Part shown: piece after piece, positions 1 through 48,718 of the stretch | Layout: the number at the start of each line of letters is the position of its first letter | Numbering within the stretch: the first letter of the stretch is position 1 | IMG/VR virus record: IMGVR_UViG_2597489870_000007 | Length of the DNA stretch: 48,718 nt | From: a virus | Taxonomy: Duplodnaviria > Heunggongvirae > Uroviricota > Caudoviricetes | Reading direction: 5' to 3' (one strand) | Notes under the pieces: model-generated | What the model was told of the DNA's origin: nothing | The model's input: the letters and a program-made list of their open reading frames with translations, nothing else | Database searches by the model: none | Program-made: the position numbers and the translations under genes

Positions 1-34152: not shown

Positions 34153-34239
34153 TTCAGGCTGTAACGCCCATAAACATCACGACGAACTTCAATACCATCA
34201 ATAACCATCAGATTATTCATACTTCGTTTCTCCTCTTAA

Positions 34240-34629
34240 TCAGGCGGCTGCACCCGCCGGTTTCTCATACTTACTGATAGTGATCTCGACCTTCCCTTTC
34301 GGGATAACCGGTCCCCACTCCACCAGCATTCTTTTCACCTGTCTGTCGTCTTCCCACACACCCGCGTGGGTCAACGCGTCAAACAGCGCCTTGTTATAGT
34401 TGTCCAGATCGCGGATCCGGTTATCCGGAGGAAACAACACGATCTCCACTGAAGCAGGTGCCGACGTTGGTTTTGGCAGACGACGTAACTGCTCAACTAT
34501 TGCTGCGCACGCCGCGCTCTGAAATTTTCGCCCCGCCGCGCTTATCAGGCTCTTACCAGCAAATGCCCCTTTGTTGGGGTGTCGCCAGTACGTGTTCACG
34601 CTGGGCGGAAAAGGCAGGATCAGCTTCAT
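34240..34629 (-). CDS. rusA: Holliday junction resolvase RusA family
   Basis: 129-aa ORF MKLILPFPPSVNTYWRHPNKGAFAGKSLISAAGRKFQSAACAAIVEQL...RDLDNYNKALFDALTHAGVWEDDRQV, with the conserved RusA N-terminus and D-x-D-N acidic motif. Confidence 0.8.
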   Translation of the reverse strand: MKLILPFPPSVNTYWRHPNKGAFAGKSLISAAGRKFQSAACAAIVEQLRRLPKPTSAPASVEIVLFPPDNRIRDLDNYNKALFDALTHAGVWEDDRQVKRMLVEWGPVIPKGKVEITISKYEKPAGAAA

Positions 34630-34952
34630 GCTTTCAGGCCTCTCTCATGTAACCAGTGGGTTGCACGCAGCCTTGCGTTTTCCTCACCGGCAAGCAGTGA
34701 GCGGATAATCCCGACCGCCTCGCTGTCGTCGTCCTTCACCGCGGTATGAAGCGTTATCCCCCGGGCCACGCCACGCTTTATCGTGATGACACCTTTTTTC
34801 TCCAGTGCGCGAAGATGCTCCACCGCTGCATTCACTGAACGGTATCCCAGCATGGTTGCCACCTCCTGATTGGTTGGCGGGAAGCCACGTTCTTTCTGGT
34901 AAGAAATCAGCATATCCAGCACCTGCTGCTGGCATTGAGTTAATGTCGTCAT
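34626..34952 (-). CDS. LexA-like winged-helix DNA-binding protein without a peptidase domain
   Basis: 108-aa ORF with QEVATMLGYRSVNAAVEHLRALEKKGVITI, resembling the LexA N-terminal wHTH; no S24 domain present. Confidence 0.5.
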   Translation of the reverse strand: MTTLTQCQQQVLDMLISYQKERGFPPTNQEVATMLGYRSVNAAVEHLRALEKKGVITIKRGVARGITLHTAVKDDDSEAVGIIRSLLAGEENARLRATHWLHERGLKA

Positions 34953-35602
34953 GCCGCCATCTCCCTGACCAGTTTTTCCGCCTGCTGGCGAACCTGCGCC
35001 AGAAAGGCCTCACCACATGCCTCAAGTTCATCGCGCCCGATGTAGCTGATTGCCGGTCCCTTCCAGGTCTTGTCGAAAACAGCAATAGCACCAGCGAAGA
35101 AAGCGCCTGTCGGCACCTGCTTCTCGTCCTTCGGGATAAACCAGGCTGGCAGTTCAAAACCAATACGCCCGCGAATAAAAGCAATATGGTCTGCATCTTC
35201 CGGCCACCAAACTTCGCTGGTGGCAGCTTTGATCAGGAAAACATAGCGCCCGCCTTTATCACGCATAGCACTGGCATGTTTCATGATGTAACGCATGCCG
35301 GTGATGTATTGCCCCTCATGCTGACTGGCGCGGCTGTACGGGGGATTACCAAAGGCAGCACCTTTAAGCTCCGCAAGACGTTCTGACCAGTCATGCGCCA
35401 GCGCGTTGTCTTCCGCAGTGTAATAAGCGGCACATTTGGCGTTATCACCATCAGTAAACAGATCCAGAACAAACGGGCCAAACAGGGTGTTAATTCCCCA
35501 GAAAATGTTGTCCGGCGTGCGCCACTGATCGCCCACTTCCTTCAGTTCATGGGCTAGTTTGTTCCGCAGCTCCACCAGCGCCTGGCAATATTTATTACTC
35601 AT
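34949..35602 (-). CDS. Phage N6-adenine DNA methyltransferase (Dam-like)
   Basis: ATG at 35602 (TAATG overlap with the upstream ORF) gives MSNKYCQALVELRNKL... with catalytic motif GNPPYS. Confidence 0.75.
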   Translation of the reverse strand: MSNKYCQALVELRNKLAHELKEVGDQWRTPDNIFWGINTLFGPFVLDLFTDGDNAKCAAYYTAEDNALAHDWSERLAELKGAAFGNPPYSRASQHEGQYITGMRYIMKHASAMRDKGGRYVFLIKAATSEVWWPEDADHIAFIRGRIGFELPAWFIPKDEKQVPTGAFFAGAIAVFDKTWKGPAISYIGRDELEACGEAFLAQVRQQAEKLVREMAA

Positions 35603-36096
35603 TAAGCCCCCACGTAATTCCCTGACAGATACCACTCTTCACCCGATGCAGCGCGCTTGCTGCTTTTCCGTAAGCACCGCTCACGATGCGCCAGAAAATT
35701 GTTTCGTTCTGGCTGGGAGTGGCTTTCACGGAATGCCGCCATCCACACCGTTGCAGCTCGACGGAATAAGCCCCTGGACTCCAGTTCTTCAGCCTGGCGG
35801 GTCAGGCACAAAATCACCCGGGGGTCGTTAGTGCCGACATAGAAATTGCGCACAGGTCTGGTTTCACGAACAGATTGTGGTTCCGGCTCCTGCGCTCTCT
35901 CAGTCAGGCGCGGGAAATGTCTGCGTGTATCTCCTTCACAACGGTGAGCCACACGCCCACTCTGACGTAACTTGCTTGCTGACTGCAGAACGCGCTGCCG
36001 TGAGTAACCAGCAAAAGCATCCGCAATGTCTCCGGAAGTACACCCCGGATGGGCTTCAATGAATTTCTGAACTTCATTCAAAAGACTCATGATCAC
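35602..36096 (-). CDS. Hypothetical protein (164 aa), replication/nin module
   Basis: ORF translationally coupled to neighbours on both sides; Arg-rich; no family recognised. Confidence 0.5.
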   Translation of the reverse strand: MIMSLLNEVQKFIEAHPGCTSGDIADAFAGYSRQRVLQSASKLRQSGRVAHRCEGDTRRHFPRLTERAQEPEPQSVRETRPVRNFYVGTNDPRVILCLTRQAEELESRGLFRRAATVWMAAFRESHSQPERNNFLAHRERCLRKSSKRAASGEEWYLSGNYVGA

Positions 36097-36911
36097 CCCC
36101 TGAATCCTGCCGGGATCTGGCTGTAGTCCACGTTGTCGTAACTGGATTTGAAGTACGGGTCCTCACGTCTGGCTGCAGATACCGCAGGAACTTCCCAGGA
36201 TTCTTCGAAATGACGATCCGGACCAAAGAACGTGACAGCCTGTTTCACAAATTGTGTGCCGCTGTTACCCATCGCAGATACCCAGCCCGCATAGCGTTTC
36301 ACACCTTCCAGCATGGTTTCGGGGTTTACCCCCTCATTCAAACGGGCTTTCCAGGCTTTGAAGGCTGCAGATTTTGAATTGCCACCAGCACGTTTGGGAT
36401 ATGCCAGCCATGCCTGCTCAAACTCCGGAGAATATTCCGGTCGGTTTGAACGAACTCGCACGGACTCATCAACTGATGCACCAACAGCTATTGGTTCATT
36501 GACTGGTTCTTTGACTGGTTCAAAAGAGTGACTGGTTCTGGGTGAATCTCCTGCACTACCCCCTGGTGCAACTCCTGCACTACCTGGTGAATTTGCTGCA
36601 CCAGATAGTGAATTATTTGCACTACCACCTAGTGAATCTCCTGCACCATCCAGATGAAGGAGATAGATATTACTTGAGTTACCTTTTTCACCTTTCCGGG
36701 TGACTTTTTTTACCAGCCCGGACTCACAAAGGGCCGCAATATGATTCATCACAGAACGTTTGCTAATCTCGCACTGGTCAGCAATATGCTGGTAGCTGGG
36801 CCAGCACTCACCCTGATCGCTGGCATTATCAGCCAGCTTGATCAGAACCAGTTTTCGCAATGGATTACCCACTCGAATTTTCATCGCTTTAACCATCAGC
36901 TCCATACTCAT
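36093..36911 (-). CDS. Replication initiator, O-like (N-terminal wHTH, Gly/Ser/Ala linker, C-terminal domain)
   Basis: 272-aa ORF with N-terminal HTH (LVLIKLADNASDQGECWPSYQHIADQCEISKRSVMNHIAALCESGLVKKV); four iteron-like direct repeats lie inside its linker-coding region, as for lambda O and ori-lambda. Confidence 0.6.
   Translation of the reverse strand: MSMELMVKAMKIRVGNPLRKLVLIKLADNASDQGECWPSYQHIADQCEISKRSVMNHIAALCESGLVKKVTRKGEKGNSSNIYLLHLDGAGDSLGGSANNSLSGAANSPGSAGVAPGGSAGDSPRTSHSFEPVKEPVNEPIAVGASVDESVRVRSNRPEYSPEFEQAWLAYPKRAGGNSKSAAFKAWKARLNEGVNPETMLEGVKRYAGWVSAMGNSGTQFVKQAVTFFGPDRHFEESWEVPAVSAARREDPYFKSSYDNVDYSQIPAGFRG
36541..36650. repeat. Putative replication origin iterons (4 direct repeats of about 20 bp)
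   Basis: GGTGAATCTCCTGCACTACC (36541), GGTGAATTTGCTGCACCAGAT (36586), AGTGAATTATTTGCACTACC (36607), AGTGAATCTCCTGCACCATC (36631); a moderately AT-rich tract follows at 36651..36720 and three GACTGGTTC repeats lie at 36501..36538. Confidence 0.55.
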
Positions 36912-37144
36912 GCTGCACCTCCGAGATGCTTCATGTTTTTTCCGGAGCGAAAGGTTATAAGCGGCATACTGACGCGGTAATTACGGCCCAGCGGTTCACA
37001 AATCACCTTCTGACATTCACGGTCAACCAGGCTAACACGTAGAACATGCCCTGCAGGCGTGGTGTACCACTGCCCAACTGTAGGAATTGATGTTTTTTTA
37101 CGCTGAAATAAACGGTAAATGTTGAGGATCAACGGATTAAGCAT
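36908..37144 (-). CDS. Hypothetical protein (78 aa)
   Basis: ORF-track ORF overlapping both neighbours by a few nucleotides, suggesting translational coupling within the early-right operon. Confidence 0.4.
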   Translation of the reverse strand: MLNPLILNIYRLFQRKKTSIPTVGQWYTTPAGHVLRVSLVDRECQKVICEPLGRNYRVSMPLITFRSGKNMKHLGGAA

Positions 37145-37973
37145 GACGATGCCCTCCGCTGATATTCAGGAGACGGTGAATATGAAAATTAGCCTTATCC
37201 GCCAGACGAATACGTTCAGCCTGCAAGTTAATAAGGGTTTCTACCAGAACCTGATGCGCCTGCGGATCCGAAAGAGTTACCTTGCGCAGAGCACGTAGTG
37301 CAGTTGTTACATAACTGAGTTTATGTAAGTCTTCATCATTCAGACGAGTGAGGGCTGGGACAGTAGCCATGATGGCAGCCTCCTTGATCGGTGAAATACT
37401 TCCACCACCGGAAACGCCAATTTCGCTGGTGGTGAACTGAACGGGGTTGGCGTAACCGGTGATCAAGGAAACCGGCGCATCTTTCGATGCCCCCGCCCAG
37501 CCCACCATAACTTTGATGTGAGCAAATGCGGACGATAAAAAAGACGCTGGCGCGTCATATATCGCCTTGATCAATTCCAGGACGCCAATCCCGGCACCCG
37601 CTTTATAAGGTGCCTGAACAGTGTAACGTCCCGGAATGGCAGAATCAATGTGCTGGTGGTCCTTCACACTCAACAAAATCACGCCTGAATTTCCACAAAG
37701 GACTAAAGCACTCATGCGGGTAGTCTTTGCGAAGATAGATAACGCGCTGTGTTTCTGGTTCCCAACGAATAACATGGACATAAAGCCCTCTTCCGTCACG
37801 AAACCAGCGGTTAAGTTCCCGCACAACTCGCCCCCCACAGTCAGGTAAAGTTCTCTGTGGTTACTTACAGCCAGGTGATTTGGTAATCTGCATTCATGCC
37901 GTAACAACAGGTGTTCAGCGACACTGACCACCAGCTGTTGCGACAAACGGTTATTTGCCGTTAAACTGTTCAT
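37137..37973 (-). CDS. Hypothetical protein (278 aa), early-right operon
   Basis: Long ORF tightly packed between neighbours; no Walker A motif; family not recognised. Confidence 0.5.
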   Translation of the reverse strand: MNSLTANNRLSQQLVVSVAEHLLLRHECRLPNHLAVSNHRELYLTVGGELCGNLTAGFVTEEGFMSMLFVGNQKHSALSIFAKTTRMSALVLCGNSGVILLSVKDHQHIDSAIPGRYTVQAPYKAGAGIGVLELIKAIYDAPASFLSSAFAHIKVMVGWAGASKDAPVSLITGYANPVQFTTSEIGVSGGGSISPIKEAAIMATVPALTRLNDEDLHKLSYVTTALRALRKVTLSDPQAHQVLVETLINLQAERIRLADKANFHIHRLLNISGGHRHA

Positions 37974-38533
37974 GCGTTAGTTTCTCCACAGACACAAAAC
38001 GCCACGACGCCCGGAGCTGCACACTCGCGGGCGTCACTCTTTTCTGGAGCGCAAAAGATTTTGTAGACCAGTGCTGCATGCTCTTGGAGCTTCGAAATTG
38101 ACAGATACAACTCATCATTAATTGCTGTCTGCTCGTGTGGCTCCACGACCCCATCTTCGATTGCCGAACGAATCTGCTTTGAGTAATTCCCGATCTGTTC
38201 GATGACTTCCAGCAGGCGCTGGTTTATATCGGCGTTCTCTACTTCCTCAATTTCAGGAAGCGATACGAACACCCCACCAGCAGACTGTGCGACAGCATCC
38301 GCAATGTAGTGAGTGCCAGCCGCGCGCTGTAAAACCATTGCCCATCCCAGCGGGAAAATCTGATCGCCATCGGCACGAAGGCGGTTAAATAATGCGTTCT
38401 CTGTTACATCCAGCCAGTCAGCTGCTTCAGCGTAACCACCCGGCAACGCTGCGATAGTTTTTCTGACAGCTTTCACGTACCACTCAGGCTGTTTTTCTAC
38501 TTTCCAGTGATACTTACCCACGGTTAGCCTCAT
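37970..38533 (-). CDS. Hypothetical early protein (187 aa), possible CII-like or YdaT-like regulator
   Basis: Second gene after cro on the PR side, the position of cII or ydaT in other lambdoids; sequence assignment is uncertain. Confidence 0.4.
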   Translation of the reverse strand: MRLTVGKYHWKVEKQPEWYVKAVRKTIAALPGGYAEAADWLDVTENALFNRLRADGDQIFPLGWAMVLQRAAGTHYIADAVAQSAGGVFVSLPEIEEVENADINQRLLEVIEQIGNYSKQIRSAIEDGVVEPHEQTAINDELYLSISKLQEHAALVYKIFCAPEKSDARECAAPGVVAFCVCGETNA

Positions 38534-38564
38534 CGTTCTGTGGTTAAAAATTGAAGGTGTTCTG

Positions 38565-38765
38565 TTAATCTTTCGGATAGATATCCGGTCTTAAGTCAGA
38601 TTTCGTAATTGCACCTGACGTGCATTGCTCAAGTTTTTTCGCCAGCACAAAACTGGCTTTTTTATAACCATTGAAAACCAGCCGTAAGTAGCCAGGTGTT
38701 GAGCCAACTTTTCCGGCCAACTCGCCCTGCTGTTCTTTGGTTAAAGAGTCCCAATACGCTTCCAT
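38565..38765 (-). CDS. cro: Cro-like repressor (YdaS/Cro-type HTH)
   Basis: ATG at 38765 (RBS GGAGGT) gives 66 aa MEAYWDSLTKEQQGELAGKVGSTPGYLRLVFNGYKKASFVLAKKLEQCTSGAITKSDLRPDIYPKD; divergent from cI. Confidence 0.75.
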   Translation of the reverse strand: MEAYWDSLTKEQQGELAGKVGSTPGYLRLVFNGYKKASFVLAKKLEQCTSGAITKSDLRPDIYPKD

Positions 38766-38770
38766 ACAAT

Positions 38771-38839
38771 ATGTACCTCCGATATACATATTACATGATT
38801 GAAATGAACCTTCAAGATACTTGTACCTTATCGGTACAA
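38771..38839. promoter_or_regulatory. OR-like operator/promoter region between cro and cI
   Basis: Two inverted-repeat operators: ATGTACCTCCGATATACAT (38771..38789) and TTGTACCTTATCGGTACAA (38821..38839); minus-strand TTGAAG-N16-TAATAT is a candidate PR. Confidence 0.55.
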
Positions 38840-38855
38840 AGGTTTTAATTTCGTT

Positions 38856-39530
38856 ATGAAAACAATCCATGACATCCGGCGGTCTAACGCCAGAAAACTG
38901 AGAGATGGTGTTGGCGGGAATTCTTCCTTTGCCACCATGATTGATCGCGAGCCAACCCAGACCAGCAGGTTTATGGGAGATGGTGCTACTAAAAATATCG
39001 GTGACAGCATGGCGCGGCACATCGAAAAATGTTTCGACCTGCCTGTCGGATGGCTTGATCAAGAACACCAGACCACGAACATCACAAAAAAACCTGATGT
39101 TTCAATCACTAACAAACAAATAACGTTAGTCCCTGTCATATCATGGGTACAGGCCGGAGCATGGAAAGAAGTTGGCTATTCTGAGGTTGATTTGAGCACA
39201 GCAGAAACTTACCCCTGCCCTGTACCCTGTGGCGAAATGACTTATATCTTGCGGGTGATTGGTGATTCAATGATTGATGAGTACCGCCCTGGAGACATGA
39301 TTTTTGTTGATCCCGAAGTCCCTGCCTGCCACGGTGACGACGTTATTGCATTGATGCACGATACAGGCGAAACCACCTTCAAGCGATTGATAGAAGATGG
39401 AACACAGCGTTATCTCAAAGCATTAAACCCAAACTGGCCTGAGCCTTACATTAAGATTAACGGTAATTGCTCTATAATTGGTACAGTGATTTTCTCGGGA
39501 AAACCAAGAAGATACACAATAAAGGCCTAA
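38856..39530 (+). CDS. cI: CI-like repressor (HTH plus S24 LexA-type autopeptidase domain)
   Basis: 224-aa ORF with N-terminal HTH and C-terminal S24 features (VIGDSMIDEYRPGDMIFVDPE... later FKRL). Confidence 0.85.
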   Translation: MKTIHDIRRSNARKLRDGVGGNSSFATMIDREPTQTSRFMGDGATKNIGDSMARHIEKCFDLPVGWLDQEHQTTNITKKPDVSITNKQITLVPVISWVQAGAWKEVGYSEVDLSTAETYPCPVPCGEMTYILRVIGDSMIDEYRPGDMIFVDPEVPACHGDDVIALMHDTGETTFKRLIEDGTQRYLKALNPNWPEPYIKINGNCSIIGTVIFSGKPRRYTIKA

Positions 39531-39542
39531 TCAATATTTATG

Positions 39543-39565
39543 AACCTGCTTCGGCAGGTTTTTTT
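39543..39565 (+). terminator. Rho-independent terminator after cI
   Basis: AACCTGC-TTCG-GCAGGTT followed by TTTTT, starting 13 nt after the cI stop. Confidence 0.7.
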
Positions 39566-39569
39566 ATAC

Positions 39570-39597
39570 TTGACAATGTACCCATGAGATACATAAT
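39570..39597 (+). promoter_or_regulatory. PL-like promoter with overlapping OL operator
   Basis: TTGACA (39570..39575), 16-bp spacer, CATAAT (39592..39597); the spacer holds ATGTACCCATGAGATACAT (39576..39594), which shares its half-sites with the OR operator at 38771..38789. Confidence 0.6.
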
Positions 39598-40197
39598 GTA
39601 TCCAAAAGAAACATGAGGCAGGCAAGATTCAAACAAAATTTGGTTGTAACACGGCGTATGGCACATGCGTCGTTAGCGGTCTGGGGACGTTAAAGGGGAC
39701 AATCCACTTCTTGCTCGGGCAAACAAACCAGGTAGCCGGAATGTGCAAGTCAATGATGATGCTGATAAGACGCCTAACCAGCGTGGCGATCCGGTTTGAC
39801 GCCTGGGAAGAGACCAGGGTGCAACGATGAGGGCATTTATAGAGCCGCGACAAAGTGTGGTGCCGTAACTGGCTAAGTGCTCTCAGCGTTGTGGTAATCC
39901 GCGAAATGGCGCGGCGGTAAGTATGGCGGGGTTACTCTTTCCCCGTTGAGGACACCGGATTGTCAGGTTGACCATACGCCTGAGTGACAACCCCACCACA
40001 ACAGCCACTGCTTTGGCGGTACCAGTTTGTACACTTGCTTCCGGCTGGTACCGCTCTTTTTACAAAATAGAGAAGAGCATCACCGGACGACGGGCTCATA
40101 ACCCAATCCATCCGGGCGGCTGCCACCGCAGGTGTTCTTCTCTGTTTTGTGGAGAAACCAACCGACCTTGCAGGGTCGATATGATGAGGAGCAGCAA

Positions 40198-40561
40198 AAT
40201 GGCTAGCGAACGCAGTACTGATGTGCAGGCATTTATCGGGGAGCTGGACGGCGGCGTATTTGAAACCAAAATCGGCGCAGTTCTCAGTGAAGTCGCTTCC
40301 AGTGTGATGAACACGAAAACCAAAGGTAAGGTCTCACTCAACCTGGAAATCGAACCATTTGATGAGAACCGTGTGAAAATCAAACACAAACTCTCATATG
40401 TTCGCCCGACTAACCGCGGGAAAATTTCCGAAGAAGACACCACCGAAACGCCGATGTATGTCAATCGCGGTGGTCGCCTGACTATTCTGCAGGAAGACCA
40501 GGGACAATTACTGACTCTTGCCGGTGAACCTGACGGAAAACTACGCGCAGCAGGTCATTAA
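40198..40561 (+). CDS. Hypothetical protein, YfdP-like (121 aa)
   Basis: ATG at 40198 preceded by GAGGAG; first gene of the PL-side operon; size and position match yfdP of the CPS-53 prophage. Confidence 0.5.
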
Positions 40562-40626
40562 TATCGTTCTTAATTAACTGATTATTTATCTCATCACTGA
40601 ATATCTTTATATAGTGAGGACTTATT

Positions 40627-41451
40627 ATGTCTCAGAACTTAGACGCAACCGCAATTAATCAAATCCATGCCCTTATTTCTGCTCAGGGTGTTAATGAAAT
40701 TATCAGTAATATTGGTGCCGATGCTGTGGCATTGCCTGAGAATTTCCGCATTCATGATCTGGAAAAATTTAATTTAAATCGCTTCCGTTTCCGTGGTGCG
40801 CTTTCCACTGCCAGCATCGATGACTTTACCCGTTATTCTAAAGATCTTGCAGATGAAGGCACCCGCTGCTTTATCGATGCTGATAATATGCGTGCCGTCA
40901 GTGTACTTAACCTGGGTACTATTGATGAACCAGGTCACGCAGATAACACCGCCACTCTCAAACTGAAAAAGACAGCACCGTTCTCTGCCCTGTTGTCTGT
41001 TAACGGCGAGCGTAACTCCCAGAAGTCACTGGCAGAATGGATTGAAGACTGGGCCGACTACCTTGTGGGCTTTGATGCTAATGGTGACGCTATTCAGGCA
41101 ACAAAAGCGGCTGCGGCAGTCCGTAAAATCACGATTGAAGCAAACCAGACCGCTGATTTTGAAGATAATGACTTCAGCGGCAAACGCTCCCTGATGGAGT
41201 CTGTCGAAGCGAAGACCAAAGACATTATGCCAGTGGCATTTGAATTTAAATGCGTTCCGTTTGAAGGTCTGAAAGAACGTCCGTTTAAATTACGCCTCAG
41301 CATTATCACTGGCGATCGTCCTGTACTGGTTCTGCGCATTATTCAGCTGGAGGCGGTGCAGGAAGAAATGGCTAACGAATTTCGTGATCTGCTTGTTGAG
41401 AAATTCAAGGACAGCAAAGTAGAAACCTTTATTGGTACTTTCACCGCCTGA
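40627..41451 (+). CDS. DUF2303-family protein, YfdQ-like (274 aa)
   Basis: Same length as E. coli YfdQ and same position in a yfdP-yfdQ-yfdR-yfdS-type module. Confidence 0.55.
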
Positions 41452-41578
41452 TTTCATTACTGCAAATGCCCCTGCGGGGGCATTTATGGAAACGTAATTT
41501 ACTCAATAATCGCCGGATGGTGAGGGATTCTTTTTACCAGAATTCAGCGCGGTGCAGCGCATATACGTGGAGAACAAA

Positions 41579-42115
41579 ATGTCATTTATCAAAACTTTTT
41601 CTGGGAAGCATTTTTATTATGACAGGATAAATAAAGACGACATCGATATTAACGATATCGCGGTTTCCCTTTCAAATATCTGTCGCTTTGCCGGTCATCT
41701 TTCGCACTTCTACAGCGTCGCCCAACATGCGGTTCTTTGCAGCCAGCTGGTGCCGCAGGAATTTGCTTTTGAAGCGTTAATGCATGATGCAACAGAAGCG
41801 TATTGCCAGGACATTCCCGCACCACTGAAACGCCTTCTTCCTGACTATAAACGGATGGAAGAAAAAATAGACGCCGTAATCCGTGAGAAATACGGGTTAC
41901 CCCCGGTTATGAGTACACCCGTGAAATATGCCGATCTCATCATGCTGGCAACCGAACGCCGCGATCTCGGGCTTGATGATGGCTCTTTCTGGCCTGTACT
42001 GGAAGGCATCCCGGCAACAGAGATGTTCAACGTGATTCCACTGGCACCGGGCCATGCCTACGGGATGTTTATGGAACGTTTTAACGATTTATCGGAGTTA
42101 CGCAAATGCGCATGA
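41579..42115 (+). CDS. HD-domain phosphohydrolase, YfdR-like
   Basis: ATG at 41579 (RBS GGAGAA); HD motif in ...FEALMHDATEAYCQDIPAPLK; follows the YfdQ-like gene. Confidence 0.65.
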   Translation: MSFIKTFSGKHFYYDRINKDDIDINDIAVSLSNICRFAGHLSHFYSVAQHAVLCSQLVPQEFAFEALMHDATEAYCQDIPAPLKRLLPDYKRMEEKIDAVIREKYGLPPVMSTPVKYADLIMLATERRDLGLDDGSFWPVLEGIPATEMFNVIPLAPGHAYGMFMERFNDLSELRKCA

Positions 42116-42468
42116 ATGTTTTCGAAATGGAAGGGTTTCTTCGCGGGAAATGTGTACCGCGAGATCTGAAAGTGAACGAAACAAATGCTGAGTACCTGGT
42201 ACGTAAATTCGACGCGCTTGAAGCTAAATGTGCGGCACTGGAAAACAAAATAATACCAGTGTCAACTGAACTGCCACCAGCAAATGAAAGTGTTCTGTTA
42301 TTTGATGCTAATGGAGAAGGCTGGCTGATTGGCTGGCGTTCTCTCTGGTACACCTGGGGACAAAAAGAAACCGGAGAATGGCAGTGGACATTTCAGGTCG
42401 GGGACCTTGAAAACTTCAATATCACTCACTGGGCAGTAATGCCCAAAGCGCCGGAGGCTGGAGCATAA
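42106..42468 (+). CDS. Hypothetical protein, YfdS-like, DUF551-like C-terminus
   Basis: 120-aa ORF ending ...NFNITHWAVMPKAPE, overlapping the previous gene. Confidence 0.5.
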   Translation: MRMNVFEMEGFLRGKCVPRDLKVNETNAEYLVRKFDALEAKCAALENKIIPVSTELPPANESVLLFDANGEGWLIGWRSLWYTWGQKETGEWQWTFQVGDLENFNITHWAVMPKAPEAGA

Positions 42469-43088
42469 TGACCACATTTACCAATAAAGAACTGATTAAA
42501 GAAATCAAAGAACGAATCAGCAGCCTAGAGGTTCGAGACGATATTGAGCGCCGTGCTTATGAAATTGCTCTGGCATCGCTGGAAGAGGAGCCGGTGGCAT
42601 GGCTGCATTCAGACAATGGCTTAGGTATTCCGGCAATAACCAGGAGCAAAAACATTGCTGACAGTTGGTTATCAATGGGCTGGTATGTTCAGCCGCTATA
42701 TATAGCCAAGCCAGTACTGGTGGTGCCAGATGCTCGTCCGTCTTTAAATAATGGCATAGTCGGTTTTGATGAAGGCTGGAACGCCTGCCGCGCCACCATG
42801 CTTCATGGTGCCAAACCTGTAAGCCAGACTTACAAGTTGAACAAGCTGTCGGGCAACTCTCCGGTAACTCAGGATGGTTGGATAAGCTGTAGTGAGCGAA
42901 TGCCGAACGATAAACAGTATGTTTGGTGTTGGGGTAAGTCTTACGGCTGGACTGAGTGCGATACCTTCGAAGGGTATTACGATTGGTCGAGAAACAAATG
43001 GTGGGCAGTTACTGACGATGGGGAAGAACCGGCATCGAAAGTAACCCACTGGATGCCGCTACCGGAGCCACCGCAGGAGGTGAAGTAA
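42468..43088 (+). CDS. DUF551-domain protein (206 aa)
   Basis: C-terminus ...KVTHWMPLPEPPQE is the characteristic DUF551 signature common in prophage early regions. Confidence 0.55.
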   Translation: MTTFTNKELIKEIKERISSLEVRDDIERRAYEIALASLEEEPVAWLHSDNGLGIPAITRSKNIADSWLSMGWYVQPLYIAKPVLVVPDARPSLNNGIVGFDEGWNACRATMLHGAKPVSQTYKLNKLSGNSPVTQDGWISCSERMPNDKQYVWCWGKSYGWTECDTFEGYYDWSRNKWWAVTDDGEEPASKVTHWMPLPEPPQEVK

Positions 43089-43282
43089 TGAACAACTTAA
43101 TGACAACTAAACAAGTCGCCGACTTCTGTGGCGTTTCAGTATCGACCGTTCTTCGCTGGAACAGCGTAAACAGGAGAACTGGCCAGAAATACAGGCCTGA
43201 CTTTCCAGATCCTGATATTAAATCCTGCCCAAATAAATGGGCATCACGCAAGATATACAGGTTTGCTGGAGTTATTGAGTGA
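43088..43282 (+). CDS. AlpA-family transcriptional regulator / excisionase-like
   Basis: 64-aa ORF MNNLMTTKQVADFCGVSVSTVLRWNSVNRRTG..., HTH of the AlpA/Xis type, last gene before the integrase-proximal locus. Confidence 0.7.
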   Translation: MNNLMTTKQVADFCGVSVSTVLRWNSVNRRTGQKYRPDFPDPDIKSCPNKWASRKIYRFAGVIE

Positions 43283-43484
43283 TGGGTATTAGCTCATATC
43301 AGAACTAATACCCATCAATGACACAGAGCCAACTACCCACCCTGTGTCAGGGGCTAACTTTTAACACCATAATTCACCGCTAGATAAAAACTGTATTGCA
43401 TTGCACGAGCGGCGCAGCATTATCAGTTAGAGTGTCTTTACCTTGTTAGGCTCCACAGTTCGCACTGTCCAACGCCTGTCACTT

Positions 43485-46400
43485 TCACACGCTGCGCCTT
43501 CGAGAATATTCATTTAATCGCTGATAACGAACATCTTGCTCCAGTTGTGGAGCAGCTTGAACAATTTGAAGCAAGCATTGCCCCAACTCTCGAGGCCCCC
43601 AGTGTTGTTCGGCAATCACGGCATTCAGCAGGGATAGAGCGTCCGCAGGATATCGGCTGCAAATATCTGATTCTAGCAAAAGGCGAACGTCGTAGCTAAG
43701 GTGTTCGAGCGGTTGCAGCCAGTCCTGCACCACTGCCAAAGCCGCCGGAAATTCACCTCGGGCAGCAATCACCATACGAGTCAACGATTCGGATATGCGT
43801 GGGGTGGCCAAGTTGCGGGACTTTGGCCAAACCTGTTGCCAAAATGGCTGGACACGATTTTTCCAATACTCCTCGCGCTGATCGCCCGCACCTTCAAGTG
43901 CCTGGTATAACGCCTGCGCGGCTACCTCCAGACCTTCTTGTGGAAGAGCACTAATTGCCGTTCGGAACTCCTCCACGGTATATCCCTCGGTAGGGCCCAG
44001 AGCTGCATAAGTCAGGAAAATAGCGAATTGCTGCCGGTGCTCGCCAAGATCAGAATAGTGATTGGCGCTCTCCAAAAAATCTGACTTGAAAGCTATCAGC
44101 AACGGTTCATACAGGCGTGGCGACCAGAGGAAGCCTTCCCACACAGCTTTTGCTTCGACGGGATTACTCCAAGCAAACAAGGGCAATAGATACTGTTCGG
44201 TCCAAGGTCGATCTACGCGAAAAAATGCGATCAGCCGCGACCCCAGCAACACCCGACCATGGCGGAATAGCTCTATCTGTACATTACACAATTTGGTGAA
44301 AAGTGTTTTCAATTCAACAGGAAGCAAATCATTGTCATTCGGGTTCTGTTTGAACCATAGGGTGATCAGTGATTGCGTGACATGCCCAATGGGATGATTG
44401 ATCGCCGTAGAAACAGGATCATAGGTCTCAATTCCGTTTCGAATGGTGCTAGACTCTGGGCTTGTTTCTATCATCAGAACCCGACGACAAAGGGCCAGTA
44501 GAATCTCCTCGTGGCAGAGGATGGTCTTCGAAGCCTCCTCCATCCACCAAGTGACAGCGTGGGAAATCTCCTGAAGTACTGCGTCAGGCATGTCAAGCAC
44601 CAACGGTGCGGCGTACCGCCACGAACGCAAAATCATCCCTGGTTCAGCCCAAGTCTGCAGAGCTTCACGCCACCGACCAACAGGCCACACATCATCTTGT
44701 GATAGTTTACGTAACGCATACAGACTGTGAAAAAAGCGCGTACGGCAAACATCACTCCAAGTGTCCTCATAGAAAGGCAGTCTTTCTGGCATAGGCTTTG
44801 CGAGCCATTGCACTAATTCCTGCCACTTACGGGGCGCAATGTCGACATCTATACTCTCCTCGAAGCCTGGATCACCGGTTCCGCTCATCCAGTGAGAGAA
44901 TTCATCACGCTCGTTGGTTGCCAGTTGCCATTTTGGGTATGCTGTGGATATTTCCGTCAAACGTGTAGCCGCAGACTCTCCCAAAACAAGGCCCGCTCCC
45001 CTGAGCTTCGCTAGACACAACCAGACGGAATGAGCCACCAAATAATGCCACCTGTCTGCTTCCAAATTATCCTCGTACATCTCGCGCGGAGGCCCTGCCA
45101 AGATAGCAGTTTCCAGACGCTCTTGTGCAATTCCTGTCAGATGTCGTCCCTGCAAAACAAACAGTCTGAATACCTCTCGCCGAGTATCCGTGGCCCACAA
45201 CCACCATGAACCGTCCTCTAACAACCAATTAACCCACCGCTCAGGTGGTATGCAGTTGTCTTGGCTTGCGGCAAACAGTGCCAGACGTTTGAAGGTGGGA
45301 TATGGCAACTCAAACCAATTCTGAGCAATGCGCGAGGCCTGATCGCTGTCTTTGGCTCGAACGGCTAACCATGAATCCCGAAGTAATTCAATCAGGCTCA
45401 CCCAATCGCGGAACCCCCGGTTCTGCCAGTGCGGAGTGATGGACGGCAAATCCCAATGCGAGCGGTCGTGACGATCGTCGGACTCTCCCAACTCCCGCAA
45501 CAAGTCCAGTGCATCACGCAACAACTGCTGAAAATCTTCCAACAGGTATGGCAAGGACGATTTCCATGACTCGTCAGCAAGGTCGAACAGGGTTGAACGT
45601 ACGTAATCAGCAGTCAGCACCAGCTCCCAATCCACCAATTGCTTGATTCGCAAGGGTTCATCAGTGCTGCTCGAATCGTCTTCACTATAGCGAAACGGCC
45701 GCCTCAACATAACCTTGGGAGAAAGCAACCCGCGTAACTCCAAGCGCAATGTAGTCGTCAAGCCTTCATTCTTTAAGCGGTTTTGCCAACGATACAAATC
45801 CAGGTTCTGCAATGGCGATTTCACACGACCACTAAGCAGAAGCCGCCATAAAGTAGACATAGGTGGACCAGGAATAGCCAGGGGGGAATGCAAGAGAATT
45901 TCATCTAACTCAGAAGTCTTACGCTCCCGCATCAGTGCTGCTAAGCGATCTAGTTCGCTCTCAATCAGAAACATCCAACGGTCGTGTATTTGTCCGCCGC
46001 GTTCAGCAATCCATATGATCAACCTAGGGTCGCCCAGATAACGAACTAGCCAACGGGCTATATGGGACATTACGTCATCCCATTTGCTAGCACTGACACA
46101 TCCAGAAACCAGCGACATCTGCGGGGCCAGCTCATAGGGCGCAGGACGCTGAACCAGACTGAATCGGAGTTTCGGGTCAATTTCGACATGCGGAGATACA
46201 CAAAAGCGTGGCAGATCGCTGTATTTAAATCGTTCGTCCGAGAAAGCTTTCAATAACCAATCCAGCGGCGGTGCAGGATTGAGTTCCGCAAAGCGTTTTG
46301 CTGGTAAACCTGATTTATCTGACAAGGCCCACAACATCCGACCAACGAAATCGTCCTGACGAGTGCTGTCCTGCGGGCGGGCCAGAGCATGTTTGACGAC

Positions 46401-47312
46401 TATAGCCTTTTTGCCCTGTATACCATCTCGATAAGTATCTGCCCAAGCGTGCAACGTTTGATGCAGCACTGAATGATCAGTGGAGCCCGCCGGTACGGTG
46501 TAAAGGATAGGAGTGACCCCTTTGGCCTCCCACTCGATGGCTTTCCGGTGCTCCTGCCCCGGCTCACACTCCCCCAGTGCCCATACTTGTGGTGTGACTT
46601 CACCGAGCCTCCGATCTGCTGCAAGCGCATCCATCATGTAGCGCAGTACCGGGTCGTTGATGCTGTAGCCAACGAAGCAGACCACATAGTTACGAAATAA
46701 CTCACTCACAAAGCGAGCTGCCCAACGCTCAGTGAGATAAGCCAAGCCAAAGTCACCGCTGGTAACAACCAGACGATTCAGGGCAGTATCATCCGCCTTT
46801 TCCGGTAACAGCCCATGCAGGTATACAAGTCCATCCCAGCGGCTGTTTTTTGGAATTGGCAGCATCGGCGCTACATAGGCCTGAAAAGCCTGGCCTGTAC
46901 GTTTAGCTGCCACATGAAAGAGACGGTCAAAGTTGGTAGTGACCAATCGAAGGGCACCCTCGCGGCTACGGGCTAAACGTAACAGCGCCGCCTGAGTATC
47001 AATAGCGCCCCTACGACGGAGCTTTGGCTTAAGGGCTTTTTCCAACGCGCGTCGGACGGCTATACGCTGCCCTGGTAAGCGCCGTTCCAGCAAATCTAAT
47101 GTGCCGTCAAATTGCCCACGCTCGAAAACCTCACGCTCAATTTCTGAAAGTGTTGTTCCGTTCCTCTGGTAAATTAGTTCTACCAACCCTTTGAAACCAG
47201 GTAAACCAGCAGGGTAGGAAATGCCTGCTCCACAGAAGAACACAACGCGCCCTTCCTCGTGCGCCTGCAAAAACTCATCAGGAATATCAGGGCCGTTGGT
47301 AATGAATTGCAT
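43485..47312 (-). CDS. Large SIR2-domain protein (1,275 aa), candidate single-gene antiphage defence (DSR-like)
   Basis: Intact ORF with RBS GGAGGA. N-terminal 260 aa carry SIR2 signatures: VVFFCGAGISYPAGLPGF, TTNFDRL, VYLHGLL, CFVGYSINDP. The remaining 1,000 aa are Leu/Trp-rich with no Walker A motif. Sits between int and xis. Confidence 0.8.
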   Translation of the reverse strand: MQFITNGPDIPDEFLQAHEEGRVVFFCGAGISYPAGLPGFKGLVELIYQRNGTTLSEIEREVFERGQFDGTLDLLERRLPGQRIAVRRALEKALKPKLRRRGAIDTQAALLRLARSREGALRLVTTNFDRLFHVAAKRTGQAFQAYVAPMLPIPKNSRWDGLVYLHGLLPEKADDTALNRLVVTSGDFGLAYLTERWAARFVSELFRNYVVCFVGYSINDPVLRYMMDALAADRRLGEVTPQVWALGECEPGQEHRKAIEWEAKGVTPILYTVPAGSTDHSVLHQTLHAWADTYRDGIQGKKAIVVKHALARPQDSTRQDDFVGRMLWALSDKSGLPAKRFAELNPAPPLDWLLKAFSDERFKYSDLPRFCVSPHVEIDPKLRFSLVQRPAPYELAPQMSLVSGCVSASKWDDVMSHIARWLVRYLGDPRLIIWIAERGGQIHDRWMFLIESELDRLAALMRERKTSELDEILLHSPLAIPGPPMSTLWRLLLSGRVKSPLQNLDLYRWQNRLKNEGLTTTLRLELRGLLSPKVMLRRPFRYSEDDSSSTDEPLRIKQLVDWELVLTADYVRSTLFDLADESWKSSLPYLLEDFQQLLRDALDLLRELGESDDRHDRSHWDLPSITPHWQNRGFRDWVSLIELLRDSWLAVRAKDSDQASRIAQNWFELPYPTFKRLALFAASQDNCIPPERWVNWLLEDGSWWLWATDTRREVFRLFVLQGRHLTGIAQERLETAILAGPPREMYEDNLEADRWHYLVAHSVWLCLAKLRGAGLVLGESAATRLTEISTAYPKWQLATNERDEFSHWMSGTGDPGFEESIDVDIAPRKWQELVQWLAKPMPERLPFYEDTWSDVCRTRFFHSLYALRKLSQDDVWPVGRWREALQTWAEPGMILRSWRYAAPLVLDMPDAVLQEISHAVTWWMEEASKTILCHEEILLALCRRVLMIETSPESSTIRNGIETYDPVSTAINHPIGHVTQSLITLWFKQNPNDNDLLPVELKTLFTKLCNVQIELFRHGRVLLGSRLIAFFRVDRPWTEQYLLPLFAWSNPVEAKAVWEGFLWSPRLYEPLLIAFKSDFLESANHYSDLGEHRQQFAIFLTYAALGPTEGYTVEEFRTAISALPQEGLEVAAQALYQALEGAGDQREEYWKNRVQPFWQQVWPKSRNLATPRISESLTRMVIAARGEFPAALAVVQDWLQPLEHLSYDVRLLLESDICSRYPADALSLLNAVIAEQHWGPRELGQCLLQIVQAAPQLEQDVRYQRLNEYSRRRSV

Positions 47313-47494
47313 TCCTTTTCCTCCTATCCAATGTGCACGTTCATTCGAGTAAATGAAGGCAAGGGGTTACATCTTATTATACCGACCGTGCAAATCCGGC
47401 TTCCTAGCAAGCTACTTTACTTGCCAACTCATAATGTCCGAACTCCGAACAAAGCGGACTGCTAGATTTGATTGCGTTCTAGCTACGCAAAATA

Positions 47495-48718
47495 TCATTT
47501 CGAGCCTGAACGAGTACAAGTAACAATCGATTCAACTCTCTCCCACCATGCCTGGTAGGCTTTACGCTGTTCTTCTAGATAATCACTCTTGTCATAAACT
47601 TGCCATACACCTGGCAGTTTATGACCGAGCATTATTTCAGCAATATGAGGCGCAGTAAGATCAGAAAAGTTTGTTCGTGCTGTTCGTCTCAAATCATGAA
47701 GAGACCAGTGAGGAAATTGATACCCCAAACGCCGCCATGCGTACTGCATTAAATTGTAAGGCAGCGACTGCAATGATGTCCGACCAACTGGTTCCCTGCT
47801 TCCTTCCTTAGTAAAAAGCATATCGGAACCGTTGTTCATAGAGATAACGTATTTTATAAGCTCTTCAACCGGTTCAATAATGGGCCGCTTTAGCGGTTCG
47901 CCTGTTATATCCCCTGTCTTATGTCGTTCTGGTGGTACAGTCCATATTTTATTAATGAAATCAAAATCGTCCACCTTGGCAGTAATTAGCTCTGAACTAC
48001 GGCAACCAAAATGCAGCAATAGTTTAATGAAGGCCCGGTATTTAGGAACCATTCGAGAACCATCGATCGCAGCATAAAGGATTTTAATTTCATCATGTGT
48101 CAGAAACCGTTTCTTCTGACCTTTACGGATATCCATATCTTTACCCGTGATATCCGACAGCGGGCGAGTTTCAATGAGCTTTCTCTTATACGCCCAGACA
48201 TGGGCCTGCTTTGCGTTAATTAGCAATCGGTCTGCTATTGCTGGAGTCTTAGTGCTAAGAGGCTCCAGGACTTCTAACCAATCATGCAATGTAGCTGCAT
48301 CGTGAGGGATATTCCCGATTTTAGAGAACAGGTGCAGCTCAAACGAGCGGAGTATCTGTTCAGAACCTTTTTTATTTTTTACACAATATGCTTCATACCA
48401 AGCACGGATCACAGATTCTACCGTCATGGCTTCAGTAGCTTTACGTTTTTCTGCCAGCTTGACCAATCGTGGATTGCGGTTTGACTCGAGTTCACCACGA
48501 AGACGGATAACTTCTTCTCTGGCCTCTTTTAGTCCAGTTGCCGGGTAAGTTCCGATATCAAGACGCTCACCTTTCCCCGCCCACTGATAACGATATTGGA
48601 ACACTACGCGACCTTTCGGTGATACTCTAACAGACAGGCCATCACGATCGGATTTAACCAAAACCTTATCACGTTCCTTTCCAACGACTGAACGCAACCA
48701 CGCATCAGACAGCGCCAT
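47495..48718 (-). CDS. int: Tyrosine integrase (P4-like family)
   Basis: 407-aa ORF starting MALSDAWLRSVVGKERDKV with catalytic-region motifs (HDLRRT, MLGHKLPGVWQVYDK); start codon is the last three bases of the window, so att lies outside it. Confidence 0.9.
   Translation of the reverse strand: MALSDAWLRSVVGKERDKVLVKSDRDGLSVRVSPKGRVVFQYRYQWAGKGERLDIGTYPATGLKEAREEVIRLRGELESNRNPRLVKLAEKRKATEAMTVESVIRAWYEAYCVKNKKGSEQILRSFELHLFSKIGNIPHDAATLHDWLEVLEPLSTKTPAIADRLLINAKQAHVWAYKRKLIETRPLSDITGKDMDIRKGQKKRFLTHDEIKILYAAIDGSRMVPKYRAFIKLLLHFGCRSSELITAKVDDFDFINKIWTVPPERHKTGDITGEPLKRPIIEPVEELIKYVISMNNGSDMLFTKEGSREPVGRTSLQSLPYNLMQYAWRRLGYQFPHWSLHDLRRTARTNFSDLTAPHIAEIMLGHKLPGVWQVYDKSDYLEEQRKAYQAWWERVESIVTCTRSGSK

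What the first reader, a model, noticed from the sequence alone, without database searches (positions are those of the whole stretch)
36491..36720. Iteron-type origin embedded in the linker of the O-like initiator gene
Four roughly 20-bp direct repeats (GGTGAAT/AGTGAAT followed by CTCCTGCAC-like cores) and a following AT-rich tract lie inside the region coding the Gly/Ser/Ala linker, mirroring ori-lambda within O. This supports the initiator call and marks the likely replication start.
Basis: partly seen in the sequence, partly recalled or inferred. Interest (0 to 1): 0.5.

Follow-up and report, generated by a model that had tools for sequence, protein, structure and literature searches.

The report
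Replication origin inside phage initiator gene
The repeats are real DNA-level binding sites (iterons) for the phage's own replication initiator, set inside that initiator's gene next to a strikingly conserved 35-bp box; this is a well-supported but unsurprising lambda-style origin in a different initiator family.

Summary
There are five repeats, not four. Each is a 15-bp dyad, GTGmA-N5-TkCAC, at 36542-36646, spaced 24/21/21/24 bp. These are the only five matches in the 48.7-kb window (0.32 expected).

They lie in the disordered linker of a 272-aa initiator (36093-36911, minus strand) that has an HTH_36/DnaD_N-type winged-helix N-domain.

About 200 homologues from E. coli to Pseudomonas and Vibrio show the repeats are selected as DNA, not as peptide:
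- Arrays sit at the same place, with spacings of only 21-24 bp.
- 47 of 86 genes carry copies in two reading frames.
- Half-site sequence tracks recognition-helix residues 52, 53, 55 and 56.
- Codon-shuffled controls give no arrays.

Just 3' of the iterons in gene sense (36488-36541) is a family-wide box, AGAAyCAGTCACTCTTTTGAACCAGTCAAtGAACC. Its codons are essentially invariant (AGA 67/67, AGT 68/68) although host GC3 ranges from 0.31 to 0.89. It is also the GC minimum of the gene.

The initiator is not a detectable lambda O homologue. The architecture matches lambda O/ori-lambda and pSK41 RepA_N. Origin firing is inferred, not shown.

The parts
36093..36911 (-). Replication initiator gene (272 aa): N-terminal winged helix, disordered linker, C-terminal helical domain. 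It is the only replication gene of this phage type.
   Evidence: ORF. Pfam HTH_36 at 1.8e-11 and PHROG 270 'replication initiation protein' at 1.8e-88. 98-99% identical to the SfV orf39, mEp460 gp43 and cdtI 'replication protein' genes. mEp460 encodes no other replication gene. No phage DnaB, DnaC, P, O or primase-helicase relative in the window.
36648..36911 (-). Coding region of the N-terminal winged-helix DNA-binding domain (residues 1-88). The predicted recognition helix is residues 51-63 and the wing strands are 67-73 and 79-85.
   Evidence: AF2 model pLDDT 77-90 over residues 1-88. HTH_36 at 2e-12 and DnaD_N at 27.8 bits against a cut-off of 27. Foldseek gives weak hits (best E 7e-3, none at E <= 0.001) to winged-helix proteins, including DnaD-N 2v79 and 4pql/4pt7 ('Structure of initiator').
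36632..36646 (.). Iteron 1 (closest to the N-domain coding part): GTGCAGGAGATTCAC on the coding strand.
36608..36622 (.). Iteron 2: GTGCAAATAATTCAC on the coding strand. Half-sites are kept and the centre has diverged.
36587..36601 (.). Iteron 3: GTGCAGCAAATTCAC on the coding strand.
36566..36580 (.). Iteron 4: GTGCAGGAGTTGCAC on the coding strand. This copy is a perfect GTGCA/TGCAC dyad.
36542..36556 (.). Iteron 5 (box-proximal): GTGCAGGAGATTCAC on the coding strand. In nearly all homologues this copy starts 17 bp upstream of the conserved box and 24 bp after the previous iteron.
36488..36541 (.). Family-wide conserved box. On the coding strand it reads CC-AGAACCAGTCAC-TCTTTT-GAACCAGTCAAA-GAACCAGTCAAT-GAACCAATAG and encodes P-RTSHSFEPVKEPVNEPI. 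The 10-mer GAACCAGTCA is used in two reading frames (RTSH and EPVK). This is the candidate DNA-unwinding or helicase-entry element.
   Evidence: Exact 10-mers. Position matrix over 85 homologues. Codon invariance 0.92 against 0.53 in the N-domain. GC minimum of the gene family-wide. In 116 of 116 untruncated viral contigs it lies in this N-domain family. Unit number varies from 1 to 4 in close relatives.
36650..36720 (.). It is locally the least stable duplex and so an alternative unwinding site in this phage, but it is not conserved as DNA.
   Evidence: GC 0.42. The 40-mer 36652-36691 is in the top 0.7% least stable of the window. Synonymous codons vary freely across 74 homologues. Only a weak family-wide GC dip.
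36096..36440 (-). Coding region of the C-terminal domain (about residues 158-272). It is an exchangeable module, presumed to recruit the replicative helicase.
   Evidence: PHROG hits to C-terminal parts of 'replication protein' and 'DnaD-like helicase loader' families. It is found fused to unrelated N-domains, and this N-domain is found fused to unrelated C-domains. AF2 gives three helices at 162-214 with moderate confidence. No Pfam family.

Best explanation
This is the phage's theta-type replication origin, nested in the linker-coding part of its initiator gene.

Shown by comparative sequence analysis:
- The five 15-bp dyads are selected as DNA sites, not as peptide repeats.
- Their half-site sequence tracks the recognition helix of the protein's own N-terminal winged helix.
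- A 35-bp box immediately downstream in gene sense is conserved at DNA level across the whole family.

Inferred mechanism:
- Dimers of the N-domain bind each dyad.
- Because the sites are 21-24 bp apart (about two helical turns), they lie on one face of the helix and assemble a bent, cooperative nucleoprotein complex like the lambda O-some.
- The torsional stress melts a flanking low-stability segment. The conserved GAACCAGTCA-repeat box at 36488-36541 is the most likely site, and the AT tract at 36650-36691 is the alternative.
- The exchangeable C-terminal domain then brings in the replicative helicase. Here that would be host DnaB with DnaC, since the phage encodes no helicase or loader.

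The protein segment encoded by the origin is a disordered tether. Its sequence is largely dictated by the cis-acting DNA.
For: Site statistics in the window:
- All five matches to the degenerate iteron in 48.7 kb lie in a 105-bp stretch (0.32 expected).

Arrays in homologues:
- In 86 homologues from species-dereplicated genomes and named phages, 79 have at least 2 copies in register, with a mode of 5.
- All 283 spacings are 21, 22, 23 or 24 bp.
- 47 of 86 genes have copies in two reading frames, as 23+22 bp pairs. Examples are VTESH versus GDRESH in Vibrio phage D79 and VTQSH versus SDTES in mEp044.
- Phased chains of at least 3 copies occur in 59 of 76 genes, always within nt 240-480 of the gene. 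Codon-shuffled controls give 0 of 76.

Specificity classes:
- RSV(M/I)NH goes with GTGmA/TkCAC.
- RSVMRH and RTAMRH go with GTGAC/GTCAC.
- KSAVRxH goes with TGCCA/TGGCA.
- RSTVK(S/V/G)H goes with GGGCA/TGCCC.
- RSTVRKH goes with TAGGCC...
- TTAINH goes with GTGTA/TACAC.
- Over 100 unique N-domains, the columns most informative about iteron class are 52, 53, 55 and 56 in the predicted recognition helix and 71 in the wing.

Variation among close relatives:
- Iteron cores vary at 6 of 74 sites and spacers at 9 of 30 (Fisher p=0.0105).
- Copy number drifts from 4 to 8.

The box:
- Codons are invariant (AGA 67/67, AGT 68/68, TCT 62/62, GAA 63/63) while conserved residues of the N-domain use their top codon only 53% of the time. 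Host GC3 ranges 0.31-0.89.
- It is the GC minimum of the gene, 0.36-0.43 against about 0.52, and 0.39-0.47 against 0.63-0.67 in high-GC hosts.

Protein and context:
- The linker (residues 91-157) is predicted disordered.
- An unrelated N-domain fused to the same C-domain carries its own five iterons in three frames plus its own AT-rich run at the same position.
- mEp460, a complete deposited phage genome (E. coli host), has this gene as its only replication gene.

Precedents:
- Lambda has four 18-bp iterons at 20-24 bp spacing followed by an AT-rich region inside O.
- In pSK41 the ori lies centrally within rep and the linker peptide is dispensable. [quoted passage not shown]
Against: - No experiment on this family was found, and origin firing is inferred from architecture and analogy.
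- Covariation between iteron class and helix residues is confounded by tight physical linkage and shared descent.
- No DnaA box lies near the site.
- The box is only moderately AT-rich (45% GC in this window). In this phage the least stable duplex is on the other side of the iterons, so which flank melts is undecided.
- The plasmid database holds no small plasmid that uses this module as its sole replicon.
- The single-stranded DNA fold of the region is not significantly more stable than shuffled sequence (z = -1.65).
Confidence: 0.8

Rival explanations
1. The repeats are only a low-complexity Gly/Ser/Ala linker built by in-frame slippage of codons. Under this reading the DNA has no cis function.
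For: In this window all five copies share one reading frame, with spacings that are multiples of 3. The linker is disordered. Copy number drifts among close relatives, as expected for slippage.
Against: - 47 of 86 homologues keep the DNA unit in two reading frames that encode different peptides.
- The half-sites are conserved while the 5-bp centre and the spacers vary.
- Spacing is restricted to 21-24 bp.
- The peptide differs completely between specificity classes while the array geometry is constant.
- Codon-shuffled controls give no arrays.
Confidence: 0.02
2. The dyads are binding sites for the N-domain, but they serve autoregulation or copy control (a transcriptional roadblock or handcuffing). 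Initiation would then take place elsewhere or by another route, such as recombination-dependent replication.
For: Iterons of plasmids double as control sites (general knowledge). No DnaA box or strongly AT-rich 13-mer set lies nearby. There is no direct origin-mapping data.
Against: - No other copy of the site exists in the 48.7-kb window that could serve as a separate origin.
- The array is always followed at a fixed 17 bp by a DNA-level conserved, relatively AT-rich box, which a pure operator would not need.
- An unrelated N-domain at the same position has the same layout of iterons followed by an AT-rich run.
- The layout matches experimentally proven origins in lambda O and pSK41 rep (PMC5703833).
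Confidence: 0.1
3. This rival concerns the box only. The conserved 35-bp box may not be the unwinding or helicase-entry element. It could instead be a recombination linker at the junction of the N- and C-modules, a binding site for a host factor, or a translational signal. One candidate signal is a -1 slip on UCU-UUU-GA that would end in UGA and produce an N-domain-only protein.
For: The box sits exactly where C-terminal domains are swapped. It is only 36-45% GC, not extreme. The sequence U-CUU-UUG-A allows tRNA-Phe to re-pair in the -1 frame, with UGA as the next codon (reading of the sequence). In this phage the opposite flank is less stable.
Against: - DNA identity at every codon position over 35 bp, from Pseudomonas to Vibrio, is hard to maintain by recombination benefit alone.
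- The TTT codon is among the less conserved positions of the box (60-65 of 85), so a slip site cannot explain the whole element.
- The 10-mer recurs as a direct repeat with variable copy number, as the repeated 13-mers of known unwinding elements do (general knowledge).
- The box travels with the N-domain and iterons, not with any C-domain.
Confidence: 0.25

Closest known systems
Phage lambda O protein and ori-lambda (also reported for phi80, 82 and Stx phages of the O/P type)
   Same: - The origin lies inside the initiator gene, between the parts encoding the DNA-binding N-domain and the recruiting C-domain.
- It has 4-6 dyad-symmetric iterons at about 20-24 bp spacing.
- A less stable region follows in gene sense (PMC12663957, PMC7466680).
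- The N-domain plus iterons form a specificity module, and the C-domain is exchangeable.
   Different: - There is no detectable sequence homology: no Phage_rep_O hit, and hhalign gives 5% probability.
- The core is 15 bp rather than 18 bp.
- There is no P-type loader gene.
- The flanking element is a sequence-conserved GAACCAGTCA-repeat box rather than a purine-rich A/T run.
RepA_N plasmid initiators of Firmicutes (pSK41, pTZ2162) and the chimeric pPR9 Rep with a PF13730 N-domain
   Same: - The layout has three parts: a DnaD-like winged-helix NTD that binds repeats, a central linker whose coding DNA is the ori, and a host-specific CTD.
- The linker peptide is dispensable.
[quoted passage not shown]
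- pPR9 shows that an HTH_36 (PF13730) N-domain plus origin segment works as a replicon (PMC5703833).
- Foldseek places 4pql/4pt7 ('Structure of initiator') and DnaD-N 2v79 among the weak winged-helix matches.
   Different: - There is no RepA_N (PF06970) hit.
- The hosts are Gammaproteobacteria and the replicon is a lambdoid phage, not a plasmid.
- The iterons lack the central poly-A tract described for RepA_N.
- The conserved box has no described counterpart.
Other phage initiators reported to contain their own origin (P22 gp18, SPP1 G38P/oriL, lactococcal and Lactobacillus phage Rep proteins)
   Same: The principle is the same: origin repeats inside the initiator gene. This comparison rests on my own knowledge of the literature and was not checked here.
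   Different: These are different protein families and repeat sequences.

Membership tests
Lambda O family (Pfam Phage_rep_O, PF04492) | N-terminal domain matches the Phage_rep_O profile or is homologous to lambda O | tested here: not met
   There is no Phage_rep_O hit among 24 families listed at E<=10. hhalign of the N-domain alignment against lambda O gives 5% probability over 9 columns. tblastn of lambda O against the window gives no hit.
Lambda O family (Pfam Phage_rep_O, PF04492) | Partner P-type helicase loader gene immediately downstream | tested here: not met
   The downstream gene is PerC-like. tblastn with lambda P, DnaC-like and DnaB-like phage proteins finds nothing in the window.
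Iteron-type theta origin nested in the initiator gene (lambda-like architecture) | At least three phased direct repeats, each with internal dyad symmetry, inside the initiator gene between the two domains | tested here: met
   There are five copies at 24/21/21/24 bp in the linker. The same layout occurs in 79 of 86 homologues.
Iteron-type theta origin nested in the initiator gene (lambda-like architecture) | Repeats are constrained as DNA and are specific to the cognate initiator | tested here: met
   The evidence is frame switching in 47 of 86 genes, six or more helix/half-site classes, the most informative columns lying in the recognition helix, and cores less variable than spacers. This is indirect, because binding itself was not measured.
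Iteron-type theta origin nested in the initiator gene (lambda-like architecture) | Adjacent easily melted region (DNA unwinding element) | tested here: inconclusive
   There are two candidates. The conserved box is the family-wide GC minimum. The non-conserved AT tract is the local stability minimum in this phage.
Iteron-type theta origin nested in the initiator gene (lambda-like architecture) | Supports initiator-dependent replication | not testable with these tools
   This needs a plasmid replication assay, marker-frequency analysis or 2D gels. The plasmid database shows only phage-sized circles of about 40 kb.
HTH_36 (PF13730) helix-turn-helix proteins | Profile match above the gathering score | tested here: met
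   44.1 bits for the whole protein and 47.1 bits for the isolated N-domain, against a cut-off of 25.
DnaD N-terminal domain-like winged helix (PF21984) | Profile match above the gathering score and a matching fold | tested here: inconclusive
   24.3 bits for the whole protein (below 27) and 27.8 bits for the isolated domain (just above). Foldseek hit to 2v79 at E about 1.5e-2, among many generic winged helices.
RepA_N plasmid initiators (PF06970) | RepA_N profile match | tested here: not met
   Not among the Pfam hits at E<=10. Only weak structural similarity to 4pql and 4pt7.

The most novel reading that the evidence does not exclude
The 35-bp box AGAAyCAGTCACTCTTTTGAACCAGTCAAtGAACC may be a previously undescribed, sequence-specific origin core, either a helicase-entry or unwinding element or a site for a factor shared across Gammaproteobacteria. 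Thousands of phages with otherwise different iteron specificities and different C-terminal recruiting domains would then share it. If so, the invariant peptide RTSHSFEPV(N/K)EP in more than 5000 protein clusters is a by-product of a cis-acting DNA element rather than a protein motif.
Probability: 0.4. Interest if true: 0.6.

Novelty: new member of a known kind. Interest (0 to 1): 0.45.

Why it matters
- It locates the probable origin of a very common replication module of enterobacterial, Pseudomonas, Vibrio, Aeromonas and Shewanella prophages. This includes the SfV, ST64B, cdtI and mEp460 types and many Stx-converting phages whose replication regions have been catalogued without origins (PMC8951638).
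- It gives a readable recognition code: helix positions 52, 53, 55 and 56 against half-site sequence. That code could predict replicon incompatibility or cross-activation between co-resident prophages.
- It flags a 35-bp element whose conservation is imposed on the protein by the DNA. This is a clean case of overlapping cis and coding constraints and a handle for finding what opens or loads at such 'initiator-solo' origins.
- It is also a caution for annotation, because the repeated Gly/Ser/Ala 'linker' is not a protein feature.

Tried and rejected
- **DnaA boxes:** TTWTNCACA has three matches in the window, none near the gene and no more than chance.
rejected as a conserved element, because its synonymous sites vary freely. 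It is kept as a phage-specific alternative because it is the local stability minimum.
- **Solved structures by sequence:** nothing relevant.
- **Foldseek against PDB:** only generic winged-helix matches with E above 7e-3. It was used solely to confirm the fold class.
- **C-terminal domain:** no Pfam or NCBIfam family.
- **Plasmid database:** searched for a small plasmid using this module as sole replicon. Only phage-sized circles and chromosomal records were found.
- **Rfam on 35.5-37.5 kb:** nothing credible at the repeats (a mir-875 match at 22 bits against an 84-bit gathering score is chance).
- **Promoter and terminator scan:** no promoter-like site. One terminator-like hairpin lies on the non-coding strand at 36688-36703, within chance expectation.
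- **Single-stranded DNA fold of 36480-36700:** not significant, z = -1.65.
- **Literature:** eight full-text searches found no description of this origin. The Eru papers list HTH_36 proteins but no ori. Weigel & Seitz 2006 and Weaver et al. 2009, which might bear on priority, are not held.
- **First viral-contig scan:** it returned only N-domains 99-100% identical to the query. That was useful for copy-number variation but not for diversity.

Full report
**What is in the window**

The finding lies inside a 272-aa ORF on the minus strand (36093-36911).
- Residues 17-67 match Pfam HTH_36 (1.8e-11). The isolated N-domain also just passes DnaD_N (27.8 bits against a cut-off of 27).
- PHROGs place the protein in 'replication initiation protein' families (phrog_270, 1.8e-88).
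- The gene is 98-99% identical to the annotated replication genes of SfV (orf39), mEp460 (gp43), cdtI and many Stx2c/Stx2a phages, and 89% identical to that of ST64B.
- It sits downstream of a divergent cI-like repressor, a CII (CP76)-like gene and an Ash-family gene. It is followed by PerC-like, Dam, LexA-like and RusA genes.

**The observation**

On the + strand the degenerate unit GTGMANNNNNTKCAC occurs exactly five times in the 48.7-kb window. The starts are 36542, 36566, 36587, 36608 and 36632, all on the same strand, against a chance expectation of 0.32.

Spacings are 24, 21, 21 and 24 bp. Each unit is a 5-N5-5 imperfect dyad, GTGCA-N5-T(T/G)CAC on the coding strand.

Next to the array, at 36488-36541, are three exact and one degenerate copy of GAACCAGTCA on the coding strand, spaced 17, 12 and 12 bp. 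The 17-bp step puts the same 10-mer in two reading frames. It encodes RTSH in one frame and EPV(K/N) in the other.

**Peptide repeat or DNA site?**

I fetched four sets of homologues:
- 13 named phage homologues;
- 80 viral contigs with N-domains 99-100% identical;
- 80 loci from species-dereplicated genomes, including Pseudomonas, Enterobacter, Aeromonas, Shewanella, Xenorhabdus and Marinomonas;
- 120 viral contigs found through the box sequence.

Arrays are present across the family. In 86 diverse homologues, 79 carry at least two 15-bp units in register immediately after the winged-helix coding part, with a mode of five.

The geometry is fixed. All 283 spacings are 21 (106), 22 (43), 23 (43) or 24 (91) bp.

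The DNA unit survives frame changes. In 47 of 86 genes the copies lie in two reading frames, as a 23-bp step followed by a 22-bp step. The same DNA unit therefore encodes different peptides, for example VTESH versus GDRESH in Vibrio phage D79 and VTQSH versus SDTES in mEp044.

Controls are clean. Phased chains of three or more units occur in 59 of 76 genes, always within nt 240-480. They occur in 0 of 76 codon-shuffled controls.

Close relatives show the same constraint. Among 58 haplotypes, iteron cores vary at 6 of 74 positions and inter-iteron spacers at 9 of 30 (p=0.0105). Copy number ranges from 4 to 8. E. coli protein lengths of 242-302 aa suggest a still wider range.

**Who binds the sites?**

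The half-site sequence falls into at least six classes, and each class goes with a particular recognition-helix signature:

| Residues 52-57 | Iteron |
|---|---|
| RSV(M/I)NH | GTGmA-N5-TkCAC (the window's class) |
| RSVMRH, RTAMRH | GTGAC-N5-GTCAC |
| KSAVRxH | TGCCA-N5-TGGCA |
| RSTVK(S/V/G)H | GGGCA-N5-TGCCC |
| RSTVRKH | TAGGCC... |
| TTAINH | GTGTA-N5-TACAC |

I saw no exceptions in the two independent samples.

The AF2 model gives a confident winged helix for residues 1-88 (pLDDT 77-90). The third helix spans 51-63 and the wing strands are 67-73 and 79-85.

Over 100 unique N-domains, the columns most informative about iteron class are 55, 52, 56 and 53 in that helix and 71 in the wing. 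The normalised score is highest at 52 (0.94) and 53 (0.75). This is what sequence-specific recognition by the protein's own N-domain predicts. The caveat is that sites and helix are tightly linked and share descent.

The linker (residues 91-157), which the iterons and the box encode, is predicted disordered (pLDDT below 50).

**The conserved box**

Aligned on its start, the 35-bp sequence AGAAyCAGTCACTCTTTTGAACCAGTCAAtGAACC is nearly invariant in 85 homologues. It begins 17 bp after the start of the last iteron.

Codon choice in the box is fixed:
- AGA 67/67, AGT 68/68, TCT 62/62 and GAA 63/63;
- mean top-codon fraction 0.92 for the box, against 0.53 at equally conserved residues of the N-domain in the same genes;
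- host GC3 spans 0.31-0.89.

The box is the GC minimum of the gene family-wide, at 0.36-0.43 against about 0.52. In high-GC hosts it is 0.39-0.47 against 0.63-0.67.

It travels with this N-domain whatever the C-domain. In 116 of 116 untruncated viral contigs carrying the exact box, it lies within this family. It is absent from a Stx2d phage initiator that has an unrelated N-domain fused to the same C-domain. That gene instead has its own five iterons at 23-24 bp spacing in three frames, followed by its own AT-rich run.

The number of GAACCAGTCAAW units varies from 1 to 4 among close relatives.

The tract at 36650-36720 encodes the wing (KGNSSNIYLLHLD). Across 74 homologues its synonymous sites vary freely, so it is not a conserved DNA element.

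In this particular phage, however, 36652-36691 is the least stable 40-mer near the origin (top 0.7% of the window). The box region ranks in the top 4.6%. Which flank opens cannot be decided computationally.

**Context for mechanism**

mEp460, a complete deposited phage genome (E. coli host), encodes no other replication protein. The window has no relative of phage DnaB-type helicases, DnaC-type loaders, lambda P, lambda O or a primase-helicase.

Relatives with other C-domains are followed by DnaB-like helicases, a DnaC-like protein or a primase-helicase.

This fits a modular initiator. The N-domain, iterons and box form the origin-specificity module. The C-domain is the module that recruits a helicase system, which here is presumably host DnaB with DnaC.

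No DnaA box lies nearby. No Rfam family, promoter-like site or significant single-strand fold explains the region.

**Most likely mechanism**

Established by comparative sequence analysis: the dyads are DNA-level sites tied to the N-domain, and the box is a DNA-level element tied to the same module.

Inferred:
- dimers bind each dyad;
- the two-turn phasing puts them on one face and builds a bent, O-some-like complex;
- a flank melts, with the box favoured and the AT tract as the alternative;
- the C-domain loads the host helicase.

The encoded linker peptide is a tether whose sequence the DNA dictates.

**Comparison with known systems**

Lambda has four 18-bp iterons at 20, 24 and 23 bp spacing inside O, followed in gene sense by an AT-rich region. 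The architecture is the same here. The protein is not detectably homologous, and no P gene is present.

In pSK41-type RepA_N plasmids, a DnaD-like winged-helix NTD binds four Rep boxes located centrally within rep. The ori-encoded central domain is a dispensable linker, and the CTD is host-specific. [quoted passage not shown]

The window's protein matches PF13730 but not PF06970.

The Stx-phage replication-region surveys list HTH_36 proteins (Eru5/6/8/11/13) without describing an origin (PMC8951638). I found no paper describing this origin or the box. Two reviews that might do so are not held.

**Verdict**

It is a new, very widespread member of a known kind of origin, so it is not surprising to a specialist.

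The frame-switching iterons, the readable helix/half-site code and the codon-invariant 35-bp box are the parts worth following up. Origin firing itself remains to be shown.

Noticed in passing
window 37425-37500 (-), probably extending beyond 37500: An Rfam C4 antisense RNA (RF01695, the P1/P7 immunity-type RNA) matches at 61.6 bits against a gathering score of 45. The match is cut at its 5' end by my search boundary. It lies inside or next to the Ash-family/antirepressor-like ORF at 37137-37973, which suggests an RNA-controlled antirepressor module just upstream of the replication gene.
   Followed up: no
window 36908-36911 and 36093-36096: The initiator ORF overlaps its neighbours by 4 nt at both ends. 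The upstream 78-aa ORF ends in an ATGA overlap, and the downstream PerC-like ORF starts in a GTGA overlap. This suggests translational coupling along the early operon.
   Followed up: no
window 36518-36526 (coding strand UCU UUU GAA within the box): tRNA-Phe on UUU can re-pair perfectly one base back (UUU), and the next -1 frame codon is UGA. A -1 slip would therefore give an N-domain-plus-linker protein of about 131 aa. This is speculative. The TTT codon is among the less conserved positions of the box (60-65 of 85).
   Followed up: partly
L176 (Stx2d phage Stx2_112808) 397-1305: This initiator has an unrelated N-domain and the same C-domain (72% identical). It carries five repeats of its own (GGAGAAGGGAAAACC-like) at 23, 24, 23 and 23 bp spacing in all three reading frames, followed by an AT-rich run and then a DNA helicase gene. 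Origins nested in the linker appear to be a general rule for these modular initiators.
   Followed up: partly
P0001-P0042; L005 cdtI; L013 PhiR63_1: E. coli and Shigella versions of the protein range from 242 to 302 aa. The cases examined (cdtI with 8 iterons, PhiR63_1 with one extra GAACCAGTCAAA unit) differ only in repeat copy number. Origin copy-number polymorphism may be common between otherwise near-identical prophages.
   Followed up: partly
window 35925-35939 (+): A lone iteron-like 15-mer, GTGTATCTCCTTCAC, has 2 mismatches to the consensus and does not fit the degenerate pattern. It lies inside the downstream PerC-like gene and is probably chance, given 1.39 expected hits at up to 3 mismatches.
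   Followed up: no
Arsenophonus nasoniae, Piscirickettsia, Pasteurella and E. coli 'plasmids' of 38-54 kb: Many records filed as plasmids that carry this N-domain are phage-sized circles. Ten are in Arsenophonus nasoniae alone. They may be excised or episomal phages that replicate from this type of origin.
   Followed up: no
L012 mEp044 gene nt 355-400; L008 Vibrio phage D79: Two divergent homologues lack the full box. mEp044 still has AACCAGTCA and AACCAGTAA motifs around a TATATA run just after its iterons, which hints that ACCAGTCA is the functional core of the box.
   Followed up: no

Follow-up and report, generated by a model that had tools for sequence, protein, structure and literature searches.

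Five 19-bp inverted repeats as putative operators of the CI and Cro repressors in an e14/SfV-type prophage immunity region

Judged by sequence comparison, the 19-bp inverted repeats on either side of the cI-like gene should almost certainly be regarded as putative binding sites of the prophage CI and Cro repressors. Five such sites were located in the window (the whole stretch of DNA analysed, 48,718 bp), and very probably they serve as operators in a lysis/lysogeny switch of lambda type with e14/SfV immunity. Three lie between the divergent cI-like and cro-like genes (OR) and two lie beyond the cI terminator (OL). The genes and the terminator that frame these sites are as follows:

38565-38765, minus strand: cro-like gene (66 aa, YmfT/CroE type) with a helix-turn-helix of the YdaS family
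38856-39530, plus strand: gene for the cI-like repressor (224 aa, YmfK/CohE type), with an N-terminal helix-turn-helix and a C-terminal S24 autopeptidase
39542-39561, plus strand: intrinsic terminator of cI, from a terminator scan and annotated in the SfV and Ayreon records

The cI-like and cro-like genes, which carry the RefSeq names ymfK and ymfT, are separated by an intergenic region of 90 bp, and a CII-like gene (Pfam Phage_CP76) follows cro. For the cI-like product a Pfam match to Peptidase_S24 was obtained (E 1.5e-26); the cro-like product gave weak matches to YdaS_toxin and HTH_3. The start of cro was placed at 38765 (MEAYWDSL) by homology with cro in about 30 loci and by the cro annotation of SfV. 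A longer cro from the ORF-finder start at 38789 (MYIGG...) was ruled out by the same homology and by the position of the Shine-Dalgarno sequence.

For structural characterization of CI, an AlphaFold model was built on 25 homologs (mean pLDDT 77, about 85 over the N-terminal domain). The model has an N-terminal four-helix domain, with the helix-turn-helix at residues 22-28 and 33-40. Its best Foldseek matches were structures of the lambda repressor (2HNF, 3BDN, 8GMU and, for the C-terminal domain, 1F39/1KCA), and lambda CI-RecA and LexA-RecA complexes were also among the matches. In the alignment of CI homologs S138 and K176 are nearly invariant, and the dipeptide Ala100-Gly101 is kept in most. 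The N-terminal domain matched the CI structures 7NKV and 8C3K weakly (E 0.05-0.2). The closest solved relative of this DNA-binding domain is Rep of Salmonella phage SPC32H (PDB 5D50), to which CI residues 1-73 align (E 6e-4 by sequence) and which was also a Foldseek match. Unlike CI, Rep has no S24 domain, and it is inactivated by an antirepressor (5D50 is the Rep-Ant complex), not by self-cleavage.

Three of the five sites had been picked out in a first-pass annotation, one on the OR side, one beside the cI start and one inside the PL spacer, and a string match to the window found all three 19-mers exactly where they had been placed (OR1, OR3 and OL1 below). Every position of the window was then scored against the symmetric consensus ATGTACC-N5-GGTACAT, with 14 specified positions and at most 3 mismatches. 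Exactly five matches were obtained in 48.7 kb, all of them within two intergenic stretches; the set is therefore one of five, OR2 and OL2 having been overlooked:

38771-38789: OR1, ATGTACCTCCGATATACAT, read as ATGTACC-TCCGA-TATACAT
38804-38822: OR2, ATGAACCTTCAAGATACTT, read as ATGAACC-TTCAA-GATACTT, a weak site with 3 mismatches
38821-38839: OR3, TTGTACCTTATCGGTACAA, read as TTGTACC-TTATC-GGTACAA, a perfect 7+7 palindrome
39576-39594: OL1, ATGTACCCATGAGATACAT, read as ATGTACC-CATGA-GATACAT
39596-39614: OL2, ATGTATCCAAAAGAAACAT, read as ATGTATC-CAAAA-GAAACAT, a weak site with 3 mismatches

The core TGTAC-N8-TACA occurs three times in the whole window, at the three sites first noticed and nowhere else; the expectation from shuffling was 0.13, and 0 of 100 shuffles matched the observed count. 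This common core bears out the idea of shared half-sites, but the true half-site is better described as the 7-mer ATGTACC/GGTACAT than as the shorter ATGTAC and ATACAT originally named, the right halves being degenerate here. Inverted-repeat symmetry, too, is complete at the cI-proximal site, but OR1 and OL1 are complementary only in ATGTA/TACAT. The related palindrome reported beside the cI start is where it was said to be, OR3 ending 17 bp before the cI ATG at 38856.

Under a first-order Markov model of the window, 1.26 matches at this threshold were expected per window, and 0.005 in the 197 bp of intergenic DNA. Because sites with 3 mismatches are expected about once per window by chance, support for OR2 and OL2 comes from their position and conservation. 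Measured centre to centre, OR1 and OR2 are 33 bp apart, OR2 and OR3 are 17 bp apart, with a 2-bp overlap, and OL1 and OL2 are 20 bp apart. OR2 is centred at -43 from the predicted PRM start, essentially the position of OR2 in lambda. No third OL site was found near PL at up to 4 mismatches to the consensus.

The operators appear to overlap the -35, -10 and start elements of PR, PRM and PL, of which PR and PRM are assignments that we infer. The promoter elements are as follows:

39570-39597, plus strand: PL, with -35 TTGACA, a 16-nt spacer and -10 CATAAT (11 of 12 consensus positions)
38788-38793, minus strand: predicted PR -10, TAATAT, read from sequence and conservation
38810-38815, minus strand: predicted PR -35, TTGAAG, with a 16-nt spacer to the -10, read likewise from sequence and conservation
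38821-38849, plus strand: predicted PRM, with -35 TTGTAC (38821-38826), a 17-nt spacer and -10 TTTAAT (38844-38849)

The placement of an OL site inside the PL spacer was confirmed, since OL1 fills the whole spacer together with the first 3 nt of the -10. The end of the PL -10 falls within OL2, as does the predicted start point near 39604. In 20 Enterobacterales loci PL reads TTGACA-ATGTACC-N5-GrTACAT-AAT without variation, and it is annotated as a promoter in the record of phage Ayreon. A comparison of the PL leader with Rfam gave no match.

PR agrees with the sigma-70 consensus at 8 of 12 positions and falls under the promoter scan threshold. Across 25 loci its positions -11A and -7T carry 1.76 and 2.0 bits, and the -10 of other loci reads CATAAT or TATAAT. 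The TTG of the -35 is conserved (1.05-2.0 bits) within the otherwise variable spacer of OR2, and TTGACG is found at this -35 in Halomonadaceae loci. An alternative PR further upstream, TTAAAA-17-TACAAG, was rejected: its hexamers are not conserved, whereas the TTG, -11A and -7T of the chosen promoter are. The predicted PR -35 is covered by OR2. As for the site first assigned to the OR side, OR1 is indeed operator-like but does not lie upstream of the promoter. It overlaps the last 2 nt of the PR -10, the predicted PR start near 38780-38783 and the Shine-Dalgarno sequence of cro, GGAGG (minus strand, 38780-38776).

OR3 covers the -35 hexamer of the predicted PRM and most of the spacer to its -10. 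It starts with TTG, not ATG, in all loci, and would thereby supply the PRM -35 hexamer. The TAAT of the PRM -10 is conserved in related loci. The predicted start falls at or next to the cI ATG, giving a leaderless mRNA, and no Shine-Dalgarno sequence was found upstream of cI. In K-12 e14, where the PRM sequence is identical except for one base in the spacer, the ymfK mRNA is leaderless by differential RNA-seq (PMC4681348). A leaderless ymfK start from the same promoter sequence supports the PRM assignment.

The element is the well-known e14/SfV immunity region. Its sequence is 97-100% identical to the corresponding regions of K-12 e14 (ymfK/ymfT) and SfV (cI/cro), 96-99% identical to those of phages Ayreon, 2H10, cdtI, SfV, SfIV and a series of Stx2c phages, and 100% identical to that of E. 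coli H10407. At least 95% identity was seen in 1323 of the 1327 matching records, and 1324 of 5426 complete E. coli genomes contain the region. In a three-way alignment with e14 and SfV over cro, OR, cI, the terminator, PL and OL, mean column identity was 97% and all five sites were present. The differences amount to a few substitutions, mostly in spacers or degenerate right half-sites. The spacer and right half of OR1 read TCCGA-TATACAT here and TCCGG-TGTACAT in e14; the left half of OL2 reads ATGTATC here and ATGTACC in both e14 and SfV. Close identity to SfV and e14 stops just after OL2, downstream of which the sequences diverge (a mosaic boundary). In the SfV GenBank record (U82619), the stretch equivalent to 38771-38839 is marked 'putative operator region'. 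YmfK is listed as the SOS-sensitive repressor of e14, whose genes share one expression module (iModulon) with sulA and recN.

To look beyond these near-identical regions, cI homologs were searched for among about 5.8 billion proteins, which returned identities graded from 90% to about 37%. An alignment of 25 of these homologs was used to fetch 68 loci from one-genome-per-species contigs. A motif search in related prophages had been suggested with the original proposal, and the motif proved to be conserved in homologous immunity regions: about 30 loci that encode a full-length relative of cI (40-88% identical) carry it at constant distances from that gene. Relative to the cI ATG, OR1 lies at -85 to -89, OR2 at -52 to -56 and OR3 at -35; the OL sites of Enterobacterales lie at +720 and +740 from cI, and in Halomonadaceae the OL pair is found further downstream, after extra genes. 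Loci bearing the motif come from Pseudocitrobacter, Klebsiella, Pantoea, Rahnella, Edwardsiella, Erwinia, Serratia, Proteus, Rosenbergiella, Symbiopectobacterium, Salinicola, Halomonas and Vreelandella.

Many of the related loci fit the palindromic consensus better than the window does. OL1 is without mismatch in 14 of 24 Enterobacterales loci and has 0 or 1 mismatch in nearly all related loci, where its spacer is variable. OR2 reads ATGTACC in Erwinia, Proteus and Halomonadaceae. At OL2 most Enterobacterales loci keep ATGTACC as the left half, conservation of the right half is weak, and the site is absent from the Proteus and Rosenbergiella loci. In the 25-sequence alignment the mean information content was 1.49 bits for half-site columns, as against 0.27 bits for the spacer of OR3 and 0.74 bits for the remaining intergenic columns; at OR3 itself, values range over 1.3-2.0 bits in the arms and 0.15-0.40 bits in the spacer. 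The OR1 spacer (CCTCC) is alone among the spacers in being conserved, because it encodes the cro Shine-Dalgarno sequence.

The operator palindrome was also compared with the recognition helix of the repressor. Three helix/motif classes could be told apart, all with one layout of three OR and two OL sites. In the first (TQxSR with TGTACC-N5-GGTACA), every locus with the TGTACC motif has a CI recognition helix of the form P-T-Q-x-S-R. In the second (SYISR with ATTACC-N4-GGTAAT), four Halomonas/Chromohalobacter loci whose helix reads P-S-Y-I-S-R (P-D-Y-I-S-R in the Chromohalobacter locus) have no TGTACC motif, and the palindrome of this class is present in three copies at OR, with two more downstream in three of the four loci. 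The third (STISQ with TTAGCG-N3-CGCTAA) is a single S-T-I-S-Q locus with the same 3+2 arrangement. That the palindrome changes with the recognition helix indicates the repressor as the binder. The view that the motif marks repressor recognition and immunity specificity thus gains support from this covariation and from the fixed layout.

Covariation leaves CI and Cro indistinguishable as candidates for the protein that reads the sites. The Cro helix, too, differs between the specificity classes. One alternative is that Cro (YmfT type) is the main or sole protein to read them. Another is that the sites are divided between the two proteins, Cro perhaps taking the perfect palindrome OR3 and CI the sites of the form ATGTACC...TACAT. 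Under either, the motif would not simply be a matter of CI specificity. Consistent with such readings, cro is always encoded beside the sites, and OR3 is systematically unlike OR1 and OL1 at its outermost positions (T1 and a variable position 19). Furthermore, in the CP-933P switch of E. coli O157:H7 the footprints of PaaR2 and YdaS overlap yet their preferences differ. We nevertheless consider these readings unlikely. From E. coli to Halomonadaceae, members of the TGTACC class keep the CI helix PTQxSR almost unchanged, whereas the Cro helix changes from GYLRLVFNG in Enterobacterales to AYLRQVLAC in Halomonadaceae over unchanged operators. Drift of the Cro helix while the CI helix and the operators stay fixed favours CI as the constraint on the half-site. 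To our knowledge, CI and Cro use the same operators in every characterised lambdoid switch, which speaks against a reading by Cro only. PaaR2 and YdaS of CP-933P likewise use the same operators.

Recognition by CI and Cro was also weighed against the view that the inverted repeats are RNA or DNA hairpins, that is, terminators or processing sites, which we regard as highly improbable. The terminator scan does flag 38821-38839, with a 7-bp stem, a 5-nt loop and a T-rich tail. However, across 25 diverged loci none of the 7 pairs in the OR3 arms is changed on both sides (0 of 7), while the loop varies freely; the stem of the cI terminator, by contrast, does vary by paired substitutions across the loci. 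One half-site sequence recurs at five places, and OR3 lies upstream of both predicted starts, so that it would be transcribed from neither PR nor PRM. Repeats that are conserved as sequence, with no compensatory change, fit a protein-binding site and not an RNA hairpin. Host LexA (SOS) boxes and chance palindromes of AT-rich promoter DNA are equally improbable explanations: e14-type prophages are SOS-inducible and the sites contain TGT...ACA, but the spacing is TGT-N11-ACA and not CTGT-N8-ACAG, no LexA box was found in 38500-39700 at up to 1 mismatch, five sites were observed in the 197 bp where 0.005 were expected, and the motif tracks the recognition helix of the phage repressor, not the host.

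With the five repeats taken as CI and Cro operators, each 19-bp site would be read by one repressor dimer. The recognition helix of each subunit, PTQTSRFM at residues 33-40, would contact one TGTACC half-site, with no base-specific reading of the 5 bp in the centre. Occupancy of OR1 and OR2 would shut off PR, and occupancy of OL1 and OL2 would likewise shut off PL. From OR2, CI may activate PRM, as lambda CI does from that position. As OR3 covers the PRM -35, binding there of Cro, or of excess CI, would switch off cI. Each weak site is separated from a strong neighbour by close to a whole number of helical turns, OR2 by 33 bp and OL2 by 20 bp, and this phasing suggests that they fill cooperatively. 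Repression would be released by SOS-triggered self-cleavage of CI at Ala100-Gly101, carried out by the Ser138/Lys176 dyad. Which protein binds, the order of filling, PRM activation, cooperativity and looping between OR and OL are the parts of this scheme that we infer.

Much of this arrangement resembles lambda, for which the operator and promoter facts used in comparison are textbook knowledge. Shared features are divergent cI and cro genes, three related pseudo-palindromic sites in the interval that separates these genes, with others at PL, an OR2 centred about 42-43 bp before the start of a leaderless cI, the pairing of a weak site with a strong one, and a CI with a helix-turn-helix domain and an S24 domain. 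The sites themselves differ in motif and in length, being 19 bp with a predicted unread centre of 5 bp here and 17 bp in lambda. There are two OL sites as against three, and the OR centres are spaced by 33 and 17 bp as against 24 and 23 bp. OR1, here over the PR start and the cro Shine-Dalgarno sequence, lies between the -35 and -10 in lambda. The cI product is about 35% identical to lambda cI, in the C-terminal domain only.

It is conceivable, though we hold this tentatively and with some doubt, that the switch is wired differently from lambda despite the shared parts. The 2-bp overlap and 17-bp (about 1.6-turn) centre spacing of OR2 and OR3 make their simultaneous occupancy uncertain, so that OR2 (activating) and OR3 (repressing) could be mutually exclusive. 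Mutually exclusive occupancy could in turn give a toggle on cI transcription. The best palindrome is OR3, not OR1; were palindrome quality a guide to CI affinity, the ranking of the sites would be reversed relative to lambda.

Among systems with the same gene layout, the nearest that has been footprinted experimentally is PaaR2/YdaS of CP-933P, part of the PaaR2/YdaS/YdaT switch. It shares with the present region a leaderless cI-like gene, a Cro of the YdaS family, a CII-like third regulator and palindromic OR repeats that recur at a PL-like promoter. PaaR2 is without the S24 autopeptidase layout of the cI product described here, and the CP-933P repeats, of which OR has four, are palindromes of 18 bp built on the half-site GTTTAGTAA. 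[quoted passage not shown] In the operators of 434 and P22 the central spacer is not contacted base-specifically, and the variable N5 of the present sites suggests an uncontacted spacer of the same kind. The operator sequences of 933W, 434 and P22 are unrelated to those described here, and the cI product is about 32% identical to that of 434.

The element is not new as a discovery. Binding experiments for the e14/SfV immunity type were not found in the literature searched (SfV, Stx2c, e14, ymfK and the motif string), the SfV genome and e14 analysis papers being outside it. Mehta, Casjens and Krishnaswamy are said to have identified the e14 repressor, Cro and their binding sites in BMC Microbiol in 2004. 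With the SfV OR stretch already annotated and the e14 switch long studied, novelty is low; what is gained is a precise map of five sites and a consensus, ATGTACC-N5-GGTACAT, with which genomes can be scanned. This immunity type is carried by about a quarter of complete E. coli genomes and by Shigella serotype-converting, cdt and Stx2c toxin phages. Given so wide a spread, the operator code would make it possible to predict homoimmunity among these prophages, as well as the set of promoters fired by SOS induction. The three helix/operator classes, finally, offer a natural series in which the co-evolution of repressor specificity and half-site spacing may be followed.

Close identity with SfV and e14 stops at 39613/39614, just past OL2 (the second operator at PL, the promoter beyond the repressor gene cI), and the boundary of the immunity module therefore coincides with the last operator. 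Beyond this point, many loci continue to share a short motif resembling CAGGCAGGAC. The PL leader is a mosaic common to phages of other immunity types, the piece at 39888-40006 being found most widely.

39604-40198 (+): PL leader, about 590 nt, downstream of PL
About 40018-40056: strong terminator hairpin in the PL leader

No convincing ORF was seen in the leader, nor was any match to it returned by an Rfam search; its folding was slightly better than that of shuffled sequences (z = -2.4). Because N is absent from these phages, as stated in the SfIV paper, antitermination via RNA (put-like) in the leader is a possibility.

On the opposite strand, that of the PR operon, two adjoining RNA matches were identified with Rfam (82 bits for C4 and 64 bits for isrK).

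37425-37512 and 37537-37613 (-), PR-operon strand: C4 antisense RNA/isrK Hfq-binding RNA pair

This pair appears to form a second control module for immunity or an antirepressor, RNA-based in the manner of P1/P7 immI or Gifsy-1 IsrK. Both matches lie within a 278-aa ORF (37137-37973, minus strand) that matches Pfam Phage_ASH and is labelled "immunity region" in the SfV and Ayreon records; the ORF may be over-called. Elsewhere in the window, a near-consensus LexA-type box overlaps the opening codons of an ORF resembling a DNA methyltransferase (350 aa; 28652-29704, minus strand). The box may have arisen by chance within coding sequence, or it may place the methylase under SOS control.

29679-29694: LexA-type box ACTGTTTATTTTTACAGTA, CTGT-N8-ACAG with an AT-rich centre

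Among the cI relatives, the loci from Proteus (L026) and Rosenbergiella (L027 and L028) keep a perfect OL1 within the PL spacer, and no OL2 could be recognised downstream of cI in these three. The Rosenbergiella cI carries EKVSEW at the cleavage position and, since the Ala-Gly dipeptide is missing there, may not be SOS-cleavable.

In the Halomonadaceae relatives of this cI, the arrangement of three sites at OR and two at OL is the same and the palindromes are different; the offsets from the cI start codon are as follows.

L033, L044, L046 and L047: OR sites at -78/-53/-38
L033, L044 and L047 (not L046): downstream sites at about +2270 to +2900
L035: OR sites at -90/-56/-40, downstream sites at +1645/+1670

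The recognition helix SYISR pairs with ATTACC-N4-GGTAAT, and STISQ with TTAGCG-N3-CGCTAA. These helix and palindrome classes constitute a natural specificity series, changes in half-site spacing included.

Follow-up and report, generated by a model that had tools for sequence, protein, structure and literature searches.

An intrinsic terminator and conserved RNA modules in the early-left leader of an N-less lambdoid prophage

The region between the early-left promoter PL and yfdP in the prophage described here is probably an untranslated leader, composed of a string of RNA modules and an intrinsic terminator, and its promoter-distal piece corresponds to the published small RNA sRNA-17. The window (the whole stretch of DNA analysed, 48,718 nucleotides) is a lambdoid prophage, and its section 39530-40200 is 100% identical in ETEC H10407 and other E. 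coli genomes. The prophage is an N-less lambdoid of the mEp460, cdtI, SfV and Stx2c-phage group. Many N-less lambdoid prophages are found in E. coli, Shigella and Salmonella, and they include Stx2c-, CDT- and serotype-converting members; how their early-left operon is run is a question in the field. The leader shows early-left control without the put element of HK022, and contributes a terminator placed ahead of yfdP as well as two conserved RNA modules. The terminator reading is partly published already, in the work on sRNA-17; the two RNA modules are widespread yet unannotated. The analysis thus gives the virulence-linked sRNA-17 a new reading and exposes an unannotated RNA family that phage P1 and a third of the complete E. 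coli genomes carry.

The features of the locus are as follows:

38856-39530, plus strand: cI-like repressor of the LexA family, ymfK type (Pfam Peptidase_S24, 1.5e-26; open reading frame list; RefSeq annotation of the identical genome)
39542-39568, plus strand: terminator of the repressor transcript (8-bp stem at 39542-61 and T run; terminator scan)
39570-39597, plus strand: PL promoter, TTGACA-16-CATAAT (sigma-70 consensus match at 11 of 12 positions)
39650-39822, plus strand: core A, a conserved structured RNA of 173 nt (four helices; covariance model R2, 152 bits)
39817-39900, plus strand: HP-1, a long hairpin around two small hairpins, forming a three-way junction (fold -34.3 kcal/mol, z -3.1)
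39888-40060, plus strand: equivalent of sRNA-17, spanning the base of HP-1 to the U tract of the terminator (ends re-mapped from PMC7719688)
39896-39993, plus strand: swap cassette (unalignable between the window and mEp460 types; 42 leaders)
40016-40061, plus strand: Rho-independent terminator hairpin (perfect 10-bp stem, 19-nt loop, UCUUUUU tract)
40062-40150, plus strand: HP-2, an interrupted stem of about 22 bp enclosing two hairpins (fold -57.6 kcal/mol, z -5.4)
40151-40198, plus strand: yfdP translation-initiation region (alignment A2, pair counts)
40199-40561, plus strand: yfdP, the first early-left gene (open reading frame list; RefSeq annotation; phrog_204; no Pfam match)
40627-41451, plus strand: yfdQ, next after yfdP
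41552-42115, plus strand: yfdR, next after yfdQ

The cI-like repressor defines the immunity module 5' of the leader. The terminator of its transcript carries the same annotation in phages Ayreon and SfV. The promoter that follows had been called PL-like in a preliminary description made from the sequence; it is a strong sigma-70 promoter with a repressor operator in its spacer. This operator, OL, is the 20-bp sequence ATGTACCCATGAGATACATA (39576-39595), with the layout ATGTACC-N6-GATACATA. Two related copies are located between cI and cro, at 38771-90 and 38804-23 (repeat family D1). Because the operator recurs in the cI/cro intergenic region, the promoter at 39570-39597 is a genuine repressor-controlled PL/OL. 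Its transcription start is predicted near 39604 and yfdP starts at 40199, therefore the leader is about 595 nt long. Another terminator-like hairpin is found 3' of yfdQ.

The identification of the hairpin at 40016-40061 as a Rho-independent terminator is well supported. It consists of GCGGTACCAG (40016-40025), a loop (40026-40044), CTGGTACCGC (40045-40054) and the tract TCTTTTT (40055-40061); position, perfect stem and loop length are exactly as first described. In the predicted fold the stem is lengthened to 13 bp (-21.2 kcal/mol, z = -4.2). Hairpins with a perfect stem of 10 bp or more and a T-rich tail occur twice on the plus strand of the 48.7-kb window, against 0.05 expected from 200 first-order Markov simulations, counted per strand. 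For a comparison between species, yfdP homologues were collected from viral contigs and from a single genome of each species. All 18 loci examined retain a GC hairpin with T5-8 at the same place, with differing stem sequences (for example GGCGGCGTC/GACGCCGC, GCGGCACC/GGTGCCGC and GGTGGC/GCCACC) and with loops ranging from short to about 45 nt. The loci represent about a dozen genera: Escherichia, Mangrovibacter, Atlantibacter, Enterobacter, Leclercia, Kosakonia, Phytobacter, Scandinavium, Pseudocitrobacter, Providencia and others. Three readings of the hairpin had been proposed, a tL-type terminator, an RNA antitermination element of the HK022 put type and a structured regulatory RNA. The first of these is upheld by the compensatory stem changes at the 18 loci, by the 3' end of sRNA-17 on the U tract and by a rise of yfdP of about 95-fold on deletion of the segment in published data. 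The published 3' RACE end from strain RS218, re-mapped on mEp460, is the fourth U, equivalent to position 40060 of the window. At 19 nt the loop is long for an intrinsic terminator of high efficiency. The terminator may be only partly efficient, or it may be overridden in lytic growth.

sRNA-17 was described as a 193-nt RNA, mapped by 5'/3' RACE and Northern blot, from the mEp460-like prophage of E. coli K1 RS218 (Sun et al. 2020, Front Microbiol 11:574833; PMC7719688). It was presented as a stand-alone, ArcA-regulated, trans-acting sRNA with its own promoter, and genomes with the leader type of the window were named 'degenerative sRNA-17' (PMC7719688). One of these, CP016546, is both in the alignment of PMC7719688 and among the 99.9% matches. 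The supplementary alignment prints sRNA-17 as starting with AAAAGAGCGGTACCAG / AAAAGAGCGGTACCAGCCGGAAGC, which reads as the hairpin and T tract in reverse complement. The strand was therefore worked out from distances on mEp460. The distance from the repressor end to the yfdQ start is 1151 nt, compared with an 'intergenic region' of 1152 nt in PMC7719688, and 567 nt separate the fourth T of the tract from yfdQ, which equals 4535226-4534659 in PMC7719688; the 567-nt distance is the same in the window. Since these distances agree, sRNA-17 is on the same strand as yfdP and yfdQ and has its 3' end in the U tract. At the 5' end it starts with GUUGUGGUGAAUG..., equivalent to 39888 in the window, where GTTGTGGT begins, in the 3' arm of HP-1. 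The RNA would be 173 nt long in the window and is 193 nt in RS218/mEp460; the RACE ends come from the RS218 leader type, whose cassette differs from that of the window. The leaders of the window and mEp460 are 88% identical overall and about 99% identical outside the cassette.

The two descriptions share the locus, the flanking genes (repressor 5', yfdP/yfdQ 3') and the hairpin with U tract as the 3' end. However, the RNA body, that is the cassette, is unlike that of the window, and the account in PMC7719688 mentions neither the repressor and PL nor the role of the hairpin as a terminator, nor the location in cis ahead of yfdP, nor core A and HP-2. We re-interpret sRNA-17 as the terminated, and probably processed, tail of the PL leader, and its 'targets' yfdP and yfdR as the genes 3' of its terminator. 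When the sRNA-17 segment was replaced by a chloramphenicol cassette, the reads for yfdP went up from 0.49 to 47 and those for yfdR from 0 to 8.5 (PMC7719688). Such a rise is expected from loss of the terminator; read-through from the promoter of the cassette could also cause it. The 5' end at 39888 appears to be a processing product rather than a primary start. The cut may be made by RNase P on the acceptor-like stem GUUGUGG/CCACAAC+AGCCA, or by RNase III in HP-1.

An alternative is that sRNA-17 is an independent trans-acting gene with an ArcA-repressed promoter, for which the hairpin serves as terminator and yfdP and yfdR are targets. This we regard as rather unlikely, although several published observations speak for it: an ArcA EMSA on the upstream fragment, RNA levels that depend on oxygen, a Northern signal in the lysogen, where PL should be repressed, and partial complementation by qRT-PCR (PMC7719688). 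However, a promoter scan found no sigma-70 promoter in the stretch 5' of 39888. This stretch is the 3' arm of a conserved hairpin and abuts the 5' end of a tRNA in relatives. Processing is favoured over a separate promoter because 39888 is the first base of the acceptor-like stem, which with the AGCCA after it has the shape of an RNase P substrate, and no promoter is detectable. In addition, yfdP and yfdR adjoin the RNA 3' in cis, and polar read-through is a simpler explanation than trans regulation. If 39888 were a primary start, the processed-leader step would be wrong.

The modular make-up of the leader was assessed by comparison of about 110 distinct upstream regions and by an alignment of 42 distinct leaders. 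Junctions were found at 39623, 39896, 39994 and 40014. The first is a mosaic junction with other immunity types. The section 39640-39895 is about 99% identical among all E. coli leader types having it, and the section 39994-40198 travels together with yfdP. Elsewhere, the space between repressor and terminator holds orf33 (in SfV) or, in another type, an excisionase-like HTH ORF. The leader is a string of RNA modules and not a single element, and it folds as a whole with z = -4.6 relative to shuffles. The third of the proposed readings, a structured regulatory RNA, is supported, and the structure is more extensive than was suggested, with two separate covarying RNA modules flanking the hairpin. 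A covariance-model search had been recommended in the preliminary description. With Rfam 15 it gave no leader match at gathering thresholds and, at E<=10, only noise matches on the cI terminator.

The swap cassette between HP-1 and the terminator exists in two versions, and folding gives no signal for it (z = -0.05). Its closing stem is formed by GTTGTGGT / GUUGUGGU (39888-95) with ACCACAAC (39995-40002) and is followed by AGCCA. In mEp460 the closing stem is a perfect 10 bp. Judged by its sequence, the closing stem with AGCCA looks like an acceptor stem with a near-CCA tail. In phiV10, Klebsiella phage phi13.3 and SPN1S, a tRNA-Arg(UCU) is found in the homologous slot, and the order is core A, HP-1-homologous hairpin, tRNA-Arg(UCU), short spacer and terminator GGCGG..CCGCC-CUUUUUACAG. 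The phiV10 hairpin is about 95% identical to HP-1 and the tRNA begins right after it, just past ...CGUU of the 3' arm, so that base 1 of the phiV10 tRNA corresponds to 39891 in the window. A yfdP leader from Phytobacter has the order hairpin, tRNA, terminator, HP-2, yfdP. ARAGORN found neither a tRNA nor a tmRNA anywhere in the window.

HP-2, on the other side of the terminator, accompanies yfdP in every enterobacterial genus examined. In an alignment of 16 sequences from different genera, 97.4% of its helix positions are paired and 12 pairs are changed on both sides; none of 500 shuffles was as good, and only 38-51% remained paired when the partners were slid. The covariance model of HP-2 (R3) scores 107.9 bits on the plus strand and 32.9 on the minus strand, and detects no second copy in the PR operon or the rest of the window. 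The 16 sequences, which extend from the U tract to the ATG, have in common a long stem enclosing one inner hairpin with the conserved loop ACGGGCUCAUAACCCAAUCC and another whose size varies. At 40091-40104 the inner hairpin (CGGGCTCATAACCC / CGGGCUCAUAACCC) agrees in all 14 nt with the anticodon arm of the initiator tRNA-fMet, whose sequence was verified against the annotated four-copy E. coli tRNA-Met genes. By a rough estimate, the chance of a 14-nt match to any E. coli tRNA within the 600-nt leader is below 0.01. The CAU and the flanking G-C pairs recur in most, but not all, members of the HP-2 family. This copy of the anticodon arm may be a functional tRNA mimic or the relic of a tRNA gene. 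An RfaH ops site was also considered for the leader, where GGCGGTACCAG resembles GGCGGTAGCGTG, and was rejected; the rest of the arm covaries as a hairpin across genera.

Between HP-2 and yfdP, the initiation region contains the near-invariant GGAGAAAC (40151-58), a covarying hairpin CGACCttgcaGGGTCG (40163-78) and the Shine-Dalgarno (SD) sequence GAGGAG (40186-91). The small hairpin changes from CGACC/GGGUCG to GGCGG/GCCGCC between genera. In P1, weaker copies of HP-2 (39.9, 32.8 and 17.7 bits with R3) are located within the ban operon on its sense strand, where the ORFs plp and upl have been called on the minus strand; others were found in D6 and further contigs. HP-1 and HP-2 show no detectable homology: with the HP-2 model HP-1 receives 8.3 bits (E 7.5), and the likeness is one of architecture. 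The idea that the HP hairpins are MITEs was rejected, the arms covarying without a fixed inverted repeat.

The second conserved module, core A, is at the promoter-proximal end, and model R2 detects its sole copy in the window at 39650-39822. In a MAFFT alignment of 30 sequences, 97.8% of the cells in the four helices are paired, and 10 pairs (69 cells) are altered on both sides. Here also none of 500 shuffles was as good, and pairing drops to 28-48% when partners are slid. An alternative long-range pairing, GCACAU/AUGUGC, involves invariant bases only. Core A has many invariant unpaired nucleotides, and its junction sequences are invariant, for example GGTAGCCGGAATGTGCAAG at 39731-49. With blastn, core A gives matches of 77-79% identity, all unannotated, in P1, P7, RCS47, D6 and SJ46, in the epsilon15-like phages phiV10, SPN1S and Tyrion, in Klebsiella and Salmonella phages, and in mEp390. 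A scan of viral contigs with the 19-mer GGTAGCCGGAATGTGCAAG found it in at least 120 contigs of 29 clusters. Of 5426 complete E. coli genomes, 1833 (34%) contain core A, with 554 copies on plasmids, and it is annotated in none. A full-text literature search with the invariant strings of core A gave no result.

Core A occurs in three contexts. In lambdoid phages it is found 175-235 nt past the end of the cI-like gene, and in at least 14 clusters of lambdoid leaders with different repressors it is 46 nt past the PL start. In epsilon15-like phages it is upstream of tRNA-Arg. In P1-like phages it comes right after a tRNA with CAU anticodon; in P1 itself it is located between trnI and ban, within the C1-controlled ban operon. 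Model R2 did not detect core A in the yfdP leaders of SfV type, of L037 type and of several genera. Because these leaders lack it, core A is no general requirement for yfdP expression. The core A and HP families are common to the PL leaders of lambdoids, epsilon15-like phages and the ban operon of P1, and have a link to tRNA genes.

Core A could be a new class of cis-acting antiterminator, unrelated to put, such that only core A transcripts started at PL pass the terminator and others yield sRNA-17. The position of core A is suggestive in this respect, 46 nt past the PL start and always 5' of the terminator, in at least 14 clusters with varied repressors, as is its presence within the C1-repressed ban operon of P1. 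The invariant unpaired nucleotides are as would be expected for an RNA that binds a conserved partner, and the sRNA-17 transcripts, which are without core A, stop at the terminator. However, core A is a single copy and the PR operon is without one, and SfV-type and other yfdP leaders keep the terminator in its absence. In P1, core A is directly before ban and no terminator follows, and some contigs have a terminator of core A's own right after it; this pattern better suits a free-standing stable RNA. The adjacency to tRNA genes also suggests co-processing into a discrete RNA. Taken together, these points make the antiterminator reading improbable.

We tentatively propose, as a rather unlikely reading, that core A and the HP three-way hairpins represent two undescribed families of phage early-operon RNAs, that core A binds a conserved host machine in trans or in cis, and that HP-2 is a functional tRNA mimic. 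Candidate partners of core A would be RNA polymerase or a tRNA-handling enzyme. The HP-2 mimic (GGG-CUCAUAA-CCC beside the SD-like GGAG) might recruit or block the 30S P site, or bind MetRS or TilS. Alternatively, it might act as a decoy for an anticodon nuclease, for example VapC. If true, this would be a new kind of early control for N-less lambdoid phages.

The arrangement of modules allows us to propose how the preferred reading, a terminated and processed PL leader, may work. Transcription would start near 39604 at the repressor-controlled PL, and core A would be made first, followed by HP-1, the variable cassette in the tRNA slot and the terminator hairpin, at which most transcripts would end. 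The part distal to the promoter, between the base of HP-1 and the U tract, would accumulate as the stable sRNA-17 (about 173 nt). In the lysogen, transcription from the repressor gene or from inside the leader would halt at 40060, and yfdPQR would be kept off. The early-left operon would be insulated in the lysogen because most transcripts stop at the terminator, which would shield yfdP-yfdQ-yfdR and the remaining early-left operon from upstream transcription and attenuate expression after induction. On induction, PL would fire, giving core A and the slot RNA. A fraction of the polymerases, or all of them given some antitermination mechanism, would proceed into HP-2 and yfdP. The read-through transcripts would bear HP-2, the SD-like GGAG and the small hairpin before the yfdP ribosome-binding site; these elements probably control the processing of yfdP, its translation, or both. 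We infer the roles given here to core A and HP-2.

The second reading of the preliminary description, an HK022-type put RNA that lets RNA polymerase pass the hairpin and later terminators, did not hold. Eight put RNAs and relatives (HK022 putL and putR, HK639, phiEt88, CobraSix, S9-5, UPF_BP1 and PdC23) were aligned and made into a covariance model (R1). This model has no match in 39599-40197 at E<=10 with filters off, and its best score anywhere in the window is 11.6 bits, outside the leader. A weak match at 37879-37971 on the minus strand (E 0.13) was dismissed as noise level. A blastn search with putL reached no member of the mEp460-type phage group, and the put blocks GGCGGG.TCAGGA.GA..GGCAAT are missing from the leader. 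The reading draws on the lack of an N gene in the usual place and on a paper on the N-less lambdoid LLS, with yfdP/Q/R homologues early-left, which suggests put-like antitermination. It also draws on ACGGCG-N10-GCGTCG at 39651-39672, superficially like putL positions 9-14 and 29-35. However, this last likeness is a plain 9-bp hairpin that covaries by itself, and the PR operon has no second copy by either the put model or the core A model, leaving a put element very improbable. HK022 and the window prophage are both N-less lambdoids with a conserved structured RNA soon after PL. However, put is about 70 nt with two stems and blocks GAACGGC / GTCGG, and occurs as a pair downstream of PL and PR, with read-through that relies on the beta' zinc-binding domain of RNA polymerase, while core A is 173 nt with four helices in a single copy. 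On inspection of the sequence, no boxB-type hairpin was recognised in the leader. Strings of UGCUCU(U) in the leader lie within the 3' arms of HP-1 and HP-2 only.

That the leader codes for protein on either strand is hardly credible: records of Ayreon, mEp460, cdtI and SfV list hypothetical proteins in this region, and the minus-strand ORF 39935-40126 matches phrog_3651 (2e-36, PHROG search), but Pfam gives no match among leader ORFs, PGAP makes no annotation from ymfK to yfdP in the 100%-identical genome, indels are not multiples of three, hairpin inserts vary, pair changes are compensating with G-U pairs on the plus strand only, and open frames vary by strand and length from genus to genus. 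The first description was thus right that a leader of roughly 600 nt has no credible ORF and no N-like gene: the first gene is yfdP, no conserved ORF is found in the roughly 595 nt before it, and the sole basic mini-ORF (39613-39693, 26 aa) is unconserved, starting within the immunity-specific part and being cut by an in-frame TAA in mEp460. Every test run agrees, and is consistent with an untranslated leader. We judge phrog_3651 to be a family of miscalled ORFs, an annotation artefact, because ORF 39935-40126 overlies the terminator and an RNA helix that covary on the plus strand. The 'hypothetical proteins' plp and upl of P1, p04 of phiV10 and phrog_3651 appear to be miscalls over RNA elements or an unannotated tRNA.

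It is useful to compare the leader with other phage systems. As in lambda, a repressor-controlled early promoter past cI is followed by a long structured leader, early-left intrinsic terminators are present, and a long hairpin is located right before the ribosome-binding site of the first gene (in lambda, the RNase III hairpin before N). However, the window has no N and no recognised boxA/boxB site comparable to nutL, its terminator is before the first gene (tL1 is after it), and its leader of about 595 nt carries separate conserved RNA modules. The T4 species 1 and 2 RNAs are stable RNAs of unknown function, co-transcribed with the phage tRNA cluster. In P1-like and epsilon15-like phages, core A and the HP hairpins are likewise neighbours of tRNA genes, with which they are co-transcribed, but the sequences are different and the tRNA slot of the window has a non-tRNA cassette. 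The C4 RNA of P1/P7 and the CI RNA of P4 are phage leader RNAs matured by RNase P. They, the IsrK/C4 RNAs of the window and the sRNA-17 equivalent are all small RNAs from early-operon leaders, with an acceptor-like stem and CCA processing signal and an end at or beside a terminator; there is no sequence similarity, however, and the processing in the window is one that we infer. The early-right (PR) operon of the same prophage is built alike, with IsrK and a C4-type RNA, each ended by a terminator.

The inner hairpin of HP-2, one of the two three-way hairpins of the leader, is CGGGCTCATAACCC (window 40091-40104) and has exactly the sequence of the initiator tRNA-fMet anticodon stem-loop. The identical part consists of three G-C pairs and the sequence CUCAUAA, and a near-invariant SD-like sequence, GGAGAAAC, is located 47 nt downstream of this inner hairpin.

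Related elements are found in the ban operon of phage P1 (AF234172), in which the sense strand encodes three hairpins of the HP type, and the conserved structured RNA core A lies between trnI and ban. Two ORFs called on the minus strand, plp and upl, overlie two of the three hairpins, and the P1 record has no annotation for any of the three hairpins or for core A.

P1 AF234172, 1550-1644, 2215-2322, 2491-2581 and 3511-3690: HP-type hairpins and core A of the ban operon

In a Kosakonia sequence, the string CCGA(G/A)CCTGATGTGGT(G/T)AAAAG(A/C)CAGGCA is repeated (at approximately 1605-1640 and 2200), with one copy upstream of core A and the other upstream of a later HP-type hairpin. Several viral contigs likewise have the string upstream of core A.

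The annotated ORF PhiV10p04 of phage phiV10 (DQ126339, 2748-2999) lies on the strand opposite to two RNA features, and this ORF call is likely to be wrong.

phiV10 2742-2818, strand opposite to PhiV10p04: unannotated tRNA-Arg(UCU)
phiV10 2862-2897, strand opposite to PhiV10p04: terminator 3' of this tRNA

In the early-right operon of the window, the C4 antisense RNA (82 bits) adjoins isrK (64 bits) at 37425-37613 (minus strand), as assigned with Rfam. Both are overlain by an ORF of 278 residues (37137-37973), named "immunity region" in phage records, which is probably a spurious call over RNA genes. The best match in the window to the covariance model of eight HK022-type put RNAs is at 37879-37971 (minus strand), directly after ymfL in the PR operon and in the place expected for putR or nutR. 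Its score of 11.6 bits (E 0.13) is non-significant, and the match is probably due to chance.

The terminators upstream of yfdP in several genera (seven loci) have loops of 30-45 nt with a conserved GA(A/T)GATAATGTTCTG motif preceded by GAGG-like bases. This motif, a possible mini-ORF or binding site, is absent from the short loop of the window terminator. Other hairpins of the window are as follows.

41454-41480: second terminator-like hairpin, AAATGCCCC-TGCG-GGGGCATTT, directly 3' of yfdQ
26424-26468, 43280-43317 and 47591-47625: another three hairpins, each with a perfect stem of 10 bp or more

The hairpin after yfdQ, annotated as a terminator in the record of phage Ayreon, indicates that there is more than one stop signal within the early-left operon. 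At 26424-26468, a T-rich tail follows the hairpin on either strand, and this hairpin is a possible bidirectional terminator.

The prophage end contains one long reading frame.

43485-47312, minus strand: ORF of 1275 residues

Its N-terminus (GAGISYPAGLPGF...) resembles a SIR2-type domain, and the ORF may therefore be a defence gene.

Follow-up and report, generated by a model that had tools for sequence, protein, structure and literature searches.

A perfect 13-bp palindrome at the end of an excisionase-like (xis) gene in a lambdoid prophage is an unusually perfect copy of the first hairpin (H1) of a conserved border element of about 100 bases. The palindrome and the second stem that follows it are parts of this single element of ~100 nt, which delimits a slot for defense genes and was missed by the initial annotation of this DNA. 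As judged from the comparison of sequences, the element marks defense-gene insertion in two or more unrelated families of temperate phages of E. coli. It appears to resemble extragenic palindromic 3′ elements, and its occurrence as the border of a defense hotspot across unrelated phages is what seems to be new.

Prophage setting and features of the window

The window is the whole stretch of DNA that was analyzed (48,718 nt), and the features on which the argument is built are listed below by their positions in it.

43088–43282, + strand: xis-like gene (64 aa), the last gene of the early-left block; its TGA forms the first 3 nt of the palindrome
43271–43373, + strand: whole left border element, matched by a covariance model (79 bits, E = 9e-17)
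43280–43317, unstranded: hairpin H1, the palindrome first reported, with a stem of 13 perfect bp (16 bp if one C.A mismatch is allowed) and a loop of 6–12 nt
43319–43349, unstranded: hairpin H2, TGACACAG/CTGTGTCA around a C-rich loop
43335–43358, unstranded: degenerate copy of hairpin H3, placed by alignment, in which only CCCTG/CAGGG (43340–43352) still pairs
43485–47312, − strand: dsr1, the cargo gene (1275 aa, SIR2_2 domain), assigned by Pfam, PADLOC, and RefSeq
47436–47459, unstranded: R1, a right-border palindrome of 24 nt (GTCCG...CGGAC), related to H3
47472–47490, unstranded: R2, a small hairpin just ahead of the int stop (TTGCGT-TCTAGCT-ACGCAA), found in some relatives and not in others
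47495–48718, − strand: P4-type integrase gene (int, 407 aa) at the right end of the window, with Arm-DNA-bind_3, Phage_int_M, and Phage_integrase domains

The DNA represents a lambdoid prophage that sits next to yjjG. An identical sequence is found as a prophage in E. coli AMSHJX01 and as part of a record for an Stx2c phage. Its genes run from the early-left block on the + strand (yfdP/Q/R-like genes, DUF551, and xis) through the cargo to int on the − strand, which is followed by the att core. The 64-aa protein gave only sub-threshold matches to HTH_17/MerR in Pfam and is annotated as an excisionase in phages cdtI and 2H10. The cargo, previously described as a SIR2 gene, is Dsr1 according to Pfam (SIR2_2, E = 9e-23), a full-length PADLOC match to Dsr1, and RefSeq annotation. 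The earlier description of the two genes as convergent was correct, the + strand ORF of xis and the − strand dsr1 facing each other around the palindrome. The stop codon and the variable C-terminal residues of the integrase are encoded by the right border. The att core lies ~230 bp upstream of int, on the far side from the palindrome, which is therefore 4–5 kb from attP; on this ground, a role of the palindrome as attP or as an arm site was rejected.

The palindrome H1

The two arms of H1 read TGATGGGTATTAG (43280–43292) and CTAATACCCATCA (43305–43317) and enclose the loop CTCATATCAGAA (43293–43304). Direct reading thus bore out the perfect 13-bp inverted repeat with its 12-nt loop and also its overlap with the xis stop, the first three bases (43280–43282) being the TGA of the 64-aa ORF. 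If one C.A mismatch is accepted, the stem grows to 16 pairs and the loop shrinks to 6 nt; on the − strand, a G.U wobble replaces this mismatch, so that all 16 pairs are contiguous there. Taken alone, the hairpin has an energy of −20.0 kcal/mol (+ strand) or −24.9 kcal/mol (− strand), and the fold of the surrounding 121-nt region, set against shuffles, has z = −3.7 (+) and z = −5.7 (−). H1 is the sole perfect stem of at least 13 bp with a loop of 3–20 nt in the 48.7-kb window, and a perfect stem of 13 bp was reached in one of 60 first-order Markov simulations of the window. The lone palindrome is of modest interest; it is the border element containing H1 that deserves follow-up.

The statement that no T-tract follows on either strand, so that H1 is not a classical intrinsic terminator, was upheld by three agreeing lines: the tails, the AT-rich stem, and the terminator scan. 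The tails are free of T-runs, reading ATGACACAGAGCC on the + strand and CTCAATAACTCC on the − strand. Where an intrinsic terminator has a U-rich tract at 0–2 nt 3′ of the stem, H1 has ATGACACAGAG (+) and CTCAATAACTCC (−), and in place of a short G+C-rich stem it has an A/T-rich one with five G-C pairs among 13. The scan of the window made no call at H1, nor did it call an intrinsic terminator for xis or dsr1 anywhere in the xis–dsr1 interval. Inspection of the consensus by eye revealed no convincing −35/−10 promoter within the element, with one weak + strand match at 43344–43373.

The border element and its variants

The 100 nt after the xis stop were extracted from ~90 loci and gave ~35 distinct sequences that align over ~95–105 nt. 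A homologous scaffold of ~100 nt with three hairpins (H1, H2, and H3) lies directly 3′ of the xis stop in ~30 lambdoid variants, and homologous H1 hairpins are found in about 27–36 variants. The layout of the family is constant: stop codon, H1, the triplet ATG, H2, and H3. The border-element model was built from 30 lambdoid variants, and its only + strand match in the window is at 43271–43373; the window sequence was itself in the training alignment, so its score is partly circular.

In this family, H1 is composed of an outer stem, ATGTGT/ACACAT or ATGGGTA/TACCCAT, an inner stem, AGCTCA/TGAGCT, and a GATG-like loop. H2 is formed by GGCACAGAG...CTCTGTGCC around the conserved C-rich loop CCAAACCTAATCTGAC, and H3 is a 24-nt palindrome with the consensus GTCCGCTCT-GTGCCA-AGAGCGGAC. 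The second stem that had been reported after the palindrome corresponds to H2; it is present, but it is 8 bp long and not 7 (TGACACAG/CTGTGTCA, 43319–43326/43342–43349). In the window, a deletion has shortened the H2 loop by ~11 nt compared with the relatives, and the H3 copy overlaps the 3′ arm of H2, with its inner edge serving as the left cargo junction. Since the left arm of H3 overlaps the right arm of H2, the two hairpins are mutually exclusive.

The window belongs to a subfamily with a continuous H1. Three loci of this subfamily (L008, L051, and L053) have stems of 14–15 bp with the loop CATA, and L053 is a dsr1 allele whose flank is 86% identical. A further locus, L010, has the subfamily stem with one mismatch, an ordinary H2 and H3, and an AriA-like cargo. 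Compared with these four, the window has gained two pairs at the stem base by the changes TAA to TGA and TCT to TCA, while its apical H1 changes relative to the subfamily keep pairing only as G.U on the − strand. The exact window allele was found in 66 of 5,426 complete E. coli genomes, always together with dsr1, and its carriers include ETEC H10407 and O55:H7 CB9615; the dsr1 gene occurs in 74 genomes, and all copies are chromosomal.

A scan of viral contigs for TGGGTATTA...TAATACCCA returned this prophage family and unrelated AT-rich terminators with flanking A/T runs. The Rfam 15 covariance models gave only chance-level snoRNA matches (E > 0.7) over 42900–43700 and nothing at the element in related loci. 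Likewise, full-text literature searches for the hotspot, the excisionase, Dsr1, and the sequence strings of the element itself found no description of it. A conserved mini-ORF starting from the ATG between H1 and H2 was considered and rejected, since its length differs among variants and one variant has no ATG.

Conservation of the paired structure

In a model-fitted alignment of 36 distinct rows, 78% of the cells pair, compared with 28–42% for slid partners. The covariation score (0.174 vs. 0.143) and the count of cells with changes in both partners (29 vs. 14.7) both exceed all 500 shuffles, while the count of pairs varying on both sides is not above the shuffles in the same 36 rows. When the P2-type and lambdoid sets were scored, 78–82% of the cells were paired against 22–55% in slid controls, and the P2-type set had too little variation to add covariation support. 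The covariation in the border element is moderate, coming as it does from phylogenetically related variants with few independent events.

In a re-registered tabulation, the double-sided changes of H1 fall at columns 15–42 (T-A 10, G-C 8) and 17–40 (T-A 20, C-G 3), and those of H2 at columns 52–93 (G-C 16, A-T 7) as well as 53–92 and 55–90. Where column 42 has changed, the long H1 still pairs and the competing short hairpin AGATGTG/CACATCT breaks. Folds of the variants, compared with shuffles, have a mean z of −3.4 (+) and −4.1 (−), most variants folding better than their shuffles. All 27 H1 variants have a hairpin that starts 0–10 nt from the xis stop, 10 of them inside the stop codon itself, and the pair made by the last stop-codon base is A-U in 33 of 36 rows. 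H1 stability ranges across variants from about −2 to −25 kcal/mol, several being weak (−2 to −8 kcal/mol).

The two strands are poorly separated by these measures. No strand preference was detected in H1 by the comparison of G.U with A.C mismatches (38 vs. 35); the − strand energy is lower in 30 of 33 variants, and z-scores and wobble counts do not discriminate the strands. On the + strand, the H2 loop averages 7.4 C vs. 3.5 G in 24 nt, with C exceeding G in 29 of 35 variants, and the C-richness of the window is modest (22 C vs. 14 G in 78 nt).

The defense-gene slot

In the relatives, the interval between xis and int holds 17 cargo groups at 75 loci and is 1.1 to 4.2 kb long. The cargo may lie on either strand and includes Dsr1, AbiU/AIPR, BovA, an AriA/OLD-like ATPase, a DUF4365-TPR protein, and unknowns; it spans from the inner edge of H3 to the hairpin R1 before int. 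Between loci with different cargo, the shared sequence ends at most ~93 nt after the xis stop, 0–9 nt past H3 (104 nt in one pair), and on the right side, it starts at most 61 nt before the int stop. R1 is probably inverted relative to H3; the next bases are CTGTCA, and in many relatives the int stop falls within them. Inspection by eye revealed no concerted similarity of H3 and R1 within loci.

The palindrome had been tied to the SIR2 gene, and its presence in relatives lacking that gene had been proposed as a check. The check went against the tie: a near-perfect copy is present beside the AriA-like ATPase of L010, homologous hairpins occur 3′ of xis with any cargo, and plasmid-borne dsr1 occurs without the palindrome. 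For the dsr1 homologs on Pantoea and Shewanella plasmids (77–80% nt identity), the alignment is limited to the stretch between a point ~80 nt upstream of the start codon and one ~13 nt short of the stop, and the H1+H2 model had no match at these loci. On the Pantoea plasmid, the H3 palindrome, in the form GTCC(A/G)CTTTGTGCCAGAAGCGGAC, stands on either side of dsr1, and the window sequence from the degenerate H3 (43335–43358) through to dsr1 is, by reading, homologous to the flank of this plasmid gene. That the palindrome might be part of a dsr1 module was rejected, the plasmid homology comprising no more than the gene, a short stretch upstream of it, and 3′-flanking sequence as far as H3. Since dsr1 occurs on other replicons without H1, the palindrome belongs to the border and not to the cargo.

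An empty slot was sought in E. coli with a chimeric left-plus-right query (borders within ~700 nt), and none was found among the 1,813 genomes with a match. Trabulsiella and Pantoea were the only groups in which empty junctions were encountered. The Trabulsiella xis and int genes converge with an 11-nt overlap and without any of the hairpins, and the Pantoea stewartii locus after the xis stop reads like this empty junction. Pieces of the xis/int family are found in about a third of complete E. coli genomes.

The border element in P2-like phages, islands, and plasmids

A viral-contig scan for the exact H3 site recovered 45 loci, of which 42 gave significant matches to the border-element model (43–85 bits), mostly at full length including H1; the P2-type loci are independent of the lambdoid training set of the model. 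About 39 of the 42 matches abut the stop of a P2-type tail-fiber assembly gene (product ending in ...EWPEMPQ), and the remaining ones abut genes whose products end in ...ATKVSAQ or ...WPSPPEV, plus one lambdoid locus. On the P2 map, the interval between the tail-fiber assembly and sheath genes is the Z/fun variable locus, one of the hotspots of Rousset et al. 2022, and the element there begins at the stop codon of the last gene of the late tail-fiber operon. At one P2-like prophage, the H3 site adjoins an ATPase and SIR2 gene pair. An array was also found (L205), in which four one-gene modules in either orientation are separated by 66-nt units, each composed of an R1-type palindrome, an 18-nt linker (CTTCAGCTCAG...), and an H3-type palindrome.

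The H3 palindrome is distributed more widely. It occurs in E. coli at 3,403 places in 2,348 genomes (1–5 per genome), where the sampled contexts are other variable slots, all in mobile elements, and on plasmids at 3,322 places in 2,223 plasmids, with up to 16 copies per Pantoea megaplasmid lying between ordinary genes. Its 9-6-9 geometry is constant in every scanned copy. CP4-type islands next to a YeeP-like GTPase gene carry H3 sites in several arrangements, including two inverted sites around two genes (L164), a site-gene-site-gene-site series (L165), and the same CP4-type island on a plasmid (L168). These island copies match the model over H2–H3 only (E = 1e-7 and 4e-6), with H1 absent, and the element was absent from K-12 CP4-57. 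H1 itself occurs as one copy per border element and only next to hotspot cargo.

A possible RNA 3′-end and insulator hairpin

The sequence of H1, its improbability, its conserved pairing, its position at the stop codon in two phage families, and its independence of the cargo were seen directly. The reading of H1 preferred here, tentatively and with some reserve, is that of a REP-like RNA 3′-end and insulator hairpin. We infer that H1 is transcribed and that it acts on RNA ends, on read-through, and on the level of Xis. A proposal that the palindrome forms an RNA stem limiting convergent transcription into the SIR2 gene had been made before; the RNA stem is retained in the preferred reading, and the tie to that gene was wrong.

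Early-left transcription that runs through xis would allow H1 to fold into a stem-loop of −20 to −25 kcal/mol, and since H1 is palindromic, the same folding would occur on the opposite strand when dsr1 transcription leaves the cargo. Without a U-tract, H1 cannot terminate transcription by the intrinsic mechanism. It may instead serve as a 3′ structure of the REP type, blocking 3′-to-5′ exonucleases and fixing stable transcript ends, once factor-dependent termination has taken place in the C-rich, untranslated sequence immediately 3′ of it. The C-rich, G-poor loop of H2 would fit a Rho-loading stretch, with the bias being modest. Together with H2 and H3, H1 would keep transcription of the phage operon and of the cargo and int from colliding. 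The neighboring cargo has to be expressed in the lysogen and is frequently toxic. If this insulation were lacking, read-through from dsr1 would run antisense through xis towards the repressor gene, and read-through from pL would enter dsr1 and int in the antisense direction at the very time that Int is needed. Furthermore, where the hairpin starts inside the stop codon, the output of Xis may be lowered by hindering the terminating ribosomes.

The element is always located at the 3′ end of a backbone operon, beside cargo of either orientation, and since no intrinsic terminator was called for xis or dsr1, another 3′-end determinant is needed. The slightly better folding of the − strand is unexpected for a function purely in the xis mRNA. 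REP hairpins are described as stabilizers of mRNA 3′ ends and, when close to stop codons (within ~15 nt), as stalling ribosomes in PMC12306157, which cites Newbury 1987 and Liang, Rudd and Deutscher 2015. Repeats of the REP class are mostly found 3′ of coding sequences, where an action as RNA is plausible (PMC3733652).

Alternative explanations

The main alternative, unlikely though worth weighing, is that the element acts at the DNA level as a border or recombination element, with H1-H2-H3 on the left and R1 on the right being cassette ends or the sites that move defense genes. H1 would then be a terminal hairpin on single-stranded or cruciform DNA for a recombinase or transposase, or a homology patch. 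Several observations speak for such a role: the 17 cargo groups occupy exactly the interval from H3 to R1; the same border, H1 included, is found in unrelated P2-like phages behind the stop codon of another gene; one-gene modules form arrays with R1-linker-H3 units (L205; L165); the plasmid dsr1 of Pantoea is placed between two H3 palindromes; the 9-6-9 geometry is constant among the scanned copies; and in Trabulsiella and Pantoea, where xis and int converge directly, the element is missing. Against this, no recombinase specific to these sites was found, the Shewanella dsr1 locus has no palindromes, the Pantoea megaplasmids carry H3 between ordinary genes like a generic REP, and the conserved xis and int flanks already permit homologous exchange. 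In addition, H1 is ~50 nt away from the junction, on its outer side, and the island copies have no H1, so it need not be a recombination site even if H3 and R1 are, and the DNA-level role would concern those two palindromes more than H1. A fuller version, which appears quite improbable, would see an undescribed cassette system that shuttles single anti-phage genes among lambdoid and P2-like prophages, CP4-type islands, and enterobacterial plasmids and builds arrays, with H1 as the outermost hairpin of the left end and the element supplying the stop codon of the gene it is inserted behind.

Similarly unlikely is a selfish or neutral origin, in which the element is a REP-like hitch-hiker and the 13-bp stem was perfected by quasipalindrome template-switch "correction" during replication. 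Template switching in replication can perfect palindromes without selection, and a neutral history would suit the imperfect stems of the relatives, the several clustered changes by which the window gains or retains pairs (TAA to TGA and TCT to TCA), the wide variation of H1 stability, and the nature of H3 as a dispersed repeat. The 66 E. coli copies of the allele are at least 99% identical and thus provide no independent evidence of selection. What a neutral repeat would not lead one to expect is that hairpin potential beside a stop codon persists in ~30 diverged variants and two phage families, that 78–82% of cells remain paired against 22–55% in slid controls, and that a slot without the element was never found in E. 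coli.

A translational attenuator of Xis is a much more doubtful candidate. Temperate phages generally require tight limitation of excisionase, and a hairpin at the stop codon could stall the ribosome and lead to mRNA cleavage, tmRNA tagging, and low Xis. The position of the hairpin, 0–10 nt from the stop in 27 of 27 variants and inside the stop codon in 10, would suit such a function, but the same element lies 3′ of the P2-like tail-fiber assembly gene, whose product there is no obvious reason to limit, and the stems of many variants are weak. REPs offer a precedent for it in the passage of PMC12306157 that cites Liang et al. 2015, and Xis attenuation can coexist with the preferred RNA 3′-end and insulator reading.

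The protein-binding site suggested by the initial annotation, for a dimeric DNA-binding protein such as Xis, Int, a repressor, or a host factor, deserves hardly any credence: perfect dyad symmetry and the fairly conserved left arm GTATTAGCTCA are what such a site would have, but the arms covary, are 4 to 12 nt apart, and differ in conservation, the left being the better conserved one, unlike a palindromic operator with both half-sites conserved at a fixed spacing, and the element lies 4–5 kb from attP and far from promoters and also occurs in P2-like phages with different regulators. Equally remote is an RNase III site like lambda sib that would destabilize the xis (or dsr1) mRNA as a substrate hairpin or a sense/antisense duplex; the 16 contiguous pairs on the − strand (13+2 on the + strand) and convergent transcription across the element speak for it, but typical RNase III substrates extend over about two helical turns and the H1 stem is shorter, most relatives have much shorter and interrupted stems, and unlike sib, H1 is not separated from its gene by integration.

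Comparison with known systems

The closest likeness is to REP and BIME sequences, which are short imperfect palindromes without U-tracts that lie 3′ of coding regions and form stable RNA hairpins. H1, H2, H3, and R1 are likewise extragenic, being situated 3′ of the xis and int stops, in gaps that are not translated. The R1-linker-H3 junction unit, with its short linker, resembles a BIME (an inverted REP dimer), and H3 is dispersed on plasmids. REPs have been given roles in mRNA 3′ protection, transcription attenuation, and ribosome stalling near stop codons (PMC12306157; PMC3733652). However, H1 is not dispersed, and its sequence is unrelated to the canonical E. coli REP. Some H3 and R1 copies read CGTCC...GGACG and others do not, and H1 has no GTAG/CGTC tag; REP families with CGTC are reported mainly outside enterobacteria (PMC3733652).

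With the lambda tI/sib region, the element shares its place, a hairpin that ends the early-left (recombination) transcript at an analogous position in a lambdoid genome, and, on the preferred reading, a post-transcriptional action on the stability of xis/int mRNA; lambda has a form with a U-tract (tI) and an RNase III form (sib). In lambda, this region lies beyond attP, so integration disconnects it. In contrast, int in the window is convergent and has its own promoter, attP lies beyond int, the hairpin overlaps the xis stop, and the prophage junction next to yjjG leaves H1 unseparated from its gene. There is also no sequence similarity to the lambda region and no Rfam match. By the defining features that were tested, the element is probably a member of neither REP/BIME nor lambda tI/sib.

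Hotspots in P2-like phages and P4-like satellites have a fixed slot for many alternative anti-phage systems (Rousset et al., 2022; PMC9122126), and the element sits at one of these, the P2 tail-fiber-assembly/sheath locus. The text of that study describes no hairpins, palindromes, terminators, or intergenic elements, and no lambdoid xis–int slot (PMC9122126).

Integron attC sites and the pdif sites of Acinetobacter also come to mind, as one-gene modules lie between palindromic sites and form arrays (L205 and L165) with a tyrosine recombinase gene adjacent. Compared with attC, the present sites are much shorter, only 24 nt, and the modules lie in both orientations with their own expression signals. 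Instead of an IntI-type integrase, an attI/Pc platform, and a single orientation, there are phage integrase domains and cargo on either strand. H3 is often followed by GTT(G/A), and the next bases are not the RRRY of the attC core GTTRRRY.

Finally, morons and their "boundary sequences" are comparable in that accessory genes lie between backbone operons with conserved short flanks and transcription signals. Classical morons have a canonical promoter and an intrinsic terminator, whereas the present slot has a three-hairpin flank without U-tracts that is common to an unrelated phage family.

Significance

Defense hotspots of prophages are a major source of new immune systems. The border element provides a searchable signature for the upstream edge of such a slot in the form of the covariance model, the 24-nt palindrome, and the junction unit. 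This signature is common to two unrelated families of temperate phages and partly to genomic islands and plasmids, and it can be used to mine unknown cargo, for instance, the unassigned proteins in L004, L006, and L189. If the sites do take part in recombination, they would represent a new mechanism of cassette exchange. If H1 is an RNA insulator, the element would allow toxic abortive-infection genes to sit between strongly transcribed phage operons.

Palindromic sites bracketing the cargo

The cargo of the xis-int slot, the variable interval between xis (+) and int (-), is bracketed by a 24-nt palindrome with a constant 9-6-9 geometry, GTCCGCTCT-GTGCCA-AGAGCGGAC; in the variant typified by R1, the site before int, the spacer is TCGCTC. 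In some loci, one-gene modules are arranged in arrays, and the separator is a 66-nt unit consisting of an R1-type site, a linker, and a site of the type of H3, the third hairpin of the left border element. The sites are distributed as follows:

Sites of the 24-nt palindrome
Window 43335-43358 and 47436-47459: sites at the left and right of the cargo
L205 2245-5310: sites in a locus with module arrays
L165 3510-5443: sites in a CP4-type island with module arrays
L162 1356 and 5495: sites in a further compared locus

The palindrome is located in P2-like prophages, CP4-type islands, and the lambdoid xis-int slot, with one to five copies per genome in E. coli, and it is dispersed in 2,223 enterobacterial plasmids.

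Loci lacking the element and the gene ends at the borders

In Trabulsiella guamensis (L012, around 6190), xis and int are convergent with 3' ends overlapping by 11 nt, and their junction holds neither cargo nor hairpin element; Pantoea stewartii (L011, around 6190) reads the same downstream of the xis stop. Compared with the Trabulsiella arrangement, the whole element and cargo of the E. coli loci constitute an insertion, which also replaces the final codons of both xis and int. The right border encodes the C-terminal tails of the integrase, which are variable (TCTRSGSK, TCTGSDSN, LISNGQFA, and others).

The 64-aa xis ORF (window 43088-43282) is left unannotated by RefSeq/PGAP in the identical E. 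coli locus (L001 8001-8815), where the DUF551 gene is given as two "incomplete" pseudogene fragments; in the window, it is a single intact ORF of 206 aa (42468-43088). The last bases of the window (48716-48718) are exactly the ATG of the integrase gene, so the int promoter lies outside it, as does the att region, which in relatives is approximately 230 bp beyond this ATG.

Other structured RNAs and hairpins

Related prophages contain Rfam matches above the gathering score to C4 antisense RNA and IsrK (L002 880-1068, L008 1109-1297, L062 24-212, and L006 70-146), which in the two annotated loci, L002 and L008, are close to an ash-family gene. The longest inverted repeat of the window (26418-26474; 26-nt arms, 85% complementary, 5-nt loop) lies near putative packaging genes and looks like a classical bidirectional terminator, because an A-run ends its left arm and a T-run opens its right arm. 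Hairpins of the form TGGGTATTA-N6-TAATACCCA between A and T runs are shared by unrelated AT-rich metagenomic viral contigs (L097-L160), one 24-nt form recurring in approximately 14 of them; apparently, these hairpins are normal terminators belonging to a different group of phages.

Candidate defense cargo and the border element in P2-type phages

Four cargo proteins are candidates for uncharacterized defense genes, and the two from the xis-int slot have no match in Pfam or PADLOC:

Candidate cargo proteins
L004/L005 7207-8754: 515 aa, xis-int slot
L006 6257-6976: 239 aa, xis-int slot
L189 2971-5557: 311 aa and 288 aa, P2-type slot

In the P2-type locus L189, a complete three-hairpin border element, including H1, lies at 2489-2595, directly 3' of the stop of the tail-fiber assembly gene, and approximately 39 further viral-contig matches likewise carry the complete element after the P2-type tail-fiber assembly stop codon. 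The same element thus recurs as the marker of a variable slot in phages of an unrelated family.

What the first reader, a model, noticed from the sequence alone, without database searches (positions are those of the whole stretch)
43485..47312. Intact 1,275-aa SIR2-domain protein in the int-xis cargo slot: candidate DSR-like defence gene
The N-terminus has SIR2 NAD-binding and catalytic signatures (GAGIS, TTNFD with Asn, YLHG with His, GYSINDP). It is followed by about 1,000 aa of Trp/Leu-rich, probably helical sequence with no P-loop, so it is not a SIR2-STAND (Avs-type) protein, and no partner gene flanks it, so it is not ThsA/ThsB, SIR2-HerA or pAgo-SIR2. The architecture resembles single-protein defence-associated sirtuins (DSR1/DSR2-like) that deplete NAD+ on sensing phage structural proteins. 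It is the only large intact non-structural gene in a prophage that has otherwise lost tail-fiber, U and KilA-N function, and it carries its own strong RBS downstream of int.
Basis: partly seen in the sequence, partly recalled or inferred. Interest (0 to 1): 0.9.

Follow-up and report, generated by a model that had tools for sequence, protein, structure and literature searches.

The report
Known anti-phage sirtuin Dsr1 in prophage

Summary
The ORF at 43485-47312 (minus strand, 1,275 aa) is confirmed, along with all four SIR2 motifs and the absence of a P-loop. It is Dsr1. It matches the PADLOC Dsr1 model end to end (2,730 bits) and the NCBIfam equivalog NF041818 (2,053 bits against a cut-off of 1,400). 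The whole window is identical to the E. coli ETEC H10407 chromosome, where RefSeq already labels the gene dsr1 (WP_001159678.1).

The protein differs by one residue (F14 instead of L14) from EcDsr1 WP_029488749.1. A 2026 preprint reports that EcDsr1 defends E. coli against a few phages and is triggered by a phage major capsid protein through a helical-repeat sensor shared with Avs7.

The context claims also hold. The gene lies between a P4-type integrase and a small HTH gene, inside a decaying lambdoid prophage next to yjjG. The prophage has IS elements in gpU and KilA-N and a frameshifted tail fibre. The gene has its own AGGAGG ribosome-binding site and no partner gene. Related prophages carry other cargo in the same slot, including an anti-phage dCTP deaminase.

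Novelty: already known. The leftover points of interest are the F14 substitution at an otherwise invariant Leu, and three unannotated alternative cargo genes in the same slot.

The parts
43485..47312 (-). dsr1 coding sequence, 1,275 aa plus stop (WP_001159678.1)
   Evidence: ORF. PADLOC Dsr1 PDLC02183, 2,729.8 bits over 1-1275/1275. NCBIfam NF041818 Dsr1 equivalog, 2,053 bits against a cut-off of 1,400. RefSeq annotation 'dsr1' on the identical H10407 sequence.
46443..47312 (-). N-terminal SIR2 effector region (residues 1-290). The Pfam SIR2_2 core is residues 123-269 (46506-46946). GAGIS is at 47217-47231, the Asn127 codon at 46932-46934 and the His166 codon at 46815-46817.
   Evidence: Pfam match. 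Motif positions. Asn127 and His166 align with KomC N107 and H146, and PDB entry 9xvc is the KomC H146N mutant. Asn and His are invariant in 41 of 41 homologues.
43488..46442 (-). C-terminal sensor region (residues 291-1275), an all-alpha helical repeat
   Evidence: No Pfam domain at E <= 1. The AlphaFold2 model is all helices, with mean pLDDT 65 and pTM 0.41. Foldseek finds only generic alpha-solenoids at TM about 0.2. The literature describes it as a TPR-type sensor homologous to the Avs7 sensor (PMC12803255).
47271..47273 (-). Codon 14 (Phe), the only difference from the tested EcDsr1 (Leu)
   Evidence: Comparison with NCTC9112 WP_029488749.1. Leu in 41 of 41 homologues and in every other listed full-length E. 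coli cluster member.
47320..47325 (-). Shine-Dalgarno AGGAGG, 7 nt before the ATG
   Evidence: Read from the sequence.
47376..47381 (-). Perfect TATAAT hexamer 63 nt upstream of the ATG, a candidate -10 element with no good -35 (inference only)
   Evidence: Coordinates. The consensus promoter scan reported no site in this intergenic region. For ECOR17 dsr1, 300 bp of upstream DNA served as a native promoter (PMC9391042).
47495..48718 (-). Tyrosine integrase (407 aa), upstream of dsr1 on the same strand, at the prophage end next to yjjG
   Evidence: Pfam Arm-DNA-bind_3, Phage_int_M and Phage_integrase. RefSeq annotation and yjjG neighbour.
43088..43282 (+). 64-aa HTH ORF convergent with dsr1, a possible excisionase or DNA-binding protein that forms the other border of the cargo slot
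   Evidence: ORF. HTH_17 at 22.6 bits, HTH_23 and MerR are all below Pfam cut-offs. Annotated 'DNA-binding protein' WP_001061365.1 in strain TUM1886. Not annotated in H10407.
43340..43352 (+). Terminator-like hairpin plus T-run after the 64-aa ORF. It would end the plus-strand early operon before it runs antisense into dsr1.
   Evidence: Pattern scan. The scan found 6 such sites in the region against 4.7 expected, so this is weak evidence.

Best explanation
This is the known single-gene anti-phage system Dsr1 (defence-associated sirtuin 1), carried as cargo between the integrase and the early-left operon of a defective lambdoid prophage of E. coli ETEC H10407. The most likely mechanism has four steps:
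1. The roughly 985-residue C-terminal helical-repeat sensor holds the N-terminal SIR2 domain inactive.
2. During infection the sensor binds newly made phage major capsid protein.
3. That releases the SIR2 domain, with catalytic Asn127 and His166, to hydrolyse NAD+.
4. [quoted passage not shown]

Shown here: identity with Dsr1, intact catalytic residues, single-gene organisation, and location in a variable prophage slot. Taken from the literature on a protein that differs by one residue or on homologues: anti-phage activity, the capsid trigger, dependence on the effector domain, and NAD+ depletion. Inferred: autoinhibition by the sensor, and that the F14 allele behaves like the L14 allele.
For: - Full-length matches to curated Dsr1 models: PADLOC, 2,730 bits over 1-1275/1275; NCBIfam equivalog, 2,053 bits against 1,400.
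- RefSeq names the gene dsr1 on the identical sequence. The window equals NC_017633.1 5072386-5121103 with 0 mismatches.
- 1,274 of 1,275 residues are identical to WP_029488749.1 from NCTC9112, at the same locus. That accession is the EcDsr1 of PMC12803255. The preprint reports defence against a few phages, the phage ZL19 major capsid protein as the only trigger in a 73-gene screen, and loss of toxicity and defence when the effector domains are disrupted.
- A DSR1 protein depleted NAD+ during phi29 infection (Garb et al. preprint).
- ECOR17 dsr1 blocks T4 lacking nrdC.5 and transfers protection to MG1655 with 300 bp of native upstream DNA (PMC9391042).
- SIR2_2 domain at E = 9e-23. Asn127 and His166 align with the KomC NADase N107 and H146 and are invariant in 41 homologues.
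- There is no conserved neighbour across E. coli, Vibrio, Marinobacter and Nitrogeniibacter loci.
- The same slot holds an anti-phage dCTP deaminase in another strain.
Against: - No experiment was done on this exact allele.
- Its single difference, F14, replaces a Leu that is invariant in 41 of 41 homologues and in all other listed full-length E. coli alleles, so an effect on activity cannot be excluded.
- In the Garb et al. experiment the NAD+ depletion was transient and there was no culture collapse, so the abortive-infection outcome is not general.
- My model of the sensor has low global confidence (pTM 0.41), and the fold search could not confirm any specific relationship.
- No consensus sigma-70 promoter was found upstream.
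Confidence: 0.9

Rival explanations
1. The H10407-lineage allele is a functionally impaired or altered Dsr1. The Leu14-to-Phe change at an invariant position just before the NAD-binding strand and loop (VVFFCGAGIS) would weaken folding, NAD+ binding or regulation, leaving the gene as a relic in a decaying prophage.
For: Leu in 41 of 41 homologues at 74-82% identity and in every other listed full-length E. coli cluster member. The host prophage is decaying. In strain CUVET18-789 the same gene is broken by IS1203 (H8), which shows the gene can be lost.
Against: Leu to Phe is a conservative hydrophobic change. The 3,828-nt reading frame is fully intact. This exact protein is seen on 129 contigs, so the allele persists. 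All catalytic and motif residues are intact.
Confidence: 0.07
2. It works like DSR2: the C-terminal domain recognises a phage tail tube protein rather than the capsid protein, and the protein acts as a DSR2-type tetramer.
For: The overall layout is the same, with an N-terminal SIR2 domain and a large helical C-terminal sensor in one protein. DSR2 is the structurally characterised relative.
Against: No PADLOC Dsr2 model matched at E <= 1. Solved B. subtilis DSR2 chains (8k98, 8w56, 8wkt) match only residues 12-47, at E = 1.8-1.9. DSR2 is absent from the top 50 fold matches, although the model is poor. The genetic screen for EcDsr1 found the major capsid protein as the only trigger.
Confidence: 0.02
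3. It is a SIR2 enzyme with another activity (protein deacylase or ADP-ribosyltransferase) or a prophage housekeeping function, not a defence NADase.
For: SIR2 domains include deacylases. There are weak hits to NAD-dependent deacylase models (E about 0.2) and to sirtuin structures over the Gly-rich loop.
Against: Those hits score 10-11 bits against cut-offs of 221-243. The domain belongs to the SIR2_2 family. The best solved matches are defence NADases (KomC). The Dsr1 family has direct anti-phage and NAD+ depletion data.
Confidence: 0.01

Closest known systems
EcDsr1, WP_029488749.1 (E. coli NCTC9112), the Dsr1 studied in PMC12803255 / bioRxiv 10.64898/2026.01.04.697583
   Same: 1,274 of 1,275 residues are identical. 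It has the same integrase upstream (WP_001218277.1) and the same flanks, with 2 nucleotide differences in 5,719 bp. It matches the same curated family models.
   Different: Residue 14 is Phe here and Leu in the tested protein.
Dsr1 of E. coli ECOR17 (Srikant et al. 2022, PMC9391042)
   Same: A single dsr1 gene of E. coli that is active from its own upstream 300 bp. It blocks T4 that lacks nrdC.5.
   Different: I did not obtain the ECOR17 sequence, so its identity to this allele is unknown.
DSR1 tested by Garb et al. (bioRxiv 10.1101/2021.12.14.472415)
   Same: Same named family. It is a single SIR2 protein, and NAD+ falls during infection.
   Different: That gene was expressed in B. subtilis against phi29. 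The depletion was transient and there was no culture collapse. I did not determine which homologue it was. PADLOC holds three Dsr1 models, and this protein scores 2,730, 648 and 39 bits against them, so the family has distant branches.
DSR2 (B. subtilis 29R; PDB 8k98, 8w56, 8wkt and others)
   Same: One protein, with an N-terminal SIR2 NADase and a large helical C-terminal sensor of a phage structural protein.
   Different: There is no sequence relationship beyond the Gly-rich NAD loop (E = 1.9) and no PADLOC Dsr2 hit. The trigger is the tail tube for DSR2 and the major capsid protein for EcDsr1.
Avs7 (antiviral STAND family, PMC12803255)
   Same: The preprint reports a homologous bilobed helical-repeat sensor and the same trigger class, the major capsid protein.
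   Different: Dsr1 has no STAND NTPase module. No Walker A motif is present here. I could not test the sensor homology because no Avs7 sequence was available to me.
KomC SIR2 NADase (PDB 8zsf, 9xvc)
   Same: It is the best solved sequence match to the SIR2 domain (E = 2.8e-5 for residues 13-245), with the catalytic Asn and His aligned.
   Different: KomC is a 264-aa stand-alone SIR2 subunit of a multi-protein system and has no fused sensor.

Membership tests
Dsr1 (NCBIfam NF041818 equivalog; PADLOC Dsr1) | Full-length match to the curated family model above its cut-off | tested here: met
   NF041818: 2,053.3 bits against a cut-off of 1,400, over 1-1271 of the protein and 1-1263/1263 of the profile. 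PADLOC PDLC02183: 2,729.8 bits over 1-1275/1275.
Dsr1 (NCBIfam NF041818 equivalog; PADLOC Dsr1) | N-terminal SIR2 domain with the NAD-binding Gly loop and catalytic Asn and His | tested here: met
   SIR2_2 at E = 9e-23. GAGIS 28-32, Asn127 and His166. These align with KomC N107 and H146 and are invariant in 41 homologues.
Dsr1 (NCBIfam NF041818 equivalog; PADLOC Dsr1) | Long C-terminal helical-repeat sensor of the Avs7 type | tested here: inconclusive
   The model is all-alpha but low in confidence (pLDDT 65, pTM 0.41). Only generic alpha-solenoid matches were found, at TM about 0.2 and none at E <= 0.001. The Avs7 homology is claimed in the literature and was not re-tested.
Dsr1 (NCBIfam NF041818 equivalog; PADLOC Dsr1) | Single-gene system with no conserved partner | tested here: met
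   There are no ORFs of 50 aa or more in either flanking gap. The neighbours are unrelated in the V. cholerae, Marinobacter and Nitrogeniibacter loci.
Dsr1 (NCBIfam NF041818 equivalog; PADLOC Dsr1) | Protects against phage and lowers NAD+ on infection | not testable with these tools
   Reported for a protein that differs by one residue and for homologues.
DSR2 | Sequence or profile match to DSR2 | tested here: not met
   No Dsr2 model appears among the PADLOC hits at E <= 1. Solved DSR2 chains match at E = 1.8-1.9 over residues 12-47 only.
SIR2-STAND (Avs5 type) | STAND NTPase module with a Walker A motif between effector and sensor | tested here: not met
   No [AG]xxxxGK[ST] and no GK[ST] in the protein. 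No NTPase domain in Pfam.
Thoeris ThsA | SIR2 fused to a SLOG/STALD domain, with an adjacent TIR-domain ThsB gene | tested here: not met
   The only ThsA hit is weak (E = 1.2e-5, 22 bits) and covers the SIR2 part, residues 12-230. The flanking genes are an integrase and a 64-aa HTH ORF.
SIR2-HerA and SIR2-pAgo (SPARSA) | Adjacent HerA ATPase gene or pAgo gene | tested here: not met
   No such gene is present on either side.

The most novel reading that the evidence does not exclude
The Leu14-to-Phe change makes the H10407-lineage Dsr1 functionally different from the tested EcDsr1: dead, leaky, or altered in how the sensor restrains the SIR2 domain. Residue 14 is invariant in every other family member examined and lies just before the NAD-binding strand and loop. 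If so, this natural variant would mark a control point for activation.
Probability: 0.08. Interest if true: 0.3.

Novelty: already known. Interest (0 to 1): 0.1.

Why it matters
It matters little as a discovery. The gene is named in RefSeq, has dedicated NCBIfam and PADLOC models, and has been studied experimentally. The result is useful as a check on the scan: a reader working from raw sequence correctly recognised a defence sirtuin and its single-gene architecture.

Three small points may be worth a bench test:
- ETEC H10407, a widely used reference strain, carries an allele with a change at an invariant residue.
- The gene stays intact while its prophage decays, which fits retention for the benefit of the host.
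- The same integrase-adjacent slot holds a dCTP deaminase or uncharacterised genes in related prophages. That marks the slot as a small defence hotspot where unknown systems could be found.

Tried and rejected
- **Gao et al. 2020 (Science), the paper that defined DSR1.** It is not held under its DOI or PMC id. It is cited here only through papers that reference it.
- **Supplementary tables of PMC12803255.** None are held. I linked the window protein to EcDsr1 through the RefSeq annotation of NCTC9112 instead.
- **Structure of the sensor region.** The AlphaFold2 model, built from 42 sequences at 74-82% identity, reached only pLDDT 65 and pTM 0.41. Foldseek against the PDB gave only generic HEAT/ARM solenoids at TM about 0.2. 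This cannot confirm or refute a relationship to DSR2 or Avs7. I ran no further search on a weak model.
- **Promoter scan.** It found no consensus sigma-70 site in the int-dsr1 gap. A perfect TATAAT is present without a usable -35.
- **Self-triggering.** I asked whether the prophage's own capsid protein resembles the reported trigger. BLASTP of the resident lambda-E-like capsid protein against the T1 major capsid protein gave E = 1.9. There is no sequence similarity, and fold-level similarity was not tested.
- **Failed scripts.** Two Python calls failed on file naming, and one alignment call used the wrong frame. All were repeated correctly.
- **Rejected classifications.** SIR2-STAND, ThsA, SIR2-HerA, SIR2-pAgo and DSR2; see the membership tests.
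Full report
**Observation.** The ORF is exactly as described. It runs from 43485 to 47312 on the minus strand, from ATG to stop, and encodes 1,275 aa. The protein contains no Walker A motif and no GK[ST] tripeptide. Residues 291-1275 are 14.0% Leu and 4.4% Trp. AGGAGG lies 7 nt upstream of the ATG. The gene is separated by 182 bp from the stop of a 407-aa integrase on the same strand, and by 202 bp from a convergent 64-aa ORF. Neither gap holds an ORF of 50 aa or more.

**Identity.** Pfam finds one domain, SIR2_2 (PF13289), at residues 123-269 with E = 9e-23.
- The PADLOC defence library matches its Dsr1 model PDLC02183 over 1-1275 of 1,275 profile positions at 2,729.8 bits. A second Dsr1 model scores 648 bits. 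Only weak SIR2-level hits go to ThsA, SIR2 and LmuA models, and no Dsr2 model matches.
- NCBIfam matches NF041818, 'anti-phage defense-associated sirtuin Dsr1', an equivalog model, at 2,053 bits against a cut-off of 1,400.
- PHROGs has a full-length family, phrog_15208, of unknown function.

**Source of the window.** A megablast search of complete E. coli genomes shows that window 43000-48718 is 100% identical to E. coli ETEC H10407 (NC_017633.1), where the gene is annotated dsr1. The whole 48,718-base window equals the reverse complement of NC_017633.1 5072386-5121103 with no mismatch. The exact protein is WP_001159678.1 and is seen on 129 contigs. Its 90% identity cluster has 418 members.

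**Link to experiments.**
- A 2026 preprint (PMC12803255; later version 10.64898/2026.01.04.697583) studied 'EcDsr1 (WP_029488749.1)'. It reports that the Dsr1 sensor is homologous to the sensor of the STAND family Avs7, and that AlphaFold3 models show a bilobed, sharply bent helical-repeat architecture. EcDsr1 protected against only a few phages. [quoted passage not shown] - RefSeq annotation of strain NCTC9112 shows that WP_029488749.1 is encoded at the same locus, behind the same integrase WP_001218277.1. The window protein differs from it at one residue, F14 instead of L14, and the 5,719-bp region differs at 2 nucleotides.
- The Garb et al. preprint showed NAD+ depletion by a DSR1 expressed in B. 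subtilis during phi29 infection. The depletion was transient and there was no culture collapse.
- Srikant et al. showed that dsr1 of E. coli ECOR17 blocks a T4 mutant lacking nrdC.5. The gene transfers this protection to MG1655 when cloned with 300 bp of its own upstream DNA, and expressing NrdC.5 restores infection.

**Catalytic residues.** The best solved sequence match to the SIR2 region is the defence NADase KomC (8zsf), at E = 2.8e-5 for residues 13-245. In that alignment TTNFD pairs with KomC TTNYD (N107) and YLHG with KomC KFHG (H146), by my count from the printed alignment. H146 is the residue mutated in PDB entry 9xvc, 'KomC(H146N)'. In an alignment of 41 homologues the Asn, the His and the first Gly of GAGIS are invariant.

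**Sensor region.** No Pfam family matches residues 291-1275. An AlphaFold2 model of this region, built with 41 homologues as the alignment, is entirely helical but only moderately confident. Mean pLDDT is 65 and pTM is 0.41, with the best confidence in the last 450 residues or so. Foldseek against the PDB returns HEAT/ARM solenoids (SF3B1, karyopherins, CRM1) at TM about 0.2. None reach E <= 0.001, and DSR2 is not among the top 50. By sequence, solved DSR2 chains match only residues 12-47, at E = 1.8-1.9. The protein therefore shares DSR2's design but is not a DSR2 relative outside the SIR2 core. The Avs7-type homology of the sensor rests on the preprint, and I could not re-test it.

**Context.**
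- The prophage lies next to yjjG. It is lambdoid, with a lambda-like head and tail gene set, a LexA-family (ymfK-type) repressor and yfdP/Q/R genes.
- It is defective in H10407. gpU is split by ISCro1 (IS66 family), KilA-N is interrupted by an IS3-family element, and the tail fibre is frameshifted.
- The integrase has Arm-DNA-bind_3, Phage_int_M and Phage_integrase domains.
- The 64-aa ORF at 43088-43282 has only sub-threshold HTH matches (HTH_17 at 22.6 bits against a cut-off of 27). It is annotated 'DNA-binding protein' in strain TUM1886 and is not annotated in H10407. Calling it xis is plausible but unproven.

**The slot is variable.** Of 5,426 complete E. coli genomes, 72 carry at least 80% of the int-dsr1-flank region, while 1,075 match part of it. 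Related prophages at the same yjjG site keep the integrase and the DUF551/yfdR flank but carry other cargo:
- an anti-phage dCTP deaminase in CFSAN061770 (PADLOC dCTPase, 544 bits);
- proteins of 183, 239 and 342 aa in three other strains, with no PADLOC or Pfam match.

In strain CUVET18-789, dsr1 itself is interrupted by IS1203 (H8). Only one of 50,697 phage records carries the gene, an Stx2c-converting prophage record, again near one end.

**Family.** The protein search found 4,221 relatives at E <= 1e-5. The best 120 are 77-84% identical over the full length and come from Enterobacterales, Vibrio, Marinobacter, Thauera, Ferrovum, Acidithiobacillus and others. Neighbours differ in each case examined:
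- a Tn7-like element with type I-F Cas genes in V. cholerae;
- an integrase plus an IS91-type transposase in Marinobacter;
- a solitary insertion between an ATP synthase operon and a chemotaxis gene in Nitrogeniibacter.

This confirms a mobile, single-gene system.

**Mechanism.** The best-supported reading is that the helical sensor binds phage major capsid protein made late in infection. That activates the SIR2 NADase through Asn127 and His166, and NAD+ loss blocks phage production. Identity, catalytic residues and architecture are shown here. The trigger, the dependence on the effector and the NAD+ depletion come from the literature on a one-residue variant or on homologues. Autoinhibition by the sensor is inferred.

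The resident prophage's own lambda-E-like capsid protein has no detectable sequence similarity to the T1 capsid protein (E = 1.9). That is compatible with the prophage tolerating its own gene, but fold-level recognition was not tested.

**Caveat.** F14 replaces a Leu that is invariant in 41 of 41 homologues and in all other listed full-length E. coli alleles. The change is conservative and the allele is common (129 contigs). I rate loss of function as unlikely, at about 0.07, but it is the one feature that separates this gene from the tested one.

**Verdict.** The gene is Dsr1, already annotated, modelled and studied. Novelty is 'already known' and interest is low.

Noticed in passing
window 47271-47273 (codon 14 of dsr1): Phe14 replaces a Leu that is invariant in 41 of 41 family homologues and in all other listed full-length E. 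coli alleles. It is the only difference from the tested EcDsr1. The allele is seen on 129 contigs.
   Followed up: partly
L004 3001-3549 (-), L005 2670-3386 (-), L006 1926-2951 (-); equivalent to the window slot 43283-47494: Related yjjG-site prophages carry unannotated proteins of 183, 239 and 342 aa in place of dsr1, with no PADLOC or Pfam match. Another strain carries an anti-phage dCTP deaminase there (L003 2924-4519). The slot behaves like a small defence hotspot, so the unknown proteins are candidate new defence genes.
   Followed up: partly
window 42468-43088 (+): An intact 206-aa ORF ending in a DUF551 domain (E = 1.3e-17) is annotated in H10407 and TUM1886 as two pseudogene fragments. 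An ORF of the same length at the same position is annotated as intact in CFSAN061770 and RM13745. This looks like an annotation inconsistency rather than a real disruption.
   Followed up: partly
window 43088-43282 (+): The 64-aa HTH ORF that borders the slot is not annotated in H10407 but is called 'DNA-binding protein' WP_001061365.1 in TUM1886. Its Pfam HTH_17, HTH_23 and MerR hits are all below threshold, so its role as an excisionase is unproven.
   Followed up: partly
NZ_CP115312.1 (hit H8): In E. coli CUVET18-789 the same dsr1 is interrupted by an IS3-like IS1203 element and is annotated only as 'SIR2 family protein'.
   Followed up: no
L008 1-15524 (V. cholerae GCA_023163085.1): A Dsr1 homologue with 80% identity sits inside a Tn7-like element (TnsA-like, rve and TniB genes). 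Nearby are type I-F Cas genes (Csy2, Csy3, Csy4), a VspR-like regulator and a ResIII helicase. The arrangement resembles a CRISPR-associated transposon with defence cargo.
   Followed up: no
family-wide (alignment A1): Dsr1 is unusually uniform. The top 120 relatives from Gamma- and Betaproteobacteria are 77-84% identical over all 1,275 residues, and mean column identity in a 42-sequence alignment is 89%. This suggests recent horizontal spread, strong constraint on the whole sensor, or both.
   Followed up: no
window about 13112-17728 and about 32828-34056 (from L002 31377-35993 and 15049-16277): The prophage is disrupted by ISCro1 (IS66 family, tnpA/tnpB/transposase) inside gpU and by an IS3-family element inside a KilA-N gene. 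The tail fibre gene is frameshifted.
   Followed up: partly
window 1-234: The window starts inside a serine acetyltransferase gene (WP_001026781.1). It lies just beyond the tail fibre assembly gene, on the opposite strand, and may be a second cargo gene at the other end of the prophage.
   Followed up: no
LC727881.1 2049-5876 (L011 6001-9828): The only phage-collection record with dsr1 (99.9% identity) is an Stx2c-converting prophage record of 92,886 bp. The gene is unannotated there and lies about 1.6 kb from the insertion-site duplication.
   Followed up: partly
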